A stretch of DNA of 64,000 nucleotides from an uncultured Alphaproteobacteria bacterium. Its GTDB lineage: Bacteria; Pseudomonadota; Alphaproteobacteria; UBA11222. The notes below the pieces were generated by a model that was not told where the DNA came from, did no database searches, and was given only the letters and a program-made list of their open reading frames with translations. The position numbers and the translations under genes are program-made. Positions 1 through 64,000 of the stretch are shown here, piece after piece (the stretch's first letter is position 1; every line of letters starts with the position of its first letter). The stretch lies in contig CALAQW010000065.1 of the NCBI GenBank assembly GCA_937888955.1, positions 12,902-76,901 on the forward strand. Reading direction: 5' to 3'.

Positions 1-1
1 A

Positions 2-379
2 CAGCTTGAGTTGCTTGTTCAGGCGCTCGAAGGCACGCAGATTGCCTTAGCCCCCGAGCCATTGGAAACACTTGGCGCGCTTTACGCACTGCAAGAAGCA
101 ACCCGCACGATTGCATTTGAGGTCGCAGAACAACTTGATGGGCGCAAACAGGGCGACCCGACTGCGCTCATTCTGGCGGCACGGCGCCTGTCGCGCGATT
201 TTCAAAATGATTTCGCGGCTTTTCTGCAAGCGCTGAACTTGCCGGAATCCGCCGAAAATGCGGAATTATTTCGCCTGACGCGGGATATGGTGAAGTCAGG
301 AGGCTTGGCCTCCAACGTAGACCGCGCTAAACAGGGGAAATTGGCTAAATCTATGATCATGAAAGTGGGAAGAACGTGA
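2..379 (+). CDS. hypothetical protein, 5' end lies outside the window
   Basis: The frame is open from the window edge (no stop in codons 2-10) to TGA 377-379. The stop overlaps the GTG start of the next gene (GTGA at 376-379), suggesting translational coupling to the MoxR ATPase. No motif recognised. Confidence 0.4.
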   Translation, partial: QLELLVQALEGTQIALAPEPLETLGALYALQEATRTIAFEVAEQLDGRKQGDPTALILAARRLSRDFQNDFAAFLQALNLPESAENAELFRLTRDMVKSGGLASNVDRAKQGKLAKSMIMKVGRT

Positions 380-1356
380 CGGTGGCAAAGACGAGTTTCG
401 ATACGGACGGGCGCATGGATTCAATCGACAAGATCCATGCGGGGTTCGAAAAGCTGGGCTATATCACTAGCGCCCAGATCGCCACCTCCATTTATCTGGC
501 GCGGCATCTGGCTAAACCCCTGCTGGTCGAGGGCCCTCCGGGCGTTGGCAAAACGGAACTGGCGGTCGCGACCGCCAAGTTTCTCAACCTGCCGCTTGTC
601 CGGATGCAATGCTATGAGGGGCTTGACGAGTCCAAGGCACTTTATGAATGGAAGTATGGCAAGCAGCTGCTTTACACCCAGATTTTGCGCGAAACGCTCG
701 GCGAAGTTTTGCAGGGTGCCAAGGGGCTTGCTGAATCCATGGACCGGCTGCACCAATTTTCCGATGTGTTCTTCTCGGAGCAATTTGTCGAGGAACGCCC
801 GCTGCTCAAGGCACTTCGTGCTGAAGCAGGTTCGGTCCTGCTGATTGACGAACTCGACAAGGCCGATCAGGAGTTTGAGGCATTCCTGCTTGAGCTATTG
901 TCGGATTATCAGATCACAATCCCCGAAATCGGCACGGTCAAGGCCAAGGTTCCGCCTGTCGTCTTCCTGACGAGTAACAATACCCGGGAACTGAGCGATG
1001 CGCTGAAACGCCGCTGCCTGCATCTTTACATTCCATTTCCCGGTACAGAGCTTGAAAACAAGATCATTGCCGCACGCGTGCCCGATGTTTCGGAAACCTT
1101 GCGCAAGGAGCTTGTCGCCTTTGTTCAGGAACTGCGTGGTCAGGATCTGAAGAAACTGCCTGCGGTCAGCGAAACGATCGACTGGGCGCGGACACTCGTT
1201 CTGCTGCATGCCACCACGCTTAATCAGGACATGGTACGCGACACACTCAATGTTATTCTGAAGTTCCAGGATGATATTGAAACGGTCGAAGCTGAATTGA
1301 CCACATTGACCAATGAAGCCCTGAAATCGGCAAGTCTGCCGGCGGGGGCATCCTAG
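376..1356 (+). CDS. MoxR-family AAA+ ATPase (CoxD-like)
   Basis: Walker A EGPPGVGKTELA, Walker B LLIDELDKA, and QCYEGLD...YEWKY, ALKRRCL and ETIDWAR motifs. Collinear along its whole length with the paralog at 44268-45194. Confidence 0.9.
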   Translation: MTVAKTSFDTDGRMDSIDKIHAGFEKLGYITSAQIATSIYLARHLAKPLLVEGPPGVGKTELAVATAKFLNLPLVRMQCYEGLDESKALYEWKYGKQLLYTQILRETLGEVLQGAKGLAESMDRLHQFSDVFFSEQFVEERPLLKALRAEAGSVLLIDELDKADQEFEAFLLELLSDYQITIPEIGTVKAKVPPVVFLTSNNTRELSDALKRRCLHLYIPFPGTELENKIIAARVPDVSETLRKELVAFVQELRGQDLKKLPAVSETIDWARTLVLLHATTLNQDMVRDTLNVILKFQDDIETVEAELTTLTNEALKSASLPAGAS

Positions 1357-1389
1357 GAAACGCGACGGGGCAGGATCGGGAGCGCCGAA

Positions 1390-2877
1390 ATGGACCAGAC
1401 ATTAGGCAACTTCATCAAGGCATTGCGTAATTCCGAGGTACGTGTCTCCAGCATGGAGGCGGTCGACGCGCATCATGTGGTCGATCTGATCGGCTATCGC
1501 GACCGCGATATGCTGAAAAACTCACTGGCGCTTGTCCTGCCCAAGACCCCTGAAGAAAAAGCGATCTATGACTATACGTTCGATCGTTTTTTCGCGTTCC
1601 GAAAACTCGATGAACAAGATCCTGATCAACTGGATGACACCTTCAGCCCCGAAAATATCGTCCCGAGCCTGTCAGACGAAATGGGCGAAGGGGCCATGGG
1701 GGAAGGCGGCGGCGGTGGCGGTCAGGGTTGCTCCGCACAGGGCGGCGGCGAGGGTGAGGGAATTCCCGATATAACCGATGCCGTTGAGACGGCAGGCAAG
1801 AAAGCCGATCAGCAATTATCGTCGCTGTCGCGGATGCTGCTATCTGGCGATCGCAACGCGCTGGCGCTGGCCATGGCGGAAGCAGGCGATGCCGTCGGGG
1901 TCCGCAATATCAGGATATTCACGCAGAAAGGATTATTCAGCCGCCGTATCATGGAGCATATGGGACTGAAGGCGCTGAATAACGATGTGAACAGCCTGAA
2001 AAAGAAGGCTGACCCGGACGCCAAGGAGCTTGCCGAACGGTTGCGCAAAGGGCGCAATTATCTGATGCAGCAGGTCCGCGACTATGTGGAGCAGCAATTC
2101 ATGCTGCATGCGGATGTCGATGGCTCGCAACTGCGCGAAGAAGTATTATCGCAAGTGCGGCTCACAAATATCGAGCGGCGCGATTTCCGGCAAGTGCAGA
2201 TCATGGTGCAGAAGATGGCAAAACGCCTGATTGCCCTGCATTCGCGGCGTCGCAAGATCTATAATCGCGGCCAGCTCGATATCCGCAAGACGATGGCAAA
2301 GAACCACGCTTATGACGGTGTGCCATTCGATGTACGCTGGAAGGCTGTCAAGGTGGACCGGCCCAAGGTCATTGCAATCTGCGACGTGTCCGGCTCTGTC
2401 GCCACTGTCGCAAATTTCATGCTGATGTTTCTGTACAGCCTCAATGAAGTGATGCCGAATGTCCGCTCCTTCGCCTTTTCCGCGCGGCTTGGTGAAGTCA
2501 CCGACCTGTTTGCCGAAGGCAATGTCGAGGATGCGATGACAAAGACCCTGCATGAATGGGGTCAGGGCTCAACCGATTACGGACAGGCGCTCAATGATTT
2601 TGCCGATATCGCATTGAATGAAATCGATAGCCGGACGACGGTCATCATGCTGGGCGATGCGCGCAGCAATTACGGCGATCCGGGGTCAGAAATCATGAAA
2701 AAGATCTATGATCGCGCGAAATGGGTCATGTGGCTTAATCCGGAAGAAAAGAACACCTGGAATTATGCCGATTCCGTGATGCGGAAGTTCACGCCTTACT
2801 GCCATCAGGTGCAGGTGTGCAATTCACTCTCCCATCTGGAACGGATCGTCAGCTCCGTCTTGCGCAGCGCAAGCTAA
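1390..2877 (+). CDS. VWA domain protein, CoxE-like
   Basis: C-terminal VWA domain with a MIDAS-like DxSGS (ICDVSGSV), then MLGDARSN and WLNPE motifs. Same architecture as the ORF at 42941-44278. Contains a Gly/Glu low-complexity insert at aa 98-124 (nt 1681-1761). Sits directly downstream of a MoxR ATPase. Confidence 0.85.
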   Translation: MDQTLGNFIKALRNSEVRVSSMEAVDAHHVVDLIGYRDRDMLKNSLALVLPKTPEEKAIYDYTFDRFFAFRKLDEQDPDQLDDTFSPENIVPSLSDEMGEGAMGEGGGGGGQGCSAQGGGEGEGIPDITDAVETAGKKADQQLSSLSRMLLSGDRNALALAMAEAGDAVGVRNIRIFTQKGLFSRRIMEHMGLKALNNDVNSLKKKADPDAKELAERLRKGRNYLMQQVRDYVEQQFMLHADVDGSQLREEVLSQVRLTNIERRDFRQVQIMVQKMAKRLIALHSRRRKIYNRGQLDIRKTMAKNHAYDGVPFDVRWKAVKVDRPKVIAICDVSGSVATVANFMLMFLYSLNEVMPNVRSFAFSARLGEVTDLFAEGNVEDAMTKTLHEWGQGSTDYGQALNDFADIALNEIDSRTTVIMLGDARSNYGDPGSEIMKKIYDRAKWVMWLNPEEKNTWNYADSVMRKFTPYCHQVQVCNSLSHLERIVSSVLRSAS

Positions 2878-2893
2878 CGCTCTTCCCCTCTCT

Positions 2894-2914
2894 GCCCGCG
2901 TTATCAGCGCGGGC
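2894..2914. terminator. candidate hairpin between convergent genes (weak)
   Basis: GCCCGCG-ttatcag-CGCGGGC, a 7-bp GC stem lying between the VWA stop (2877) and the yjbH-like stop (2969). No clear U-tract on either strand. Confidence 0.3.
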
Positions 2915-2968
2915 TGCCCAACTACGCTGTTACAGCGTATCGCTTGCGGTACGCGTGGGACGATTGCG

Positions 2969-5827
2969 CTAATCCGGGGCATTACCCCAATTCGTGCCCC
3001 AATCGGCCGCATTGCCGCTTTCCACAACACTATAAAGCGCGGGCCCGACCCCGACACGCTGTCCCCCGTCACGCGTCAACGGCTTGAAAGCGAATGCGAC
3101 ATGCCGGCGGCTGGATTTGTTCAGGAACAGATCGAAAGGCACATTCATATAGAAGCCTTTGTCGAAACTGCCTTCCCCGAAATCCGCCGCAGAAACATTG
3201 GTGAATGTCGCAAACAGGCCAAAAGAAATGCCTGAATCAAATCGCCGCGAAATATCGATGGTTGCCCCCTTATCCTTCGCCAGATACCGGCCGACATGCA
3301 ACTGTGTGAACAAATCATAGAATGGCAGACGGTAGTAGATCGAGGCATGACCTTCGACCGTATCGTAATCCCTGAAGGATAAGAGCTGATCGAAGTCCCG
3401 CTGTCTGACCCAGTTCAGCGTACCGCCAATCGCGATCGGCGATTGATCGGGCCAGTAAAGCACTTCGCCGCCAACGCCCCCATACATCCATTCGAATATC
3501 CCCGCAGACAGGCGTGTATAGAGATAGTCGGCCGGGTTTGCGATGTAATCCATCTGCAAGTTGGAAATATGATCGCGCCCTTCCTGAAGGTAACGGCGGA
3601 TCAGGGTGCGCACCTGTGGCAAGGCGCTTGTACCTGCGGTTGTCAACTCATCGAGATTACCGGCGACGAACTTGCCCGCCGTCCCGCGCACCGACAGCCC
3701 CGGTGCCAAGCCAATGCGCGCTGACAGGGCGATATTCAGATCGGCCAGAACAAGACCATCGACACTTCCCAGATGCTGCCGCAATTTCGGACGAATAAAG
3801 TACTGAAAATTGGGGTAGGTCTGGTCGTTTTTCAGCGCGGTTATACGGATCGGATCAACTGCGCGGGAACGTTCAACCCCGGAATTTGCCACAAGTTCAG
3901 CGGTACCAACACGCCCGACAGCAAATTCTTCAACATCTTTTCTGGCAAGACTGACGCGATCACCTGCAACGTTTTCGATAACAAATACAATTGTAATATT
4001 CTCGATGTCCGCAGGCAGTTCATTCGCGGCAATCCGCGCGATGCGCATGATATTTTCATGGCTTTGCCTGTAGCGGAGTTTCGAGACGTAGATGGTCGCC
4101 TCACGGCGTTCCAGCGCGATTGATTCCGCCCCGAACCCGACTTCCGCCAATGCATCAAAAATCGCGGTTGCAACCTGTTGCTTTCTGGCAAGCAGCTCTG
4201 GCGTATCAGGCAGCGGGCCCGCCTTATTTTGCGCCACACTACCATCGCGCATCACGGCGATTGTCTCCTGCGCGTCAGCCGGCCCATAAGCGATCAACGT
4301 CACCTCGCTCACCATGGGGGCAAGATGTGTCAGAACATGTTGCGCCACATGCCGGGCCTGCTGTGTCTCAATGGCGTAGGATGAGCGTACAGTTACCCAG
4401 GCACGCTCCCCGGTAATATCAAACGCATCGATCGCAAGACCCATTTCCGCAACCGCGGCAAACAACCGATCCGCCGACTGCGCCTGCGCAACTTGTTGCC
4501 GGCGAATTTCAACCGGTGATGTTGCACGATAGGCCGGATCCGCGCTGACTAGCCAGATGCTGGACCGCCCGGCGCCTGCCAAATCCAGAAGCGCCAGGGC
4601 ATCCTCAGGCTTAATACGTGCCGGATCTGCGCCTGTCAGGGTTACGATCGCGCTGGCCGCGATATATTCAATATCAAGTATGTCTACGCCGGACGCTGAA
4701 AAACGCGCGAAAACCGCATCCACCCCGGTGCTATCATCTGCTTGCACAAGCGAGGGCGGTGGCTGACTGACGGTGACTGAAACAGGACCGCTGACCGATG
4801 CATAGCGCGGCAAACGCTGTGGTTCTCCGGGCCCCACCTGCTGTGGCTGGCCTTCTGTCTTGTCCCAAGCTGCCGGACGCGGCTCCACAGCTTTCGGCAC
4901 CGGGTCATTCTTCAACATGCCTGTCTCATGCATGTTGGCGCGAACAGCAACGCGCGCCATCAATGCATTCCCGCGCTCCCACCCCATTGAGAGATTGAGG
5001 AAATCCCAAGGCCGGTAGTTGAACCCGAAATTGATCGGAGAATCACTGGTGATGAACTGATCAACGACGAAACGGCTTTGTGGCGAACTATCAAATTCAG
5101 CCTTCAGTGTAAGGCCCCGAAATGGGGTGTAATATTCCACACCACCGAAAAAGCCGATATTGCGCCCACGGAACAGCGTGCCGAAATTAGCTTCGCCGCC
5201 AAGTCCCTCAAATCCTGGCCGGTCCCGGAACCCGTCTGAAAATTCGGCGAAAGGGTTGGAAAGCTGATTACGGCCTGAAAAAACACCCCAGCCAAAGCCG
5301 CCTGTAAAATCGAAATCGCGATAACGTTTACTTGCGACGACATACTCGCCACTAAAAAGCCCCGTACCGATAAAATCCTGAAAACCCAAGACAATCTGCG
5401 GCTTATATTCGCCTTCACGCAACAATCGCAACTTCAGATCGAATCCGCGATCTAAAAAGCTTTCCGTCTCGCTCGAACCGAAAATACCTGTAAAAAAGTC
5501 CTTGTTTGTCGGCACGGATGACGTTGGCGGCTGCCCATTTTCGCGGCGCTTGTCGGTATATCGAAAGGTTAACTGAACCGCAGGGAAAATCTGCCAGGAC
5601 AGAAAGTAGCGCCGGAACGGGCTGACATATGACACACCGGTATTGAATTCACCATCTTCAGCCATGCGTGCCGTAGGCATATTCATCAGGCCCGTGGGAC
5701 CAAGGTCATTCGGCGAATGCGGAAACTCTTCCGCCCTGGCGGTTAAGGGCATTATGGCGAGCGCAACCGCAGACAAGACAATTGTCCTCAAGCGGCGCGA
5801 CAGATTATCAAACAATGATCCCGGCAC
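2969..5827 (-). CDS. YjbH-family outer-membrane protein (exopolysaccharide/group 4 capsule-associated), enlarged
   Basis: N-terminal signal peptide (AIMPLTARAEE) followed by the YjbH-type motif DLGPTGLMNMPTARMAEDGEF. Gly/Phe/Tyr-rich beta-strand-like N- and C-terminal regions. A yjbF-like lipoprotein gene lies divergent to it. Confidence 0.75.
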   Translation of the reverse strand: MPGSLFDNLSRRLRTIVLSAVALAIMPLTARAEEFPHSPNDLGPTGLMNMPTARMAEDGEFNTGVSYVSPFRRYFLSWQIFPAVQLTFRYTDKRRENGQPPTSSVPTNKDFFTGIFGSSETESFLDRGFDLKLRLLREGEYKPQIVLGFQDFIGTGLFSGEYVVASKRYRDFDFTGGFGWGVFSGRNQLSNPFAEFSDGFRDRPGFEGLGGEANFGTLFRGRNIGFFGGVEYYTPFRGLTLKAEFDSSPQSRFVVDQFITSDSPINFGFNYRPWDFLNLSMGWERGNALMARVAVRANMHETGMLKNDPVPKAVEPRPAAWDKTEGQPQQVGPGEPQRLPRYASVSGPVSVTVSQPPPSLVQADDSTGVDAVFARFSASGVDILDIEYIAASAIVTLTGADPARIKPEDALALLDLAGAGRSSIWLVSADPAYRATSPVEIRRQQVAQAQSADRLFAAVAEMGLAIDAFDITGERAWVTVRSSYAIETQQARHVAQHVLTHLAPMVSEVTLIAYGPADAQETIAVMRDGSVAQNKAGPLPDTPELLARKQQVATAIFDALAEVGFGAESIALERREATIYVSKLRYRQSHENIMRIARIAANELPADIENITIVFVIENVAGDRVSLARKDVEEFAVGRVGTAELVANSGVERSRAVDPIRITALKNDQTYPNFQYFIRPKLRQHLGSVDGLVLADLNIALSARIGLAPGLSVRGTAGKFVAGNLDELTTAGTSALPQVRTLIRRYLQEGRDHISNLQMDYIANPADYLYTRLSAGIFEWMYGGVGGEVLYWPDQSPIAIGGTLNWVRQRDFDQLLSFRDYDTVEGHASIYYRLPFYDLFTQLHVGRYLAKDKGATIDISRRFDSGISFGLFATFTNVSAADFGEGSFDKGFYMNVPFDLFLNKSSRRHVAFAFKPLTRDGGQRVGVGPALYSVVESGNAADWGTNWGNAPD

Positions 5828-6015
5828 TTGGCGGTATTACCCCGAAATATTGCTTGAATCTGTAATCAATGCCTTCTGGCCCCCTGCTGCTTGGGATGTT
5901 GCCCCTTCTCATAGCAAACACAGTCCAAGCCCGCTATAAAGACTTTGGCAAGAATCTCCTTTGTGAGGCAAAACGTTGCCTAAACACGTCTGTTTCGTCG
6001 CGAGAACTTCACTCT

Positions 6016-6705
6016 ATGGCCCAGCGCGCACCTTCGACCCGGATAAGCCGACGATTATTCCTCGCAGGCTTAACATCCCTTCCGGTGGCCAGCTGCGGCA
6101 ATCAGGGATATCTGGATTCGCTTGTCGATACCGGTCGCTTTCTCACAACCGGCCTGCCTGGCGAGGAATTGAGCCGCCAGTACATTTCTGATTTACCCTA
6201 TGCCACGATGCGCGCGCGCATCGGGAACGGACCGCCGGTTCTTGTCGTGCTGAATACCGCACGAAACAATAATCTGATCTGGCTGACAGGCGATAATATC
6301 TCTTTAGTGACCCGCGCGGGACGGATCGTCACGGTGATTGGCATCCCCAAGGCCGTCGTCGAAACGGCCTACCTTACCCCTGATCCGCTTGCCAACAGGC
6401 CGCATTTGATCAGGGATGCCGTCAATTTTTCACATACGCTTACGATTGCCGAAAAAGCGCAAAGAAAAACCTACACAATTGATTCGACCCTTGAACTTGC
6501 GGGCGAAGAAACCATCGAGATACTTGAGCTTACCTTCGATACGTTTGTCCTGCGCGAACGATGCGAGGCACGTTACGCAAACTGGCAATTCGAGAACTAT
6601 TATTGGGTAGACAGGCAAACAGGCTTCGTCTGGCGGTCGCGGCAATATATTTCCCGCGAGTTTCGCCCCATCAGCACGGAAATTCTGAAACCCGCTGCTG
6701 TATAA
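6016..6705 (+). CDS. YjbF/GfcB-like lipoprotein
   Basis: ATG at 6016 gives MAQRAPSTRISRRLFLAGLTSLPVASCG, an RR-containing signal with a lipobox Cys. Family assignment rests on my recognition of the mature region and on adjacency to the yjbH-like gene. The ORF-track start at 5869 would add 49 residues before the signal peptide. Confidence 0.6.
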   Translation: MAQRAPSTRISRRLFLAGLTSLPVASCGNQGYLDSLVDTGRFLTTGLPGEELSRQYISDLPYATMRARIGNGPPVLVVLNTARNNNLIWLTGDNISLVTRAGRIVTVIGIPKAVVETAYLTPDPLANRPHLIRDAVNFSHTLTIAEKAQRKTYTIDSTLELAGEETIEILELTFDTFVLRERCEARYANWQFENYYWVDRQTGFVWRSRQYISREFRPISTEILKPAAV

Positions 6706-6723
6706 GCAACTCACTATAAGCGG

Positions 6724-10553
<3,830 letters not shown>

Positions 10554-10563
10554 CTAGCATCCC

Positions 10564-11412
10564 CTATCCAAATCCATCGAACGCACGACTGATCCAGGAC
10601 TTTTCATTCTTTTCAGGTCGCAAATTCCGACCGGTCAGCAGCGCATAGCTGTCTATGTACCAATCACTGCTGGGAAAGTTATAGCCCAATACCGCCGCCG
10701 CGGTCTGCGCCTCGTCAATGACACCAAGCGCAAGATATGCCTCTGTCAACCGATGCAGCGCCTCGGGCGTATGAGTCGTGGTCTGATATTGTGCAATGAC
10801 GGCCTTGAACCGGTTCAGCGCCGCCAGCAACTCACCACGCTTGAGATAATAGCGCCCGACCGCCATTTCCTTGCCCGCCAGATGGTCACGCGTCAGATCG
10901 ATCTTGAGGCGCGCATCCCTTGCATAATCGGTACTCGGGAAGCGGCGGACAACTTCCTGCAAGGCACGCAATGCCTCACGGGTCATACGCTGATCGCGCC
11001 CGACATCGGAAATCTGTTCATAATAGCTGACGCCGATCAGATAATAGGCATAGGCGACATCACGATTGCCAGGGTGCAGCGAAATGAACCGCTGCGCCGA
11101 CAAAATCGCCGTATCATATTCGTTCATCTGATATTTGGCGTAGGCAGCCATCAGCATCGACCGGCGCGCCCAGACCGAGTAAGGATGCTGACGCTCTACC
11201 TCGTCAAACTGCTCAGCCGCCTGAAAATAGCGTTTCTTCTGCAGTTCATCGATTGCCTGATTATAAATAACCTCGACGGGCCGCTCGACATATTCGACCT
11301 CTTTCGGGCCCGCGCTATTACAACCGGCAAGCAGCAGCAAACAGAATGCAACAGCACTTGCTGCAACAAATTGTACAAAATCTGATTGTCTCAACCCTAT
11401 TGCGCGGACCAT
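10564..11412 (-). CDS. bamD: outer membrane protein assembly factor BamD
   Basis: Lipobox LLLAGC after the ATG at 11412, TPR-like repeats, and position between lpxC and recN. The ORF-track start at 11469 adds 19 residues before the signal peptide. Confidence 0.85.
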   Translation of the reverse strand: MVRAIGLRQSDFVQFVAASAVAFCLLLLAGCNSAGPKEVEYVERPVEVIYNQAIDELQKKRYFQAAEQFDEVERQHPYSVWARRSMLMAAYAKYQMNEYDTAILSAQRFISLHPGNRDVAYAYYLIGVSYYEQISDVGRDQRMTREALRALQEVVRRFPSTDYARDARLKIDLTRDHLAGKEMAVGRYYLKRGELLAALNRFKAVIAQYQTTTHTPEALHRLTEAYLALGVIDEAQTAAAVLGYNFPSSDWYIDSYALLTGRNLRPEKNEKSWISRAFDGFG

Positions 11413-11626
11413 TCTCAACCGAGCTACAATTCCTGATGTATCGACACATTGCCTGCTGCTTCCGCACAAATACAGGATGTGTGACTATTCTGCGCCCTTG
11501 TTTCCAACCCAGACATGCCAAGGGAAACAAGAACCAAGCTAGTTCTGATGATTCTTACCGCAGTGCCCGCCCGGCGACAAGCAGCAAACTTTTTGTGAAA
11601 ATGGTCAGGCCCAGACAATACCGTGC

Positions 11627-12610
11627 CTAGGCAGCGACGCCCTGTTCCAGTAATTGGCCCGGCGCGACAAACTTCATGCCCGTGACCGTGCGGTTTGTCA
11701 GTTCCCATTTATCCGCATTGGCGAACAAGACACGCAACAACTTGTTATTCATCGCATGTCCTGAGCAGACGCCATGAAACTTACCGATAATGGCATGCCC
11801 CGCCAGATACAGATCACCAATTGCATCCAGGATCTTATGGCGGACGAATTCGTCCTTATAACGCAGGCCATCGCTGTTCAAGACGATATCCTTGTCCAAC
11901 ACGACCGCATTATCGAGAGACCCGCCCCGCGCCAGGCCAAGCGATTGCATATATTCAAGGTCCTGCAGAAAACCGAATGTCCGTGCACGGGCAATTTCGT
12001 TCTTGAAACTACCGGTTTCCATATCGATTTCGTAGGACTGCCTGCCGATTGCGGCACTATCGAACTCGATTTCCAACTCGACCGAAAAACCATCATAAGG
12101 GGCAAGCGTGACGCGTTTGCCATCCTCTTCAAAGGTGATCGGCTGCAAAATACGGATATAGCTGCGCGGTGCGTCCAGTTCACAAATCCCGGCACATTCA
12201 AGCAAGAACAGGAAGGGTTCGGCGCTGCCGTCAAATACCGGCACTTCCGGCGCATCCAGCTCGACCAATACATTATCGATCCGCAGCCCCGCAAAGGCCG
12301 ACATCAAATGCTCAACGGTTGCGACACTTACGCCCTGGCCATTGACAACCGTGCTACCCAATGTCGTGTCGCCGATGGCATCAAAACGCGCCGGTACCAG
12401 ACAATCGGACCGTTTCCGCCCCTCGACGCCAACCAGATCGCTGCGCAGAAATACGATACCGTGATCCGCATCCGCGGGGTAAAGGGTCATCTGCACGGCT
12501 TCACCCGAATGCAGGCCAATGCCGGTGCAGCTAACGCGGTTCCGCAATGTCGTCTGAAAGACGCCGCCAAACTCTATCTTACCTGCTTTTTCCAACCCCT
12601 CGCCCAACAC
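11627..12610 (-). CDS. lpxC: UDP-3-O-acyl-N-acetylglucosamine deacetylase
   Basis: Motifs TGIGLHSG, ATVEHLMSA, HKILDAIGDL and CSGHAMNN. GTG start at 12610. Confidence 0.95.
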   Translation of the reverse strand: MLGEGLEKAGKIEFGGVFQTTLRNRVSCTGIGLHSGEAVQMTLYPADADHGIVFLRSDLVGVEGRKRSDCLVPARFDAIGDTTLGSTVVNGQGVSVATVEHLMSAFAGLRIDNVLVELDAPEVPVFDGSAEPFLFLLECAGICELDAPRSYIRILQPITFEEDGKRVTLAPYDGFSVELEIEFDSAAIGRQSYEIDMETGSFKNEIARARTFGFLQDLEYMQSLGLARGGSLDNAVVLDKDIVLNSDGLRYKDEFVRHKILDAIGDLYLAGHAIIGKFHGVCSGHAMNNKLLRVLFANADKWELTNRTVTGMKFVAPGQLLEQGVAA

Positions 12611-12849
12611 CGCACTCCAATTCCTTGCAACCGCAAATCAAGGCACTGACAACATGCACCCGCATATGCCCCGGGAAATTCACCCGACAGGGCCAGTCAC
12701 TGCCGATACTCAACTACGCAAGACCACCTGAAAAAACTGCAGACTGACCGAATTACCAGCATCTGCGAATCACCAAGATTCATGCGTTGTTATTTGCTAC
12801 CAGCCCCACCTAATTGCCTCAAATCACTCTTTATTTCGTTTTGTTACGT

Positions 12850-12893
12850 AAAATATCGGCCCGCCGCCCAATCGTCTTGAAGCTGCGGGCCGA
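12850..12893 (-). terminator. candidate intrinsic terminator downstream of ftsZ
   Basis: Read on the minus strand: TCGGCCCGC, a 20-nt loop, GCGGGCCGA (9-bp stem at 12856-12864 / 12885-12893), then TATTTTA. Begins 18 nt after the ftsZ stop. Confidence 0.5.
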
Positions 12894-12910
12894 CCTGTCA
12901 ACTGTTTCGA

Positions 12911-14626
12911 TCAGCCCGCTGTGCGCCGCAGGAAAGCGGGGATTTCCAGCTGCTCGATTTCTCCGGGGCTTTTCTGCTGTGCCGCCGCGTCGATATCGGC
13001 TCCCCGAGCTTGTGTGGCCGGGGCCGGGGCAGTCGCCTTTTTTGCCTGCATATAAGGTTCAATCCGCGATTGCTCAGCAGGTTCGGTGGCCGCCACTTCC
13101 CGCGCCCGCTTGCGACGCCCGAACAGGCCCATCCGTTCCAGGAAATTGCCGCTTTTGCCGGACCTGTCCAATGCCGCATCTGCCTCACCATGGGCGGTAG
13201 ACTGTCCGGCAAGCGGATCATGGGTCACATGATGACCAGGCGTTTGAACAGTTGTCGCGGCCGGCATGACAAAGCCGGTGGTTTCCGCAGCCGCGACAAT
13301 ATCCATTTCCCCGCGCGGCGGGGTTGCAGGGGCAGATGCCTGGGCCGCGACCGCCGCCTCGACCTCTGGCGTGACAGTCGCACCCGCTTCTGGCTCAACC
13401 TGATCCACAGCCATAGCCGCCGCACCGTTCCCGGTTGTTTCGCGGATCGTCTCATCACCATCCGCCTGATCCGCGGCAGCCACCGCTGCGGTCGGATCTG
13501 CCTTCTGCTGAGCGTCAGTTTCTGCCTCTTCCGCCGTTTCTGCCGCAGCACCATCCGCTACAACGCTGAGGCCAGGCATTTCGGTCTGGCCGGCGGCATC
13601 TTCGCGGACTTCAACAGTTGGGTTTGACACTGCAAGGGTTGGCTTCCGGTCTTTCGCTGCCAGATTGTCGACCCCTGTCGCCACGACCGAAACACGCATC
13701 CGGCCTTCCAGGTTCGGGTCAAGCGTCGATCCGACGACGATATTGGCTTCCGGGTCGACTTCCGCGCTGACCCGGCTGGTTGCCTCCTCGACCTCGAACA
13801 ATGTTAAATCCGCGCCGCCGATGATGTTGATCAGAACGCCCTTGGCGCTGGCCAAGGAAACATCTTCGAGCAACGGATTTGAAATTGCCGATTCCGCGGC
13901 TTCGGTCGCGCGGTTTTCGCCTTCCGCTTCACCCGCGCCCATCATGGCCGCGCCCGCACTGCCCATCACGGCGCGGACATCGGCGAAATCAAGATTGATG
14001 AGCCCCGGAGAAATCATCAGATCGGTAATCCCGCTGACCCCGGAAAACAATACCTGATCCGCCATGCCGAAAGCTTCGGCAAAAGTGGTCTGCTTGTTGG
14101 CCACACGGAACAGATTCTGATTGGGAATGACCAGCATGGTATCCACATGCTCGGCCAGTTCCGCCAATCCTGCCTCGGCAATCCGCAGGCGCCGCGCGCC
14201 CTCGAACTGAAACGGCTTTGTTACAACCGCGACCGTCAGGATACCCAACTCACGCGCCGCACGGGCGATCACCGGCGCCGCACCGGTCCCGGTACCGCCA
14301 CCCATGCCCGCCGTGACGAACACCATATGGCAGCCCGACAAATGATCGATAATTTCCTCAAGCGCCTCTTCCGCAGCGGCCTTGCCGACTTCGGGATGAG
14401 AACCCGCGCCAAGCCCCTGAGTCGCGGTCTCGCCCATCTGGATGCGCCGCGCCGCGCGCGATTGCGCAAGCGCCTGGGCATCGGTATTGGCGACAACGAA
14501 TTCGACGCCTTCAAGTCCACAATCAATCATATTACTGACGGCATTGCCGCCCGCACCACCGACACCGAAAACCGTAATCCTTGGTTTCAGTTCGTGCTGT
14601 TCCGGTACACTAAGAGAAATAGCCAT
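12911..14626 (-). CDS. ftsZ: cell division protein FtsZ
   Basis: Tubulin signature [12 protein letters not shown] long Ala/Glu/Pro/Thr-rich linker of roughly 230 aa, then the conserved C-terminal peptide [13 protein letters not shown] Shine-Dalgarno upstream. Confidence 0.97.
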
Positions 14627-14703
14627 GTTTAATCCTCCAACCTTTTGCCCGCCTCAGTCATCACACTCACTTGAGCTCGAAATGAGATACCATCGGCATC
14701 CCG

Positions 14704-15978
14704 TTACAAATTTTGCCGCAGCCATTGCCCGACACGCGCCAGCCGCCCGACGGGCAACTGCGCTGTTTCCGTTTCCACCAGATCGCCATTTTCAAGCGGT
14801 CCGTTCATCGCAAAGCTGATCAGCCCCGCAGCAGTTGCGCTGCCGGCGCCTTCCACCGAAGAAGGCAACCCGTCCAGACGGATCGGCCGGCCGATCCGTA
14901 CCTGACATCCCAAAATTTCCGCAGCCAGCTCACGGACCCCCGAAAGCTGGCTTGCGCCACCTGTCAGCACGACTTTCCGGCCCGCGACTTCCTGCATGCC
15001 CGACGCAACGATCCGATCACGGATAAGTTCAAACGTCTCTTCCAGCCTGAACTGGATGATGCCGTTCAGAATCGATCTGGGAACATGATTTGCGCTGTCG
15101 CGCTCTTCCTCGCCGATACAGGGAATGTCGATCATCTCACGTTCGTCAGACGGGCTGACCGTCGCGCTGCCGTAAAGCGCCTTCACCCTTTCGGCGGTCG
15201 CATAGCTTGTCGACAGCCCATAAGCCACATCATTCGTGACATGCATCCCGCCAACCGGCACATGATCGATATGGATCAGGTTCCCCGCCGCAAACAATGC
15301 GATCCCGGTTTGACCGCCCCCCATATCGATGCAGGTAACACCAAGTTCGGTTTCATCCTCGACCAGGCAGGACAAGCCCGCCGCATAGGGCGAGGCAACA
15401 CAACCGACGATTTCCAGATGACAGCGTTCAACACACATGGCGAGATTGCGCATCGGTCCGGCAAGCGCCGTCACGAAATGCAAACAAGCGCCAAGCCGCA
15501 TGCCAAACATGCCCCGCGGATCAGCAATCCCCTTATTGCCATCCAGCGCATAGCCAACGGGGATAGCGTGAATAACATGTCCCTCCGGATCGCGGTTACG
15601 CAGCCGTGCCTGATGCAACACTTTCTTCACATCGACTTCACGGACTTCCGGCCCAGACAGGGTTACCTCCGCGCGGGCCATATGGCTCTCAGGCTGTCCA
15701 CAACTGATATTGACGGTAACGCGGTGGACCGTCTCGTCAGCCATTCTTTCGGCCTTGGCAACAGCGGCGCGGATCGCGCTTTCGGCTTCCGCCATATTGA
15801 CGATCCCGCCCGCACGCACGCCGCGCGCGGCATGACTGCCGACACCGATGATCCGTGGTCGCCATCCACCCCGCCCGCGATCCTGCTCGACCCGGGCGAT
15901 GAAACAGCTGATCTTGGTGGTGCCGATGTCAAGCACCGAAATCAGGCGATTACGCGCAGGCTGCATTCTCATGACCAC
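14704..15978 (-). CDS. ftsA: cell division protein FtsA
   Basis: Actin-fold motifs VLDIGTTKI, IDMGGGQT and VLTGGASQL. Lies between ftsQ and ftsZ. The start could instead be one of the Met codons at 15972 or 15966. Confidence 0.95.
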   Translation of the reverse strand: MVMRMQPARNRLISVLDIGTTKISCFIARVEQDRGRGGWRPRIIGVGSHAARGVRAGGIVNMAEAESAIRAAVAKAERMADETVHRVTVNISCGQPESHMARAEVTLSGPEVREVDVKKVLHQARLRNRDPEGHVIHAIPVGYALDGNKGIADPRGMFGMRLGACLHFVTALAGPMRNLAMCVERCHLEIVGCVASPYAAGLSCLVEDETELGVTCIDMGGGQTGIALFAAGNLIHIDHVPVGGMHVTNDVAYGLSTSYATAERVKALYGSATVSPSDEREMIDIPCIGEEERDSANHVPRSILNGIIQFRLEETFELIRDRIVASGMQEVAGRKVVLTGGASQLSGVRELAAEILGCQVRIGRPIRLDGLPSSVEGAGSATAAGLISFAMNGPLENGDLVETETAQLPVGRLARVGQWLRQNL

Positions 15979-16889
15979 CTCCGCATCGGATTTCGTGACA
16001 GCCGGGCCTCGCGCCCCTGAGGGCCTATCCGCCGGACGCGCCCTTCGCTCAACCGCACGATCACCTGATCAGGCAAACGCAGATCGACAACCTCGACATC
16101 ACGTCCCAACAGTCCCTCGCGCGCCTCATATGCCGCGAGTACCCGCCATGCTGTCTGCGGATCAGCCTCAGGCAGGCGGATATCGATCCCGTTTTGCAGC
16201 CTCAGGTCCCACCGTCTTCCGCCGATACGGATTGCTGCCGCCACACGGCGTTGCAGCCACCGCTCGCGCGACAGCATCGTGAGCAAATCGGACGCAGCCT
16301 CAGCAGCCCCCTTTCCGACGACAAGCGGCAGATGCACATACTCAGGAACATCTTTCTCGGTAATCGGCGCACCGCGATAATCGACAAGCACCATCCGGCG
16401 ATCTATTTGCCAGATCGCGATCGGCCGCCGTTCCTCGATTTCAACATGCAGGGTATCTGGCAGCTTTCTGATGATCGTGGCACGTTTGACCCAGGCAAGC
16501 TTTGCGAGCCGCTGCTGCGCGGCGGTAATGTCGGCATGCAGAATGGAATCGCCCACCGCGACATTCAGCGCATCCAGAATTTCCGTTGTTTCTGTTTGCG
16601 CGCGCCCGGCAACCGTTACCGACCGGACCGACAATCCAAGATCGAGTAAGGTCTGACGGACATATCGGCTGCTTTCCTGTTTCAACAAGTCGATATAGCC
16701 AAACTGCGCCGCCGCAATACTGCCCAACCCGACGCACACTGCCAGCAGTGCAATTGCTGCGGCAAAACCCGTACGCGGGTAAGCACGCATCAGGCGCAAA
16801 AATGCACCCACGCGCCCACTCCGGCGCGCGCCCGCTTTTGCCGTGGCCTTGCGGTCGGTCGATTTGCGGAAAAAATTCAGCGCGCGCAT
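15969..16889 (-). CDS. ftsQ: cell division protein FtsQ
   Basis: ATG at 16889 gives a basic N-terminus, a single TM helix ([20 protein letters not shown]) and a POTRA-like region. Position between ddl and ftsA. Confidence 0.85.
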
Positions 16890-17803
16890 GAAGCATCCTC
16901 CACCAGCCACTGACAGAGTTGATCGAATGTGATGCCGCAAAATTCCGCCTGCTCTGGAACGAGCGAGGTGGGCGTCATGCCCGGTTGCGTATTGATTTCA
17001 AGCAGATAAATGCCCTCAGCCCCTTGCGCGGGATCATATCTGAAATCTGCGCGGGTAACGCCACGACACCCTAATATCCGATGCGCCTGTTCAGCGATCG
17101 CACAGGCCTGCGACGCGATATCCGCATCCAGATCGGCGGGCAGAATATGCCGCGAGCCGCCGCTCGCATATTTCGCTTCATAGTCATAAAATCGCGTCAT
17201 TGGCTCGATTTCGGTCACCGCCAGCGCCTTGCCATCCATAACCGCAACGGTAATCTCACGACCGGGAATAAAACGTTCGACCAGTGCCATGTCCCCGAAC
17301 TTCCAGGCCTCGCCCGAGAACATCGCGGGCAATTCATTCTGCCCTTCCTGGATAATCGCGACCCCGACGCTTGATCCTTCTGTCACCGGCTTCACGACAC
17401 AGGGAAAATAGGGAAGTTCCCGGCTGCTGAGATCCTCATACGGAATAAGCTGCCCTTCAGGGCATTTTATCCCGTCCGCGACAAACAGCGATTTCGCAAC
17501 CTGCTTGTCCATTGCGATAGCGGATGCCTTGACGCCGGAATGGGTGTAGGCAAGCCCCATCACTTCAAGCATGCCCTGCACACATCCATCCTCGCCCCAC
17601 CGCCCATGCAGTGCATTGAAGACGATATCAGGCGCGATATCGGCAAGCCGCGCAGCCAGATCAGGCGCCGCATCGATTTCCGTGACTTCATATCCACACC
17701 GGCGCAAGGCGGCCGCGCACTGTGCGCCTGAAACCAGGCTCACTTCCCGTTCCGCCGACCAGCCACCCTTCAGGACGGCGATATGTTTTTCGCCGCCGCT
17801 CAT
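16877..17803 (-). CDS. ddl: D-alanine--D-alanine ligase
   Basis: Motifs [27 protein letters not shown]-grasp region and [11 protein letters not shown]. The ATG at 17803 overlaps the murB stop (ATGA). Confidence 0.95.
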
Positions 17804-18759
17804 TTCGCGCCTCTTGACTGACCTGCGGGCAGACCGATCCGCCTGATTTCCCAAACCAGATCAATCCCGGAATCAGCCTTCACCCGCTCACGCACCAATT
17901 CGCCGAGCGCCTCAAGCTCATCAGCCGTCGCCCCACCCGTATTGATCAGAAAATTGCAGTGCTTTTCGGACACCATCGCCCGCCCAAGCCGCAAACCCCG
18001 GCACCCCGCCGCATCGATCAGTTCCCAGGCTTTTCGGCCACCCGCGAGATCGGCGGGCGGATTGCGGAAGGTGCTGCCGCCGGTGCGCTGATTGACCGGC
18101 TGCGCATCGGCGCGGGCGGCGGCCACCTCCGCAAGGCGGGCGGAGATCCGGTCTGTATCGCCCGGCACGCCCTGCAAGACGATATCGGTCAGAATGACAT
18201 CATCGGGTATCGCACTGTGCCGATAGGAAAAATCCGCTTCTGCCGGGCCGAACTGGATTGAATTCCCCTGCCTGTCGATACCGGACGCCGAAACAAAGAT
18301 ATCGCTTATCTCACCGCCATACGCGCCGGCATTCATCTTCACCGCACCGCCAAGCATACCGGGAATACCGCGCAGAAATTCAAACCCGGCAATCGCCGCA
18401 TCGCGCGCCGCCACCGCCAGCTTGACATCCATTGCGCCCGCACCAACCCGGATACGATTGCCCGGCAAGACCTCGATCGCGGCAAATTCAGCGCCAAGAT
18501 GCACAACCAGTCCCGGCACACCACCTTCGCGCACCAGCAGGTTTGACCCCGCACCGATAACGCACACCGGAACGCCCGCGGGCAACGCGGCCAGGCAAGC
18601 GGACAATTCCGTTCTGCTTTCGGGGCGATAGAGAAGCTCGGCCGGGCCACCGGCGCGAAACCAGCTTAACGGCGCAAGCGGCGCATGCGCGGCAAGATTA
18701 CCGGCTATATGCGACAGCGCATCGAAGAAATCTGGCCTGTGGGTCATGAGCGCATTCAT
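17800..18759 (-). CDS. murB: UDP-N-acetylenolpyruvoylglucosamine reductase
   Basis: FAD-binding region GAGSNLLV and motif GGSTFRNP. The ATG at 18759 overlaps the murC stop (ATGA); an alternative ATG lies at 18777. Confidence 0.93.
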
Positions 18760-20180
18760 CCCGCACCTGCCTGACATGCTGTCTCATTCAACTCACCGGG
18801 CAGCGCATTTGCCCACTGGGTCACGCTGCCCGCGCCAAGACACAGAACGATATCGCCGGGCTTCGCCTCGTCTCGGATAATTCCGGCCAGTGCACCGGCG
18901 TCGGGCAAGGCAATCACATGCCGGTGCCCGTGATCGCGAAGCCCCTGCACCAGCCCGTCACGATCAATCCCGGGGATCGGGGTTTCGCCTGCCGCATGGA
19001 CATCGGCCACAATCACCGTATCCGCATCGTTGAAGCAGGTGCAGAATTCCTCGAAAAGCTCGGACAATCGGGAATAGCGATGCGGTTGCACCACGGCGAT
19101 AATCCGGCCGCTGCAGATTTCCCGCGCCGCCTGCAAAGCCGACGCGATTTCCACGGGATGATGACCGTAATCATCAATAATGGCGCAGCCATTCCAGATG
19201 CCTGTCTGGGTAAAGCGGCGCTTGACGCCTGCGAAATCACGCAATGCATCGCGCGCAACATCCCAGGAGATACCAAGCTCGCCTGCAACGGCCAGTGCCG
19301 CAAGGCTGTTACGCACATTGTGCAGCCCGGGCATCGGCGTGCGGATATTGGCTATCTTGTTAACTTCGCCGCTAAGCCGGTCCGTGATCTGAAGGTCGAA
19401 ATTCGATCCCCCGGCTTGCGTACAGATATTGATCGCCCGCAAATCCGCCTGCGGCGAGGTGCCATAGGTAACGAACCGACGATCGCGTACCCGTCCGATC
19501 AACGCCTGAACTTCGGGATGATCGATGCAGACAATCGCGCAGCCGTAAAACGGAATATTCTCGACAAAGGCTTCAAAAGCCGACCGCAACCCGTCAAAAC
19601 CGCCATAGAAGTCGAGATGTTCGGGATCGATATTGGTCACCACCGCAAGCGTTGCAGGCAGTTTGACAAATGTGCCATCGGACTCGTCCGCCTCGACAAC
19701 CATCCACTCACCGGTGCCAAGCCGGGCATTGGTGCCATAGGCATTGACGATCCCGCCATTGATCACTGTCGGATCGAGCCCGCCCGCATCCAGCAGACAG
19801 GCAACAAGCGATGTTGTCGTCGTCTTGCCATGCGTGCCCGCAACCGACACGCACCATTTCAGGCGCATCAGCTCGGCAAGCATTTCCGCACGGCGCACAA
19901 TCGGTAAAGAGCGTTCCCGCGCGGCCAGCAATTCGGGATTGTCGGGGCGGATCGCAGACGAAATAACAACCACACCGGCGGCCCCCAGATTATCCGGCGA
20001 CTGACCAATCGCAACCGATATACCGAGCGCGCGCAACCGCGCGACATTGGCATTTTCCGCCGCATCGGAACCCTGCACCTCATAGCCGAGATTATGCATG
20101 ACCTCGGCAATGCCGCTCATTCCGATGCCACCGATCCCGATGATGTGCACAGCGCCGATATCGAAGGGGATCCTGCTCAT
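18756..20180 (-). CDS. murC: UDP-N-acetylmuramate--L-alanine ligase
   Basis: Motifs [13 protein letters not shown] and GTHGKTTTT. The ATG at 20180 overlaps the murG stop. Confidence 0.95.
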
Positions 20181-21352
20181 ATAACGGCCCTTTCCATCAC
20201 ATTGCCGGCAGGGTCGCCGTCCGGGCACAGCATATCGGGGCGAGCGTCGGCGGGCACCCGGCGCATCACCATATCGGCCAGCGCCTCAGCCGCGTTTGGA
20301 CGCCCGAGCATACGCGCCGCGGCCGCCGCCGCTTCAAGCTGTTCGGGATGGCGGAACAGTTTCTGTAAAAGCTTTGCCAGCGCAGCGGGCGTCATTGTGC
20401 TTTCTTCCAACAGCCATGCAGCACCTGCCTGCACAAGCTGGCGCGCATTCTCCAACTGCTGCTGATCCGCGTGATGGGGATAGGGCACAAGGATTGACGG
20501 ACGCCCCGCCACCGTCAGTTCACTGATGGTTGTCGCACCGGATCGCGCAATCACCAGATCCGCGCTGGCAAGCGCTGCGGGCATATCGCGAATAAAGCTA
20601 TGCAATTCGGCTGTAATCGCGGTGCGGGCATATTGCTCTTTGACAGCCGCCAGATTTTCCTCACGGCATTGCTGCAAGATACGCACACGCCTTTGCACCG
20701 CAAGCGGCAAACTTGCCAGCGCCGCAGGCACCATATCGCTGAATATCTGTGCCCCCTGACTGCCGCCAAAGACAACGATATTGACAGCATCATCATCGGT
20801 GGGCGCTGTGTAGGGAATAGCATGGCAGGATGCAATTTCCGCCCTTACAGGGTTGCCCGTGACCGTGATTTTTGCCGGGTCGGCCCCGCCAAGCCCCGAC
20901 AACCCGTCGACAGAGGCAGCAATCGCATGGACGTATTTCGCCAGCAAACGGTTGACCCGGCCCAACACCGCATTTTGTTCGTGAATGACAGTCGGGATAC
21001 GCAAAATCACCGCCGCCAACAATCCTGGCAAAGCCGGATAGCCGCCGAAACCAACAATAATCGCAGGACGATTACGGCCCAGGATCAACAGGGATTGCAA
21101 CGTTCCCCAGGCCAGCGCGAATGCGGCGGCAAGCTTTGCACGCAATCCGCCCGATGGATTACGCGCGGCGATCACGGATATGTTTGCCGCACCAAATACA
21201 GTCGCATATGCCGCCCCCCGGCGATCGGTGATCAGACCGATCGGCACGCCGCGACGGCGCAATTCCTGCGCCAGCGCCTGCGCGGGGAAGATATGCCCGC
21301 CCGTGCCGCCTGCGCACAGCATCACGTAACCGGTGGTCTTGGGAGTTGTCAT
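20177..21352 (-). CDS. murG: undecaprenyldiphospho-muramoylpentapeptide beta-N-acetylglucosaminyltransferase
   Basis: Motifs [10 protein letters not shown] and [14 protein letters not shown] overlap with the ftsW stop. Confidence 0.95.
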
Positions 21353-22494
21353 TCGCCCCTCCCCACCGAAACGCCGCCAATACCGATACCTGCGCGTTTA
21401 CGCAGCAATGCAAGCAGCATCCCCACGGTCAGGGAAACCGCAAGCAGGGAAGAACCGCCATAGCTGATGAACGGCAGCGTCATGCCCTTCGAGGGCAGCA
21501 GATCGAGGCTCACCCCCATATTGATTGCCGCCTGCATCCCAAACAGGAAAATCAGCCCGAATGCCGCGATCTGCACGAAATTGTCTTCGCTGACAAAAAC
21601 CCGCGCCAGACCCCGCAGGACGATAAACGCAAACAGGCCGACAAGCAGCAGACAGACAATGCCGCCAAATTCCTCGCCCACCACCGCAAAAATATAATCG
21701 GTGTGCGCATCGGGCAGCACCCGTTTGACTTCGCCCTCGCCTGGCCCCTGCCCCAACAATCCGCCGCGCGAAAACGCATCGACAGCCTTGTCGACCTGAT
21801 AGTTATCGCCCGACGCCGGATTCAGAAAGCGGTCTATTCTGTTGGTGACATGCGGCACGAACATATAGGCAAGCATCGTACCCAGCGCCATGACAGCACC
21901 GCTCATCACGATCAGGATACGCGGCATGCCCGATACAAAGAACATGACACCGAAGGTGGCGGTAAGAAGCACGGTCTGACCAAAATCGGGTTGCGCCATC
22001 AGCAGCAATACCGCGCCGGCCCAAAGACCACAGGCAATCCAGTATCCTGGCACACCGCTACCCCGGTTTTGTTCCGCGAACATCCATGCCATGACAATGA
22101 CAAGAGCCGGTTTCAGGAACTCGGACGGCTGCAAGGACATGCCCGCAACTGAAATCCATCTTTGCGCGCCATTCCGTTCCGCCCCGAACAACAATGTGGC
22201 AATAATGCCAAGTACCGACAGCAGAAAAATGGCCAGCGCCACCCGGCGAATATTCCGAACAGACAAGGTCGACATGCCGATCATCAGGATGATGGCGGCC
22301 GGCAGAAATATGAAATGCTTGCGGACGAACAGATAAGTCTCAAAGCCCATCCGTTCCGCATAAGCCGGGGAGGCCGCAAAGGACATCAGAATACCGAAAA
22401 CGATAAGTGCACTCGCCGCGCCGAGGATCCACCGGTCGACAGTCCACCACCATTGGCTGAGAATGCTGGTATCGGTGCGGGCAAAGCTGCTCAT
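21349..22494 (-). CDS. ftsW: SEDS-family peptidoglycan glycosyltransferase FtsW
   Basis: Polytopic membrane protein with QPSEFLKP and SYGGSS motifs. Position between murD and murG. Confidence 0.92.
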   Translation of the reverse strand: MSSFARTDTSILSQWWWTVDRWILGAASALIVFGILMSFAASPAYAERMGFETYLFVRKHFIFLPAAIILMIGMSTLSVRNIRRVALAIFLLSVLGIIATLLFGAERNGAQRWISVAGMSLQPSEFLKPALVIVMAWMFAEQNRGSGVPGYWIACGLWAGAVLLLMAQPDFGQTVLLTATFGVMFFVSGMPRILIVMSGAVMALGTMLAYMFVPHVTNRIDRFLNPASGDNYQVDKAVDAFSRGGLLGQGPGEGEVKRVLPDAHTDYIFAVVGEEFGGIVCLLLVGLFAFIVLRGLARVFVSEDNFVQIAAFGLIFLFGMQAAINMGVSLDLLPSKGMTLPFISYGGSSLLAVSLTVGMLLALLRKRAGIGIGGVSVGRGE

Positions 22495-23903
22495 GCCGCT
22501 CCCCCTTTGGCCTGGGCGGCTTGCCGCAACGCATCAACCGATGCGCAGAAAGCCGCCCCGCGCGCCTCGAAATTCTCGAACTGATCAAAAGACGCGCATG
22601 CGGGCGACAGCAATATAACAGCCTCATCCTGCCTGGATGCATCCGCGAAAGCCGCTGCCACCGCATTCTCCAGATCGCCGCAAATCACATGCGCGACATC
22701 GGCGAGTGTGGCCGAGAATGCTTCTGCCGCCTCGCCAATCAGATAGGCTTTTGCAATGCGCGGGAAAAAAGGTTTCAGCGCATCAATGCCACCTGATTTG
22801 GCAACCCCGCCAAGGATAAGGAAAATATTCGTGTAACATGACAGCGCGCGCGCGGTCGCATCCGCATTCGTTGCCTTTGAATCATTCACAAAACGGACAT
22901 TGCCGATGTGACCCAGCTGCTCCATCCGATGGGCAAGGCCCGGAAAGCTTTCGATCGCCGCACAAATTTGCCCGCGGGCGATACCGAGCGCACGCGCCGC
23001 GGCATAGGCCGCAGCCACATTCTGCCAATTGTGGCGCCCCGGAAGGTGCGGCAGGTCGCGCAGATCCATCTGCGGATGAACGGCACCCGCTTCGACCTCA
23101 CACAACGTCCCGTCGCGCACAAAGACACCCTGCGCAATCTCTCCCCCGGTTGACAGGGACACAACCGGCCGGCCATCCGCATGCAAATCATCACGGATAT
23201 GCCGACTATAGCTGTCATCGACACCGACGATACAGGTGCCGGCAGCGGGCATGCCGTCAAAGACGCGGCTTTTCGCGGCCACATAGCCGGCCATATCCCC
23301 GTGCCGGTCAAGATGATCGGGCGTGATATTCAGGAGGATCGCGATATCGGCTTCGCTACAGCGCGTCAGGTCGAGCTGGAAGGACGATATCTCGACCACA
23401 TAAACCCCTTGCTCGGGTAGCGCGGGTAATTCCAGCACCGCCGTTCCGATATTACCGCCAACCGCAACCGGCAATCCCGCCGCCGCGACAATATGGCCGA
23501 GCAGCGCCGTGGTCGTCGATTTGCCGTTTGTGCCGGTAATCAGCACAAGCCGTGTCGGTTCCGTGCGTGCCGCGCGGGCGCGGGCAAACAGCTCGATATC
23601 CCCCAGAATTTCACACCCCGCCTCACGCGCGCTGGCGATCACCGGATGCGGCTTGGGGAAATGCAATGGAATGCCCGGACTGACCACAAGGCTTGCAACC
23701 TCTGACCAGGCAATCTGCGCCGGATCATCGATCACTGCCGCCGGCCCGAGGCATTGCCGCGCCCGCTCACGTGCCGCAGGCGCGTCATCCCAGGCAAGCA
23801 GCGTCGCCCCGCCCGCAAGCAAAGCATGACCAGCAGCGATTCCCGTGCGGCTAAGCCCGAGCAACGCAACCTTCCGGTCAGCATATGTGGCGATCTTGAT
23901 CAA
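22491..23903 (-). CDS. murD: UDP-N-acetylmuramoylalanine--D-glutamate ligase
   Basis: Mur ligase P-loop GTNGKSTT and motif NDSKATN. Confidence 0.95.
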   Translation of the reverse strand: MIKIATYADRKVALLGLSRTGIAAGHALLAGGATLLAWDDAPAARERARQCLGPAAVIDDPAQIAWSEVASLVVSPGIPLHFPKPHPVIASAREAGCEILGDIELFARARAARTEPTRLVLITGTNGKSTTTALLGHIVAAAGLPVAVGGNIGTAVLELPALPEQGVYVVEISSFQLDLTRCSEADIAILLNITPDHLDRHGDMAGYVAAKSRVFDGMPAAGTCIVGVDDSYSRHIRDDLHADGRPVVSLSTGGEIAQGVFVRDGTLCEVEAGAVHPQMDLRDLPHLPGRHNWQNVAAAYAAARALGIARGQICAAIESFPGLAHRMEQLGHIGNVRFVNDSKATNADATARALSCYTNIFLILGGVAKSGGIDALKPFFPRIAKAYLIGEAAEAFSATLADVAHVICGDLENAVAAAFADASRQDEAVILLSPACASFDQFENFEARGAAFCASVDALRQAAQAKGGAA

Positions 23904-23906
23904 CAG

Positions 23907-25001
23907 CTACCTCAATTTGAGCGACGACAGACCGATCAGCGCCAAGATCAGCGCGATAATCCAGAAACGAATGACAATGGTTGGTTCGGCCCAGCCGCGT
24001 TTTTCATAGTGATGATGGATCGGCGCCATGGCGAAAACCCGCTTGCCGGTCCATTTGAACGAGGCGACCTGAACGATCACCGAAACGGCCTCAAGGACGA
24101 ATAGCCCGCCGATGATGGCAAGCACGATTTCATGTTTTGTCACAACCGCAATCGCGCCCAAAGCGCCGCCGAGCGAGAGCGACCCTGTGTCGCCCATCAT
24201 CACCATGGCCGGCGGTGCGTTGAACCACAGAAAACCAAGGCCCGCGCCAACCATCGCGCCACAGAACACGGCCAGCTCACCAGTGCCGGGGACCGAAACG
24301 ATCTGCAGATAGTTACTGAACACCGCATTGCCGACGAGATAGGCGATCAGCGCGAAACTTGCCGCTGTGATCATGACCGGCATGATCGCAAGCCCGTCCA
24401 GCCCGTCGGTCAAATTGACGGAATTGGAGGTGCCGACAATCACGAAGACTGCCATCGGCAGGAAGAAAATCCCCAAATCGATCAGGCCGTTCTTGAAAAA
24501 GGGCACAACCAGAATATTGGCATGTTCCTCAGCAGCGATTTGCCCGATCCACCAGACAGCACCGACGGCGATCGCAATTTCCAGCAGCAACTTGATCTTT
24601 CCCGGAACGCCGCGGCTGTTACGCTTTGTCACCTTCAGATAATCATCGGCAAATCCGACAAGCCCATAGCCAAGCGTCACAAGCATCACAGCCCAGACAT
24701 AGCGGTTGGACAGATCCGCCCAAAGCAAGGTCCCGACCGTCAGACCAAGCAGGATCATGAAGCCGCCCATTGTCGGCGTTCCGGCTTTGGTAACGATGTG
24801 ACTTTCGGGTCCGTCCTCGCGGATCGGCTGACCTTCGGGCTGCAACCGTTTGAGATGCCTGATGATAGCCGGCCCGAACAGGAAGCTGATGAACAGCGCG
24901 GTCATCAATGCACCACCGGTCCTGAAGGTCAGATAGCGGAACAGATTGAGCGGCCCAAACTCATCCGCCAGCGGAACAAGAAGATTATACAGCATCTTCA
25001 A
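23907..25001 (-). CDS. mraY: phospho-N-acetylmuramoyl-pentapeptide transferase
   Basis: Motifs [19 protein letters not shown] and MGDTGSL, with 10 predicted TM-like segments. The start may be the ATG at 24995. Confidence 0.97.
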
Positions 25002-26433
25002 TACCCCGCGGTGCTGCTACCTGCCCTGTTTCCGAAAACGTCAAAAGTGCGGCCACAACCCGTGACATGCCACTGGAAAGCGACCCCTTGACCATGACGA
25101 TGTCGCCGGGACGCAAACCGTCGATCACAGGCTTTGCCAGTTCGGCGGCATCGGACTTATGCGCGCCCTGCATCCTTTTGGGCAGGGCGGCATACATCGC
25201 CGCCATTTCCGGGCCGGCTGCAAATATCAGGTCAATTTTCTGCTGCTGCATTATGTTGGCAAGTTCCAGATGATAGTCTTGGCTATGGGTACCGAGTTCG
25301 GCCATATCGCCGATAACGGCGATCCGCCTGCCGGATTTTTCAGGTGACTGATGCGCCAGATTTTCGATCGCGGCGCGCATCGACGCGGGATTGGCGTTAT
25401 AGCTGTCATCGAACAGGGTGAATTCGCCGGTGGCCAACTGCAATTGATGGCGCATGCCACGCCCTGCGAGCGATGCAAGATTTCCCAGCGCCAGACTTGC
25501 CAGGGCCAGATCCTGATCGCAAGCAGCTATCGCCCCCATCACCGCAAGGCTGTTCATTGCCCAATGGCGCCCCACCAGTCCGATTTTATATGTCGCAGCC
25601 TGACCCAGAATTGTTGCGGCGACACAAGTGCAGTGACTGTGCGGCACGGCCTTCTGCAACCTGATGTCGGCTTGCGCATGAGATCCGAAACTCCGGATCA
25701 TGCGCGCCTTGCCACCGGCCCGCTCCGCCAGCAGATCAAAAAACTCGCTGTCGCGATTGATCAGCGCAACACCGTCAGATTTAAGGCCGGCAAAAATCTC
25801 CGCCTTGGCTTCGGCAATTTCTGTCACTGACGCAAAATGCCCGATATGCGCTGCCGCAATCGCGGTAATGATCGCAACATCAGGCTGGACAAGACGCGAC
25901 AGGGGCGCGATCTCGCCGGCATGATTCATACCGATCTCGAAAATACCGAACTGTGTATCGGCAGGCATCCGCGCCAGGCTCAGGGGCACGCCCCATAAAT
26001 TATTGTAGGATGCGACTGATGCATGTGTCTTTCCTACCGCGCCGAAAGCCGCGCGCAGCATTTCCTTCGTGCCGGTTTTGCCCACACTGCCCGTCACCGC
26101 GATAATCCGGGCATCCACACGCTGCCGCGCAGCAACAGCAAGTGCGTTCAGCCCTGCAAGCGTATCGGCAACGATCAGCAAAGGCGCATCGGCCGGCACA
26201 TCTTCGGGGATATGATCGACCAGCGCGCATACCGCGCCATTGGCAAGCGCATCCTTGACGAATTTATGCCCGTCCTGTGCGGGACCGCGGATCGCCACGA
26301 ACAGATCGCCAGGCTCGACCGTCCGGCTGTCTATCGAAACGCCACTGGCCGTCCAGCGCCTGCTGCTGTTCCCGCCTGTGGCCGCGATCGCCGCGTCAGA
26401 TTGCCAGAGCGGTTCACGAATGCTCATGCGCAC
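24985..26433 (-). CDS. murF: UDP-N-acetylmuramoyl-tripeptide--D-alanyl-D-alanine ligase
   Basis: Motifs [11 protein letters not shown] and DDSYNANP. Confidence 0.95.
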
Positions 26434-27925
26434 CTCCCCGATCTGCGTTTTCTACGGGCTCCGCCGCCAGACAATCAGCCGCAACCAACCGATCATCGAA
26501 GGGTTCTGTCCGGTCGGAAAATTGCTGACCCGTTTCGTGCCCCTTACCGGCGATTACCAGCAGGTCGTCAGCCCCCATCTCTGAAATCGCCAGGGCAATC
26601 GCCCCACGCCTGTCATCGAGATCCCGCGCAGACGGGCACTGCGCACAGATCGCCGCCCGGATCGTTTCAGGCTGCTCCGACCGCGGATTATCGTCGGTCA
26701 CATAAATTTCGTCGGCAAGCTGTTGCGCAACGGCGCCCATCATTGGCCGCTTGCCCCGATCCCGGTCCCCACCACAGCCGAACACGAGACGCAATCGCCC
26801 CCGACAATGCGGCCGTACGGTTTCAAGCACCGCGCGCAAGGCATCGGGCGTGTGCGCGTAATCGACAAACACGGGCGCACCAAGGCTTGTCTTGCCAACC
26901 AGTTCCAATCGCCCAGGCACCGCAACAAGTGCGGGCAAGACGCCAAAAACATCTTCAGGGTCTTCCCCGCAGGATATGACAAGCGCGGCTGCCATCAACG
27001 CATTCATCGCCTGAAAACGCCCCGGAAGCGCCAGATCGATTTCCCATTCACGGGTGCCCAGACCAATACGCAAATGCTGACGCTCGCCCGCAACCTCGCA
27101 GGATAGAAGACGCAGATCGCCGAACCGGCCGCCGACGGACACGATCTGCTGCCCGCGTGCCCAGCTCAGGGATTCCGCTTCGGAAAACACTTCGGCCTCT
27201 CGGCTCAACACGGCCGCGCCACCGGGTGCCAGCACTTCCCCGAACAGGCGCAGCTTGGCATACATATATGCGCGTTCATCCGCGTGATAATCCAGATGAT
27301 CGCGTGCAATATTGGTCAAGGCCGCCGCACGCAACTGCATGCCGTCAAGCCGGTATTGCGCAAGCCCGTGGCTCGACGCCTCTACCGCGACATGGGTCAC
27401 CCCCTGCGTGGCGAGAGCGGCAAGCTGGCTGTAGAGAATTTCGGGCGGCGGGGTTGTATGGACATAAGTTTCCGCCGCGATCCGGCAATCGCCAAGCACG
27501 CCAAGCGTGCCGATACTTGCCGCTTTGCGCCCCAATGCCAGCCAGATCTGCCGCGTGAAATCAACAATCGAGGTCTTGCCGTTGGTTCCGGTCACAGCCA
27601 CTGCAATTTCCGGCTGCGGCCCATAAAACCGGGCGGCGATCCGCGCCAGCCGCCGGCGTGGATTTGAATCGACGATAACCGCGACGCGCGAATTATCCGA
27701 AAGCAGCGGGCAATTGCGCATCACCTTCGGAGACACAAGCAATGCCGCCGCCCCCCTGGACAGGGCATCTTCTATATATTGGGCGCCATCGGTCTTGCTG
27801 CCCGACAATGCCGCGAACAGATAACCGGGCTTAACCGCGCGACTATCCGTAGCGATACCGGTGATGTCGATATCCCCCTGAAACGCCCGGGCGCGATCTG
27901 CGGATGTCAGTTCGGCCAGCCGCAT
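26414..27925 (-). CDS. murE: UDP-N-acetylmuramoyl-L-alanyl-D-glutamate--2,6-diaminopimelate ligase
   Basis: Motifs GTNGKTS, DYAHTPDAL and the DNPR motif (TDDNPRSE). Confidence 0.95.
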   Translation of the reverse strand: MRLAELTSADRARAFQGDIDITGIATDSRAVKPGYLFAALSGSKTDGAQYIEDALSRGAAALLVSPKVMRNCPLLSDNSRVAVIVDSNPRRRLARIAARFYGPQPEIAVAVTGTNGKTSIVDFTRQIWLALGRKAASIGTLGVLGDCRIAAETYVHTTPPPEILYSQLAALATQGVTHVAVEASSHGLAQYRLDGMQLRAAALTNIARDHLDYHADERAYMYAKLRLFGEVLAPGGAAVLSREAEVFSEAESLSWARGQQIVSVGGRFGDLRLLSCEVAGERQHLRIGLGTREWEIDLALPGRFQAMNALMAAALVISCGEDPEDVFGVLPALVAVPGRLELVGKTSLGAPVFVDYAHTPDALRAVLETVRPHCRGRLRLVFGCGGDRDRGKRPMMGAVAQQLADEIYVTDDNPRSEQPETIRAAICAQCPSARDLDDRRGAIALAISEMGADDLLVIAGKGHETGQQFSDRTEPFDDRLVAADCLAAEPVENADRGGAHEHS

Positions 27926-27927
27926 CG

Positions 27928-29646
27928 TTATTCCACCCCGCGCATGGCAGCAAGCTGCAACGGATCATCATCAAACCGCGGACGCACGCCAAGGATCGGC
28001 GCAATCCGACTGATAACCGCGCCAACCGCGGGCGCAGCCGTCCAGCCACCGGTTGCGTAATTATATGTTTCAGGCCGCCCCTGCGGCTCGTCGAGAACGA
28101 CAAACACAAGATAGCGGGGCGCTTCGGCGGGAAAAATGCCGACAAAGGAAGACAGTTTTGCATTCTTCGCATAGCGTCCGCCGGCGGCTTTGTTGGCGGT
28201 GCCGGTTTTACCGCCAACCGAATATCCCGGCACATCCGCACGCGATCCGGTACCGTCCTTCGAGGTGACAGCCAGACGCAGCAGGCGGCGCAAGTTCAGA
28301 CTTGTCGCCTCGGATATGACACGTTCGCCCAGCCCGTCATCGTCGGCCAGCCGTTGCAGGATCGTGGGATAGACACGCCGGCCGCCATTGACAAGCGATG
28401 CAACGCCGGTGGCCAGATGCAAGGGGCTGACCGCAATCCCATGCCCATAGGCAACCGTCATGGTCTTGGCATCACCCCAGGGCTGCGGAACAGGCGGCAC
28501 CATCGCGCCGGGCAACTCGATTGGCAACCGCTCAAACATGCCCAGCCGCGACAGAAATTCCCGCTGCCCCCGCGCACCGACCTGCATTGCCATTTTCGCT
28601 GATCCGATATTGGACGAATGCAAAAAGATTTCGGTGACGGACAAAGGCCGCCGTTCGGGATGATAATCGCGTATCCAGAAGCGCGACACGCGGATGGGGT
28701 CTGTCGCGTCATAAATATCGTCAAGCGCAGCGAGCCCCGCATCAAGTGTCATGCCTGTCGTGAATATTTTAAAAGTCGACCCCAACTCGTAAAGCCCGCT
28801 GGTAACCTGATTGAAGTAGCGTTTCTGATCCGGGTCTTGCACATGATTGGGGTCAAAATCAGGCAAGGATACGAGCCCCAGCACCTCGCCATTGCGGACA
28901 TCCAGCACCACTCCGGATGCGGCCACAGCGCTGAAATAGGCCATGGAATTCCGCAACTCGTCATGCAAGGCATGCTGAACCCGCAAATCAAGCGAAAGCC
29001 GCAACGGCCCCTCGCCGGCGGCCAGCAGATCATCATAGGATTTCTCAACCCCGCTAAGGCCGCGATAATCGTCGCCGGTATAGCCAACCACATGACTAAA
29101 AAGCTCTTTAGACGGATAAATACGCTCCAGTTGCCGCTGAAACCGTAGTCCCGGAATACCAAGTTCGTTGATCTGCTGCTGCTGCCACGGGCTGAGCCGG
29201 TCCGCGATCACCGCATACCGGCCGCTATGATTGATTACCCGTTCCGCGCGATGCCGATCAAACCCTGGAAGGGCATTGACAATACGATCAAGCGCGGCCG
29301 CCACATCAGGCACCTCGCGCTTATCCAGCTCGAGCGCGGCAACGATCAGATTGGTTGCGATGACCTGACCGTTCCGATCGGTAATCTCCGCCCGCGGGAT
29401 CGTGCCCAGCGCGCGATGCATACCCCCATCGCGCGCGAATTCAACCTCGCCGGGCAGCGACAGATCGACAATGCGGCCTGCAATGGCGCCAAATATCAAC
29501 AGAAACAGCCCCGCAACGATGATGATCCGGTTGCGCCCCAACTCGATCGCATGATTAACGCGCCCGGTGATAACAGGCTGACCATTCGCACCCGCCATAT
29601 CTGCAGGCACATGGACCCGCCGACGTATCTCTTCCCGGGCGATCAT
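27928..29646 (-). CDS. ftsI: peptidoglycan D,D-transpeptidase FtsI (PBP3)
   Basis: N-terminal TM anchor and the three penicillin-binding motifs STFK, SSN and KTGT. Confidence 0.95.
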   Translation of the reverse strand: MIAREEIRRRVHVPADMAGANGQPVITGRVNHAIELGRNRIIIVAGLFLLIFGAIAGRIVDLSLPGEVEFARDGGMHRALGTIPRAEITDRNGQVIATNLIVAALELDKREVPDVAAALDRIVNALPGFDRHRAERVINHSGRYAVIADRLSPWQQQQINELGIPGLRFQRQLERIYPSKELFSHVVGYTGDDYRGLSGVEKSYDDLLAAGEGPLRLSLDLRVQHALHDELRNSMAYFSAVAASGVVLDVRNGEVLGLVSLPDFDPNHVQDPDQKRYFNQVTSGLYELGSTFKIFTTGMTLDAGLAALDDIYDATDPIRVSRFWIRDYHPERRPLSVTEIFLHSSNIGSAKMAMQVGARGQREFLSRLGMFERLPIELPGAMVPPVPQPWGDAKTMTVAYGHGIAVSPLHLATGVASLVNGGRRVYPTILQRLADDDGLGERVISEATSLNLRRLLRLAVTSKDGTGSRADVPGYSVGGKTGTANKAAGGRYAKNAKLSSFVGIFPAEAPRYLVFVVLDEPQGRPETYNYATGGWTAAPAVGAVISRIAPILGVRPRFDDDPLQLAAMRGVE

Positions 29647-30026
29647 CCGCCACCCCCTGCGGCATCGGATTGCCGCTGCAGACGTAGCGGATTGGGCCGC
29701 GGCGCACCGGGCATCACCGCCGTATAACGGCTCAGCAGATCAAGATCGGGCAGCCGGGGCGGCAGACTTGCCATCCTCACGATCTGCCCCGCCTCGATCG
29801 GCTGCAGATTGAGAAATTCCGAACTCAGCTCCTTCAATCTTGCCGGCCGGTTCAGATAACTCCATTCCGCCCGCAAGATAGCGATTGCCTCTTCTTCCTT
29901 GGCGATGGCGGCGCGCAGACCTTTATTATCCTGCTGCATCTGTTCGACGGTATACTTGCCGTAATAGACGCCAGCCGCGATCCCCAGCACCAAAAGCAAC
30001 ATGAAAAGAACGATAAACCGGCTCAT
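29643..30026 (-). CDS. ftsL: cell division protein FtsL
   Basis: ATG at 30026 gives MSRFIVLFMLLLVLGIAAGVYY (TM helix) followed by a coiled-coil-like segment. Position between rsmH and ftsI, with an ATGA overlap with ftsI. The 212-codon ORF-track version overlaps rsmH and is Arg/Pro/Cys-rich before this Met. Confidence 0.7.
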   Translation of the reverse strand: MSRFIVLFMLLLVLGIAAGVYYGKYTVEQMQQDNKGLRAAIAKEEEAIAILRAEWSYLNRPARLKELSSEFLNLQPIEAGQIVRMASLPPRLPDLDLLSRYTAVMPGAPRPNPLRLQRQSDAAGGGG

Positions 30027-30027
30027 G

Positions 30028-31074
30028 TCACTGCACCTCTTCCAACAAGTCGGCAACGGGATCGGGCATCGGGCGCCGGCTGGGTTGATGCATATCCGGC
30101 CAGGCGGGTGCGGCAGTCCGCGCCGCTGCCCGCAGCCGGGCCGACCGCGCCCGGGGATTGGCTGCAGCCTCTTCCGCGCCCGGCTTTTTTGCGCCGCGCC
30201 ACAGCAACGCAAAAGAAGGCGCGGGCAAATCACTTTCGACCGGCGGCAGATGTCGTGACCCCGCGCCCTGTGCGCCCGCACGCTGCACCAGAAACTCCTT
30301 CACCAGCCGGTCTTCGAGGCTGTGAAACGACACGACCGCCAGCCGCCCTTCGGGACGCAGCACCCGTTCGGCGGCGCACAGCGCATGGTAAAGCTCCCGC
30401 AGCTCATCATTGATGAAAATCCGCAAAGCCTGAAACGTGCGGGTTGCGGGATGCTTGCGACCGGCACCCCGCACGATTTCAGCGACAAGCGCGGCAAGCT
30501 CGGCTGTGCGGGTCAGCGGCTGTTCCGCACGACGCGCGACGATCCTGGCCGCGATCTGCCGCGCACGCCGCTCTTCCCCGTAATAGTAAATGATATCGGC
30601 CAATACCTGCTCGGAAAGACGATTGACCGCATCTGCCGCGCTTGGCCCGGTATCGCCCATCCGCATATCAAGCGGGCCATCCGCCTGAAATGAAAAGCCG
30701 CGCCCGGGCTGATCGAGCTGCATCGAGGACACCCCGACATCAAGCGCCACCCCATCCACCTGCGACAGACCGGCATCGCAAACCCTGGCTTCAAGCTCGG
30801 CGAAACGGGCCTGCATGAATTTGAACCGCATCGGATAACGCGCCTGTAACGCATCGGCCGCAGGCCTTACCGCCGGGTCTCGATCCAGCGCCAGCACAGT
30901 GCAATCCGCAGCCTCCAGAATCTTGCGGCTGTAACCGCCAGCACCGAATGTACCATCGACATAAACGCCGCCCGCGACCGGCTGCAAAGCATCGACAACT
31001 TCCGCAGACAGAACCGGTATATGGGGTGCCGCTACCGGCTTATCTGCATCCGTCTTCTGATCCCGCCTACCCAT
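30028..31074 (-). CDS. rsmH: 16S rRNA (cytosine1402-N4)-methyltransferase
   Basis: Motifs [26 protein letters not shown] and SFHSLEDR. The ATG at 31074 overlaps the mraZ stop by 8 nt. Confidence 0.95.
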
Positions 31075-31582
31075 TTTGGGGACCCTGCGGAACAGCGTCG
31101 GCAAGTTGCTGCTGCGCCTGACGCGCAACAAGACCGGAAAACTGTTCGCGCGCCTGGTCCCGCACCTGGGCGGAATATTCGGCGAAAGTGTCGGGGTTCC
31201 ACATACTGAAGCTGCTGCCCTGACCAACGAACAAGACTTCTGTGTCGATATTGGCATAGGCGCGCAAATGCGCAGGCAAAGTGATACGGCCATCGGTATC
31301 AGGCGTCAGCTCGGCCGCCTGCGCGTAAAACGCGATACCCAACGCGTCGATCTCGCCCGCGAAGGGGGCAAGCGGGTCCTGCATGCCCATGAATTGCTGC
31401 ATTTGCTGCGGCGTCACGGCCTGCAACCAGGGGCCGGCCAGCGACGGAAAGCAGATAAAAGGATTGCTGGATACGCTTGCGTCAGGACGCAACAGCCCAA
31501 GCGCGATGCGAATATGGGCCGGCACGGAAAGCCGGTCCTTCCGATCGATCTTGTTGACTGTGCAGGACAGAAACCCAGCCAC
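31067..31582 (-). CDS. mraZ: transcriptional regulator MraZ
   Basis: Two MraZ-type half-domains with DxxxR-like motifs ([11 protein letters not shown] and [13 protein letters not shown]). First gene of the dcw cluster. Confidence 0.9.
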
Positions 31583-31741
31583 GCCGCAAACCCTCTATGC
31601 GTTCTTCACGACAGGCGACGGGCTGAATATTTTTTGAGACTGATTTTTGTGTCGGTAACGGGTTGCGACATCATTGGCCACCCTACCCGCGTTCTACAAA
31701 TGCCTCATACATCACGCCCACGCCTCCCGATGGAGTAACTA

Positions 31742-31789
31742 TGGGTATACGATGGATATCGCATGGATATCAAGTGGGATTTGATGGGA
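31742..31789. promoter_or_regulatory. five phased TGGRW direct repeats (candidate MraZ operator array)
   Basis: TGGGT at 31742, TGGAT at 31753, TGGAT at 31764, TGGGA at 31775 and TGGGA at 31785, with spacings of 11, 11, 11 and 10 bp. Lies 160-207 bp upstream of the mraZ ATG. Confidence 0.55.
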
Positions 31790-32159
31790 ATTCCTCGAAT
31801 TTCCCGAAAAACATTGATATTGATCACATGTTCTTTTTCTGTTCTTTCCACCTTAGACGCAACATTGCAAATTCCACGCAACCAATTTCCAAAACGACCG
31901 GTTTTCCCCGTTATTGTCCCCTTACGCCTCCAGCGGACCAGACAGGCAAACACGCTGCGGCTGACTGTTTCCCACCCGATCCCCGATAGCGACGCAAATA
32001 TTTTCCCATCAGTTCCCCATGCTGTCCCGGTTCACCGACTGCGGGGAATAGCCGCCCGATGCAAATATCCCGGTCGACTGCCGGATTCTAGGCAGGACGC
32101 AGCGTTTCCGCAAGCCCGCCGCGTGCGCCACCCTCTTTCAGCGCACGCCCCAGAACAGT

Positions 32160-32204
32160 CAGGCCTCGCAGGACTGCGCTGATTACGCCGCCCTGCGAGG
32201 CCTG
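32160..32204 (-). terminator. 13-bp perfect inverted repeat downstream of the MaoC-like gene (candidate terminator or REP-like hairpin)
   Basis: CAGGCCTCGCAGG (32160-32172), a 19-nt loop, then CCTGCGAGGCCTG (32192-32204). Lies 56 nt beyond the stop at 32260. No U-tract. Confidence 0.4.
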
Positions 32205-32259
32205 TTCGATGTCGGGCGGAAGCGGCAATCCACTCCCGCCCGAAGATTGCGGGTTGCCG

Positions 32260-33129
32260 CTAGTCTTTCAGCGTGCACTTGCCATTCTTGATCACCGTCA
32301 CGCCGCGTTCCTTCACCTTGCATTCGAAGGACAGGACATTGCCGTCGCGCCAGGTGTCGACGATGATCGTCTCGCCCGGGATGACCGGCGAGGAGAAGCG
32401 CACGTCAAAGCCCGTGATCTTCGTCGCATCATAACCGCAGACATTCTGGATGATTGCGCGGCAGGTCGTGCCATAGGTGCACAGCCCGTGCAGGATCGGG
32501 CGCTCGAACCCGGCGGCCTTGGCAACAGCAGGATCGGCATGCAGCGGATTGCGGTCGCCGCACAGACGGTAAAGCAGGGCCTGACCCGGCAAGGTTTCGG
32601 CCTCAAAGCTCTGATCCGGTGCGCGATCGGGCACCGCATGGGGCACAAAGCCGCCTTCCGACGGGCCACCGAACCCGCCATCGCCACGCGCGAACATGGA
32701 ACTTCCCAGCGTGAACAGCGGCTCGCCGGTTTCTTTAAGGCGCGCTGTCGTTTCGGTGCAAACAACCGCGCCCTTGTCCTTGCCCTTGTCCACGGCCGAA
32801 ATCACCCGCGAGTCATGGATGATCGTACCCGCGGCAGGCAACGGACGGTGCAGCTCGACCCGCTGCTCCCCATGCAGAACCATCAGGAAGTTAATACCGG
32901 CCCCGGCCAGCATCCGCCCGCCGGTCGGCAGGACGACGGCCATGCTCGGCACGGTCTGGATATTTTCGGTTTTCAGATCTTTTTCATAGACGAACGGCAG
33001 TTCGCGCTCATCCATCGGATCGCGCCCGAAACCGACCCCCAGCGCATACAGCATGGTGTCGCGGTCGCGATAGCTCGATTCCAGCCCCTCTACCTTGAGC
33101 GACATGATGTGATCGTAATCAATTGCCAT
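32260..33129 (-). CDS. MaoC-like (R)-specific enoyl-CoA hydratase, double hot-dog
   Basis: Hydratase motif GDRNPLHADPAVAKAAGFERPILHGLCTYG in the C-terminal half, with an N-terminal hot-dog-like half. The ATG at 33129 is preceded by GGGGAAG; the ORF-track start at 33159 has no Shine-Dalgarno sequence. Confidence 0.85.
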   Translation of the reverse strand: MAIDYDHIMSLKVEGLESSYRDRDTMLYALGVGFGRDPMDERELPFVYEKDLKTENIQTVPSMAVVLPTGGRMLAGAGINFLMVLHGEQRVELHRPLPAAGTIIHDSRVISAVDKGKDKGAVVCTETTARLKETGEPLFTLGSSMFARGDGGFGGPSEGGFVPHAVPDRAPDQSFEAETLPGQALLYRLCGDRNPLHADPAVAKAAGFERPILHGLCTYGTTCRAIIQNVCGYDATKITGFDVRFSSPVIPGETIIVDTWRDGNVLSFECKVKERGVTVIKNGKCTLKD

Positions 33130-33298
33130 TGGTTTCTTCCCCTGTTGGTTCTTTGACATCTTGGCCTAGGAAAACGCGAAACGGCGTGACGGGCAAGCCC
33201 GTTATCGTCGCGCGCACGTCTAATGCTGTTTGCGCACAGCACCACATGCTACAGATATGCCCGCAAGCTGGCGAAACGCGCAAGGGAGAAACAGGAAA

Positions 33299-34138
33299 AT
33301 GGGCTATCAGGCAATCGAACTGCAGATTTCGGACAAGATTGCGCATCTGCGCTTCAACCGCCCCGAGGCGCTGAATGCGATGAACAAGGATATGTGGCGC
33401 GAAATACCCCAGGCGGTGCAGCAGATCGATGAAGACGGCTCGGCCCGCGTTATCGTGCTGTCATCCACCGGCAAACATTTCACTGCCGGCATGGATCTCA
33501 GCGTATTCGGCGGCCCCGGCCCCTATAAAGACGCGGAAATGGGCCGCAAACGGGCGCATTTCAGGCAGGATATCTTGCGCATTCAGGAATGCTTCAATCT
33601 GTTCGAACGTGCCCGCATGCCGGTTATCGCGGCGGTTCAGGGCGGCTGTATCGGGGCAGGCGTCGATATGATCACCGCCTGCGACATGCGCTATTGCACG
33701 CGCGATGCCTTCTTCTGCATTCAGGAAATCAATATCGGCATCACCGCCGATGTCGGCACCTTGCAGCGTTTGCCGAAACTCATTCCAGAAGGGATCGCCC
33801 GGGAACTGGCCTATACCGGCCGGCGGATGCCCGCCGCCGAAGCCCGCGATTGCGGCCTGATCAACCGGGTCTTCGATACGCAGGAAGAAATGCTTGCAGG
33901 GGTGATGGAGATTGCAGGCGAGATTGCCAGCAAATCACCGCTGGCCATCTGGGGTTCGAAAGAAATGCTGAATTACGCGCGCGACCATTCGGTGCAGGAT
34001 GGGCTGAACCATATCGCGACCTGGCAAGCGGGCATGTATTTCTCGCAGGATATGAAGGAGGCAATGGCCGCCCAGAAAGAAAAGCGCGCACCCGATTTCG
34101 ACGATATCCTGCCGGTACGTGGCGGCATGCTTGACTGA
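33299..34138 (+). CDS. enoyl-CoA hydratase/isomerase (crotonase) family protein
   Basis: The ATG at 33299 is preceded by AGGGAGAAACAGGAAA. Crotonase motifs RPEALNAM, GKHFTAGMDL and IAAVQGGCIGAGVDM. Confidence 0.9.
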   Translation: MGYQAIELQISDKIAHLRFNRPEALNAMNKDMWREIPQAVQQIDEDGSARVIVLSSTGKHFTAGMDLSVFGGPGPYKDAEMGRKRAHFRQDILRIQECFNLFERARMPVIAAVQGGCIGAGVDMITACDMRYCTRDAFFCIQEINIGITADVGTLQRLPKLIPEGIARELAYTGRRMPAAEARDCGLINRVFDTQEEMLAGVMEIAGEIASKSPLAIWGSKEMLNYARDHSVQDGLNHIATWQAGMYFSQDMKEAMAAQKEKRAPDFDDILPVRGGMLD

Positions 34139-34248
34139 GACACCTCGGACAAGGCCCCATCGCCTGGCCGGTGACAGCTCAACAATCTCCGGCCAGACAC
34201 AAGGCTCCTGCTTCATCCAGCTGGGGCGTTTAGTCGGGCATTACCCCG

Positions 34249-35466
34249 TCAGATAATCGCCCCCGCCGCCCGCAATGCGGCAATGTCCGCATCGCTGCAT
34301 CCGGCTTCGCGCAACACCTGCTCGGTATGCTCGCCGACCTCGGGCGCGCGGCGCGGCTTGACCTTGCGCGCACCTTCGACCCAGATCGGACTGTCGATGG
34401 TCTTGACCGATCGCGCACCGGGCAGATCCAGGTCGACCAGCATATTATTGGCCAGCACCTGCGGATCAGAGACCACATCGCAATTGCGGTTGATCGGCCC
34501 GGTCGTCACCCGGTTTTCAAGCAGGACCTGACGCCATTCCGACCAGTCTTTTTCAGCAAACACAGCATCAAGCGCCGCCGTCAGCCCTGCGAGGTTTTCC
34601 TGCCGCGCGGCCGCTGTCTCATAACGGGGATCGGTGACAAGATCGGAACGCCCGATGGCCCTGGCGAAACTTTCCCAGCTCGCATCGTTCTGCAGCACCG
34701 CCACGATAAAGGCACGGCCATCACGGCACTCATAGTGATTGACCAGCGTTTGCGGACTCACCTCGGGCTTGTCGGGATCAAATACCTGCACACCGCACAG
34801 CTCCGCCTGCAAGGCCACGGCATTTGACCAGATTCCATTCGCCAGCAGCGAGGTGTGCACGCGCCCGCCCTTGCCCGTCCGTTCGCGGCGATAGAGCGCC
34901 ATCAGGATCGACGACAACATGCCCATCGAGGTCACCATGTCCCCGGCCGCCGGGGGCATGACCGTGCGCGGTGCGCCATGGGCACGGGTATATTCCATCA
35001 GCCCCGATCGCGCCCACCAGGATGTCGCGTCATAGCCGGGCTTGCTCGCTTCCTCGCCCTGCTCGCCATAGGCGGTCAGGGAGGCGTGGATCATCCGTTC
35101 GTTAAGCGGTTTGAGATCCTCATAGCGGATTTTCAGACGCTCCTGCACATTGGGTGGCAGGTTCGTCAGAAACACATCGCATTCTGCGACAAGCCGCTCG
35201 AACGGCGCGCGGGCGTCAGGCTTTTTGAGATCAAGCGCCAGGCTGCGCTTGTTGCGCGCCACATGCAGCCAGGAATAGTTGAGATCGCAATCGGGCATTG
35301 CCGTGGTCATCGGCAGATAACGATAGAGATCGCCGATTCCCGGCGGTTCGATCTTGATCACATCGGCGCCAAAATCCGACATGATGGTGGCCGCGGCCGG
35401 GCCGGCGACGAAGCTGCCGAAATCAAGGACCTTGATCCCGTCCAATATCGGTTCCGCATCCTGCAT
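34249..35466 (-). CDS. family III CoA-transferase (CaiB/BaiF-like)
   Basis: The ATG at 35466 gives MQDAEPILDGIKVLDFGSFVAGPAAATIMSDFGADVIKIEPP, a typical family III N-terminus. Confidence 0.9.
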   Translation of the reverse strand: MQDAEPILDGIKVLDFGSFVAGPAAATIMSDFGADVIKIEPPGIGDLYRYLPMTTAMPDCDLNYSWLHVARNKRSLALDLKKPDARAPFERLVAECDVFLTNLPPNVQERLKIRYEDLKPLNERMIHASLTAYGEQGEEASKPGYDATSWWARSGLMEYTRAHGAPRTVMPPAAGDMVTSMGMLSSILMALYRRERTGKGGRVHTSLLANGIWSNAVALQAELCGVQVFDPDKPEVSPQTLVNHYECRDGRAFIVAVLQNDASWESFARAIGRSDLVTDPRYETAAARQENLAGLTAALDAVFAEKDWSEWRQVLLENRVTTGPINRNCDVVSDPQVLANNMLVDLDLPGARSVKTIDSPIWVEGARKVKPRRAPEVGEHTEQVLREAGCSDADIAALRAAGAII

Positions 35467-35639
35467 CCCACATCCTCCCACTTTATTTTTGTCGCATCCG
35501 CGATTTTGCCGGGCACTTGCAGGAAGTGTAACCCCGGCTTGGCACAAGCGGCAAAGAAAAGCGGTGGATTGGGTAGTCCCATATCCGGGAAAGTGGTGTT
35601 CACTGACCGGAAAACGGAACGGGGCGGGCGAACACATAC

Positions 35640-35677
35640 AAAAAGCCGGGAGATGATACGCATCTTCGTCCCCGGCT
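35640..35677 (-). terminator. candidate intrinsic terminator downstream of the phasin gene
   Basis: Read on the minus strand: AGCCGGG, an inner 5-bp helix, then CCCGGCT (35644-35677), followed by TTTTTGT. Lies about 150 nt after the phasin stop and before the CoA-transferase start. Confidence 0.5.
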
Positions 35678-35828
35678 CTACTATTCTTGTGTCTTGACTG
35701 ATGTCTTGGCTGACTTACCCGAATTTACCGCCTGAGGCGGCGCAGTTCATACTGCGCGGAAACGGGGTCAGATCCCACCGCCACGGCACGCAGTCACAAG
35801 GCAGCCGCGCCGGCGATGACGCGCGGAA

Positions 35829-36242
35829 TTACGCGGCGCGCGCTTTCTGAATCAGTTCGGCAAATGCGGTCACACGGTCATTGATCGGCGCATAGCTGTC
35901 TTTCGCCATGCTCATCGTCATGTCGTTGATCTTGGTCGCCTGATTGACGAATTGATCGAACATGGAGCGGGTATAGTCGGTTTGCAGGGTAATGAATTCC
36001 TGCATCGTCTTTGCCGACATCATCGCCTTGCTGGCTTTGATGCTTTCGTCCATCGTGTGCTTGGCAAATTCGAGGTTTTCACCACTCAATTTTTCCAGCC
36101 CCTTCGCTGTCGCGTTCATGGACTGCATCCACGCTTCCATATTGTCCTTGCTCATATCGACGGTCCGCTCAGCACCCTGCTGAACAGCTTCCATGGTTGA
36201 CTTGTCAAAACCAGGGGTTGTTTCTTTAGCTTTGGTCGGCAT
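35829..36242 (-). CDS. phasin-family protein (PHA granule-associated)
   Basis: 137-aa, all-helical-looking, Ala/Lys/Met/Glu-rich protein with a TMQEFITLQTDYTRSMFDQFVNQATKI segment typical of alphaproteobacterial phasins. Appears monocistronic. Confidence 0.7.
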   Translation of the reverse strand: MPTKAKETTPGFDKSTMEAVQQGAERTVDMSKDNMEAWMQSMNATAKGLEKLSGENLEFAKHTMDESIKASKAMMSAKTMQEFITLQTDYTRSMFDQFVNQATKINDMTMSMAKDSYAPINDRVTAFAELIQKARAA

Positions 36243-36304
36243 CAGTTAAATTCTCCGGATGTGGGCAGGTCCATCCCGGCCCGATTAACGTCGCGAAACA
36301 TATT

Positions 36305-36317
36305 GTTGCACTGCAAC
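36305..36317. promoter_or_regulatory. palindrome GTTGC-ACT-GCAAC upstream of the phasin gene
   Basis: Perfect 5-3-5 palindrome with a TGC-N3-GCA core. Its centre lies 69 nt upstream of the phasin ATG. Confidence 0.45.
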
Positions 36318-36358
36318 ATACCCAAAAGATATATCGCAGATGCACGAAGTCAAGTTAA

Positions 36359-36381
36359 TTTTTTGTGCAGCGCACAAAAAA
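36359..36381. promoter_or_regulatory. palindrome TTTTTTGTGC-AGC-GCACAAAAAA upstream of the phasin gene
   Basis: Perfect inverted repeat with 10-nt arms and the same TGC-N3-GCA core. Its centre lies 128 nt upstream of the phasin ATG and about 46 nt downstream of the lipoprotein gene stop. Confidence 0.45.
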
Positions 36382-36426
36382 ACTGTCTGGAATAGTTATT
36401 TAGAAACAATCGTCTAATCAATTGCC

Positions 36427-37158
36427 CTATTGCCCGACCAAATGATTGTTCCGCACCTGCACACGAAAACGCACCTCCCTGCGCTCCCGCTCACCGGCGG
36501 TCTGGGCGTAAGGCTGATCCGGCAGGGCACGCGGACGGGCAAGCGGTTTCGCTATCGGATCGATCGACCGTAGCAGCGCCAGGAATGTGAGCGCATCATG
36601 GGTTTCGGGTGTCACCTCAAACCCTGTCAGGCGGAATGTCCCCTCTCGGCATCCCATGACAACCCAGAAATAACGATCCGAACGCAGCCAATCGCCCTCA
36701 CGTTCCGATTGCGCGACATTTTGCCAAATCGCAGTTTCAAGCTTTGCGAAAATATCGGGCGCGATCCGGGTCTGCGCGGTCTGTGTGGCCTCACCGCCGT
36801 TCAACCGGTCGAGATAGGCATTGAAGATCGGGGCCGGCGCGAAAACCTGTGCCGTCAGTTTTGCATCGACGGGCACCCCGACACCCTGCGTGCCGGGTAA
36901 AGCTCTGGCGGCAACGATATCATAGCTGCGCACCTGCTCCGTCCAGCGCGCATTGTAAATCAACCGGTATCTGTTGGTCGCACCCTGCGTGCAGGCAGCG
37001 CGCAAATCATCCCCGTTCATATAGCTGAACCAGGTGAAAACCCGCTTGACCGGATCCTCGGTTACCCCCCGCGCCGCGCAGCCCTGGACCAGCAGCAAAA
37101 TGGCGCAAAGCAGCAAAATCAAACGCCCCGGAAAAACCAATTGTAAAACCCGCTGCAT
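36427..37158 (-). CDS. hypothetical lipoprotein
   Basis: The ATG at 37158 gives MQRVLQLVFPGRLILLLCAILLLVQGC, a signal peptide with a lipobox. No family recognised. Confidence 0.5.
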   Translation of the reverse strand: MQRVLQLVFPGRLILLLCAILLLVQGCAARGVTEDPVKRVFTWFSYMNGDDLRAACTQGATNRYRLIYNARWTEQVRSYDIVAARALPGTQGVGVPVDAKLTAQVFAPAPIFNAYLDRLNGGEATQTAQTRIAPDIFAKLETAIWQNVAQSEREGDWLRSDRYFWVVMGCREGTFRLTGFEVTPETHDALTFLALLRSIDPIAKPLARPRALPDQPYAQTAGERERREVRFRVQVRNNHLVGQ

Positions 37159-37368
37159 TGTCGAACCCCCGAGCCTTGAGCAGCACATCACGCCGCGATA
37201 TTGACATTACAACATCTATGTAATGCATACGCATTCCCCCGCAGCACCCGGTATACTATAAGATACGCTGTAACCGCTGCGTATTCGCGCAACCATATTG
37301 ATCGGCTGCGCCGCCCAAAGGCAGTCGCAAGACTGCCGCCATATACCATCTGTTGACCGGATTATTTT

Positions 37369-38616
37369 GTGACTTCCCCTGCATCCGTTTCTCAAGAATC
37401 CCAGGAATGGGAAATTCCGACCGTCCCTGTCTGGTCCTACTGGCTGCTGTTTGGCGGCCTGCTTGCGGTTGGCATCGGGCGATCGGTGACGCTGGCGGTC
37501 CTTGCACCGATCGGTCGCGAACTGGGATTGCTTGAAATCCAGATCGGGGCGATTTCGACCTGTACGGCAATCATGTTCTTTTTCGGCGGACCGTTCTGGG
37601 GCAGACGCAGCGAAAAGATGGGCCGCCGTCCGGTCATGGTGATCGGGTTTCTGGGGTACGGCGCAACGACAATCGCCTTTGCGCAGGTTGTGGAATGGGG
37701 CCTGACCGGAACCGTCACCTTGCTGCTGATCTATCCGCTGATGATCCTGACCCGCGTCGCCTTCGCCGCGCTGTCGAGCGGCGTTTTCCCGGCCGCCCAG
37801 GCATTTGTCACGACAACCACGAAAGTTGAAGACCGGACGTCGGGCATCGCGTTGAATTCCGCGGCATTCGGACTTGGCAGTATTCTCGGCCCCGCGCTTG
37901 GCGGCATTCTTGTCTATATCAGCTTGCTTGCGCCGCTCTATGTCGCCGCGCTTCTTGCGCTGACATGCGCGCTGCTGATCTGGTGGCTGTTACCCGAGCC
38001 GCCACGCCGTCCGATGCCCAAAGGCGGCAAGCCATTGCGGTTTTTCGATCCGCGCATCCGCCCGCAATTGCTGGTCGGCTTTTGCGCCGCCTATACCATG
38101 GCCACAGTGCATCAGGTTGGCGGCTTCTATTTTCAGGATATTCTCGGCACCACGGCCGCACAGACCGCGCAGCGTATCGGCATGGCGCTCGCGGCCATGG
38201 CGATTGTGTCCATGGGCATCCAGTTTCTGATTATCCGGCCCTTCAAGCTACGCCCCAAGACCTTACTGCGCTGGGGCGGGCCGCTGACCTGCGCGGGCGG
38301 TGCGGTTTTGCTGTTCGCGGGCAGCTTGTGGGCATTGATCCTTGGCATGGTGTTGGCGGGAATGGGGCTTGGCATGACGATGCCCGGCAATGCGGCGGCG
38401 GCAAGCCTTTCGGTTGCGCCGCACGAACAGGGCAGCCTCGCGGGCATTACAATGGCCGCAAATTCGCTGGGATTCGCCCTGGGGCCCATATTGGGCACCG
38501 CGCTTTATCAGATTGCGCCACAGATCCCCTATATGGTTTCGCTTCTGATTACACTCGCCGTCGCGATCTATGTCTTTATTTTGCCGATTCCGGACCCGCG
38601 AGACTACAAAGCCTGA
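37369..38616 (+). CDS. MFS transporter
   Basis: About 12 hydrophobic segments. MFS motif A-like GRRSEKMGRRPVM between TM2 and TM3. GTG start. Confidence 0.85.
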   Translation: MTSPASVSQESQEWEIPTVPVWSYWLLFGGLLAVGIGRSVTLAVLAPIGRELGLLEIQIGAISTCTAIMFFFGGPFWGRRSEKMGRRPVMVIGFLGYGATTIAFAQVVEWGLTGTVTLLLIYPLMILTRVAFAALSSGVFPAAQAFVTTTTKVEDRTSGIALNSAAFGLGSILGPALGGILVYISLLAPLYVAALLALTCALLIWWLLPEPPRRPMPKGGKPLRFFDPRIRPQLLVGFCAAYTMATVHQVGGFYFQDILGTTAAQTAQRIGMALAAMAIVSMGIQFLIIRPFKLRPKTLLRWGGPLTCAGGAVLLFAGSLWALILGMVLAGMGLGMTMPGNAAAASLSVAPHEQGSLAGITMAANSLGFALGPILGTALYQIAPQIPYMVSLLITLAVAIYVFILPIPDPRDYKA

Positions 38617-38634
38617 CTTTACACAGAATTGCAT

Positions 38635-38662
38635 TTGACACGGCGCGTTGCGCACGTATATT
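38635..38662 (+). promoter_or_regulatory. candidate sigma-70-type promoter of rpsD
   Basis: TTGACA (38635-38640), a 16-nt spacer, then TATATT (38657-38662). Lies about 75 nt upstream of the rpsD ATG. Confidence 0.5.
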
Positions 38663-38672
38663 ACCGCCCACT

Positions 38673-38694
38673 CGCGGGCCTTTTGGGGCCCGCG
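38673..38694 (+). other. GC hairpin in the rpsD leader (possible attenuator, S4 autoregulatory element, or terminator of the MFS gene)
   Basis: CGCGGGCC-ttttgg-GGCCCGCG (8-bp stem) followed by TCGCTTTTCGCATTTC. Lies between the candidate -10 box and the rpsD start. Confidence 0.5.
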
Positions 38695-38737
38695 TCGCTT
38701 TTCGCATTTCTGTAAGCACAAAATTCGGGATTAGTTG

Positions 38738-39355
38738 ATGTCCAAGCGGCAGCAATCAAAGTACAAAATCGACCGACGCCTTGGCGAAAACCTCTGGGGT
38801 CGCCCCAAAAGCCCGGTTAACAAACGTGAATACGGGCCAGGCCAGCATGGTCAGCGCCGGCGCAGCAAGCTGTCTGATTTTGGTATTCAGCTGCGCGCCA
38901 AGCAAAAGCTGAAAGGCTATTACGGCAATATCAGCGAGAAGCAATTCCGCCGCACCTATGAGGAAGCCTCGCGTCGCCGTGGCGATACCGGTGAGAATCT
39001 GGTTGGCCTGCTGGAACGCCGGCTGGATGCGATTGTTTATCGTGCAAAATTCGTCCCGACCGTCTTTGCCGCACGGCAATTTGTCAGCCATGGCCATATA
39101 ACGGTGAACGGTCAGCGCGTCACGGTGCCGAGCTACCGGATTTCCGAAGGCGATGTGATCGAGGTGCGCGAAAAATCCCGTCAACTCGGCATGGTGCTTG
39201 AAGCAACCGAATCGGCGGAGCGGGATGTACCGGAATATCTCGATGTGGATAACCGGGCGCTGAAGGCGACTTTCGTCCGCACCCCGGGGCTTGATGAAAT
39301 TCCCTACCCGGTGATGATGGAACCCAATCTGGTCGTCGAATTCTATTCACGCTGA
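38738..39355 (+). CDS. rpsD: 30S ribosomal protein S4
   Basis: [26 protein letters not shown]... and an S4 RNA-binding domain ([11 protein letters not shown]...[14 protein letters not shown]). Confidence 0.97.
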
Positions 39356-39444
39356 ACAGTTGCACTGGTCGCCCGGTTCTCTTGGATAAACCGGGCGGAA
39401 GCCAATCGCCATACTGGCGGCAACACCATACAGGCCGCAAAATC

Positions 39445-39478
39445 AAGACAAGCCGCTTTGCCGCTTGTCTTTTTTATT
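39445..39478 (+). terminator. intrinsic terminator of rpsD
   Basis: AAGACAAGC...GCTTGTCTT stem (9 bp plus 2 inner pairs, 39445-39471) running into TTTTTTATT. Confidence 0.8.
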
Positions 39479-39546
39479 GGGGTATATCCGCGTGCGGCAT
39501 TGGCGCCGTTTCCAGCATTAGCAATCCACACGCGCCGCGGTCGCCG

Positions 39547-40155
39547 CTATTCGCGAACCGGCTGCCAATTCCGCGAACGCCGCTGCGTTGACAGGATTTC
39601 GGCCATCGTCATCTTCGCGGATACCCGCTCCCGGCTGCTTCCCCGGATATCGAAGAAATCGCGCCGTAATGCCTGATCATACCAGAAATAGGAATCGGGA
39701 TAATCACGGTCGACCCCGACCCCGTCTTCCAGCATGACGGCCATATTGTACTGCCCCGCCGGCGCACCCTGCGCTGCCGCGCGGCGATACCAATAGGCCG
39801 CCTGACCAAGGTCCTGTCGTACCCCGGCGCCCATGTCATAAAGCGTGGCTAAATCGAACTGCGCATGATAATTGCCGGCATCCGCCGCTTTCTTGTACCA
39901 GAAAGCCGCTTTTTCGTAGTCCTGCGCGACCGTGACACCATCATGAAACAAGGCACCAAGCCGGTATTGCGCATCGCGATCGCCGGCCTCGGCAAGCGCA
40001 AGCCAGACATCATGCGCCTCTGCGTAAAAGCCGCGCCGGTACAGATCCTCACCGTCGGCATAACTCATCGCTTGCGCAGAAACAGTACTGAACAGAATAG
40101 AAAGCAAGGCAATGCCGGATAAAACCGCACGCCCAAAACCGCCAAACATCCCCAT
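39547..40155 (-). CDS. Sel1-repeat (TPR-like) secreted protein
   Basis: Signal peptide (LLSILFSTVSAQA) and repeated Sel1-type units (AAFWYKKAADAGNYHAQFDLATLY, AAYWYRRAAAQGAPAGQYNMAVML). Confidence 0.8.
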   Translation of the reverse strand: MGMFGGFGRAVLSGIALLSILFSTVSAQAMSYADGEDLYRRGFYAEAHDVWLALAEAGDRDAQYRLGALFHDGVTVAQDYEKAAFWYKKAADAGNYHAQFDLATLYDMGAGVRQDLGQAAYWYRRAAAQGAPAGQYNMAVMLEDGVGVDRDYPDSYFWYDQALRRDFFDIRGSSRERVSAKMTMAEILSTQRRSRNWQPVRE

Positions 40156-40254
40156 GGCACGCACTCCATTTCTTGTGTGCCCACCCCGCAAGACATTATT
40201 GCCCGAAAGGCGGGCGCTTGCACAGTCTGTTCACAAGAACGTGAAAAAAGCGTA

Positions 40255-41883
40255 TCAGCTGGTGGAATTGTTGCGATAGGCGGCAAGCGCTTCGGGCGTA
40301 TCGAGATCGAGAAAGATGCTGCGGTCGGGGCTTGGTACTTCACAAACCGCCTCGGCATATTCACCGATCAGATGCCGCGCGCCGACATCCCCCGACACCT
40401 GCATCATCTCAGGGAAAAAGCGGCGACCGAACAGCACCGGATTACCCCGCTTGCCCTCGAATGTCGGAACGCAGATTTCACGCCCCTCTTCAGGATCAAA
40501 GGCGGCAATAAGCCGCGCAAGATGATCGGCACGCAGTTCGGGCATATCGCCAAGACAGATGATCGCCCCGTCCACGCCCGCACCAAGTGCGGAGAGCCCG
40601 GCTTTCAACGAACCGCTCAGCCCGTCCGCATAGTCACGATTATGGACAAGCGTCAGCGGGAAGTCCGCCACCGCCGCGCGTACCCGGTCGGCCTCATGGC
40701 CGGTGACAAGCACAATCGGACCGGCTTTGCTTTCGACAACCGCCCGCACGATCCGGGCGATCAGCGGTTCACCGTCAATTTCTGTCAGCAGCTTGTTGAC
40801 CGCCCCCATCCGGCGCGACTGGCCCGCTGCGAGTATGATTGCCGCGATTTTCGGTGCTTTGCGAACCACAGTCTTGCCACCCGCGCGCGGTTGCGGCCGG
40901 CTGACGATTTCCTTCAAAAGCCCGCCGCCGCCCATTTTCATGATATCCTCGGCCCGCACCCGCAGCCCGGCGACAAGCCGCTGCAATACCCAGTCAAAAC
41001 CGTTCAGCTTGGGGGAACGCGCACAACCGGGCAGCCCGATCACCGGCACCTCCCCATGCCGGCCGAGCAGCAGCAGATTACCGGGGTCGACCGGCATGCC
41101 GAAATGCTCGATCGCCCCACCCGCCTGCGCGATCGCCGCGGGCAGCACGTCGCGCCGGTCGACAATCGCCGACGCCCCGAACAGGCAAATCAGGCTGCAC
41201 CCCGCATCGCGCAACGCGGTAATTTCCGCCGCCACATCGGCCACCTTGTGGGGGCAACGCCGCTCGACGATCGCATGACGGCCAAGTGCCGCGAGCCGCC
41301 CTTCAAGACCCTTACGATTCTTCTCCAACAAGGATTGCTTGCCATCGGGCAGGAAGGTGGAAACAAGCCCCACCTTCTGCGCGCGCCAGGGCGCGACCTG
41401 CAACAATCCGGCCTGCAATTCGCGCAGCAGCGTTTCACCGCGCGCCACCGCCGCGCGCGGGGCAGCGAAGGGAATGATCTTCACCGTCGCGATCATCTGC
41501 CCCGCAACCACCGGCTCGAACGGCGCAACGGTGGTTGCAATCGTCAGGCTTTCAAGCATATTGAAGCGATCAAGGGCCACCGTATCGACCAGCGCAAGCC
41601 CGTCGCAGGCAGCGCTCAGATTTGCGCGACCGGTAAAAGGCGCGGCACAATCAACGCCCGTGCCCGCCGCCGCGTGCGCAAGTGCCGCCGCGGCCTCATC
41701 CTCGGGCATGTCATCAGGGGTAAGCCGGGCGGCCACCACCTGCGCGATGCCGGCCTGCTGCAAAGCCGCAATATCCCCGGCCGACAGGACGCGCCCCTTG
41801 GCAAAACGCTGCCCGTCAAGCTGCACAGAATGGGCAAGGATCGCCCCAATTGCCGTATTGACGGCTATTTCCCCGAATTCCAT
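40255..41883 (-). CDS. fusion of a molybdopterin-binding (MoCF-biosynthesis/MoeA-like) domain and a MocA/MobA-like nucleotidyltransferase
   Basis: The C-terminal half carries AAIILAAGQSRRMG...NKLL...ICLGDMP, an NTP-transferase of the MobA/MocA type. The N-terminal half has a GLPGCARSP-type MoCF domain. Last gene of the CoxD/CoxE/XdhC operon. Confidence 0.8.
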   Translation of the reverse strand: MEFGEIAVNTAIGAILAHSVQLDGQRFAKGRVLSAGDIAALQQAGIAQVVAARLTPDDMPEDEAAAALAHAAAGTGVDCAAPFTGRANLSAACDGLALVDTVALDRFNMLESLTIATTVAPFEPVVAGQMIATVKIIPFAAPRAAVARGETLLRELQAGLLQVAPWRAQKVGLVSTFLPDGKQSLLEKNRKGLEGRLAALGRHAIVERRCPHKVADVAAEITALRDAGCSLICLFGASAIVDRRDVLPAAIAQAGGAIEHFGMPVDPGNLLLLGRHGEVPVIGLPGCARSPKLNGFDWVLQRLVAGLRVRAEDIMKMGGGGLLKEIVSRPQPRAGGKTVVRKAPKIAAIILAAGQSRRMGAVNKLLTEIDGEPLIARIVRAVVESKAGPIVLVTGHEADRVRAAVADFPLTLVHNRDYADGLSGSLKAGLSALGAGVDGAIICLGDMPELRADHLARLIAAFDPEEGREICVPTFEGKRGNPVLFGRRFFPEMMQVSGDVGARHLIGEYAEAVCEVPSPDRSIFLDLDTPEALAAYRNNSTS

Positions 41884-41898
41884 ATCACCCCGGATCTA

Positions 41899-42585
41899 TC
41901 ACAATGCCCCGCCGCGCAGCCGGCTGACAATTTCGGCGAGGATGGAAACAGCGATTTCAGCGGGGCTTTTCGCCCCGATGGCCAATCCGACCGGACCGTG
42001 AATACGCTCAAGCGCTGCGGTATCAAAGCCCGCGCGGCGCAACCGCTCAAGCCGCGCCGCATGTGTCTTTTTGCTGCCAAGACAACCGATATAGAAACAA
42101 TCGCTCGACAGCGCCCCCTGAAGCGCGGCGTCGTCCAGTTTGGGGTCATGGGTCAGGGTGACAATCGCTGTGCGCCGGTCAGGAGCAAACTCGGCAACCC
42201 CCTCATCGGGCCAGTCATGGCGCAACGCAACACCAGGGAAACGCGACGCGGTGGCAAAAGCCCGGCGCGGATCGACAATCGTCACATCAAACCCCGCGAT
42301 CACCGCCATCTGGGCCAATGGCTGCGCGATATGCACAGCCCCGACAATGAGCATGCGCAATGGCGGATTAAACACGTTCAGGAACACTTCGCCCGCGGGC
42401 GTATCGACAATGCGCCCCTTATCGTCCCGCGCTGCTGCAATCGCTGCCGCGCCGAGCGGGTCCTGCGGATCCGCGAGGGCGGGGTCGATTACCCTTTCTT
42501 CCCCGTTTGCCAGATTGGTGGCAAGCAGGACCGGGCGTTTTTCCGCCTTCGCTGCGAGTATCTGTTCAAGCGTATCGCGTTGCAT
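41899..42585 (-). CDS. XdhC/CoxF-family molybdo-enzyme maturation protein
   Basis: Rossmann-like LRMLIVGAVHIAQPLAQMAVIAGFDVTIVDPR, and a C-terminal GPVGLAIGAKSPAEIAVSILAEI typical of XdhC. Confidence 0.8.
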   Translation of the reverse strand: MQRDTLEQILAAKAEKRPVLLATNLANGEERVIDPALADPQDPLGAAAIAAARDDKGRIVDTPAGEVFLNVFNPPLRMLIVGAVHIAQPLAQMAVIAGFDVTIVDPRRAFATASRFPGVALRHDWPDEGVAEFAPDRRTAIVTLTHDPKLDDAALQGALSSDCFYIGCLGSKKTHAARLERLRRAGFDTAALERIHGPVGLAIGAKSPAEIAVSILAEIVSRLRGGAL

Positions 42586-42590
42586 CGGGG

Positions 42591-42926
42591 TCAGCCCAAC
42601 CGTTCGACAAAGACGCGGATCTTGCCGCCGCAGGCAAGCCCCACCTCCCAGGCCCGGCTGTTGCTGACGCCGAATTCAAGCAATTTCGGCGTGCCTGATT
42701 CGATAATATCCTGCGCTTCGACGACGACCGCCCCCTCGATGCAGCCGCCCGAGACCGAGCCGATGAAGGCACCATCGGCGCGCACTGCAAGCTGACTGCC
42801 GACCGGGCGCGGCGCGGACCCCCAGGTTTCGACCACGGTAGCAAGCGCAACGCCGTCGCCTGCGCGCTGCCAGTCAGCCGCCTGCTCAAGAACCTTATCG
42901 TGATTTTCAAGTGCCGTTTCACTCAT
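42591..42926 (-). CDS. XdhC/CoxI N-terminal-domain protein
   Basis: ALATVVETWGSAPRPVGSQLAVRADGAFIGSVSGGCIEGAVV is the XdhC_CoxI-type N-domain. The ATG at 42926 lies 14 nt after the upstream stop. Confidence 0.7.
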   Translation of the reverse strand: MSETALENHDKVLEQAADWQRAGDGVALATVVETWGSAPRPVGSQLAVRADGAFIGSVSGGCIEGAVVVEAQDIIESGTPKLLEFGVSNSRAWEVGLACGGKIRVFVERLG

Positions 42927-42940
42927 GACCGTTCTTCCTG

Positions 42941-44278
42941 TCACCCATGCTCTGTACCCTGTGCCGCCTGCACCGATTGCCGCCAAAAGGGCGCGCTATC
43001 GTCATAAGGCGACGCCCCGCCGCCGGTTTCCGCGCGCAGGTCAGCGCGATATTTCGCAAGTCCGAACCCGGGTTGCGGGCGCGTCATCGCCGCAGCCAGG
43101 GCACTCAGACTATCAATATTATGGGCCGGGCGAAACTCGTCCACATGCGGCAAAATCGCTTTTATACCCGTCGATCTGGGTGCGAAGTCGGCATAGCGCA
43201 AGAGCGGATTGAGCCAGATCAGACGGCTGCAGGAACGATGCAGCCTGTCGATTTCAGTTGCGATATTTTCCGCCCCGTCCCGGTCAAGCCCATCGGTAAT
43301 CAGGATGACGACCGCCCCATGCGACAAGATCCGGCGCGACCAGCGCATATTGAATGCACGCAGACAGGCGCCGATCCGGGTCCCGCCGTCCCAGTCAGGC
43401 ACCCGCCGCGCCACCTCATCAAGGGCAATGTCCACATCGCGTCCGACAAGATCGCGGGTAATATTCGTCAGCCGGGTGCCGAAAACGAAACTATGCACCC
43501 GCTCGCCCGCTGCCGCGAAACCATGCATCAATGTCAGCAGCATAAGACTGTAACGGCTCATCGAACCTGAAATATCGCACAGTAACACAATCGGGGGCCG
43601 CACCGTCCGAACGCGTTTGAAGCGCGGGCGGAACAATCCGCCTGCCCTTGCACTCGCCCGCAGGCTGGCAGGCATATCGAAACGTGCGCCCCCGCTCGCG
43701 GGGCGGAAACGGCGCGTGCGGATGAGCGGCAGAGACGCCGCGATGTCGCGCACCGCCCGTTGCGCCTGACGGAGTTCGGCGGCGCTCATCTGCTCGAAAT
43801 CCTTATTCCGCAGCTGCTCTTGCGCTGAAAAGCTGAGCATCACCTGCGGTGTTTCCTCCCGATCCTCATGCCTTTGAGGCACGTTTCGGGGCAACAGCGC
43901 CTCGCTCAGCCGCCGGAACAGCGCCTGCTCGTTCTGCGCACTGGCGGGCAATTGCACCTGCGGCAGCATTTCGGCAATCGCGCGTTTCAGAAATGCCGGG
44001 TCGCGCCAGAACAGTGCAAAAGCCTGATCGAACAGGGCCGTATCCGCATGCCGTGCAATCAATGTGGCATGCAGCGCCCAGTAAACATCATCGCGCGCGG
44101 GCAAGCCGAGCGCGCGCACCGCCGCCACTGCCAGCCGCGCCCGGTCAGGCCCCACAGAAATGCCCGCTTCACGCAGGAGCCGCGCAAAATGAATGATGTT
44201 TGCGGCAAGCGTTCCCGCACGATCAGGCACAGCACCTGGCGGCGCAGCACCAACGGGCCCCGCGCGATCAGCCACCAT
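42941..44278 (-). CDS. VWA domain protein, CoxE-like
   Basis: MIDAS-like LCDISGSM, then ILITDGLDRD and WLNP motifs. Follows the CoxD-like ATPase with an 11-nt overlap. Confidence 0.85.
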   Translation of the reverse strand: MVADRAGPVGAAPPGAVPDRAGTLAANIIHFARLLREAGISVGPDRARLAVAAVRALGLPARDDVYWALHATLIARHADTALFDQAFALFWRDPAFLKRAIAEMLPQVQLPASAQNEQALFRRLSEALLPRNVPQRHEDREETPQVMLSFSAQEQLRNKDFEQMSAAELRQAQRAVRDIAASLPLIRTRRFRPASGGARFDMPASLRASARAGGLFRPRFKRVRTVRPPIVLLCDISGSMSRYSLMLLTLMHGFAAAGERVHSFVFGTRLTNITRDLVGRDVDIALDEVARRVPDWDGGTRIGACLRAFNMRWSRRILSHGAVVILITDGLDRDGAENIATEIDRLHRSCSRLIWLNPLLRYADFAPRSTGIKAILPHVDEFRPAHNIDSLSALAAAMTRPQPGFGLAKYRADLRAETGGGASPYDDSAPFWRQSVQAAQGTEHG

Positions 44279-45194
44279 CGTCCGCCTGCGGCGAAGGGTT
44301 GCCGATCTGTGCCAGAATTTCGCTCACCGTCTCGCCGCCAAGCGCTGCCATATCATCCTGATATTTGAGCAGCACCCCGAGCGTGTCATGCACCGTATCG
44401 GGATCAAGCGCGTGCTTGTCGAGCGCGGTGAGCGCGCGCGCCCAGTCGATGCTTTCGGCCACTCCGGGCAGCTTGAACAAATCCCGCTGCCGCAATGCCT
44501 GAACGAATGCGACGATCTGCGCTGACAGGGCTGCCGCTGCCTCGGGCACCTTCTGGCGCAGGATTGCAAGCTCACGCGCCGCGTCCGGATAATCGAGCCA
44601 ATGGTAAAGACAGCGCCGCTTCAGCGCGTCATGAATTTCACGCGTGCGGTTCGAGGTGATGATTACCAGCGGTGGTTTGGTGGCACGAATCGTCCCGATT
44701 TCCGGCACCGTCACCTGAAAATCCGACAGGATTTCAAGCAAATAGGCCTCAAAAGGCGCATCGGCCCGATCAAGCTCGTCAATCAGCAATACAGGCGGGC
44801 CGTCGACATCGGGACTGAGCGCCTGCAGCAACGGGCGACGGATCAGAAACCGTTCGGAAAAGATATCGCGCCCCAGCTCCTGCCGGTCGCTCACCCCTTC
44901 AGCCTCCGCCAGGCGGATTTCGATCATCTGCGCCGCATAGTTCCACTCATAGACAGCGCTTGCGGTATCAAGCCCCTCATAACATTGCAGCCGCAGCAGA
45001 TGACGGCCAAGCCCGTCCGCCAGGACCTTGGCGATCTCGGTCTTGCCGACACCTGCCTCGCCTTCCAGAAACAAGGGGCGGCCAAGGGTCAGGCTCAAGA
45101 ACAAGACCGTCGCAAGCGACCGGTCTGCAATATAGCCTTGCGCCGCAAGCAATGCCTGTGTTGCCGCAATATCGGCGGGGAAGTCAGTATCCAT
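44268..45194 (-). CDS. MoxR-family AAA+ ATPase (CoxD-like)
   Basis: Walker A EGEAGVGKTEIA, Walker B LLIDELDRA, and QCYEGLD...YEWNY, ALKRRCL and ESIDWAR motifs. Confidence 0.9.
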   Translation of the reverse strand: MDTDFPADIAATQALLAAQGYIADRSLATVLFLSLTLGRPLFLEGEAGVGKTEIAKVLADGLGRHLLRLQCYEGLDTASAVYEWNYAAQMIEIRLAEAEGVSDRQELGRDIFSERFLIRRPLLQALSPDVDGPPVLLIDELDRADAPFEAYLLEILSDFQVTVPEIGTIRATKPPLVIITSNRTREIHDALKRRCLYHWLDYPDAARELAILRQKVPEAAAALSAQIVAFVQALRQRDLFKLPGVAESIDWARALTALDKHALDPDTVHDTLGVLLKYQDDMAALGGETVSEILAQIGNPSPQADDGG

Positions 45195-45313
45195 TCCCCG
45201 AGATTAGTTTGGTGGCGGTTTTCCCGAAAGGACAAAAACACAAAGGGCGGAGATCAACCTGTCCGCACACCTTGCCACAATAGAAATGCAGCTCGCTGCA
45301 ATGCCGGAAAAAA

Positions 45314-46282
45314 TCAGCGGATTTCGGGCTCTACATGGTTCATCGCGCTGAGCCGCAAGAGCCGCACCTCACCGCTTTGCAGAATCTCGGAACGCACCGC
45401 CCATCGCCGTGTTTCAAATGCCAGTGCGCGTCTGAGATTAACCTGTTTTTCCGCGTCCGCCTCCTCGGCGAGCAGCTCTTCCATCCGCCGGCTAAGGGTC
45501 CGGAAGCCCGCGCTGATAAAGTCTACCTGCTTTGCTGAAATATCTTCGGTCACGCAGACCTCAAGGCTGGCTTCGGCGAGCGCCGCCTCGTAATCATCTT
45601 TCGTCCAGAAGCAGCTTTCCAGTTCGGCATTCTCATTCCACGCCCTGACGACCCCCTCACTCGGGGAATTGGACGCGGCAATGTAATCTGTGATGAGCAA
45701 CTGCCCCTTTGGCTTGAGCGTCTGTTTAATCTCGCCAATCAACCGCTTTTTCGATTTCCCTGCCAGCACATGCAGCAGCTCTTTCGACAAAACGCAGTCA
45801 AATTTTCGCTCGGGCAATTCAAGGGTTTGCGGGTCGAACTGCGCAATTGGAACTTTTTTCGACATTCCAGCCATTTTTGACTGTTCCATCCCTGCACTGA
45901 CCCAATCCTCGCGGGTTTCATAGGCCGTGACCCAGATACCGTATTCTTCACTGATCGCACGCGATGGACCGCCAAGCCCCGCACCGATGTCAAGCATGCT
46001 CATCTCGGCAGTCAGGCCAAGATAGGCAGTAATTTCGCGCATGAAATCAGCCGGCCCCGGCGACACGCATCCCGGTCCCCAAAGCTCCTGCAGAACAGCC
46101 GCGCGGGCCGTCAGATCCTGTTTGAAACGCGGCGCGGAAATAACACGCGGCTCGTCCGTGTCCCGATCCGGATCGTCGGCCTGCTCGTCAGTTGAATTCA
46201 AGTCATAGCCATGCCACCAGGCGGCCAGTTTTTGCTTGAACCCTGGGACGCGGCCGGATGTCTCTTCCAACATGGCCTTCAC
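45314..46282 (-). CDS. class I SAM-dependent methyltransferase
   Basis: Motif I MLDIGAGLGGP followed by an acidic residue at the end of strand 2 (WVTAYE), and a post-I/II pattern (FDCVLS...LKPKGQLLITDY). The N-terminal ~60 aa are acidic and low-complexity. Confidence 0.8.
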   Translation of the reverse strand: MKAMLEETSGRVPGFKQKLAAWWHGYDLNSTDEQADDPDRDTDEPRVISAPRFKQDLTARAAVLQELWGPGCVSPGPADFMREITAYLGLTAEMSMLDIGAGLGGPSRAISEEYGIWVTAYETREDWVSAGMEQSKMAGMSKKVPIAQFDPQTLELPERKFDCVLSKELLHVLAGKSKKRLIGEIKQTLKPKGQLLITDYIAASNSPSEGVVRAWNENAELESCFWTKDDYEAALAEASLEVCVTEDISAKQVDFISAGFRTLSRRMEELLAEEADAEKQVNLRRALAFETRRWAVRSEILQSGEVRLLRLSAMNHVEPEIR

Positions 46283-46369
46283 GTCGAATTCCCCGGTATT
46301 TATCCTTCTTACATCCCTACTCCCTTGCGTGAGGCTAACAAGGGTGACTTAACAGAAGCTTAAGCGCGA

Positions 46370-47398
46370 TCAGGGAAGCGGTTGCAGCGCGGCACGCAGA
46401 TCACGCTTTTCATAGCCAGACGGGAGCGGCGCAGCCGGATCCTGCGCCCAGGCAGCAATATCGCGCCAGACGATTTCAGCCTGCAGATCGCGCAGCAGCA
46501 TATGATAGCCATCCGAATAGATTGCCGTCCGGCGCGGCGGCGGGAGTTGTCCGGCCACAACGTCAACCGGCACTTTGGGGATCAGCTCATCACGCGCACC
46601 GTAAAGCAGCAAACTGGGTAATTTCACATGCCCGGCCGACTGGTAAGCACGCTCCATCAACTCCACCAGCCCATACACCGCATCGGTGCGGGTCTGCTTG
46701 ATGACCAATGGATCTTGCCCCAGCGCCCGCAGCATCGCCAGATTGTCGGACGCCACGATACCAAGCCCCTGCCCGCTCATTTTGTTGCCCGGCACGGTAT
46801 GCGCCGCCAGCCACAGAGCGCCACGGTAAACAGGGTTGAGGCTTGACCAGCCCCATACCGCCGGCGCGACGAGGATGATCCCATCGGCGGCAACAGGCGG
46901 ATCTTCGGCAGCCGCCGCCAACGCCACCGCACCGCCCATACTGACGCCAAGCAGATAGATCGGCAGCCCCGGATGGCGATCGCGAACCAGATCAATCATC
47001 GTGCCGGCATCCGCGACCAACCGCTCGTCCCCGGGCCAGATTCCCCGCATCGGCGCACTGCCAAAGCCGCGCTGATCATAAGCATAAACGGTTATATTGT
47101 TTTCAGACCACCAGCGCCCCGCATCATCAAACGCCGCGCGGTAATCGTTGAAACCATGCAAGGCGACGATGACCGCGGCCGGATTGGCCGCAACATGCCG
47201 CCGCACCTTGAGCTTCAAGCCATCCGCCGTCAGATAATGGGTATCCGTCAATGCAGGATTGAAACGCGCGGGACCCGCTTCCTGCACACGCGGCGCGCAG
47301 GCCGCAAACAGCAGCAGCACCCAAACAATACCAATCCTGAGCGCCACCGTCCCAAGACGCGCGCCGCGCTGACAGCCCCTGCCGCAAGACCCATTCAC
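46370..47398 (-). CDS. alpha/beta hydrolase (lysophospholipase/monoacylglycerol-lipase-like), probable lipoprotein
   Basis: Signal peptide with lipobox-like LLLFAACAP, an HGFND oxyanion region, nucleophile elbow GVSMGG and a late DGYH. Confidence 0.8.
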   Translation of the reverse strand: MNGSCGRGCQRGARLGTVALRIGIVWVLLLFAACAPRVQEAGPARFNPALTDTHYLTADGLKLKVRRHVAANPAAVIVALHGFNDYRAAFDDAGRWWSENNITVYAYDQRGFGSAPMRGIWPGDERLVADAGTMIDLVRDRHPGLPIYLLGVSMGGAVALAAAAEDPPVAADGIILVAPAVWGWSSLNPVYRGALWLAAHTVPGNKMSGQGLGIVASDNLAMLRALGQDPLVIKQTRTDAVYGLVELMERAYQSAGHVKLPSLLLYGARDELIPKVPVDVVAGQLPPPRRTAIYSDGYHMLLRDLQAEIVWRDIAAWAQDPAAPLPSGYEKRDLRAALQPLP

Positions 47399-47411
47399 GT
47401 CGCAGGCTTCC

Positions 47412-47996
47412 TCATATCAACTGCCGCACCCGCTCGCGCAGATAAGGCAACAGATCAGTCTCAAACCAGGGATTGCGCTTCAACCAGCTATTATTGCGCC
47501 AGGACGGGTGCGGCATTGGCAAGGCTGCCGGCAGATAATCGCGCCAGCCGCGCACCGTCTCGGTAAGGTTTTTTTGCCGCCGCGCACCCAGATGCCATGC
47601 CTGCGCATATTGCCCGACAAGCAGCGTCAGCTCCATGGCAGGCAAGGCCGCGAACAACCGCGCCCGCCAGAGCGGCGCACATTCCTTGCGCGGCGGAAGA
47701 TCACCGCCCTTCGCATCGAGCCCGGGAAAGCAGAACCCCATCGGAATGATGGCGACCTTATCGCTGTCGTAAAAGGTTTCCGCATCGATCCCCAGCCAAT
47801 CGCGCAACCTGTCACCGCTCGGATCCGTAAAAGGGATACCGCTTTCGTGAACGCGTGTACCGGGTGCCTGTCCGACAATACAAATCCGCGCACGACCGGC
47901 AACCTGCAAGACAGGGCGCGGCTCATGGGGCAATGCCTCGGCACAGGCGCGGCATTGCCTGATTTCCCGGACAAGCGCTGGCAGAGATTCGCGCAT
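47412..47996 (-). CDS. uracil-DNA glycosylase superfamily protein
   Basis: UDG-superfamily motif A-like IVGQAPG and motif B-like HPSWRN. Cys-containing N-terminus (CRAC). The start abuts the upstream stop with no gap (TGAATG read on the minus strand). Confidence 0.75.
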   Translation of the reverse strand: MRESLPALVREIRQCRACAEALPHEPRPVLQVAGRARICIVGQAPGTRVHESGIPFTDPSGDRLRDWLGIDAETFYDSDKVAIIPMGFCFPGLDAKGGDLPPRKECAPLWRARLFAALPAMELTLLVGQYAQAWHLGARRQKNLTETVRGWRDYLPAALPMPHPSWRNNSWLKRNPWFETDLLPYLRERVRQLI

Positions 47997-49823
47997 TCAG
48001 GCGGCCAGCACCTCAAGCTTGTCCGCCACCGCCAGTGCACGCGGCACACTGACCGGATAGTCAAGCAGCATCTGCGCGAATGCCTTGCCCTGCGGATCGT
48101 TGCGCAGGCTGGCCGTGCCGCCACCGCCAAGGACATTCTCAAGCAGGAAATTGAGACCGTGCACACCGGGCAGATCGAAACGGTGCACCGCCCCTTCCAG
48201 GATATGCGCATAGTGACTGGCGACTGCCTGTTCGGTCAGGGTGCGCCTGATCCAGGGCAGATAGTCCGGCCGCCGGGCGATGATCCCGACATTGGCGTGA
48301 TTGCCCTTGTCACCGCTGCGGCCATAGGCCAGCGCGACAAGCGGCACCGTTACCATCCCCGATGCATCATCGCCCCCGACATCGGCCGCCTCCGCCTGCT
48401 CGCTACTCTCGCGCAGCATGGCGGCATCAAACCCGCCCTCAAGGGGAACGTCCACCGGCAAGATATTTCCCTCCACATGCACCGCGACCGGCAGCTCGGC
48501 TTTCGGCACGAGGCACGAAAACAACCGCACCACGGGTGACACTTTCGGCCGGTTACCGGCCATCCCGCAAATGCCGGGCGACATCGCGGTCGCCGCAGAC
48601 GTCGATTCGCGCACCAGCATGTTGAGCGCCTGCGTCGTTTCATGTTTCGCGGCAAGTTTCAGGATCACCTCGCGCGCACCGCGGGCCCGGCTGTGAGGGC
48701 CATAGCTGCCCTCCGCCCCCAGAATTTCGATGCTCGTTTCGGAAAAATCAGGTTGATTGCTGTCGCGCAGCATTTGGCGGCAGCGTTTGAGGATGGCCTC
48801 CCCTGTCCGTTCCGCCTTTGCCGCCGCATCGATCCCGCCGATGGTGTGATAGATACCGACGCGGAACCCGTCTTCATAGGTGGCCGACACCTTGTAGGTC
48901 GGGGTGGGCGGGCGGCCTTTCGCATTGGCGACACGGACCAAATCGCGGTCCAGCTCGTCGATCGTGACCTGCGAGAAATCGCAGGTTACATCGGGCAGGA
49001 AATAGGCGCGCGGGTCGCCGATCTCGTAAAGCATCTGTTCAGCAACCGTGCCAAAGCTGACAAGCCCGCCTGTGCCGTCGGGCTTGCTGACGACGAAACT
49101 GCCATCCGCTGCGACTTCGGCAATCGGGAAGCCGATATTGTCCCAGTCGCGCGACAGGTGCCAATCGGTATGGATACCGCCTGTCGCCTGCGCGCCGCAT
49201 TCAAGTATATGCCCTGCCAGACTGCCACCGGCGAGCGCGTCATAACTGTCAAGCGGCCAGTCAAACTCATAAATACAGGCGCCAAGCGTCACCGCGCTGT
49301 CGACGCAGCGCCCCGTCACCACGATATCGGCCCCCTGCGCAAGCGCCGCGGCAATTGCAGGCGCCCCGAGATACGCATTCATCGACATCAGCTTTTCGGG
49401 CATGTCGGTGCCGTTGAACATTTCGCGGATACCGGCGGCACGCAGCCTGTCTGCCTGATCAAGGATATCGTCGCCGGTCACCACCGCGACTTTGAGATCA
49501 AGCCCAAGCTCCTGGATCAGCGCCTCGATCGCCTGCCCGCAGGACAGGCAATTCACCCCGCCGGCATTGGAGATAATCTTGATGCCGCGCTGCGCCGCAT
49601 CGGGCAGGATCGTCCGCAACACGCCTGATACGAAATCGAGCGCATAACCCGCCTCGGGTTTCTTCGCCCGCGCGCGCGCCATGATCGACATGGTGATTTC
49701 CGCCAGATAATCGAAAACCAGATAATCGACAGCGCCATCTTGGATAAGTTGCTGCGCGCCCAGCGCGGTATCGCCCCAGAAACCCGTGGCCCCGCCGATC
49801 CTGATTGTTTTTTCCGCCGTCAT
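47997..49823 (-). CDS. AtuA-family (DUF1446-type, acyclic terpene utilisation) protein
   Basis: N-terminus IRIGGATGFWGDT...VDYLVFDYLAEITMSI is typical of the AtuA family. Length 608 aa. Confidence 0.75.
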   Translation of the reverse strand: MTAEKTIRIGGATGFWGDTALGAQQLIQDGAVDYLVFDYLAEITMSIMARARAKKPEAGYALDFVSGVLRTILPDAAQRGIKIISNAGGVNCLSCGQAIEALIQELGLDLKVAVVTGDDILDQADRLRAAGIREMFNGTDMPEKLMSMNAYLGAPAIAAALAQGADIVVTGRCVDSAVTLGACIYEFDWPLDSYDALAGGSLAGHILECGAQATGGIHTDWHLSRDWDNIGFPIAEVAADGSFVVSKPDGTGGLVSFGTVAEQMLYEIGDPRAYFLPDVTCDFSQVTIDELDRDLVRVANAKGRPPTPTYKVSATYEDGFRVGIYHTIGGIDAAAKAERTGEAILKRCRQMLRDSNQPDFSETSIEILGAEGSYGPHSRARGAREVILKLAAKHETTQALNMLVRESTSAATAMSPGICGMAGNRPKVSPVVRLFSCLVPKAELPVAVHVEGNILPVDVPLEGGFDAAMLRESSEQAEAADVGGDDASGMVTVPLVALAYGRSGDKGNHANVGIIARRPDYLPWIRRTLTEQAVASHYAHILEGAVHRFDLPGVHGLNFLLENVLGGGGTASLRNDPQGKAFAQMLLDYPVSVPRALAVADKLEVLAA

Positions 49824-50057
49824 CTCACCTGCCCTTTTAACTGTTACGCGCCGGGCCTTTGCCCGGTCCTTGGCTATTGCGCGGTATTATAAGCCGCAAC
49901 CGAAGGCCGCGCAGCAATTGCGGGAGAAATTTAGCGGACAGGCGGGTACAAGGGAAAATCACGAAGCCGTCAATTTGGCGAGTTTCTATGCCCGCCCCCC
50001 CGGGCCAGATGCGGGAATCAGACAAAAGCAAACAAAATCAACGGCGCTTTCAAGCGA

Positions 50058-50145
50058 TGGTGGCCGCGGCCGGACTCGAACCGGCACTCGGTATTCCCGA
50101 GGCAGATTTTAAGTCTGCTGTGTCTACCAATTCCACCACGCGGCC
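50058..50145 (-). tRNA. tRNA-Leu (anticodon UAA), CCA encoded
   Basis: The minus strand reads GGCCGCG-UG-GUGGAAUUGGUAGACAC-A-GCAGA-CU UAA AA-UCUGC, a long variable arm (CUCGGGAAUACCGAGU), GCCGG-UUCGAGU-CCGGC, then CGCGGCC-A-CCA. A full cloverleaf can be drawn. Confidence 0.95.
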
Positions 50146-50154
50146 TGATTTTTG

Positions 50155-50216
50155 GCTTTATGCCCGACATCGGGCTATGCAGACGTCGCTTTATGCGATG
50201 AAGGCTCGCTTTATGC
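50155..50216. repeat. three perfect copies of GCTTTATGC (plus one GGCTATGC variant) upstream of tRNA-Leu
   Basis: Perfect copies at 50155-50163, 50188-50196 and 50208-50216, and a variant at 50172-50180. On the tRNA strand they read GCATAAAGC, which is -10-like. An adjacent inverted repeat is GAATGC-N8-GCATTC (50225-50244). Confidence 0.6.
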
Positions 50217-50339
50217 AATCTATTGAATGCGTTGCAAAGCATTCATTTCGCGAAGCGGCCTGAGCGGTTACAGGCCGCATCAGCACGCCGTGCCACACCG
50301 CAAGGGCTGAAACCGATGGCCGCCACGGACCATGCAGGC

Positions 50340-50372
50340 AAAAAAGGCGGGAGGTTTTGGCAACCACCCGCC
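50340..50372 (-). terminator. intrinsic terminator of the small secreted-protein gene
   Basis: Read on the minus strand: GGCGGGTGGTT-GCCAA-AACCTCCCGCC (10 pairs, 1 mismatch) followed by TTTTTTGCC. Lies 54 nt after the stop at 50426. Confidence 0.8.
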
Positions 50373-50425
50373 GATTCTCGCTGGATAAATTACCGGCCGC
50401 AGGAAAACGGCCAATAATAAATGTC

Positions 50426-50731
50426 TTATTTCACCATACCGCGCCAAACCGGCCAGCAGGTGTTGCCGCCCGCCTTTGTCAGCGATTCATCATAGGCGGT
50501 TTTCTGTGCCGCTTCGCGGTTCGGTCCGTCAACCTGCGTGATATAGTCGCCAATGCTTGTGCAATTGACGTAGAATTCATGCTTGCCAGCTTTTTCCCAG
50601 GCTTCGCGCGACGAATCCAAATGCGATACATCCATCATGCCGGCGACATAGCCCGGCTCCGCATTCGCAACCCCAAACATCATCGCGGCGCCAAATGCCA
50701 AGCCCGCTACTGCAGTGATTTTTTTCACCAT
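50426..50731 (-). CDS. small secreted hypothetical protein (about 101 aa, 2 Cys)
   Basis: The ATG at 50731 gives MVKKITAVAGLAFGAAMMFGVANA, a signal peptide. A strong terminator follows. No family recognised. Confidence 0.45.
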   Translation of the reverse strand: MVKKITAVAGLAFGAAMMFGVANAEPGYVAGMMDVSHLDSSREAWEKAGKHEFYVNCTSIGDYITQVDGPNREAAQKTAYDESLTKAGGNTCWPVWRGMVK

Positions 50732-50921
50732 GCCGTGCTTCTCCCTATAAGCCAATTTATCGTTGTCATCACGTTATTACGTTAATCCGCACAAGATCGC
50801 GGCATGACCATACTTACTTTTGTACGCGATTCCAGCGAAATGTTACATTAACCGAAGAGTTTGCAAAGAGTCTTGCAAAATTTTGCCGATTTTAAGGCAA
50901 GCCGTGACTGTATCGGGAAGA

Positions 50922-51683
50922 TCAGTTCCCCTCTACCGGTTCGGCCCCGACATCGCGGATCATCTGCCGCACACCATCCACAGCCTCGCCGAGCTGTTTG
51001 GCATCGGTTGAACGCATGACGAAGTTCACGCCATAGCCATTGTCCCGATAATAGGGGTAGCTGCCAAAGGACACATCGGGAAATTCCACGTGCAATGCGC
51101 CCAACGCCTCGGCAACCTGCCCTTCGGCAACCGCGCCGCCGACCGCTTTGCTCAAAACCCGTGCGCCCCCCACCAGCCGGTGGCGAATACTTTCAAGCAT
51201 CGCATGCATGACAACCGGGATACCGGCCATCACAAACACATTGCCGATCTTAAAGCCCGGCGCCTTGCTGATCGGGTTTTCGATCAAATCCGCACCATCG
51301 GGGATTCGCGCCATGCGTTTGCGCGCCGCGGTAAATTCGCCGGGCGCGTAATGCGCCCCGAGAATTTCCATTGCCTGCGGGTGATAGTCGATGCCGACAC
51401 CGAAAGCGGTCGCCACCGCATCGGCGGTGATATCATCATGGGTGGGGCCGATGCCGCCGGTTGTGAACACATAATCATAGCGCGCCCGCAGCGCGTTGAG
51501 TGCCGCGACAATCTCATCCTGAATGTCGGGCACAACCCGGATCTCGCGCAGCTGAACCCCCACCTCGCCTAACCATTTGGCAATATAGGAAGAGTTTGTA
51601 TCCTGCGTCCGGCCGGAAAGAATCTCATCACCGATCACAAGCACCGCCGCTGTGACAAAAGCCGCCTTTACTGTCTCTGACAT
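50922..51683 (-). CDS. CinA-like molybdopterin-binding (MoCF-biosynthesis) domain protein
   Basis: The ATG at 51683 gives ...TAAVLVIGDEILSGRTQDTNSSYIAKWL...VFTTGGIGPTHDDIT, which matches the CinA N-terminal domain pattern. Confidence 0.8.
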   Translation of the reverse strand: MSETVKAAFVTAAVLVIGDEILSGRTQDTNSSYIAKWLGEVGVQLREIRVVPDIQDEIVAALNALRARYDYVFTTGGIGPTHDDITADAVATAFGVGIDYHPQAMEILGAHYAPGEFTAARKRMARIPDGADLIENPISKAPGFKIGNVFVMAGIPVVMHAMLESIRHRLVGGARVLSKAVGGAVAEGQVAEALGALHVEFPDVSFGSYPYYRDNGYGVNFVMRSTDAKQLGEAVDGVRQMIRDVGAEPVEGN

Positions 51684-51807
51684 AGTCGTTCTGATATTTC
51701 CGATAGGCCAAGCCCTGATCATAGACCTGTGTGCCCGCCCGTTAAAGCATGAAGCAATAATCAAAGCGGCATTTGCCGCCTCGTTACCACGGCGTTATGG
51801 TCGCGCG

Positions 51808-52536
51808 ATGAAATTTGCAACACCGCTGATCCGCGCGACCCTGAACAAACGCTATAAACGCTTTCTTGCCGACGTCACCTGTGATGACGGCACCGAGCTT
51901 ACCGTGCATTGCGCCAACCCCGGCTCCATGATGGGGCTGACGGAAGCCGGTTCGGACGTCTGGCTGTCGGACAGCAACAATCCCAAGCGGAAGCTGCGCT
52001 ATTCCTGGGAACTGATCGCGGTTGGCGACGCGCTTGTGGGGATCAACACCGCACATCCCAATCGTATCGTAGAAGATGCGGTTGCCGCCGGTCAGGTGCC
52101 CGAATTGCGCGGCTATGGCACGCTGCGCCGCGAGGTAAAATACGGCAAGAACAGCCGTATCGATCTGCTGCTGCAGGACGATGACAAAAGCGACTGCTAT
52201 GTCGAAGTGAAGAATGTCACCCTGATGCGGCAAGCGGGGCTGGCCGAATTTCCCGACGCCAAGACCGCACGCGGCACGAAACATCTGGAGGAGCTGGCAT
52301 TGATGGCCGAGGCCGGGCACCGCGCCGTCATGTTCTATCTGGTGCAACGCACCGATTGCAGCAGCTGCACGGTTGCCGCCGATATCGACCCGGCTTATGC
52401 CGCCGCGCTGGCCGATGCGCAGGCGCGCGGGGTCGAAACGCTATGTTATGACTGCACGATCTCGCCCGAAGCAATCCGGCTGAATGCGGCACTGCCCTTC
52501 CACATCGCACCTGAGACGGGGTTGAGGACGGGCTGA
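51808..52536 (+). CDS. sfsA: sugar fermentation stimulation protein A (SfsA nuclease family)
   Basis: The ATG at 51808 gives MKFATPLIRATLNKRYKRFLADV... plus YVEVKNVTL and KGTKHLEEL motifs. Confidence 0.9.
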   Translation: MKFATPLIRATLNKRYKRFLADVTCDDGTELTVHCANPGSMMGLTEAGSDVWLSDSNNPKRKLRYSWELIAVGDALVGINTAHPNRIVEDAVAAGQVPELRGYGTLRREVKYGKNSRIDLLLQDDDKSDCYVEVKNVTLMRQAGLAEFPDAKTARGTKHLEELALMAEAGHRAVMFYLVQRTDCSSCTVAADIDPAYAAALADAQARGVETLCYDCTISPEAIRLNAALPFHIAPETGLRTG

Positions 52537-52686
52537 TCCCGCGATTGGGCGGCAAGAGTTCACGAGTTTCACCAATTGTAGTAAGAATCGCTATAAGGGT
52601 ATCGCATCACTGCCTGCCCGATCATGGTGGAACCGGGCTGTAACGCGTAGCGAAAAAGATGCGCCCAGTAGTTTGCGGAAAGAACA

Positions 52687-53508
52687 ATGAATTACATTGA
52701 TGCGCGCGAAGCACCCCTGCGCAATAACGGGCTGATCAAACTACACGGTGCGGAAGCCTTTGCCGGCATGCGCGCCGCGGGACGGCTTGCGGCCGAAACC
52801 CTCGATATGATCGGGGAACATGTGGCGCCCGGCATTACAACGGCCGAACTTGACCGGCTGTGCAACGAATTCATCGTGGCGCGCGGCGGCGTTTCCGCGC
52901 CGCTCAACTATCGCGGCTATCCCAAGACGAGCTGCATCTCGCTCAACCATGTCGTCTGCCACGGCATTCCCGGCGACCGGGTACTGCGCGAGGGGGATAT
53001 ACTGAATATCGACGTGACGCCCCTGCTGGATGGCTGGCATGGCGATTCAAGCCGGATGTATGTCGCCGGCAAGCCAAGCGTCAAGGCGAAGCGGCTGATC
53101 GAGGTGACCTATGAATGTCTGATGCGTGGTGTGGCGGCGGCAAAACCGGGGGCCACCACCGGCGATATCGGCCACGCGATCCAGGAATATGCGGAATCGA
53201 ATCGTTGCTCCGTGGTGCGGGATTTTTGCGGTCACGGACTAGGGCAGGTATTTCACGACGCGCCCAATATCATGCATTACGGCAATCCCGGCGAAGGGCT
53301 GGTGCTCAAGCCGGGCATGATCTTCACGATTGAACCGATGATCAATCTGGGCAAATGGCAGGTCAAGATTCTGGGTGACGGCTGGACCGCTGTCACCCGG
53401 GACAAATCGCTGTCGGCGCAGTTCGAGCATTCCATCGGCATCACCGACACCGGCAACGAGATTTTCACAACCTCCCCGGCAGGGCTGCATCATCCATTTA
53501 TCGACTGA
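52687..53508 (+). CDS. map: type I methionine aminopeptidase
   Basis: Metal-ligand context: VVCHGIP, DILNIDVT...DGWHGDSS, FCGHGLG, FTIEPM and QFEHSI. Confidence 0.95.
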   Translation: MNYIDAREAPLRNNGLIKLHGAEAFAGMRAAGRLAAETLDMIGEHVAPGITTAELDRLCNEFIVARGGVSAPLNYRGYPKTSCISLNHVVCHGIPGDRVLREGDILNIDVTPLLDGWHGDSSRMYVAGKPSVKAKRLIEVTYECLMRGVAAAKPGATTGDIGHAIQEYAESNRCSVVRDFCGHGLGQVFHDAPNIMHYGNPGEGLVLKPGMIFTIEPMINLGKWQVKILGDGWTAVTRDKSLSAQFEHSIGITDTGNEIFTTSPAGLHHPFID

Positions 53509-53541
53509 CATCAACTGACATAGACGGACAGATCTTTCCCT

Positions 53542-54243
53542 ATGGGGCAGGGCAAAGACAAAAACAGCGACCAGACACCGCATCACGCCGGCCATCGCGA
53601 GCGGCTGCGCGCACGTTTCATGGAAACGGGCGGGGACGGGCTTGCCGATTATGAATTGCTGGAGCTGCTGTTGTTCCGGGCGATCCCGCGACGCGATGTC
53701 AAACCGCTGGCAAAGCAGCTGATCAGCCGGTTTGGCAGCTTTGCCGATGTAATCAGCGCCGACCCGAACAGCCTGCGCCAGATGGTGAATAGCGAGAATG
53801 TCGTGCGCGAACTCAAAATCGTGCAGGCAGCGGCGTTACGGCTCAGCAAGGCTGCGGTTATCGGCAGGCCGGTCCTGTCAAGCTGGTCCGCGATGATCGA
53901 TTACTGTCACGCGGCGATGGCGTTCGAAAAGCGCGAGCAGTTCCGCATCCTGTTTCTTGATCGCAAAAACGTGCTGATCGCCGATGAGGTGCAGCAGCAG
54001 GGCACGATCGACCATGCGCCCGTCTACCCGCGCGAGGTGATCCGCCGGGGGATGGAACTGTCGGCGTCAGCACTGATTCTTGTGCATAATCACCCAAGCG
54101 GCGACCCGACCCCCTCGCGTCAGGATATAGAAATGACAAAGCAGATTGCCGCCGCCGGCCTGCCGCTTGGCATCACGCTGCACGATCATGTCATTATCGG
54201 CCGCGGCAACAGCGCAAGCTTCCGTCAGCTCGGGTTGCTGTAG
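53542..54243 (+). CDS. radC: RadC-family (JAB/MPN domain) protein
   Basis: N-terminal [13 protein letters not shown]...ELLELLL and the JAB motif [18 protein letters not shown]. Confidence 0.9.
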
Positions 54244-54388
54244 GCGACAATCGACCCTGCGTTATCACCGTGCGTTATCTTTGACAAACAACGCGCTTTC
54301 GCCTTAGTTAAATGCCGTCCCGCACGGCGCATTTCAGCTCGTGCGGACAAACCTTTCCAGCGCCACCCGAACAAGCCAGGCAGCATCA

Positions 54389-55684
54389 ATGATCCCACGC
54401 TATTCCCGCCCCGAAATGACCGCAATCTGGTCACCGGAAGCCAAATTCCGCATCTGGTTCGAGATTGAGGCGCATGCCTGCGACGCTCTGGCGGAACTGG
54501 GCGTCATTCCGAAGGAAGCGGCCAAAGCCGTGTGGGAGCGGGGCGATTTCGAGGTTGCGCGGATCGATGAAATCGAACGCGAGACCAAGCATGATGTCAT
54601 CGCCTTTCTGACCAATCTTGCCGAATATGTCGGGCCCGAGGCGCGGTTCGTGCATCAGGGGATGACTTCGTCTGACGTGCTCGACACCTGCCTTGCGGTA
54701 CAGCTTGCGCGCGCCAGCGATATCCTGCTTGATGATCTTGATCAGATTCTCGCGGTGCTCAAGCGGCGCGCCTATGAACATAAAGACGATGTCTGCGTCG
54801 GGCGCAGCCATGGCATCCATGCCGAGCCGACCACATTCGGCCTGAAACTTGCCCAGGCCTATGCCGAAATGGCGCGCAACCGCGACCGGCTGGCGACGGC
54901 ACGGGCGGAAATCGCAACCTGCGCCATTTCAGGCGCGGTGGGCACCTTCGCCAATATCCCGCCCGAGGTTGAAGCGCATGTTGCCCAGGCGATGGGACTG
55001 ACGGTCGAGCCGATCTCCACCCAGGTCATCCCGCGCGACCGGCATGCCGCCTTTTTTGCAACCCTTGCGGTAATTGCAAGCTCGGTCGAACGGATCGCGG
55101 TGGAAGTCCGCCACCTGCAGCGGACCGAAGTTCTGGAAGCGGAGGAATTTTTCTCCGAAGGGCAAAAAGGGTCATCCGCAATGCCCCACAAGCGCAACCC
55201 GATCCTGTCGGAAAACCTGACCGGGCTTGCGCGCATGGTCCGTGCCTATGCACTGCCGGCGATGGAAAATGTCGCACTCTGGCACGAGCGCGACATCTCC
55301 CATTCAAGCGTCGAACGGATGATCGGACCGGATGCGACCGTCACGCTTGACTTTGCGCTGATGCGGCTCAAGGGGTTGATCGACAATCTTGTCGTCTATC
55401 CCGAAAATATGCGCGCCAATCTCGACCGGCTCGGCGGGCTTATCCACTCGCAACGGGTGCTCTTGGCACTGACCCAGGCGGGCGTCAGCCGCGAAGATGC
55501 CTACCGGCTGGTGCAGCGCAATGCCATGAAGGTGTGGCGCGAACAGGCCGACTTCCTGACGCTGCTGCGCGCGGATAGCGAAGTCAGCGCCGCGCTCGGC
55601 GCTGAGGAGCTGGCCGAATTGTTCGATCTCGGTTACCACACCAAACATGTGAACACGCTGTTTCAACGCATTTTCGGTGAGTGA
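54389..55684 (+). CDS. purB: adenylosuccinate lyase
   Basis: The ATG at 54389 gives MIPRYSRPEMTAIWS.... Fumarate-lyase signature GSSAMPHKRNP. Confidence 0.95.
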   Translation: MIPRYSRPEMTAIWSPEAKFRIWFEIEAHACDALAELGVIPKEAAKAVWERGDFEVARIDEIERETKHDVIAFLTNLAEYVGPEARFVHQGMTSSDVLDTCLAVQLARASDILLDDLDQILAVLKRRAYEHKDDVCVGRSHGIHAEPTTFGLKLAQAYAEMARNRDRLATARAEIATCAISGAVGTFANIPPEVEAHVAQAMGLTVEPISTQVIPRDRHAAFFATLAVIASSVERIAVEVRHLQRTEVLEAEEFFSEGQKGSSAMPHKRNPILSENLTGLARMVRAYALPAMENVALWHERDISHSSVERMIGPDATVTLDFALMRLKGLIDNLVVYPENMRANLDRLGGLIHSQRVLLALTQAGVSREDAYRLVQRNAMKVWREQADFLTLLRADSEVSAALGAEELAELFDLGYHTKHVNTLFQRIFGE

Positions 55685-56844
55685 TGGACGCTTCTTTCCT
55701 CGACATCCCGCTCGACCGGCTGCGCGACAAGCGCGGCATGAAATGGTCGCGTTATGGCGACGATGTCATCGGCGCATGGGTGGCGGATATGGATTTTCCC
55801 GTCGCCCCCGCCATACAAGAAGCAATTGATGACATTCAGGCCGGTAACGAGTTCGGCTACCCCGCCGATGATGCCGGCGCTACGGTTCGCGAAGCTTTTG
55901 CCGACTGGATGAAGCGCGAACATCGCTGGCGCATCGACCCCGACGATACGCTGCTGCTTGGCGATGTATTGCAGGCCATGCATGCGGCAATCCTGCGTTT
56001 CAGCGAGCCGGGCGACGGGCTTGTCGTGCAAACGCCGATCTATCCGCCGTTCCTCGGCGCGGTAAAGGCGAATAACCGCCGGCTCGATGAAAACCCGCTG
56101 CTGCGCGACACCAATGGCTACGGCATCGATTTTGACCGGCTGCGCGCGGTTATCGACAAACGCACGAAAATGCTGCTGCTATGCAATCCGCATAATCCGA
56201 CCGGTCGCGCCTTCAGCCGCAAGGAACTCAAGAAACTGGCCGAGATTGCGTTGGAACATGATCTTATCGTGGTGTCGGACGAGATCCATATGGACCTTGT
56301 CTATCCCGATCTCAAACATATTCCCTTTGCAAGCCTCGGGCCCGAGATTGCGGCGCGCACCATCACCTTGAGTTCAGCCAGCAAGAGCTTCAACATCGCC
56401 GGGCTGCGCTGCGCGGTGGCGCACTTCGGTGCACCCGAATTGCGCCGCGCGTTTTCCAAAATCAATTTACGCCTGTTCGGCACCCCCTCTATCGTGGGAA
56501 TGGTCGCGACACAGGCGGCCTGGCGGGACGGCAAGCAATGGTTGTCGCTCGTACGCGAACAACTTGACGAAAACCGGCAGCGGGTGGAGATTTTTCTGTC
56601 TGCCAATCTGCCCGAAATCGGCTTCCATATGCCCGAGGCGACTTATCTTGCCTGGCTTGACTGCACCGCACTTGAGCTGGATGAGCGCCCGCAGGAATTC
56701 TTCCTCAAACAGGCGAAAGTCGGCCTCAATCCCGGTTCGGATTTCAGCCCGGCGAGCGACAAATTCGTCCGGCTGAATTTCGCCACCCCCCCTGCTGTGC
56801 TGAACGAGATATTGAACCGCATGTCTTACGCGGTGAAGCGTTAA
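55684..56844 (+). CDS. PLP-dependent aminotransferase class I/II, MalY/PatB-like (cystathionine beta-lyase type)
   Basis: Motifs CNPHNPTGR, VSDEIH and the PLP-lysine context SASKSFNIAG. The ATG overlaps the purB stop (TGATG). Confidence 0.85.
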   Translation: MDASFLDIPLDRLRDKRGMKWSRYGDDVIGAWVADMDFPVAPAIQEAIDDIQAGNEFGYPADDAGATVREAFADWMKREHRWRIDPDDTLLLGDVLQAMHAAILRFSEPGDGLVVQTPIYPPFLGAVKANNRRLDENPLLRDTNGYGIDFDRLRAVIDKRTKMLLLCNPHNPTGRAFSRKELKKLAEIALEHDLIVVSDEIHMDLVYPDLKHIPFASLGPEIAARTITLSSASKSFNIAGLRCAVAHFGAPELRRAFSKINLRLFGTPSIVGMVATQAAWRDGKQWLSLVREQLDENRQRVEIFLSANLPEIGFHMPEATYLAWLDCTALELDERPQEFFLKQAKVGLNPGSDFSPASDKFVRLNFATPPAVLNEILNRMSYAVKR

Positions 56845-57866
56845 CCCGCATTCACCGCAGGTTCAGCCACCCGGACCAGCCGCTTGCCGCGATTATCGCC
56901 GCCAAACAGCCCGACAAATGCCTCAGGCGCGCGCTCGAGCCCCTCAAGCATATCCACCGACAGCTTGATCTGGCCCGCAGCAAGCCAGCCTGCAAGCGTT
57001 TCGCGCGCGGCCTGTTTCATGTCGTAATAATCCATCACGACAAACCCCTCCATCCGCAACCGCTTGCCAACAAGCAGGGCGGGCACACCCCTGGTCGCGG
57101 TGACCGGCGCCGCCACATCATATTGCGAGGCATAGCCGCAACAGACCACACGGCCATGCTCATTCATCCGTGGCAGGACGGCTTCCAGAATTTCGCCGCC
57201 GACATTATCGAAATAAATATCGATCCCGTCGGGACAGATGGTCTTGAGCTGCGCGGACAGTTTCTCTCCCCTGCGGTTGATGGCCGCATCAAACCCGAGC
57301 GTTTCGGTCAGCCAGCGCCCTTTCTCTTCTGATCCCACAATACCCACGACACGCGCGCCAAGCTGCTTTGCCACCTGCCCCGCAATATGGCCGACGGCAC
57401 CGCCCGCAGCGGAAACCAGCACAGTCTTGCCCGGTGCCGGTTCCCCGACCTCACGCATGCCGAAATAACCGGTCAGTCCGCTGACCCCGTAAATGCTGAG
57501 ATGCTCCTCAAGCGTACCGAGCTTGTCGAATGTCGCGACCGCGCCGGGCTCCTGAAGGGAATAATCCTGCCAGCCGGTGTAGCATTCAACAATATCGCCC
57601 GGCGCAAATCCGGGCTCGAGCGAGGTGACAACTTCCGCCAGCGCCGACCCGGCCATCACATCGCCTACCCCGAGCAAGCCGGGATGTCCCGCATCCGAAA
57701 TACGCGCGCGCGTCGCCGGGTCCATCGACAACCGCAAGGTCCGAACGAGCAGTTGCCCCGCGCCCGGTTCGGGGACCGGCACTTCCCTGACCTCGAAATC
57801 GGAGACTTGCAACGCCCCCTGCGGGATCTTCGCGATAACCACCTGCCTGTTTCGTTCCGCGCTCAT
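56841..57866 (-). CDS. NADP-dependent medium-chain oxidoreductase (alkenal/one reductase, YncB/CurA-like)
   Basis: Nucleotide-binding motif VSAAGGAVGHIAGQVAK and C-terminal GKRLVRV. The 3' end overlaps the convergent aminotransferase gene by 4 nt. Confidence 0.85.
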   Translation of the reverse strand: MSAERNRQVVIAKIPQGALQVSDFEVREVPVPEPGAGQLLVRTLRLSMDPATRARISDAGHPGLLGVGDVMAGSALAEVVTSLEPGFAPGDIVECYTGWQDYSLQEPGAVATFDKLGTLEEHLSIYGVSGLTGYFGMREVGEPAPGKTVLVSAAGGAVGHIAGQVAKQLGARVVGIVGSEEKGRWLTETLGFDAAINRRGEKLSAQLKTICPDGIDIYFDNVGGEILEAVLPRMNEHGRVVCCGYASQYDVAAPVTATRGVPALLVGKRLRMEGFVVMDYYDMKQAARETLAGWLAAGQIKLSVDMLEGLERAPEAFVGLFGGDNRGKRLVRVAEPAVNAG

Positions 57867-57967
57867 TTTCCTCTCCCTCTCCTGTCGATGTTGCGGTATG
57901 GGCGTCTTATACTTGCCTTATTCTGTCCCCACCTTATCCATCACGTCCATGAATAACGAGGTTTCAT

Positions 57968-58480
57968 ATGCTTTTCGACAGACGCGCTGTCATGGCTGCT
58001 ATCTTCCTGCTCGCAACAGCAGGCCCCGCAGCAGCCAAGCCGGTTGACGATATCGCCGATACTGTGTCGCCGTTACTGTCGGCCACGCAAAACACTGTCT
58101 TCACGACACAGGAAAAGCGGATTATCTGCGCGTTTTTTGATACGCCAGCGTGTCAGCGCATTCTTGGTGCGATTGAAAATGCGCCATCGGCGGATGGTGG
58201 AAACAAAGCAAAATCAGGGAAACACAAGGATGCATTGCTACCACCCGGACTTGCCAAACGCGACACACTGCCGCCCGGACTGGCGCAACAGTTGCAACGA
58301 AATGGCAAGCTGCCGCCCGGTCTTGAAAAACGCGGATTGCCCGATGAACTCACGCGGGCCTTGCCGGCGCGGCAAAGCGATCTGGAGCGGGTCATCGTGG
58401 GTAACGATGTCGTCCTGATCCGGCGCGGGACCGAGCTTATCCTCGATATTCTTGAAGATGTGGTGGGCGCTTCCCGGTAA
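57968..58480 (+). CDS. secreted protein with LPPGL repeats
   Basis: Signal peptide (AAIFLLATAGPAAA). Three LPPGL units, each followed by a basic or polar segment (LLPPGLAKR, TLPPGLAQQ, KLPPGLEKR). No family assigned with confidence. Confidence 0.55.
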   Translation: MLFDRRAVMAAIFLLATAGPAAAKPVDDIADTVSPLLSATQNTVFTTQEKRIICAFFDTPACQRILGAIENAPSADGGNKAKSGKHKDALLPPGLAKRDTLPPGLAQQLQRNGKLPPGLEKRGLPDELTRALPARQSDLERVIVGNDVVLIRRGTELILDILEDVVGASR

Positions 58481-58491
58481 GCGCGCAGCCC

Positions 58492-60468
58492 CTAAAACCC
58501 GAACATATGATCGAGACAAAAACCCTGTTCGCCCTGTTGCAGCCCGTGGAATCCGAACAGGCGGCATGTCGTGTCGCGTATGATGACATAGGCGTCAGCA
58601 CCCGCTGCCGCCCGTTGCCGCTGACTGAACAGCTCGCTGAACCGCCAGAAACGGCTGCCGCCGCAGGCGATCTGCAAATGCTGCTCGGCAACCACCTTGC
58701 CATTGCCGTCATGCAGGATAAGTCGTGTGTCCGATTCCGGATGCCAGGGCATGGAAGCGGGATAAATAAGATGGCATAGCCCGTCTGTTCCGGGCCCGAA
58801 ATTCTGTCCCACCCGCAGGAACAGCCGGGTCGTCAGGCCAGGTGGCGAACCGGTATAGGATTGCGGCTCATCCTTGTAGATGATCGGCGTATTGTAGATA
58901 TGCGCACCAAAGATCGTTTCGGCCATATGGCCGCTTGCGCGCTGGGTATACTGGCCAAGCGCGTGCAGCCAGCCATCCGCTTCCCCGCCATCGCGAAAAT
59001 CATAGACAAGTTCGACATGCCCGGCACCCGATGGCAAGGCCGCGCCGGCCTCCGCCAGCCAATCGTCAAGGGCAAGCGGTATGCTGTCGCGCCGCTGCAA
59101 CCGGCCCATAAAATGGCGCGCGATACATTCCCCGTTCATATCGTAAAGGTCGGCCCGCACCGGCAGTTCCATTTGCCCCGTCGCCATCGGCGTCGGCAAA
59201 ATGGTCGAGCTGAATTCGTCAACCGGCAGCACCGGCAAGGGCATGATATAGCCCTTGCCCATCACCTCGGACAGCGCGGCTATCTCCGGGTTCGGTTGCA
59301 GATCGGTGCGTTCCACATTGGCGTGCGCGATGCGGCGGCGACCGTCCTTGCGCACGATCTCATAACGCGGCCGCACGAAATAGCGCCCGGCATGAATCTC
59401 GATCTGATCGGGCCATTTCGCATCCGGCAGCAAATCAGCAATATCAAGCGAATAGGTCGCAAAGGGCGCAATGTCGCGCTCAAGTAAACTCACCTGCTGC
59501 CCGCCCATGATGCCCAGTCCCACAGACCCTGACGGGATCGGGACCGGATGACTGTTCTGGATATGCAGGATCAACCGCTCATCGGCGGCAGGCGCGGGCA
59601 TGCCCGCGAAATAATCCGCCGGCCAGGCATTGGCGTCATGGGTGCCGGAAAGGGCGCCCCCGGCATCGCCATAAATATCGAGCGCATATTTGACAATATC
59701 GTGTCCCGCCACCCGCAGCGCATGGATGAATAGCGACCCGCAAAAATCGCCAAGTCCGAAACGCGCGCGCACTTGCTGGCTATCGATGGTAATCAACCCG
59801 CCGGCCACGGGCAAAGCCTGCCGCCATTCGGCAAGCACCGCACCATCCGCATCGAACAGACAAAGCCACAGCTCGGGATCCTCGGCCCCATGCATCGACC
59901 AGTAATTTGCTGTCGTGATCCGGGTGTGCAAACCTGCCGTATCGCCGTTTGGCGCCACATCACGCAGCAGGGCAAAATTCGTCGCGAAATTAAGCGGATC
60001 GATATAATCATCCGCATTCGTCAGCATGTCCTCATCAAGCCGCATCCCGTCGAGGGAAAACACCTGCATCCCGTCGGGCAGCAGGGGGCGCAACTGCGTC
60101 ATCAGTCGCGCACTATCGAAGGTGAGGACAAGCAAACTCTTCGCATGCGAATTTTTCAGTTCACTGACAAGTTTTGCCCGATGGCCGAGCAGTTCGCGCC
60201 CGCGATCCTCGACCCGCTGCACGAACAGCTCCGCGATCTCGCATTTGTCGGAAAGCTGAAACAGCGCGTCAAACGCCTCAGCGGTATCCCGTGGATCGTA
60301 AACGGCCACCGGCCCCGCCGCCGCGCAATCGGCGACAAGCCGGGCACCACGGCGCGCCGCCAGCGGGTGGCCAAGCGCCTTGAACAAGGCATGCCCGCCA
60401 GCATTGTTTCCCGGACGCCAGCCGCGCCGAAGATCGCTGTTTGAAAATGTCTCGATACGAAGCGCCAT
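58492..60468 (-). CDS. uncharacterised 658-aa cytoplasmic protein with internal repeats
   Basis: Long ORF with no signal peptide or TM segment. The start lies 8 nt after the stop of the dioxygenase gene. The motif L-[FYH]-D-x-[DN]-G-x-x-[LIV]-A recurs at aa 204, 441 and 585. No known family recognised. Confidence 0.7.
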   Translation of the reverse strand: MALRIETFSNSDLRRGWRPGNNAGGHALFKALGHPLAARRGARLVADCAAAGPVAVYDPRDTAEAFDALFQLSDKCEIAELFVQRVEDRGRELLGHRAKLVSELKNSHAKSLLVLTFDSARLMTQLRPLLPDGMQVFSLDGMRLDEDMLTNADDYIDPLNFATNFALLRDVAPNGDTAGLHTRITTANYWSMHGAEDPELWLCLFDADGAVLAEWRQALPVAGGLITIDSQQVRARFGLGDFCGSLFIHALRVAGHDIVKYALDIYGDAGGALSGTHDANAWPADYFAGMPAPAADERLILHIQNSHPVPIPSGSVGLGIMGGQQVSLLERDIAPFATYSLDIADLLPDAKWPDQIEIHAGRYFVRPRYEIVRKDGRRRIAHANVERTDLQPNPEIAALSEVMGKGYIMPLPVLPVDEFSSTILPTPMATGQMELPVRADLYDMNGECIARHFMGRLQRRDSIPLALDDWLAEAGAALPSGAGHVELVYDFRDGGEADGWLHALGQYTQRASGHMAETIFGAHIYNTPIIYKDEPQSYTGSPPGLTTRLFLRVGQNFGPGTDGLCHLIYPASMPWHPESDTRLILHDGNGKVVAEQHLQIACGGSRFWRFSELFSQRQRAAAGADAYVIIRDTTCRLFGFHGLQQGEQGFCLDHMFGF

Positions 60469-60476
60469 GCCACCTC

Positions 60477-61115
60477 TTAAGAAAACGGATTGAGCCGTTT
60501 CGCCATTGCCGACACACGGTGCCGTCTTTGTTCGCGCCGGACGACCCCGTCGCTTATAACCCAGTTCATCTGGATCGCGCGGCGCTGCCCCTCGAACGGT
60601 TCATGGCCATGCCAACTGTGGTCACAGCGACGGAAGGCAAGCAGGGTGCCTCCATGGGGCGGCACCTCGGCCACGTAATCCTCAAGATTATCGGCACTGC
60701 GCAACAACCGTAACCGGCCGCTCGAATCCTGCCATTCATCATTCAGATATAACAGCACAGTGATAATCTTGCTGTCGGTGTCGGGATGGATTTTGCCATC
60801 GCCCAGCCGACAATAGCCGCGCACCGTGAACATGGTTGGATAGGAAGACAGATCGATTGCGAATTTTTCCGCCATGGCAGCGGCGAATTCCGGCCCGTCA
60901 AGCGCGGCAAGCAGGTCGGCAAATGCCCCGCCAACTGTCAATTCCGATGGCGGATAGGAACCCGCGCCCGGCACCTGCGGATAGTCGCGATTGACAGCTG
61001 CAAGCGCCGCACCGCTTACGAAATTCGGCACGACGATATAATCGAACGGATCGGTATTGAGCGGGCTTTGCCGCAATGCCTGCAAATCCAAAAGCTCTGT
61101 AGTGGTATCAACCAT
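60477..61115 (-). CDS. 2OG-Fe(II) dioxygenase (prolyl-4-hydroxylase-like fold)
   Basis: Facial triad candidates H-P-D (KIHPDTDSK) and a distal His (CDHSWHGHEPF), with a basic residue downstream (RRAIQMNW). The ATG at 61115 overlaps the upstream gene by 8 nt. Confidence 0.75.
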   Translation of the reverse strand: MVDTTTELLDLQALRQSPLNTDPFDYIVVPNFVSGAALAAVNRDYPQVPGAGSYPPSELTVGGAFADLLAALDGPEFAAAMAEKFAIDLSSYPTMFTVRGYCRLGDGKIHPDTDSKIITVLLYLNDEWQDSSGRLRLLRSADNLEDYVAEVPPHGGTLLAFRRCDHSWHGHEPFEGQRRAIQMNWVISDGVVRREQRRHRVSAMAKRLNPFS

Positions 61116-62148
61116 CGATCGCCTGTCCTTTGCCGCGGGCCGCAAGCAGTCGCTGCACCGCTGCCGCAACCATTCCGGTATCATCAATATCGGGCAGGGT
61201 CCATGATTCAAGCTGCCGCACCTTTCCGGGCACGAATTTACGGACCGCTTGGCAGGCCAGCATGGCTGCATGGAACCTGTCGAACTTCGCCGACCCGCCA
61301 GGCAAGTCATAAACATAGACCGGCTTAGCCGCAGCGCAGGCCTCTGTCACCATATTCACCGAGTCGCCGGTCACGATGATGGCGTCAGCCAGCCCCAGAT
61401 AGCCGAAATAAGGATTTTCCCCCTCCCCCTGCCCGTCCCACAGATGATGAGGCACCGCAGCAAGTCCGCGCCGCAGGGCGGCGATATTCTCATCCCCCGT
61501 CCGGCGCGAGGCGGTGACGGCAAAGCCCGCGCCGCTTGTCGCCGCAAGTTCGCGCAGCCCCGCACAAAGCCGTTCGATGACCTCGGGCGTCATACGATAG
61601 GCGCTGTTGGGGCCACCGATCAGGACCGTCACCAGCGGGCGCGGCAAATCCGCAAGCTGTGCCGCAAAATCAACCGCCGCCGCATCAAGCCTGGCCCGCG
61701 TCACCCGATGCAGTGACCCGCGTGTCGTCAACACATTGGGGCCGGTCAGTTGATCGTGAGCGGGCACCACCACAAGATCGAAGGCGGAAACCGGAAAACG
61801 CGGGTTCTGAATCTGCACGGTAAGGGTCGGGGGAGTGCGCAGCCGTACGCTTTGCCGCCGGATCGCAACACTCACCCCCACTGTGCGACGCCCCGTCGCA
61901 ATCAGCAGATCGGGCCAGGGCGGGACAAGTCCTGCCGCCTGCCTGTCGCCAATACCCGCAAGCGGGGCCGCAAAACGCCGCGCCCCAATCGCGGGCGGCA
62001 GCCAGCCCCATGGCGCACGCAGGGCAATCCGCTTGATATCAGGCACAAGCCCAAGTCGCTCGGCAAGGCCAAGGCATTGATTTTCCATACCCGCGGCGCC
62101 ATCGCTCAAGATCCAGCAAGTGGGCGAAATTCTGGAATCAGACATCAA
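61108..62148 (-). CDS. ELM1/GtrOC1-family (DUF1022) putative GT-B glycosyltransferase
   Basis: N-terminus CWILSDGAAGMENQCLGLAERLGL is typical of the bacterial ELM1-like family. GT-B-like C-terminal half (IVTGDSVNMVTEA). Confidence 0.7.
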   Translation of the reverse strand: MMSDSRISPTCWILSDGAAGMENQCLGLAERLGLVPDIKRIALRAPWGWLPPAIGARRFAAPLAGIGDRQAAGLVPPWPDLLIATGRRTVGVSVAIRRQSVRLRTPPTLTVQIQNPRFPVSAFDLVVVPAHDQLTGPNVLTTRGSLHRVTRARLDAAAVDFAAQLADLPRPLVTVLIGGPNSAYRMTPEVIERLCAGLRELAATSGAGFAVTASRRTGDENIAALRRGLAAVPHHLWDGQGEGENPYFGYLGLADAIIVTGDSVNMVTEACAAAKPVYVYDLPGGSAKFDRFHAAMLACQAVRKFVPGKVRQLESWTLPDIDDTGMVAAAVQRLLAARGKGQAIDG

Positions 62149-62377
62149 ACAGGCTTACCAAAGCGCATCGATCGGGTTATATACTTGCGCAATCATGTAA
62201 TTTTATTACTTGCCAGCGGCAATTCAACCGCCGGAACCTAGCATGATGTCAGGACCGACCCATCCTGCCAACATAATGAGAAACAAGGCGTATCGACCGA
62301 ATAAACCCGTTCCGCCGCTATTCATAACACGCATCCCGACAGGGCGCTAATCGATCAGGAAGATACGGAATCAGGAC

Positions 62378-62890
62378 ATGCAACGGGTAAAACTCGACGA
62401 AATCGACCAGCTTATCCTCCGCGAATTACTGGCCGACGGCCGGATGACGAATGTGGAGCTCGCGCGCCGGGTCGGCATTTCCGCGCCCCCCTGTCTGCGG
62501 CGGGTGCGGGCGCTGGAAGAAGCTGGCTTCATCACCGGTTATCATGCGGAAGTGAACACAAAACTGCTTGGCTATCAGGTGACGGTCTTTGCCATGGTGT
62601 CGCTGCGCAGTCAGGCCGAATCGGATCTCATCAATTTCGAACGGCGGGTCGCGCAATGGCCGATCGTGCGCGAATGCCACATGCTGAACGGGGAAATCGA
62701 TTTCATCCTGAAATGCGTGGCACGCGACCTGTCGGAATTTCAGTCTTTCCTGACCGAACATCTGACCGCAGCGCCAAATGTTGCAAGCGTCAAGACATCG
62801 CTCACTATTCGCACCTCCAAATCGCGCCCCGGTGTGGAAATTGCGGTGGATGATGACGGCAACGAGGATATATCACCCGCAACCGCCTGA
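62378..62890 (+). CDS. Lrp/AsnC-family transcriptional regulator
   Basis: HTH region LDEIDQLILRELLADGRMTNVELARRVGISAPPCLRRVRALEEAGFI followed by an RAM/ASNC domain. Confidence 0.9.
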   Translation: MQRVKLDEIDQLILRELLADGRMTNVELARRVGISAPPCLRRVRALEEAGFITGYHAEVNTKLLGYQVTVFAMVSLRSQAESDLINFERRVAQWPIVRECHMLNGEIDFILKCVARDLSEFQSFLTEHLTAAPNVASVKTSLTIRTSKSRPGVEIAVDDDGNEDISPATA

Positions 62891-62914
62891 TCGATTACCC
62901 TGTCCTTGCCCCAT

Positions 62915-63532
62915 TCAGGACAGGGCTGCGCGACTATGGGAGAAATCAACATAAGCGCGCCTATCCTGCTGCGGCCAGATGTAAGGCTGCGCTAAACAGA
63001 ACCGCGCAACCTCGGTAAAGACGATCGGCTCTGCATCCGGATGTGGCACCGATTGGCGCGGTTGCGCCGCGACCAACCCGCCAAACAGCATATCCACCCG
63101 CTGCCCATCACGCGACAGAGGCAGGATCAACCGATCATAACGCAACATGATTGGTTCGATATTATCGGCCGGGCGCTGATCATGTATCCCTGTTTCAAGC
63201 GCTGTGTCATAATAGAGTTCATGGGTCGAACCGATGACAAGCTTTTGCGCCGCCGCGTCATAAAAGTCGCGCTGCACGCCAAAGGCCGCGTGAAATCCGT
63301 CTTTCGCATCAAGTGCACAGCCGGTCAGATCGCAGCCAAGCAACCGCTCGATATGCGTGCCGATCAGGCGAAGGCGGATACTGCTTTCCCCTTCGACATC
63401 GGCCAGAAACAGGAAAGGCAACAGATTGGCTATCTCGGCAGGAAAGATCTGCCCCCGCGCAGGCAGACGTTTGTCATGCATCCGCGTGTGCCAATACTGA
63501 AAAATGCTGTATAGAATCCTGTTATCACGCAA
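62915..63532 (-). CDS. PAS_5 (DUF1457-type) PAS domain protein
   Basis: YW...R...RLPARGQIFPAEIANLLPFLFLADV...LRLIGTHI is the PAS_5 pattern common in Alphaproteobacteria. The start is uncertain. TTG at 63532 has GGGAGG 8 nt upstream. The ORF-track start at 63604 (TTG) would add an AT-rich, poorly coding-like N-terminus. Confidence 0.7.
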   Translation of the reverse strand: MRDNRILYSIFQYWHTRMHDKRLPARGQIFPAEIANLLPFLFLADVEGESSIRLRLIGTHIERLLGCDLTGCALDAKDGFHAAFGVQRDFYDAAAQKLVIGSTHELYYDTALETGIHDQRPADNIEPIMLRYDRLILPLSRDGQRVDMLFGGLVAAQPRQSVPHPDAEPIVFTEVARFCLAQPYIWPQQDRRAYVDFSHSRAALS

Positions 63533-63697
63533 ATCACGCACCTCCCGATAACAGGATATAGAAATTGTGAAAAAAATTTCAAACGATAATGGAAGGAAAC
63601 ACAAAATTACCTTAATCGTTAATATTACGTATTTTAATTATTGAAAACATTTCCTTGTTTATTCAACTTTTATCTAATTCTTGCTCTATTTTGATTT

Positions 63698-64000
63698 ATG
63701 TCACGCAACAATATTAATCCGCCAACACAGAATCGGGCCTGGCAACGCATGCTCAGCGGCCGGCGGCTGGATCTGCTTGACCCTTCCCCGCTCGATGTTG
63801 AAATCGAGGATATCGCCCATGGCTTGAGCCGGGTTGCGCGCTGGAACGGGCAGACAGGCGGCGCCTGGGCCTTCAGCGTCGCGCAGCATTGCCTGCTGGT
63901 GCGCGATATCTATCATGGCATGCGGCCCGACACACAGTCCCGCTGGCTGCTGGCCGCCTTGCTGCACGATGCGGCGGAATATGTCGTGGGGGATTTGATC
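63698..64000 (+). CDS. HD-domain phosphohydrolase (YfbR-like), 3' end outside the window
   Basis: My own translation from the ATG at 63698: MSRNNINPPTQNRAWQRMLSGRRLDLLDPSPLDVEIEDIAHGLSRVARWNGQT...LLHDAAEYVVGDLI. This contains the HD motif. It is absent from the ORF track because there is no stop before the window end. Confidence 0.75.
   Translation, partial: MSRNNINPPTQNRAWQRMLSGRRLDLLDPSPLDVEIEDIAHGLSRVARWNGQTGGAWAFSVAQHCLLVRDIYHGMRPDTQSRWLLAALLHDAAEYVVGDLI

Follow-up and report, generated by a model that had tools for sequence, protein, structure and literature searches.

The window analysed here, 64,000 nucleotides of DNA from an uncultured alphaproteobacterium, carries a block of three tightly packed genes, all on the minus strand, whose reading frames, 8-nt overlap and 8-nt gap are found in the sequence where the original prediction had placed them. 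The first gene (61108-62145) encodes an ELM1-like, KdoT-like GT-B glycosyltransferase with a PF06258 match and an SRRT motif; its longest reading frame opens with a TTG at 62148 (61108-62148), and the likelier start is the ATG at 62145, one codon further on, from which an identical 345-aa gene call is made in public assemblies (MAGs). The second gene (60477-61115), for a small prolyl-4-hydroxylase (P4H)-like 2-oxoglutarate (2OG)-Fe(II) oxygenase of PF13640, was extended to 61316 by the ORF finder; read from the ATG at 61115, which is preceded by AAGGA, it yields 212 aa, as in public gene calls. This start overlaps the stop of the ELM1-like gene by 8 nt (ATGGTTGA, 61108-61115). At the other junction, the TAA stop of the oxygenase and an 8-nt spacer (60469-60479 together; the gap itself is 60469-60476) precede the third gene, and a Shine-Dalgarno-like GAGGTGG spans the stop codon into the gap, ahead of the ATG at 60468. 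The third gene (58492-60468) encodes an orphan protein of 658 aa, here called BIG, for which no family HMM or PDB sequence match was found. That the genes are real is indicated by Pfam scores far over threshold for the ELM1-like protein and the oxygenase, and by the homologues of each of the three, which run into the thousands. All three proteins lack TM-like segments, their 19-residue hydropathy peaking at 1.15-1.33, and no signal-like N-terminus was seen in any of them, which for BIG agrees with the original prediction.

Divergent from the ELM1-like gene lies a plus-strand gene for an Lrp/AsnC-family regulator (62378-62890; PF01037 and PF13412, Pfam E = 6e-20), and at the far end a CigR-like gene (57968-58480) converges with BIG, in the orientations that had been described. 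The intergenic region common to lrp and the operon (62146-62377) is the presumed promoter region and holds two sigma-70-like minus-strand matches (62271-62243 and 62227-62200), a count not above shuffle expectation; inside the block, no promoter-like or terminator-like sites were found on the minus strand. Is lrp then a dedicated regulator of the operon? The wider comparison does not support this: in Alphaproteobacteria lrp belongs to the surrounding synteny (greA-lrp...trxB) and in most loci points away from the ELM1-like gene, and the beta- and gammaproteobacterial loci do not have it. Beside the ELM1-like gene it is a neighbour conserved in Alphaproteobacteria, and at most a candidate member of the module. 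The trio's other neighbours in the window include an oxidoreductase gene and purB, and no recognised LPS core gene adjoins it either there or in the alphaproteobacterial loci inspected.

The ELM1-like protein matches PF06258 (Mito_fiss_Elm1) over profile positions 1-302 of 304 (E = 1e-100; 337.2 bits against a cut-off of 27), and its assignment as an ELM1/GtrOC1-like GT-B protein is borne out by this full-length match and by the placement of GtrOC1/KdoT in the same Pfam family (PMC4172580). A GT-B fold with two Rossmann-like domains is predicted for it from the Pfam clan CL0113 listing (PMC4172580). Our literature search found a single biochemically characterised bacterial ELM1-like member, KdoT/GtrOC1 of A. 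baumannii. This CMP-Kdo transferase is likewise described as a PF06258 ELM1-like protein, Kdo2-lipid A is the only acceptor demonstrated for the family, and a homologue from the alphaproteobacterium Rickettsia rescues core synthesis of the A. baumannii delta-kdoT mutant (PMC12856342). SRRT is a motif of the C-terminal domain, invariant in KdoT homologues, and its second Arg (R180 in KdoT) is required for activity (PMC12856342); it occupies residues 213-216 of the window protein and recurs in 61 of 63 BIG-linked orthologues. PF06258 also holds outer-core transferases of unspecified specificity, GtrOC14, GtrOC19 and GtrOC22 (PMC4172580), so that a Kdo donor for the window protein is not assured. 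KdoT (A1S_2903, which works with GnaT, that is LpsB) and the window protein have in common PF06258, the SRRT donor-positioning motif and a soluble or peripheral GT-B-type character, a likeness of Pfam family and motif, which does not by itself establish orthology. The settings differ: in A. baumannii there is no BIG and no adjoining 2OG oxygenase has been described, whereas in the window there are no neighbouring core genes. The namesake of the Pfam family, plant ELM1, is a mitochondrial fission factor with a homologous GT-B-like domain that, as cited in PMC10936431, brings DRP3A to mitochondria; there is no evidence of a role of that type in bacteria.

The second gene was rightly described as one for a small 2OG-Fe(II) dioxygenase with an HxD...H triad: the PF13640 match lies above its cut-off (E = 1.2e-9; 39.4 bits against 27), and HPD (110-112) and HSWHGH (166-171) are both present, giving the iron triad H110-x-D112...H169 and, in R178, a basic 2OG-binding residue. 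Each of H110, D112, H169, H171 and R178 is at least 95% conserved (n = 40 oxygenase orthologues). Among PDB sequences it comes closest to 9blq, a ‘putative hydroxylase’ (3e-12), and to 9ei6, entered as a ‘P4H alpha-subunit domain protein’ (1.8e-7); with these nearest solved relatives (9BLQ, 9EI6/9EI7), whose entries state no function, the oxygenase has the H-x-D...SWH core in common, within a similarity that spans only ~110 residues. One source labels a fragment of the oxygenase ‘Tpa1-like proline 4-hydroxylase’. When the whole of Pfam-A was scanned at E<=0.1, PF13640 and PF13661 were the only models to match; no Kdo-hydroxylase model, such as PF11004, was hit, and no KdoO entry appeared among the PDB sequence matches at E<=1. 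KdoO of Burkholderia and Yersinia is an Fe(II)/2-oxoglutarate Kdo-3-hydroxylase, sporadic in distribution and non-essential (PMC8533242). The window oxygenase is similarly optional and sits beside a Kdo-transferase-like gene, but it has no detectable sequence relationship with KdoO and is a P4H-like protein of PF13640/PF13661; it would at best be KdoO-like in function, not a member of the KdoO family.

BIG had been declared unassignable, and so it has remained: it has no match in Pfam or NCBIfam (best E = 0.021, below the cut-off), none among PDB sequences by sequence and profile search, and none in PADLOC. Its AlphaFold (AF2) model is confident (pLDDT 90, pTM 0.90), and Foldseek comparison of this model with the PDB and BFVD returned generic beta-sandwich arrays only (TM<=0.14) and no characterised enzyme family. 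A Rossmann-like N-terminal domain (~25-145), for which the hits are at the level of the Rossmann fold only (E>=2e-3), is followed in the model by an array of beta-sandwich domains of ~500 aa. The family is large: clustering gives 4874 groups at 90% identity and leaves 594 representatives at 50%, and Alpha-, Beta- and Gammaproteobacteria together provide loci from no fewer than 589 species genomes. Across 36 sequences, the most distant of them 38% identical to the BIG of the window, 58 columns are invariant, with 7 His, 4 Asp and 4 Arg among them as well as several Asn, Gln, Tyr and Trp; conserved residues of the N-domain lie at or just past strand ends in the AF2 model. Also invariant is a loop at 526-546 (KDEPQSY..PPGLTTR, with P535, P543 and G544), whose low model confidence suggests an exposed, flexible segment. 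With its polar invariant residues and Rossmann-like N-domain, BIG looks like an enzyme or a ligand binder; the case for ‘enzyme’ is one of conservation pattern only, the searches having turned up neither a catalytic motif nor a structural homologue.

How closely do the three genes belong together? Among 74 informative species loci, from which all synteny counts are taken, the ELM1-like gene stands directly upstream of BIG in 66, and the oxygenase gene is also present in 45 (37 in the order ELM1-oxygenase-BIG and eight as oxygenase-ELM1-BIG), so that the three genes are indeed co-conserved elsewhere; 21 loci have ELM1-BIG without the oxygenase, and in seven of the 74, e.g. in Ferrovibrio, BIG has no adjoining ELM1-like gene. 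The order ELM1-oxygenase-BIG is that of Alpha-, and oxygenase-ELM1-BIG that of Betaproteobacteria. Azospirillum cavernae, Inquilinus, Parvibaculum and Sulfuriferula are among the hosts with all three genes. Pseudoxanthobacter, Rhodobium and a Hyphomonadaceae MAG (L085-L087) have ELM1-oxygenase but no BIG at the same syntenic site, and two further loci (L088, L089) have the ELM1-like gene divergent from lrp with neither oxygenase nor BIG, Sneathiella being among these ELM1-alone cases. In Alphaproteobacteria, it is the ELM1-like gene that is always kept next to lrp, and either of the oxygenase and BIG may be absent independently of the other; loci with ELM1 alone, ELM1-oxygenase or ELM1-BIG form the pattern expected of optional decorating enzymes with the ELM1-like protein as their hub. 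The same independence could mean that the three are functionally unrelated neighbours in inherited synteny, BIG and the oxygenase being mere passengers beside a housekeeping transferase, and genes for a GNAT, an OmpA-like protein, an SDR or a glycerate kinase, all unrelated, are occasionally inserted within the module. Inherited synteny alone is nevertheless insufficient to explain an adjacency that is kept across three classes despite wholly different flanks and changed gene order, with intergenic distances mostly below 100 nt or genes that overlap, and we regard this explanation as most improbable.

The surroundings of the module in Beta- and Gammaproteobacteria point to lipid A-core assembly. 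There, waaA precedes ELM1-BIG (L044) or BIG alone (L047), BIG is followed by GT4 and GT9 genes (L036, L073), or by GT4, an acyltransferase or methyltransferase, Glyco_trans_1_2 and an O-antigen ligase (L052 and L084, with GT2 next in the latter); this linkage to waaA, GT9 or waaL in the six loci has no counterpart in the window. The succession of ELM1-BIG and a GT4 gene in some of these loci recalls the logic of KdoT followed by the GT4 enzyme GnaT. With the LPS link consisting of family homology and roughly nine Beta/Gamma loci, we lean, by somewhat better than an even chance, towards a single operon for building or tailoring the inner core of LPS, its Kdo region, on the cytoplasmic side of the inner membrane, with BIG as a tailoring enzyme or adaptor; the solubility of all three proteins fits steps at the cytoplasmic face. 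For the module, we infer the following substrate and order of steps. The ELM1-like protein, as a KdoT-like inverting GT-B transferase, would take Kdo, or a ulosonic acid related to it, from a CMP-activated donor and attach it to Kdo-lipid A, a step suggested by its family membership, its SRRT motif and the analogy with A. baumannii KdoT/GtrOC1. The oxygenase would be an optional Fe(II)/2-oxoglutarate hydroxylase decorating the same glycolipid, and the most economical guess at its chemistry, which we only infer, is a KdoO-like conversion of Kdo to Ko by a non-homologous enzyme; KdoO itself, an Fe/2OG hydroxylase whose step immediately follows Kdo transfer (PMC8533242), is the precedent, and Ko is found in Alphaproteobacteria (PMC8036547). 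BIG, finally, would be a soluble tailoring enzyme or a substrate-presenting adaptor whose site of action is the sugar added by the ELM1-like protein, or a position adjoining it, and would not itself be a substrate of the transferase and the oxygenase. In either role BIG would probably be new, and a catalytic one is presumptive.

Perhaps, the module serves another glycoconjugate instead, for instance a primer of capsule or exopolysaccharide synthesis, a glycolipid of the membrane or some soluble metabolite, and BIG assists the transferase as a scaffold or by binding carbohydrate. The alphaproteobacterial loci inspected do lie amid housekeeping genes (carAB-greA-lrp...trxB) and not among LPS genes, PF06258 specificities are diverse and for the most part putative, and the Ig-like or MG-like beta-sandwiches that make up most of BIG are an architecture typical of binding and scaffold proteins. 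Yet waaA, GT9 heptosyltransferase-family and O-antigen ligase genes, the Beta/Gamma neighbours, are specific to lipid A-core assembly, the SRRT motif is common to KdoT, and the Rickettsia homologue restores core synthesis in delta-kdoT (PMC12856342), which together make this reading unlikely, if still worth keeping in mind.

The original prediction had also seen in the pairing of hydroxylase and glycosyltransferase the logic of hydroxylation followed by glycosylation, for which it offered two models. A prolyl-4-hydroxylase and glycosyltransferases modify Skp1 in Dictyostelium and Toxoplasma. By analogy, the oxygenase would hydroxylate a proline in the loop of BIG and the ELM1-like GT-B protein would glycosylate the resulting hydroxyproline, all in the cytoplasm, with BIG as the substrate. 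The parallel is appealing in that a cytoplasmic P4H-like oxygenase, nearest to prolyl-4-hydroxylase-type enzymes and in one source so labelled, is encoded with a glycosyltransferase in three tightly coupled genes, and in that the loop of BIG, with P535, P543 and G544 in an X-Pro-Gly-like context and of low model confidence, is a candidate exposed Pro loop. What would the enzymes modify, however, where the putative substrate is missing? ELM1-oxygenase without BIG at the same site, and ELM1 alone in Sneathiella, are loci of this kind; conversely, the 21 ELM1-BIG loci have no oxygenase, and the proline loop does not differ between loci with and without the oxygenase, with no sign of covariation. 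The transferase family, moreover, acts on lipid A-core, Kdo2-lipid A being its sole demonstrated acceptor (PMC12856342), and conservation along the full length of BIG, with many polar invariant residues, suits an enzyme better than a passive substrate. A Skp1-like pathway with BIG as its substrate is thus very improbable, and of the two models it is the KdoO-type one, in the LPS core, that agrees with the setting, through the waaA, GT4, GT9 and O-antigen ligase neighbours and the identification of KdoT as a Kdo transferase (PMC12856342). The view that no described system has this composition has lost ground for one part, which now has a described relative in KdoT/GnaT (2024-2025), and holds for the full trio, of which we found no description.

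What would an inner-core role of the module mean? LPS inner-core assembly is regarded as largely solved in model enterics, and KdoT (2024-2025) revealed non-canonical Kdo chemistry behind genes annotated ‘mitochondrial fission ELM1’. The module ties this ELM1-like family to two further components, an oxygenase that could account for Ko-type cores in bacteria without KdoO, and BIG, which, if an enzyme, would mark a reaction on the most conserved part of the main glycolipid of the outer membrane, a region with a bearing on permeability, phage receptors and innate immune recognition. It is conceivable, at a little under even chances, that BIG founds a new enzyme family whose members, in hundreds of Alpha-, Beta- and Gammaproteobacteria, catalyse an unassigned step in the assembly of the LPS inner core. 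BIG represents in any case a real orphan family that is open to experiment, with a confident model, soluble proteins and cultured hosts among Azospirillum, Inquilinus, Ferrovibrio, Parvibaculum and Sulfuriferula.

The three minus-strand ORFs that the original prediction had described as closely packed were confirmed, both in extent and in spacing, by an ORF search and by the sequence of the junctions. The first gene, encoding an ELM1-like GT-B transferase, has its longest ORF at 61108-62148 with a TTG start, but the ATG at 62145, giving a product of 345 aa, is the likelier start because the identical 345-aa sequence is called in public assemblies. The second gene (DIOX), for a small 2OG-Fe(II) oxygenase, runs from an ATG at 61115 to 60477 and specifies 212 aa, the same product as in public calls, and the third, at 58492-60468, encodes the 658-aa orphan protein referred to here as BIG. 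The stop of the first gene and the start of the second overlap within ATGGTTGA, with AAGGA preceding the latter start, and the oxygenase stop lies 8 nt from the BIG start, GAGGTGG spanning that stop codon and the spacer. Promoter-like or terminator-like sites were looked for on the minus strand within the three-gene block and none was seen, and none of the three proteins has TM-like or signal-like segments. A gene for an Lrp/AsnC regulator (62378-62890; family match) diverges from the first gene. At the opposite end, a CigR-family small-protein gene (57968-58480; NF040487, under its cut-off) is convergent with BIG; the two stop codons are 11 nt apart, with no terminator-like hairpin seen between them.

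What kind of protein is BIG? The original prediction had set it apart as belonging to no recognizable family, and this held throughout: the window protein matches no family in Pfam, NCBIfam or PADLOC (Pfam was also run, with the same outcome, on all 36 members of a family alignment), neither phmmer nor a profile search matched PDB sequences, and phmmer run exhaustively over 1.84 billion representatives returned apparent family members only, none of them annotated. The family is cohesive and comprises 4874 clusters at 90% identity, with all named members ‘hypothetical’, and 594 representatives at 50% identity, and it is present in at least 589 GTDB species genomes of Alphaproteobacteria (Parvibaculales, Rhodospirillales including Azospirillum and Inquilinus, Ferrovibrio and Kiloniellales), Betaproteobacteria (Sulfuriferula, Methylophilaceae and Thiobacillus) and Gammaproteobacteria (Competibacteraceae and MAGs). 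The alignment (n=36, down to 38% identity with the window protein) contains 58 invariant columns, among which His, Asp, Arg, Asn, Gln, Tyr and Trp are common; hhalign comparisons between four BIG segments found no internal repeats. One further hit, P0093 (575 aa, 97% identity to BIG across 61% of the query), bears PF01094/PF13458 periplasmic-binding-protein domains; it is encoded on a contig of 2.2 kb, and a chimera of assembly or gene calling is the probable explanation.

The structural check suggested in the original prediction, run on BIG, gave a confident AlphaFold2 model from the family alignment (pLDDT 90, pTM 0.90) and generic fold-level matches only. The model has an N-terminal alpha/beta domain (residues ~25-145) followed by ~500 residues of beta-sandwich domains, and an invariant loop at 526-546 (KDEPQSY..PPGLTTR) whose central residues 537-539 are poorly ordered. 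Whole-chain Foldseek against PDB and BFVD yielded generic multi-Ig/MG-domain look-alikes only (TM<=0.14), and the N-domain, modelled separately (pLDDT 87), matched Rex, HGPRT and amino-acid dehydrogenases, which are Rossmann-type at the fold level only (E>=2e-3, TM ~0.4). Since all these matches are fold-level or generic, the searched copy of the PDB contains no structural homologue of BIG, either for the whole chain or for the N-domain; nor was NAD or PRPP binding taken from the N-domain matches. Carbamoyltransferase, mutarotase, cupin and sialidase-like identities were rejected, having no Pfam or Foldseek support. An N-terminal peptide, ETFxNxDLxxGWRPGNN (BIG residues 5-22, window 60403-60456), is conserved yet modelled as disordered; it occurs in one subfamily, is absent from more divergent members and may be a partner-binding tail.

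Are the three genes merely neighbours? The three window proteins and Lrp were searched by tblastn in 80 species loci, of which the 74 that extend 2.5 kb or more upstream of BIG were counted (loci of other genomes carry an L number below). The comparison of co-occurrence and gene order recommended in the original prediction places an ELM1-like gene upstream of BIG on the same strand in 66 of the 74 informative loci and finds the trio co-conserved in 45 of them, in two orders, ELM1-DIOX-BIG (37) and DIOX-ELM1-BIG (8, mostly betaproteobacterial). Another 21 loci have ELM1-BIG, usually spaced by <100 nt, without the oxygenase, and the remainder have neither gene (7) or the oxygenase alone (1). Pure synteny is unlikely because the association is conserved across classes despite different flanks and a changed order. 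Neighbourhood clustering found, beyond the trio, no family shared repeatedly between classes; CarB, GreA, Lrp, TrxB and LysR come up repeatedly as an alphaproteobacterial backbone only. Lrp was rejected as a module component: it adjoins the ELM1-like gene in Alphaproteobacteria and is absent from the beta- and gammaproteobacterial clusters.

BIG can also be missing, as searches begun from the oxygenase and the ELM1-like protein showed. At the corresponding site, ELM1-DIOX occurs without it in Pseudoxanthobacter, Rhodobium and a Hyphomonadaceae MAG, adjoining greA and/or preceding trxB-lysR, with a divergent lrp in Rhodobium only, lrp<>ELM1 stands alone in Sneathiella and a further MAG, and one MAG has lrp<>ELM1-glycerate kinase-DIOX-BIG-trxB. 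These loci identify the ELM1-like gene as the hub of the module: the transferase is the constant element, to which the oxygenase and BIG are each added optionally and independently. Genes inserted among the three (GNAT, OmpA-like, SDR, glycerate kinase) are not recurrent and gave no clue. In L090, the gene that separates ELM1 from DIOX is of the glycerate-kinase type (DUF4147/MOFRL; 6037-7302), and envelope-lipid genes (PAP2, MMPL and MlaA) are found upstream of lrp. In L058 (1958-7920), DIOX-ELM1-BIG occurs on a MAG contig binned as Candidatus Omnitrophota, with two galactose-1-phosphate uridylyltransferase-like genes and feoA upstream of DIOX; either horizontal transfer or mis-binning would account for it.

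The gene calls for the two enzymes proved right: the transferase is a full-length PF06258 (Mito_fiss_Elm1) protein (Pfam, E=1e-100) and the oxygenase belongs to PF13640, and on sequence grounds each is a new member of an already known kind of protein. The oxygenase residues H110-x-D112, H169/H171 and R178 are >=95% conserved (n=40 orthologues), and its closest solved relatives, 9blq and 9ei6, are two P4H-like proteins without stated function, on which a literature search found nothing relevant. A divergent second 2OG-oxygenase-like paralogue (H-T-D...TWHG; no Pfam match at 1e-3) lies directly upstream of BIG, without an ELM1-like gene, in L034 (5180-5848); in L076 (1668-2324) it separates ELM1 from the usual oxygenase. 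A defence system was rejected, as PADLOC matched only the generic 2OG domain.

The original prediction had offered two analogies, hydroxylation and glycosylation of a protein as in Skp1, with BIG as the substrate, and KdoO-type hydroxylation of the LPS core. The P4H-like character of the oxygenase and the PPG-containing invariant loop of BIG would suit the former, but the transferase and oxygenase are found at loci that lack BIG, BIG is found at loci that lack the oxygenase, and the loop does not differ with the presence of an oxygenase; the residue columns that best separate oxygenase-positive from oxygenase-negative loci are ordinary substitutions, none in the proline loop, and probably track lineage. 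A protein substrate is thus not supported, and the KdoO-type analogy is the better one.

Outside Alphaproteobacteria, the ELM1-BIG pair lies in lipid A-core clusters: waaA (PF04413, E ~1e-72) precedes ELM1>BIG in L044 and BIG in L047, BIG>GT4>GT9 is found in L036 and L073, and L052 and L084 have BIG>GT4>acyltransferase or methyltransferase>Glyco_trans_1_2>Wzy_C O-antigen ligase, followed in L084 by GT2. This placement fits the literature on KdoT. GtrOC1 of A. baumannii is a Mito_fiss_Elm1 protein (PMC4172580) whose deletion cuts the core back to Kdo2 (PMC10936431); reconstituted as KdoT, it is a CMP-Kdo transferase adding Kdo-III, after which the GT4 enzyme GnaT acts, and a Rickettsia KdoT homologue restored core synthesis (PMC12856342). 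The window protein shares with KdoT the Pfam family and the SRRT motif (residues 213-216; 61/63 BIG-linked orthologues), which is invariant in the KdoT family and whose second arginine is required for function (PMC12856342). A literature search on DUF1022 found nothing relevant. KdoO provides a precedent for an Fe/2OG enzyme acting directly after Kdo transfer (PMC8533242), and Ko is found in Alphaproteobacteria (PMC8036547); the window oxygenase is, by Pfam and PDB sequence comparison, not a KdoO family member, the likeness being a proposal about how it works.

The preferred reading, held as somewhat more likely than not, makes the operon a module for the inner core (Kdo region) that works at the cytoplasmic face, in which the ELM1-like enzyme, judging by family and motif, would transfer Kdo or a related ulosonic acid and the oxygenase would be an optional decorating hydroxylase working like KdoO. 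For BIG, the likeliest role is that of a new tailoring enzyme or of an adaptor presenting the substrate, because its polar residues are densely conserved, it has a Rossmann-like domain and it is persistently coupled to the transferase. A non-LPS glycoconjugate is a possible target, because the inspected alphaproteobacterial loci have no LPS genes as neighbours and the specificities within PF06258 are diverse (PMC4172580). On the preferred reading, the trio, above all BIG, would be a new variation on the machinery of the LPS core, with a fold combination in BIG that is novel to the databases searched; the context is conventional, yet the orphan family is a large one, is strongly conserved and can be tested directly.

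Elsewhere in the window, at 54341-56844, purB (adenylosuccinate lyase; Lyase_1 and ADSL_C) overlaps by 4 nt (55681-55684) with a gene for a class I/II aminotransferase, which suggests that these two genes, an unusual pair, are translationally coupled. A housekeeping run at 50922-54243 encodes MoCF_biosynth/FAD-synthase-like, SfsA, M24 peptidase and RadC-like JAB proteins, and the PAS_5 protein encoded just past lrp (62915-63604) resembles the motility/cell-cycle regulator MopJ (NF051868, E=1e-13, under cut-off).
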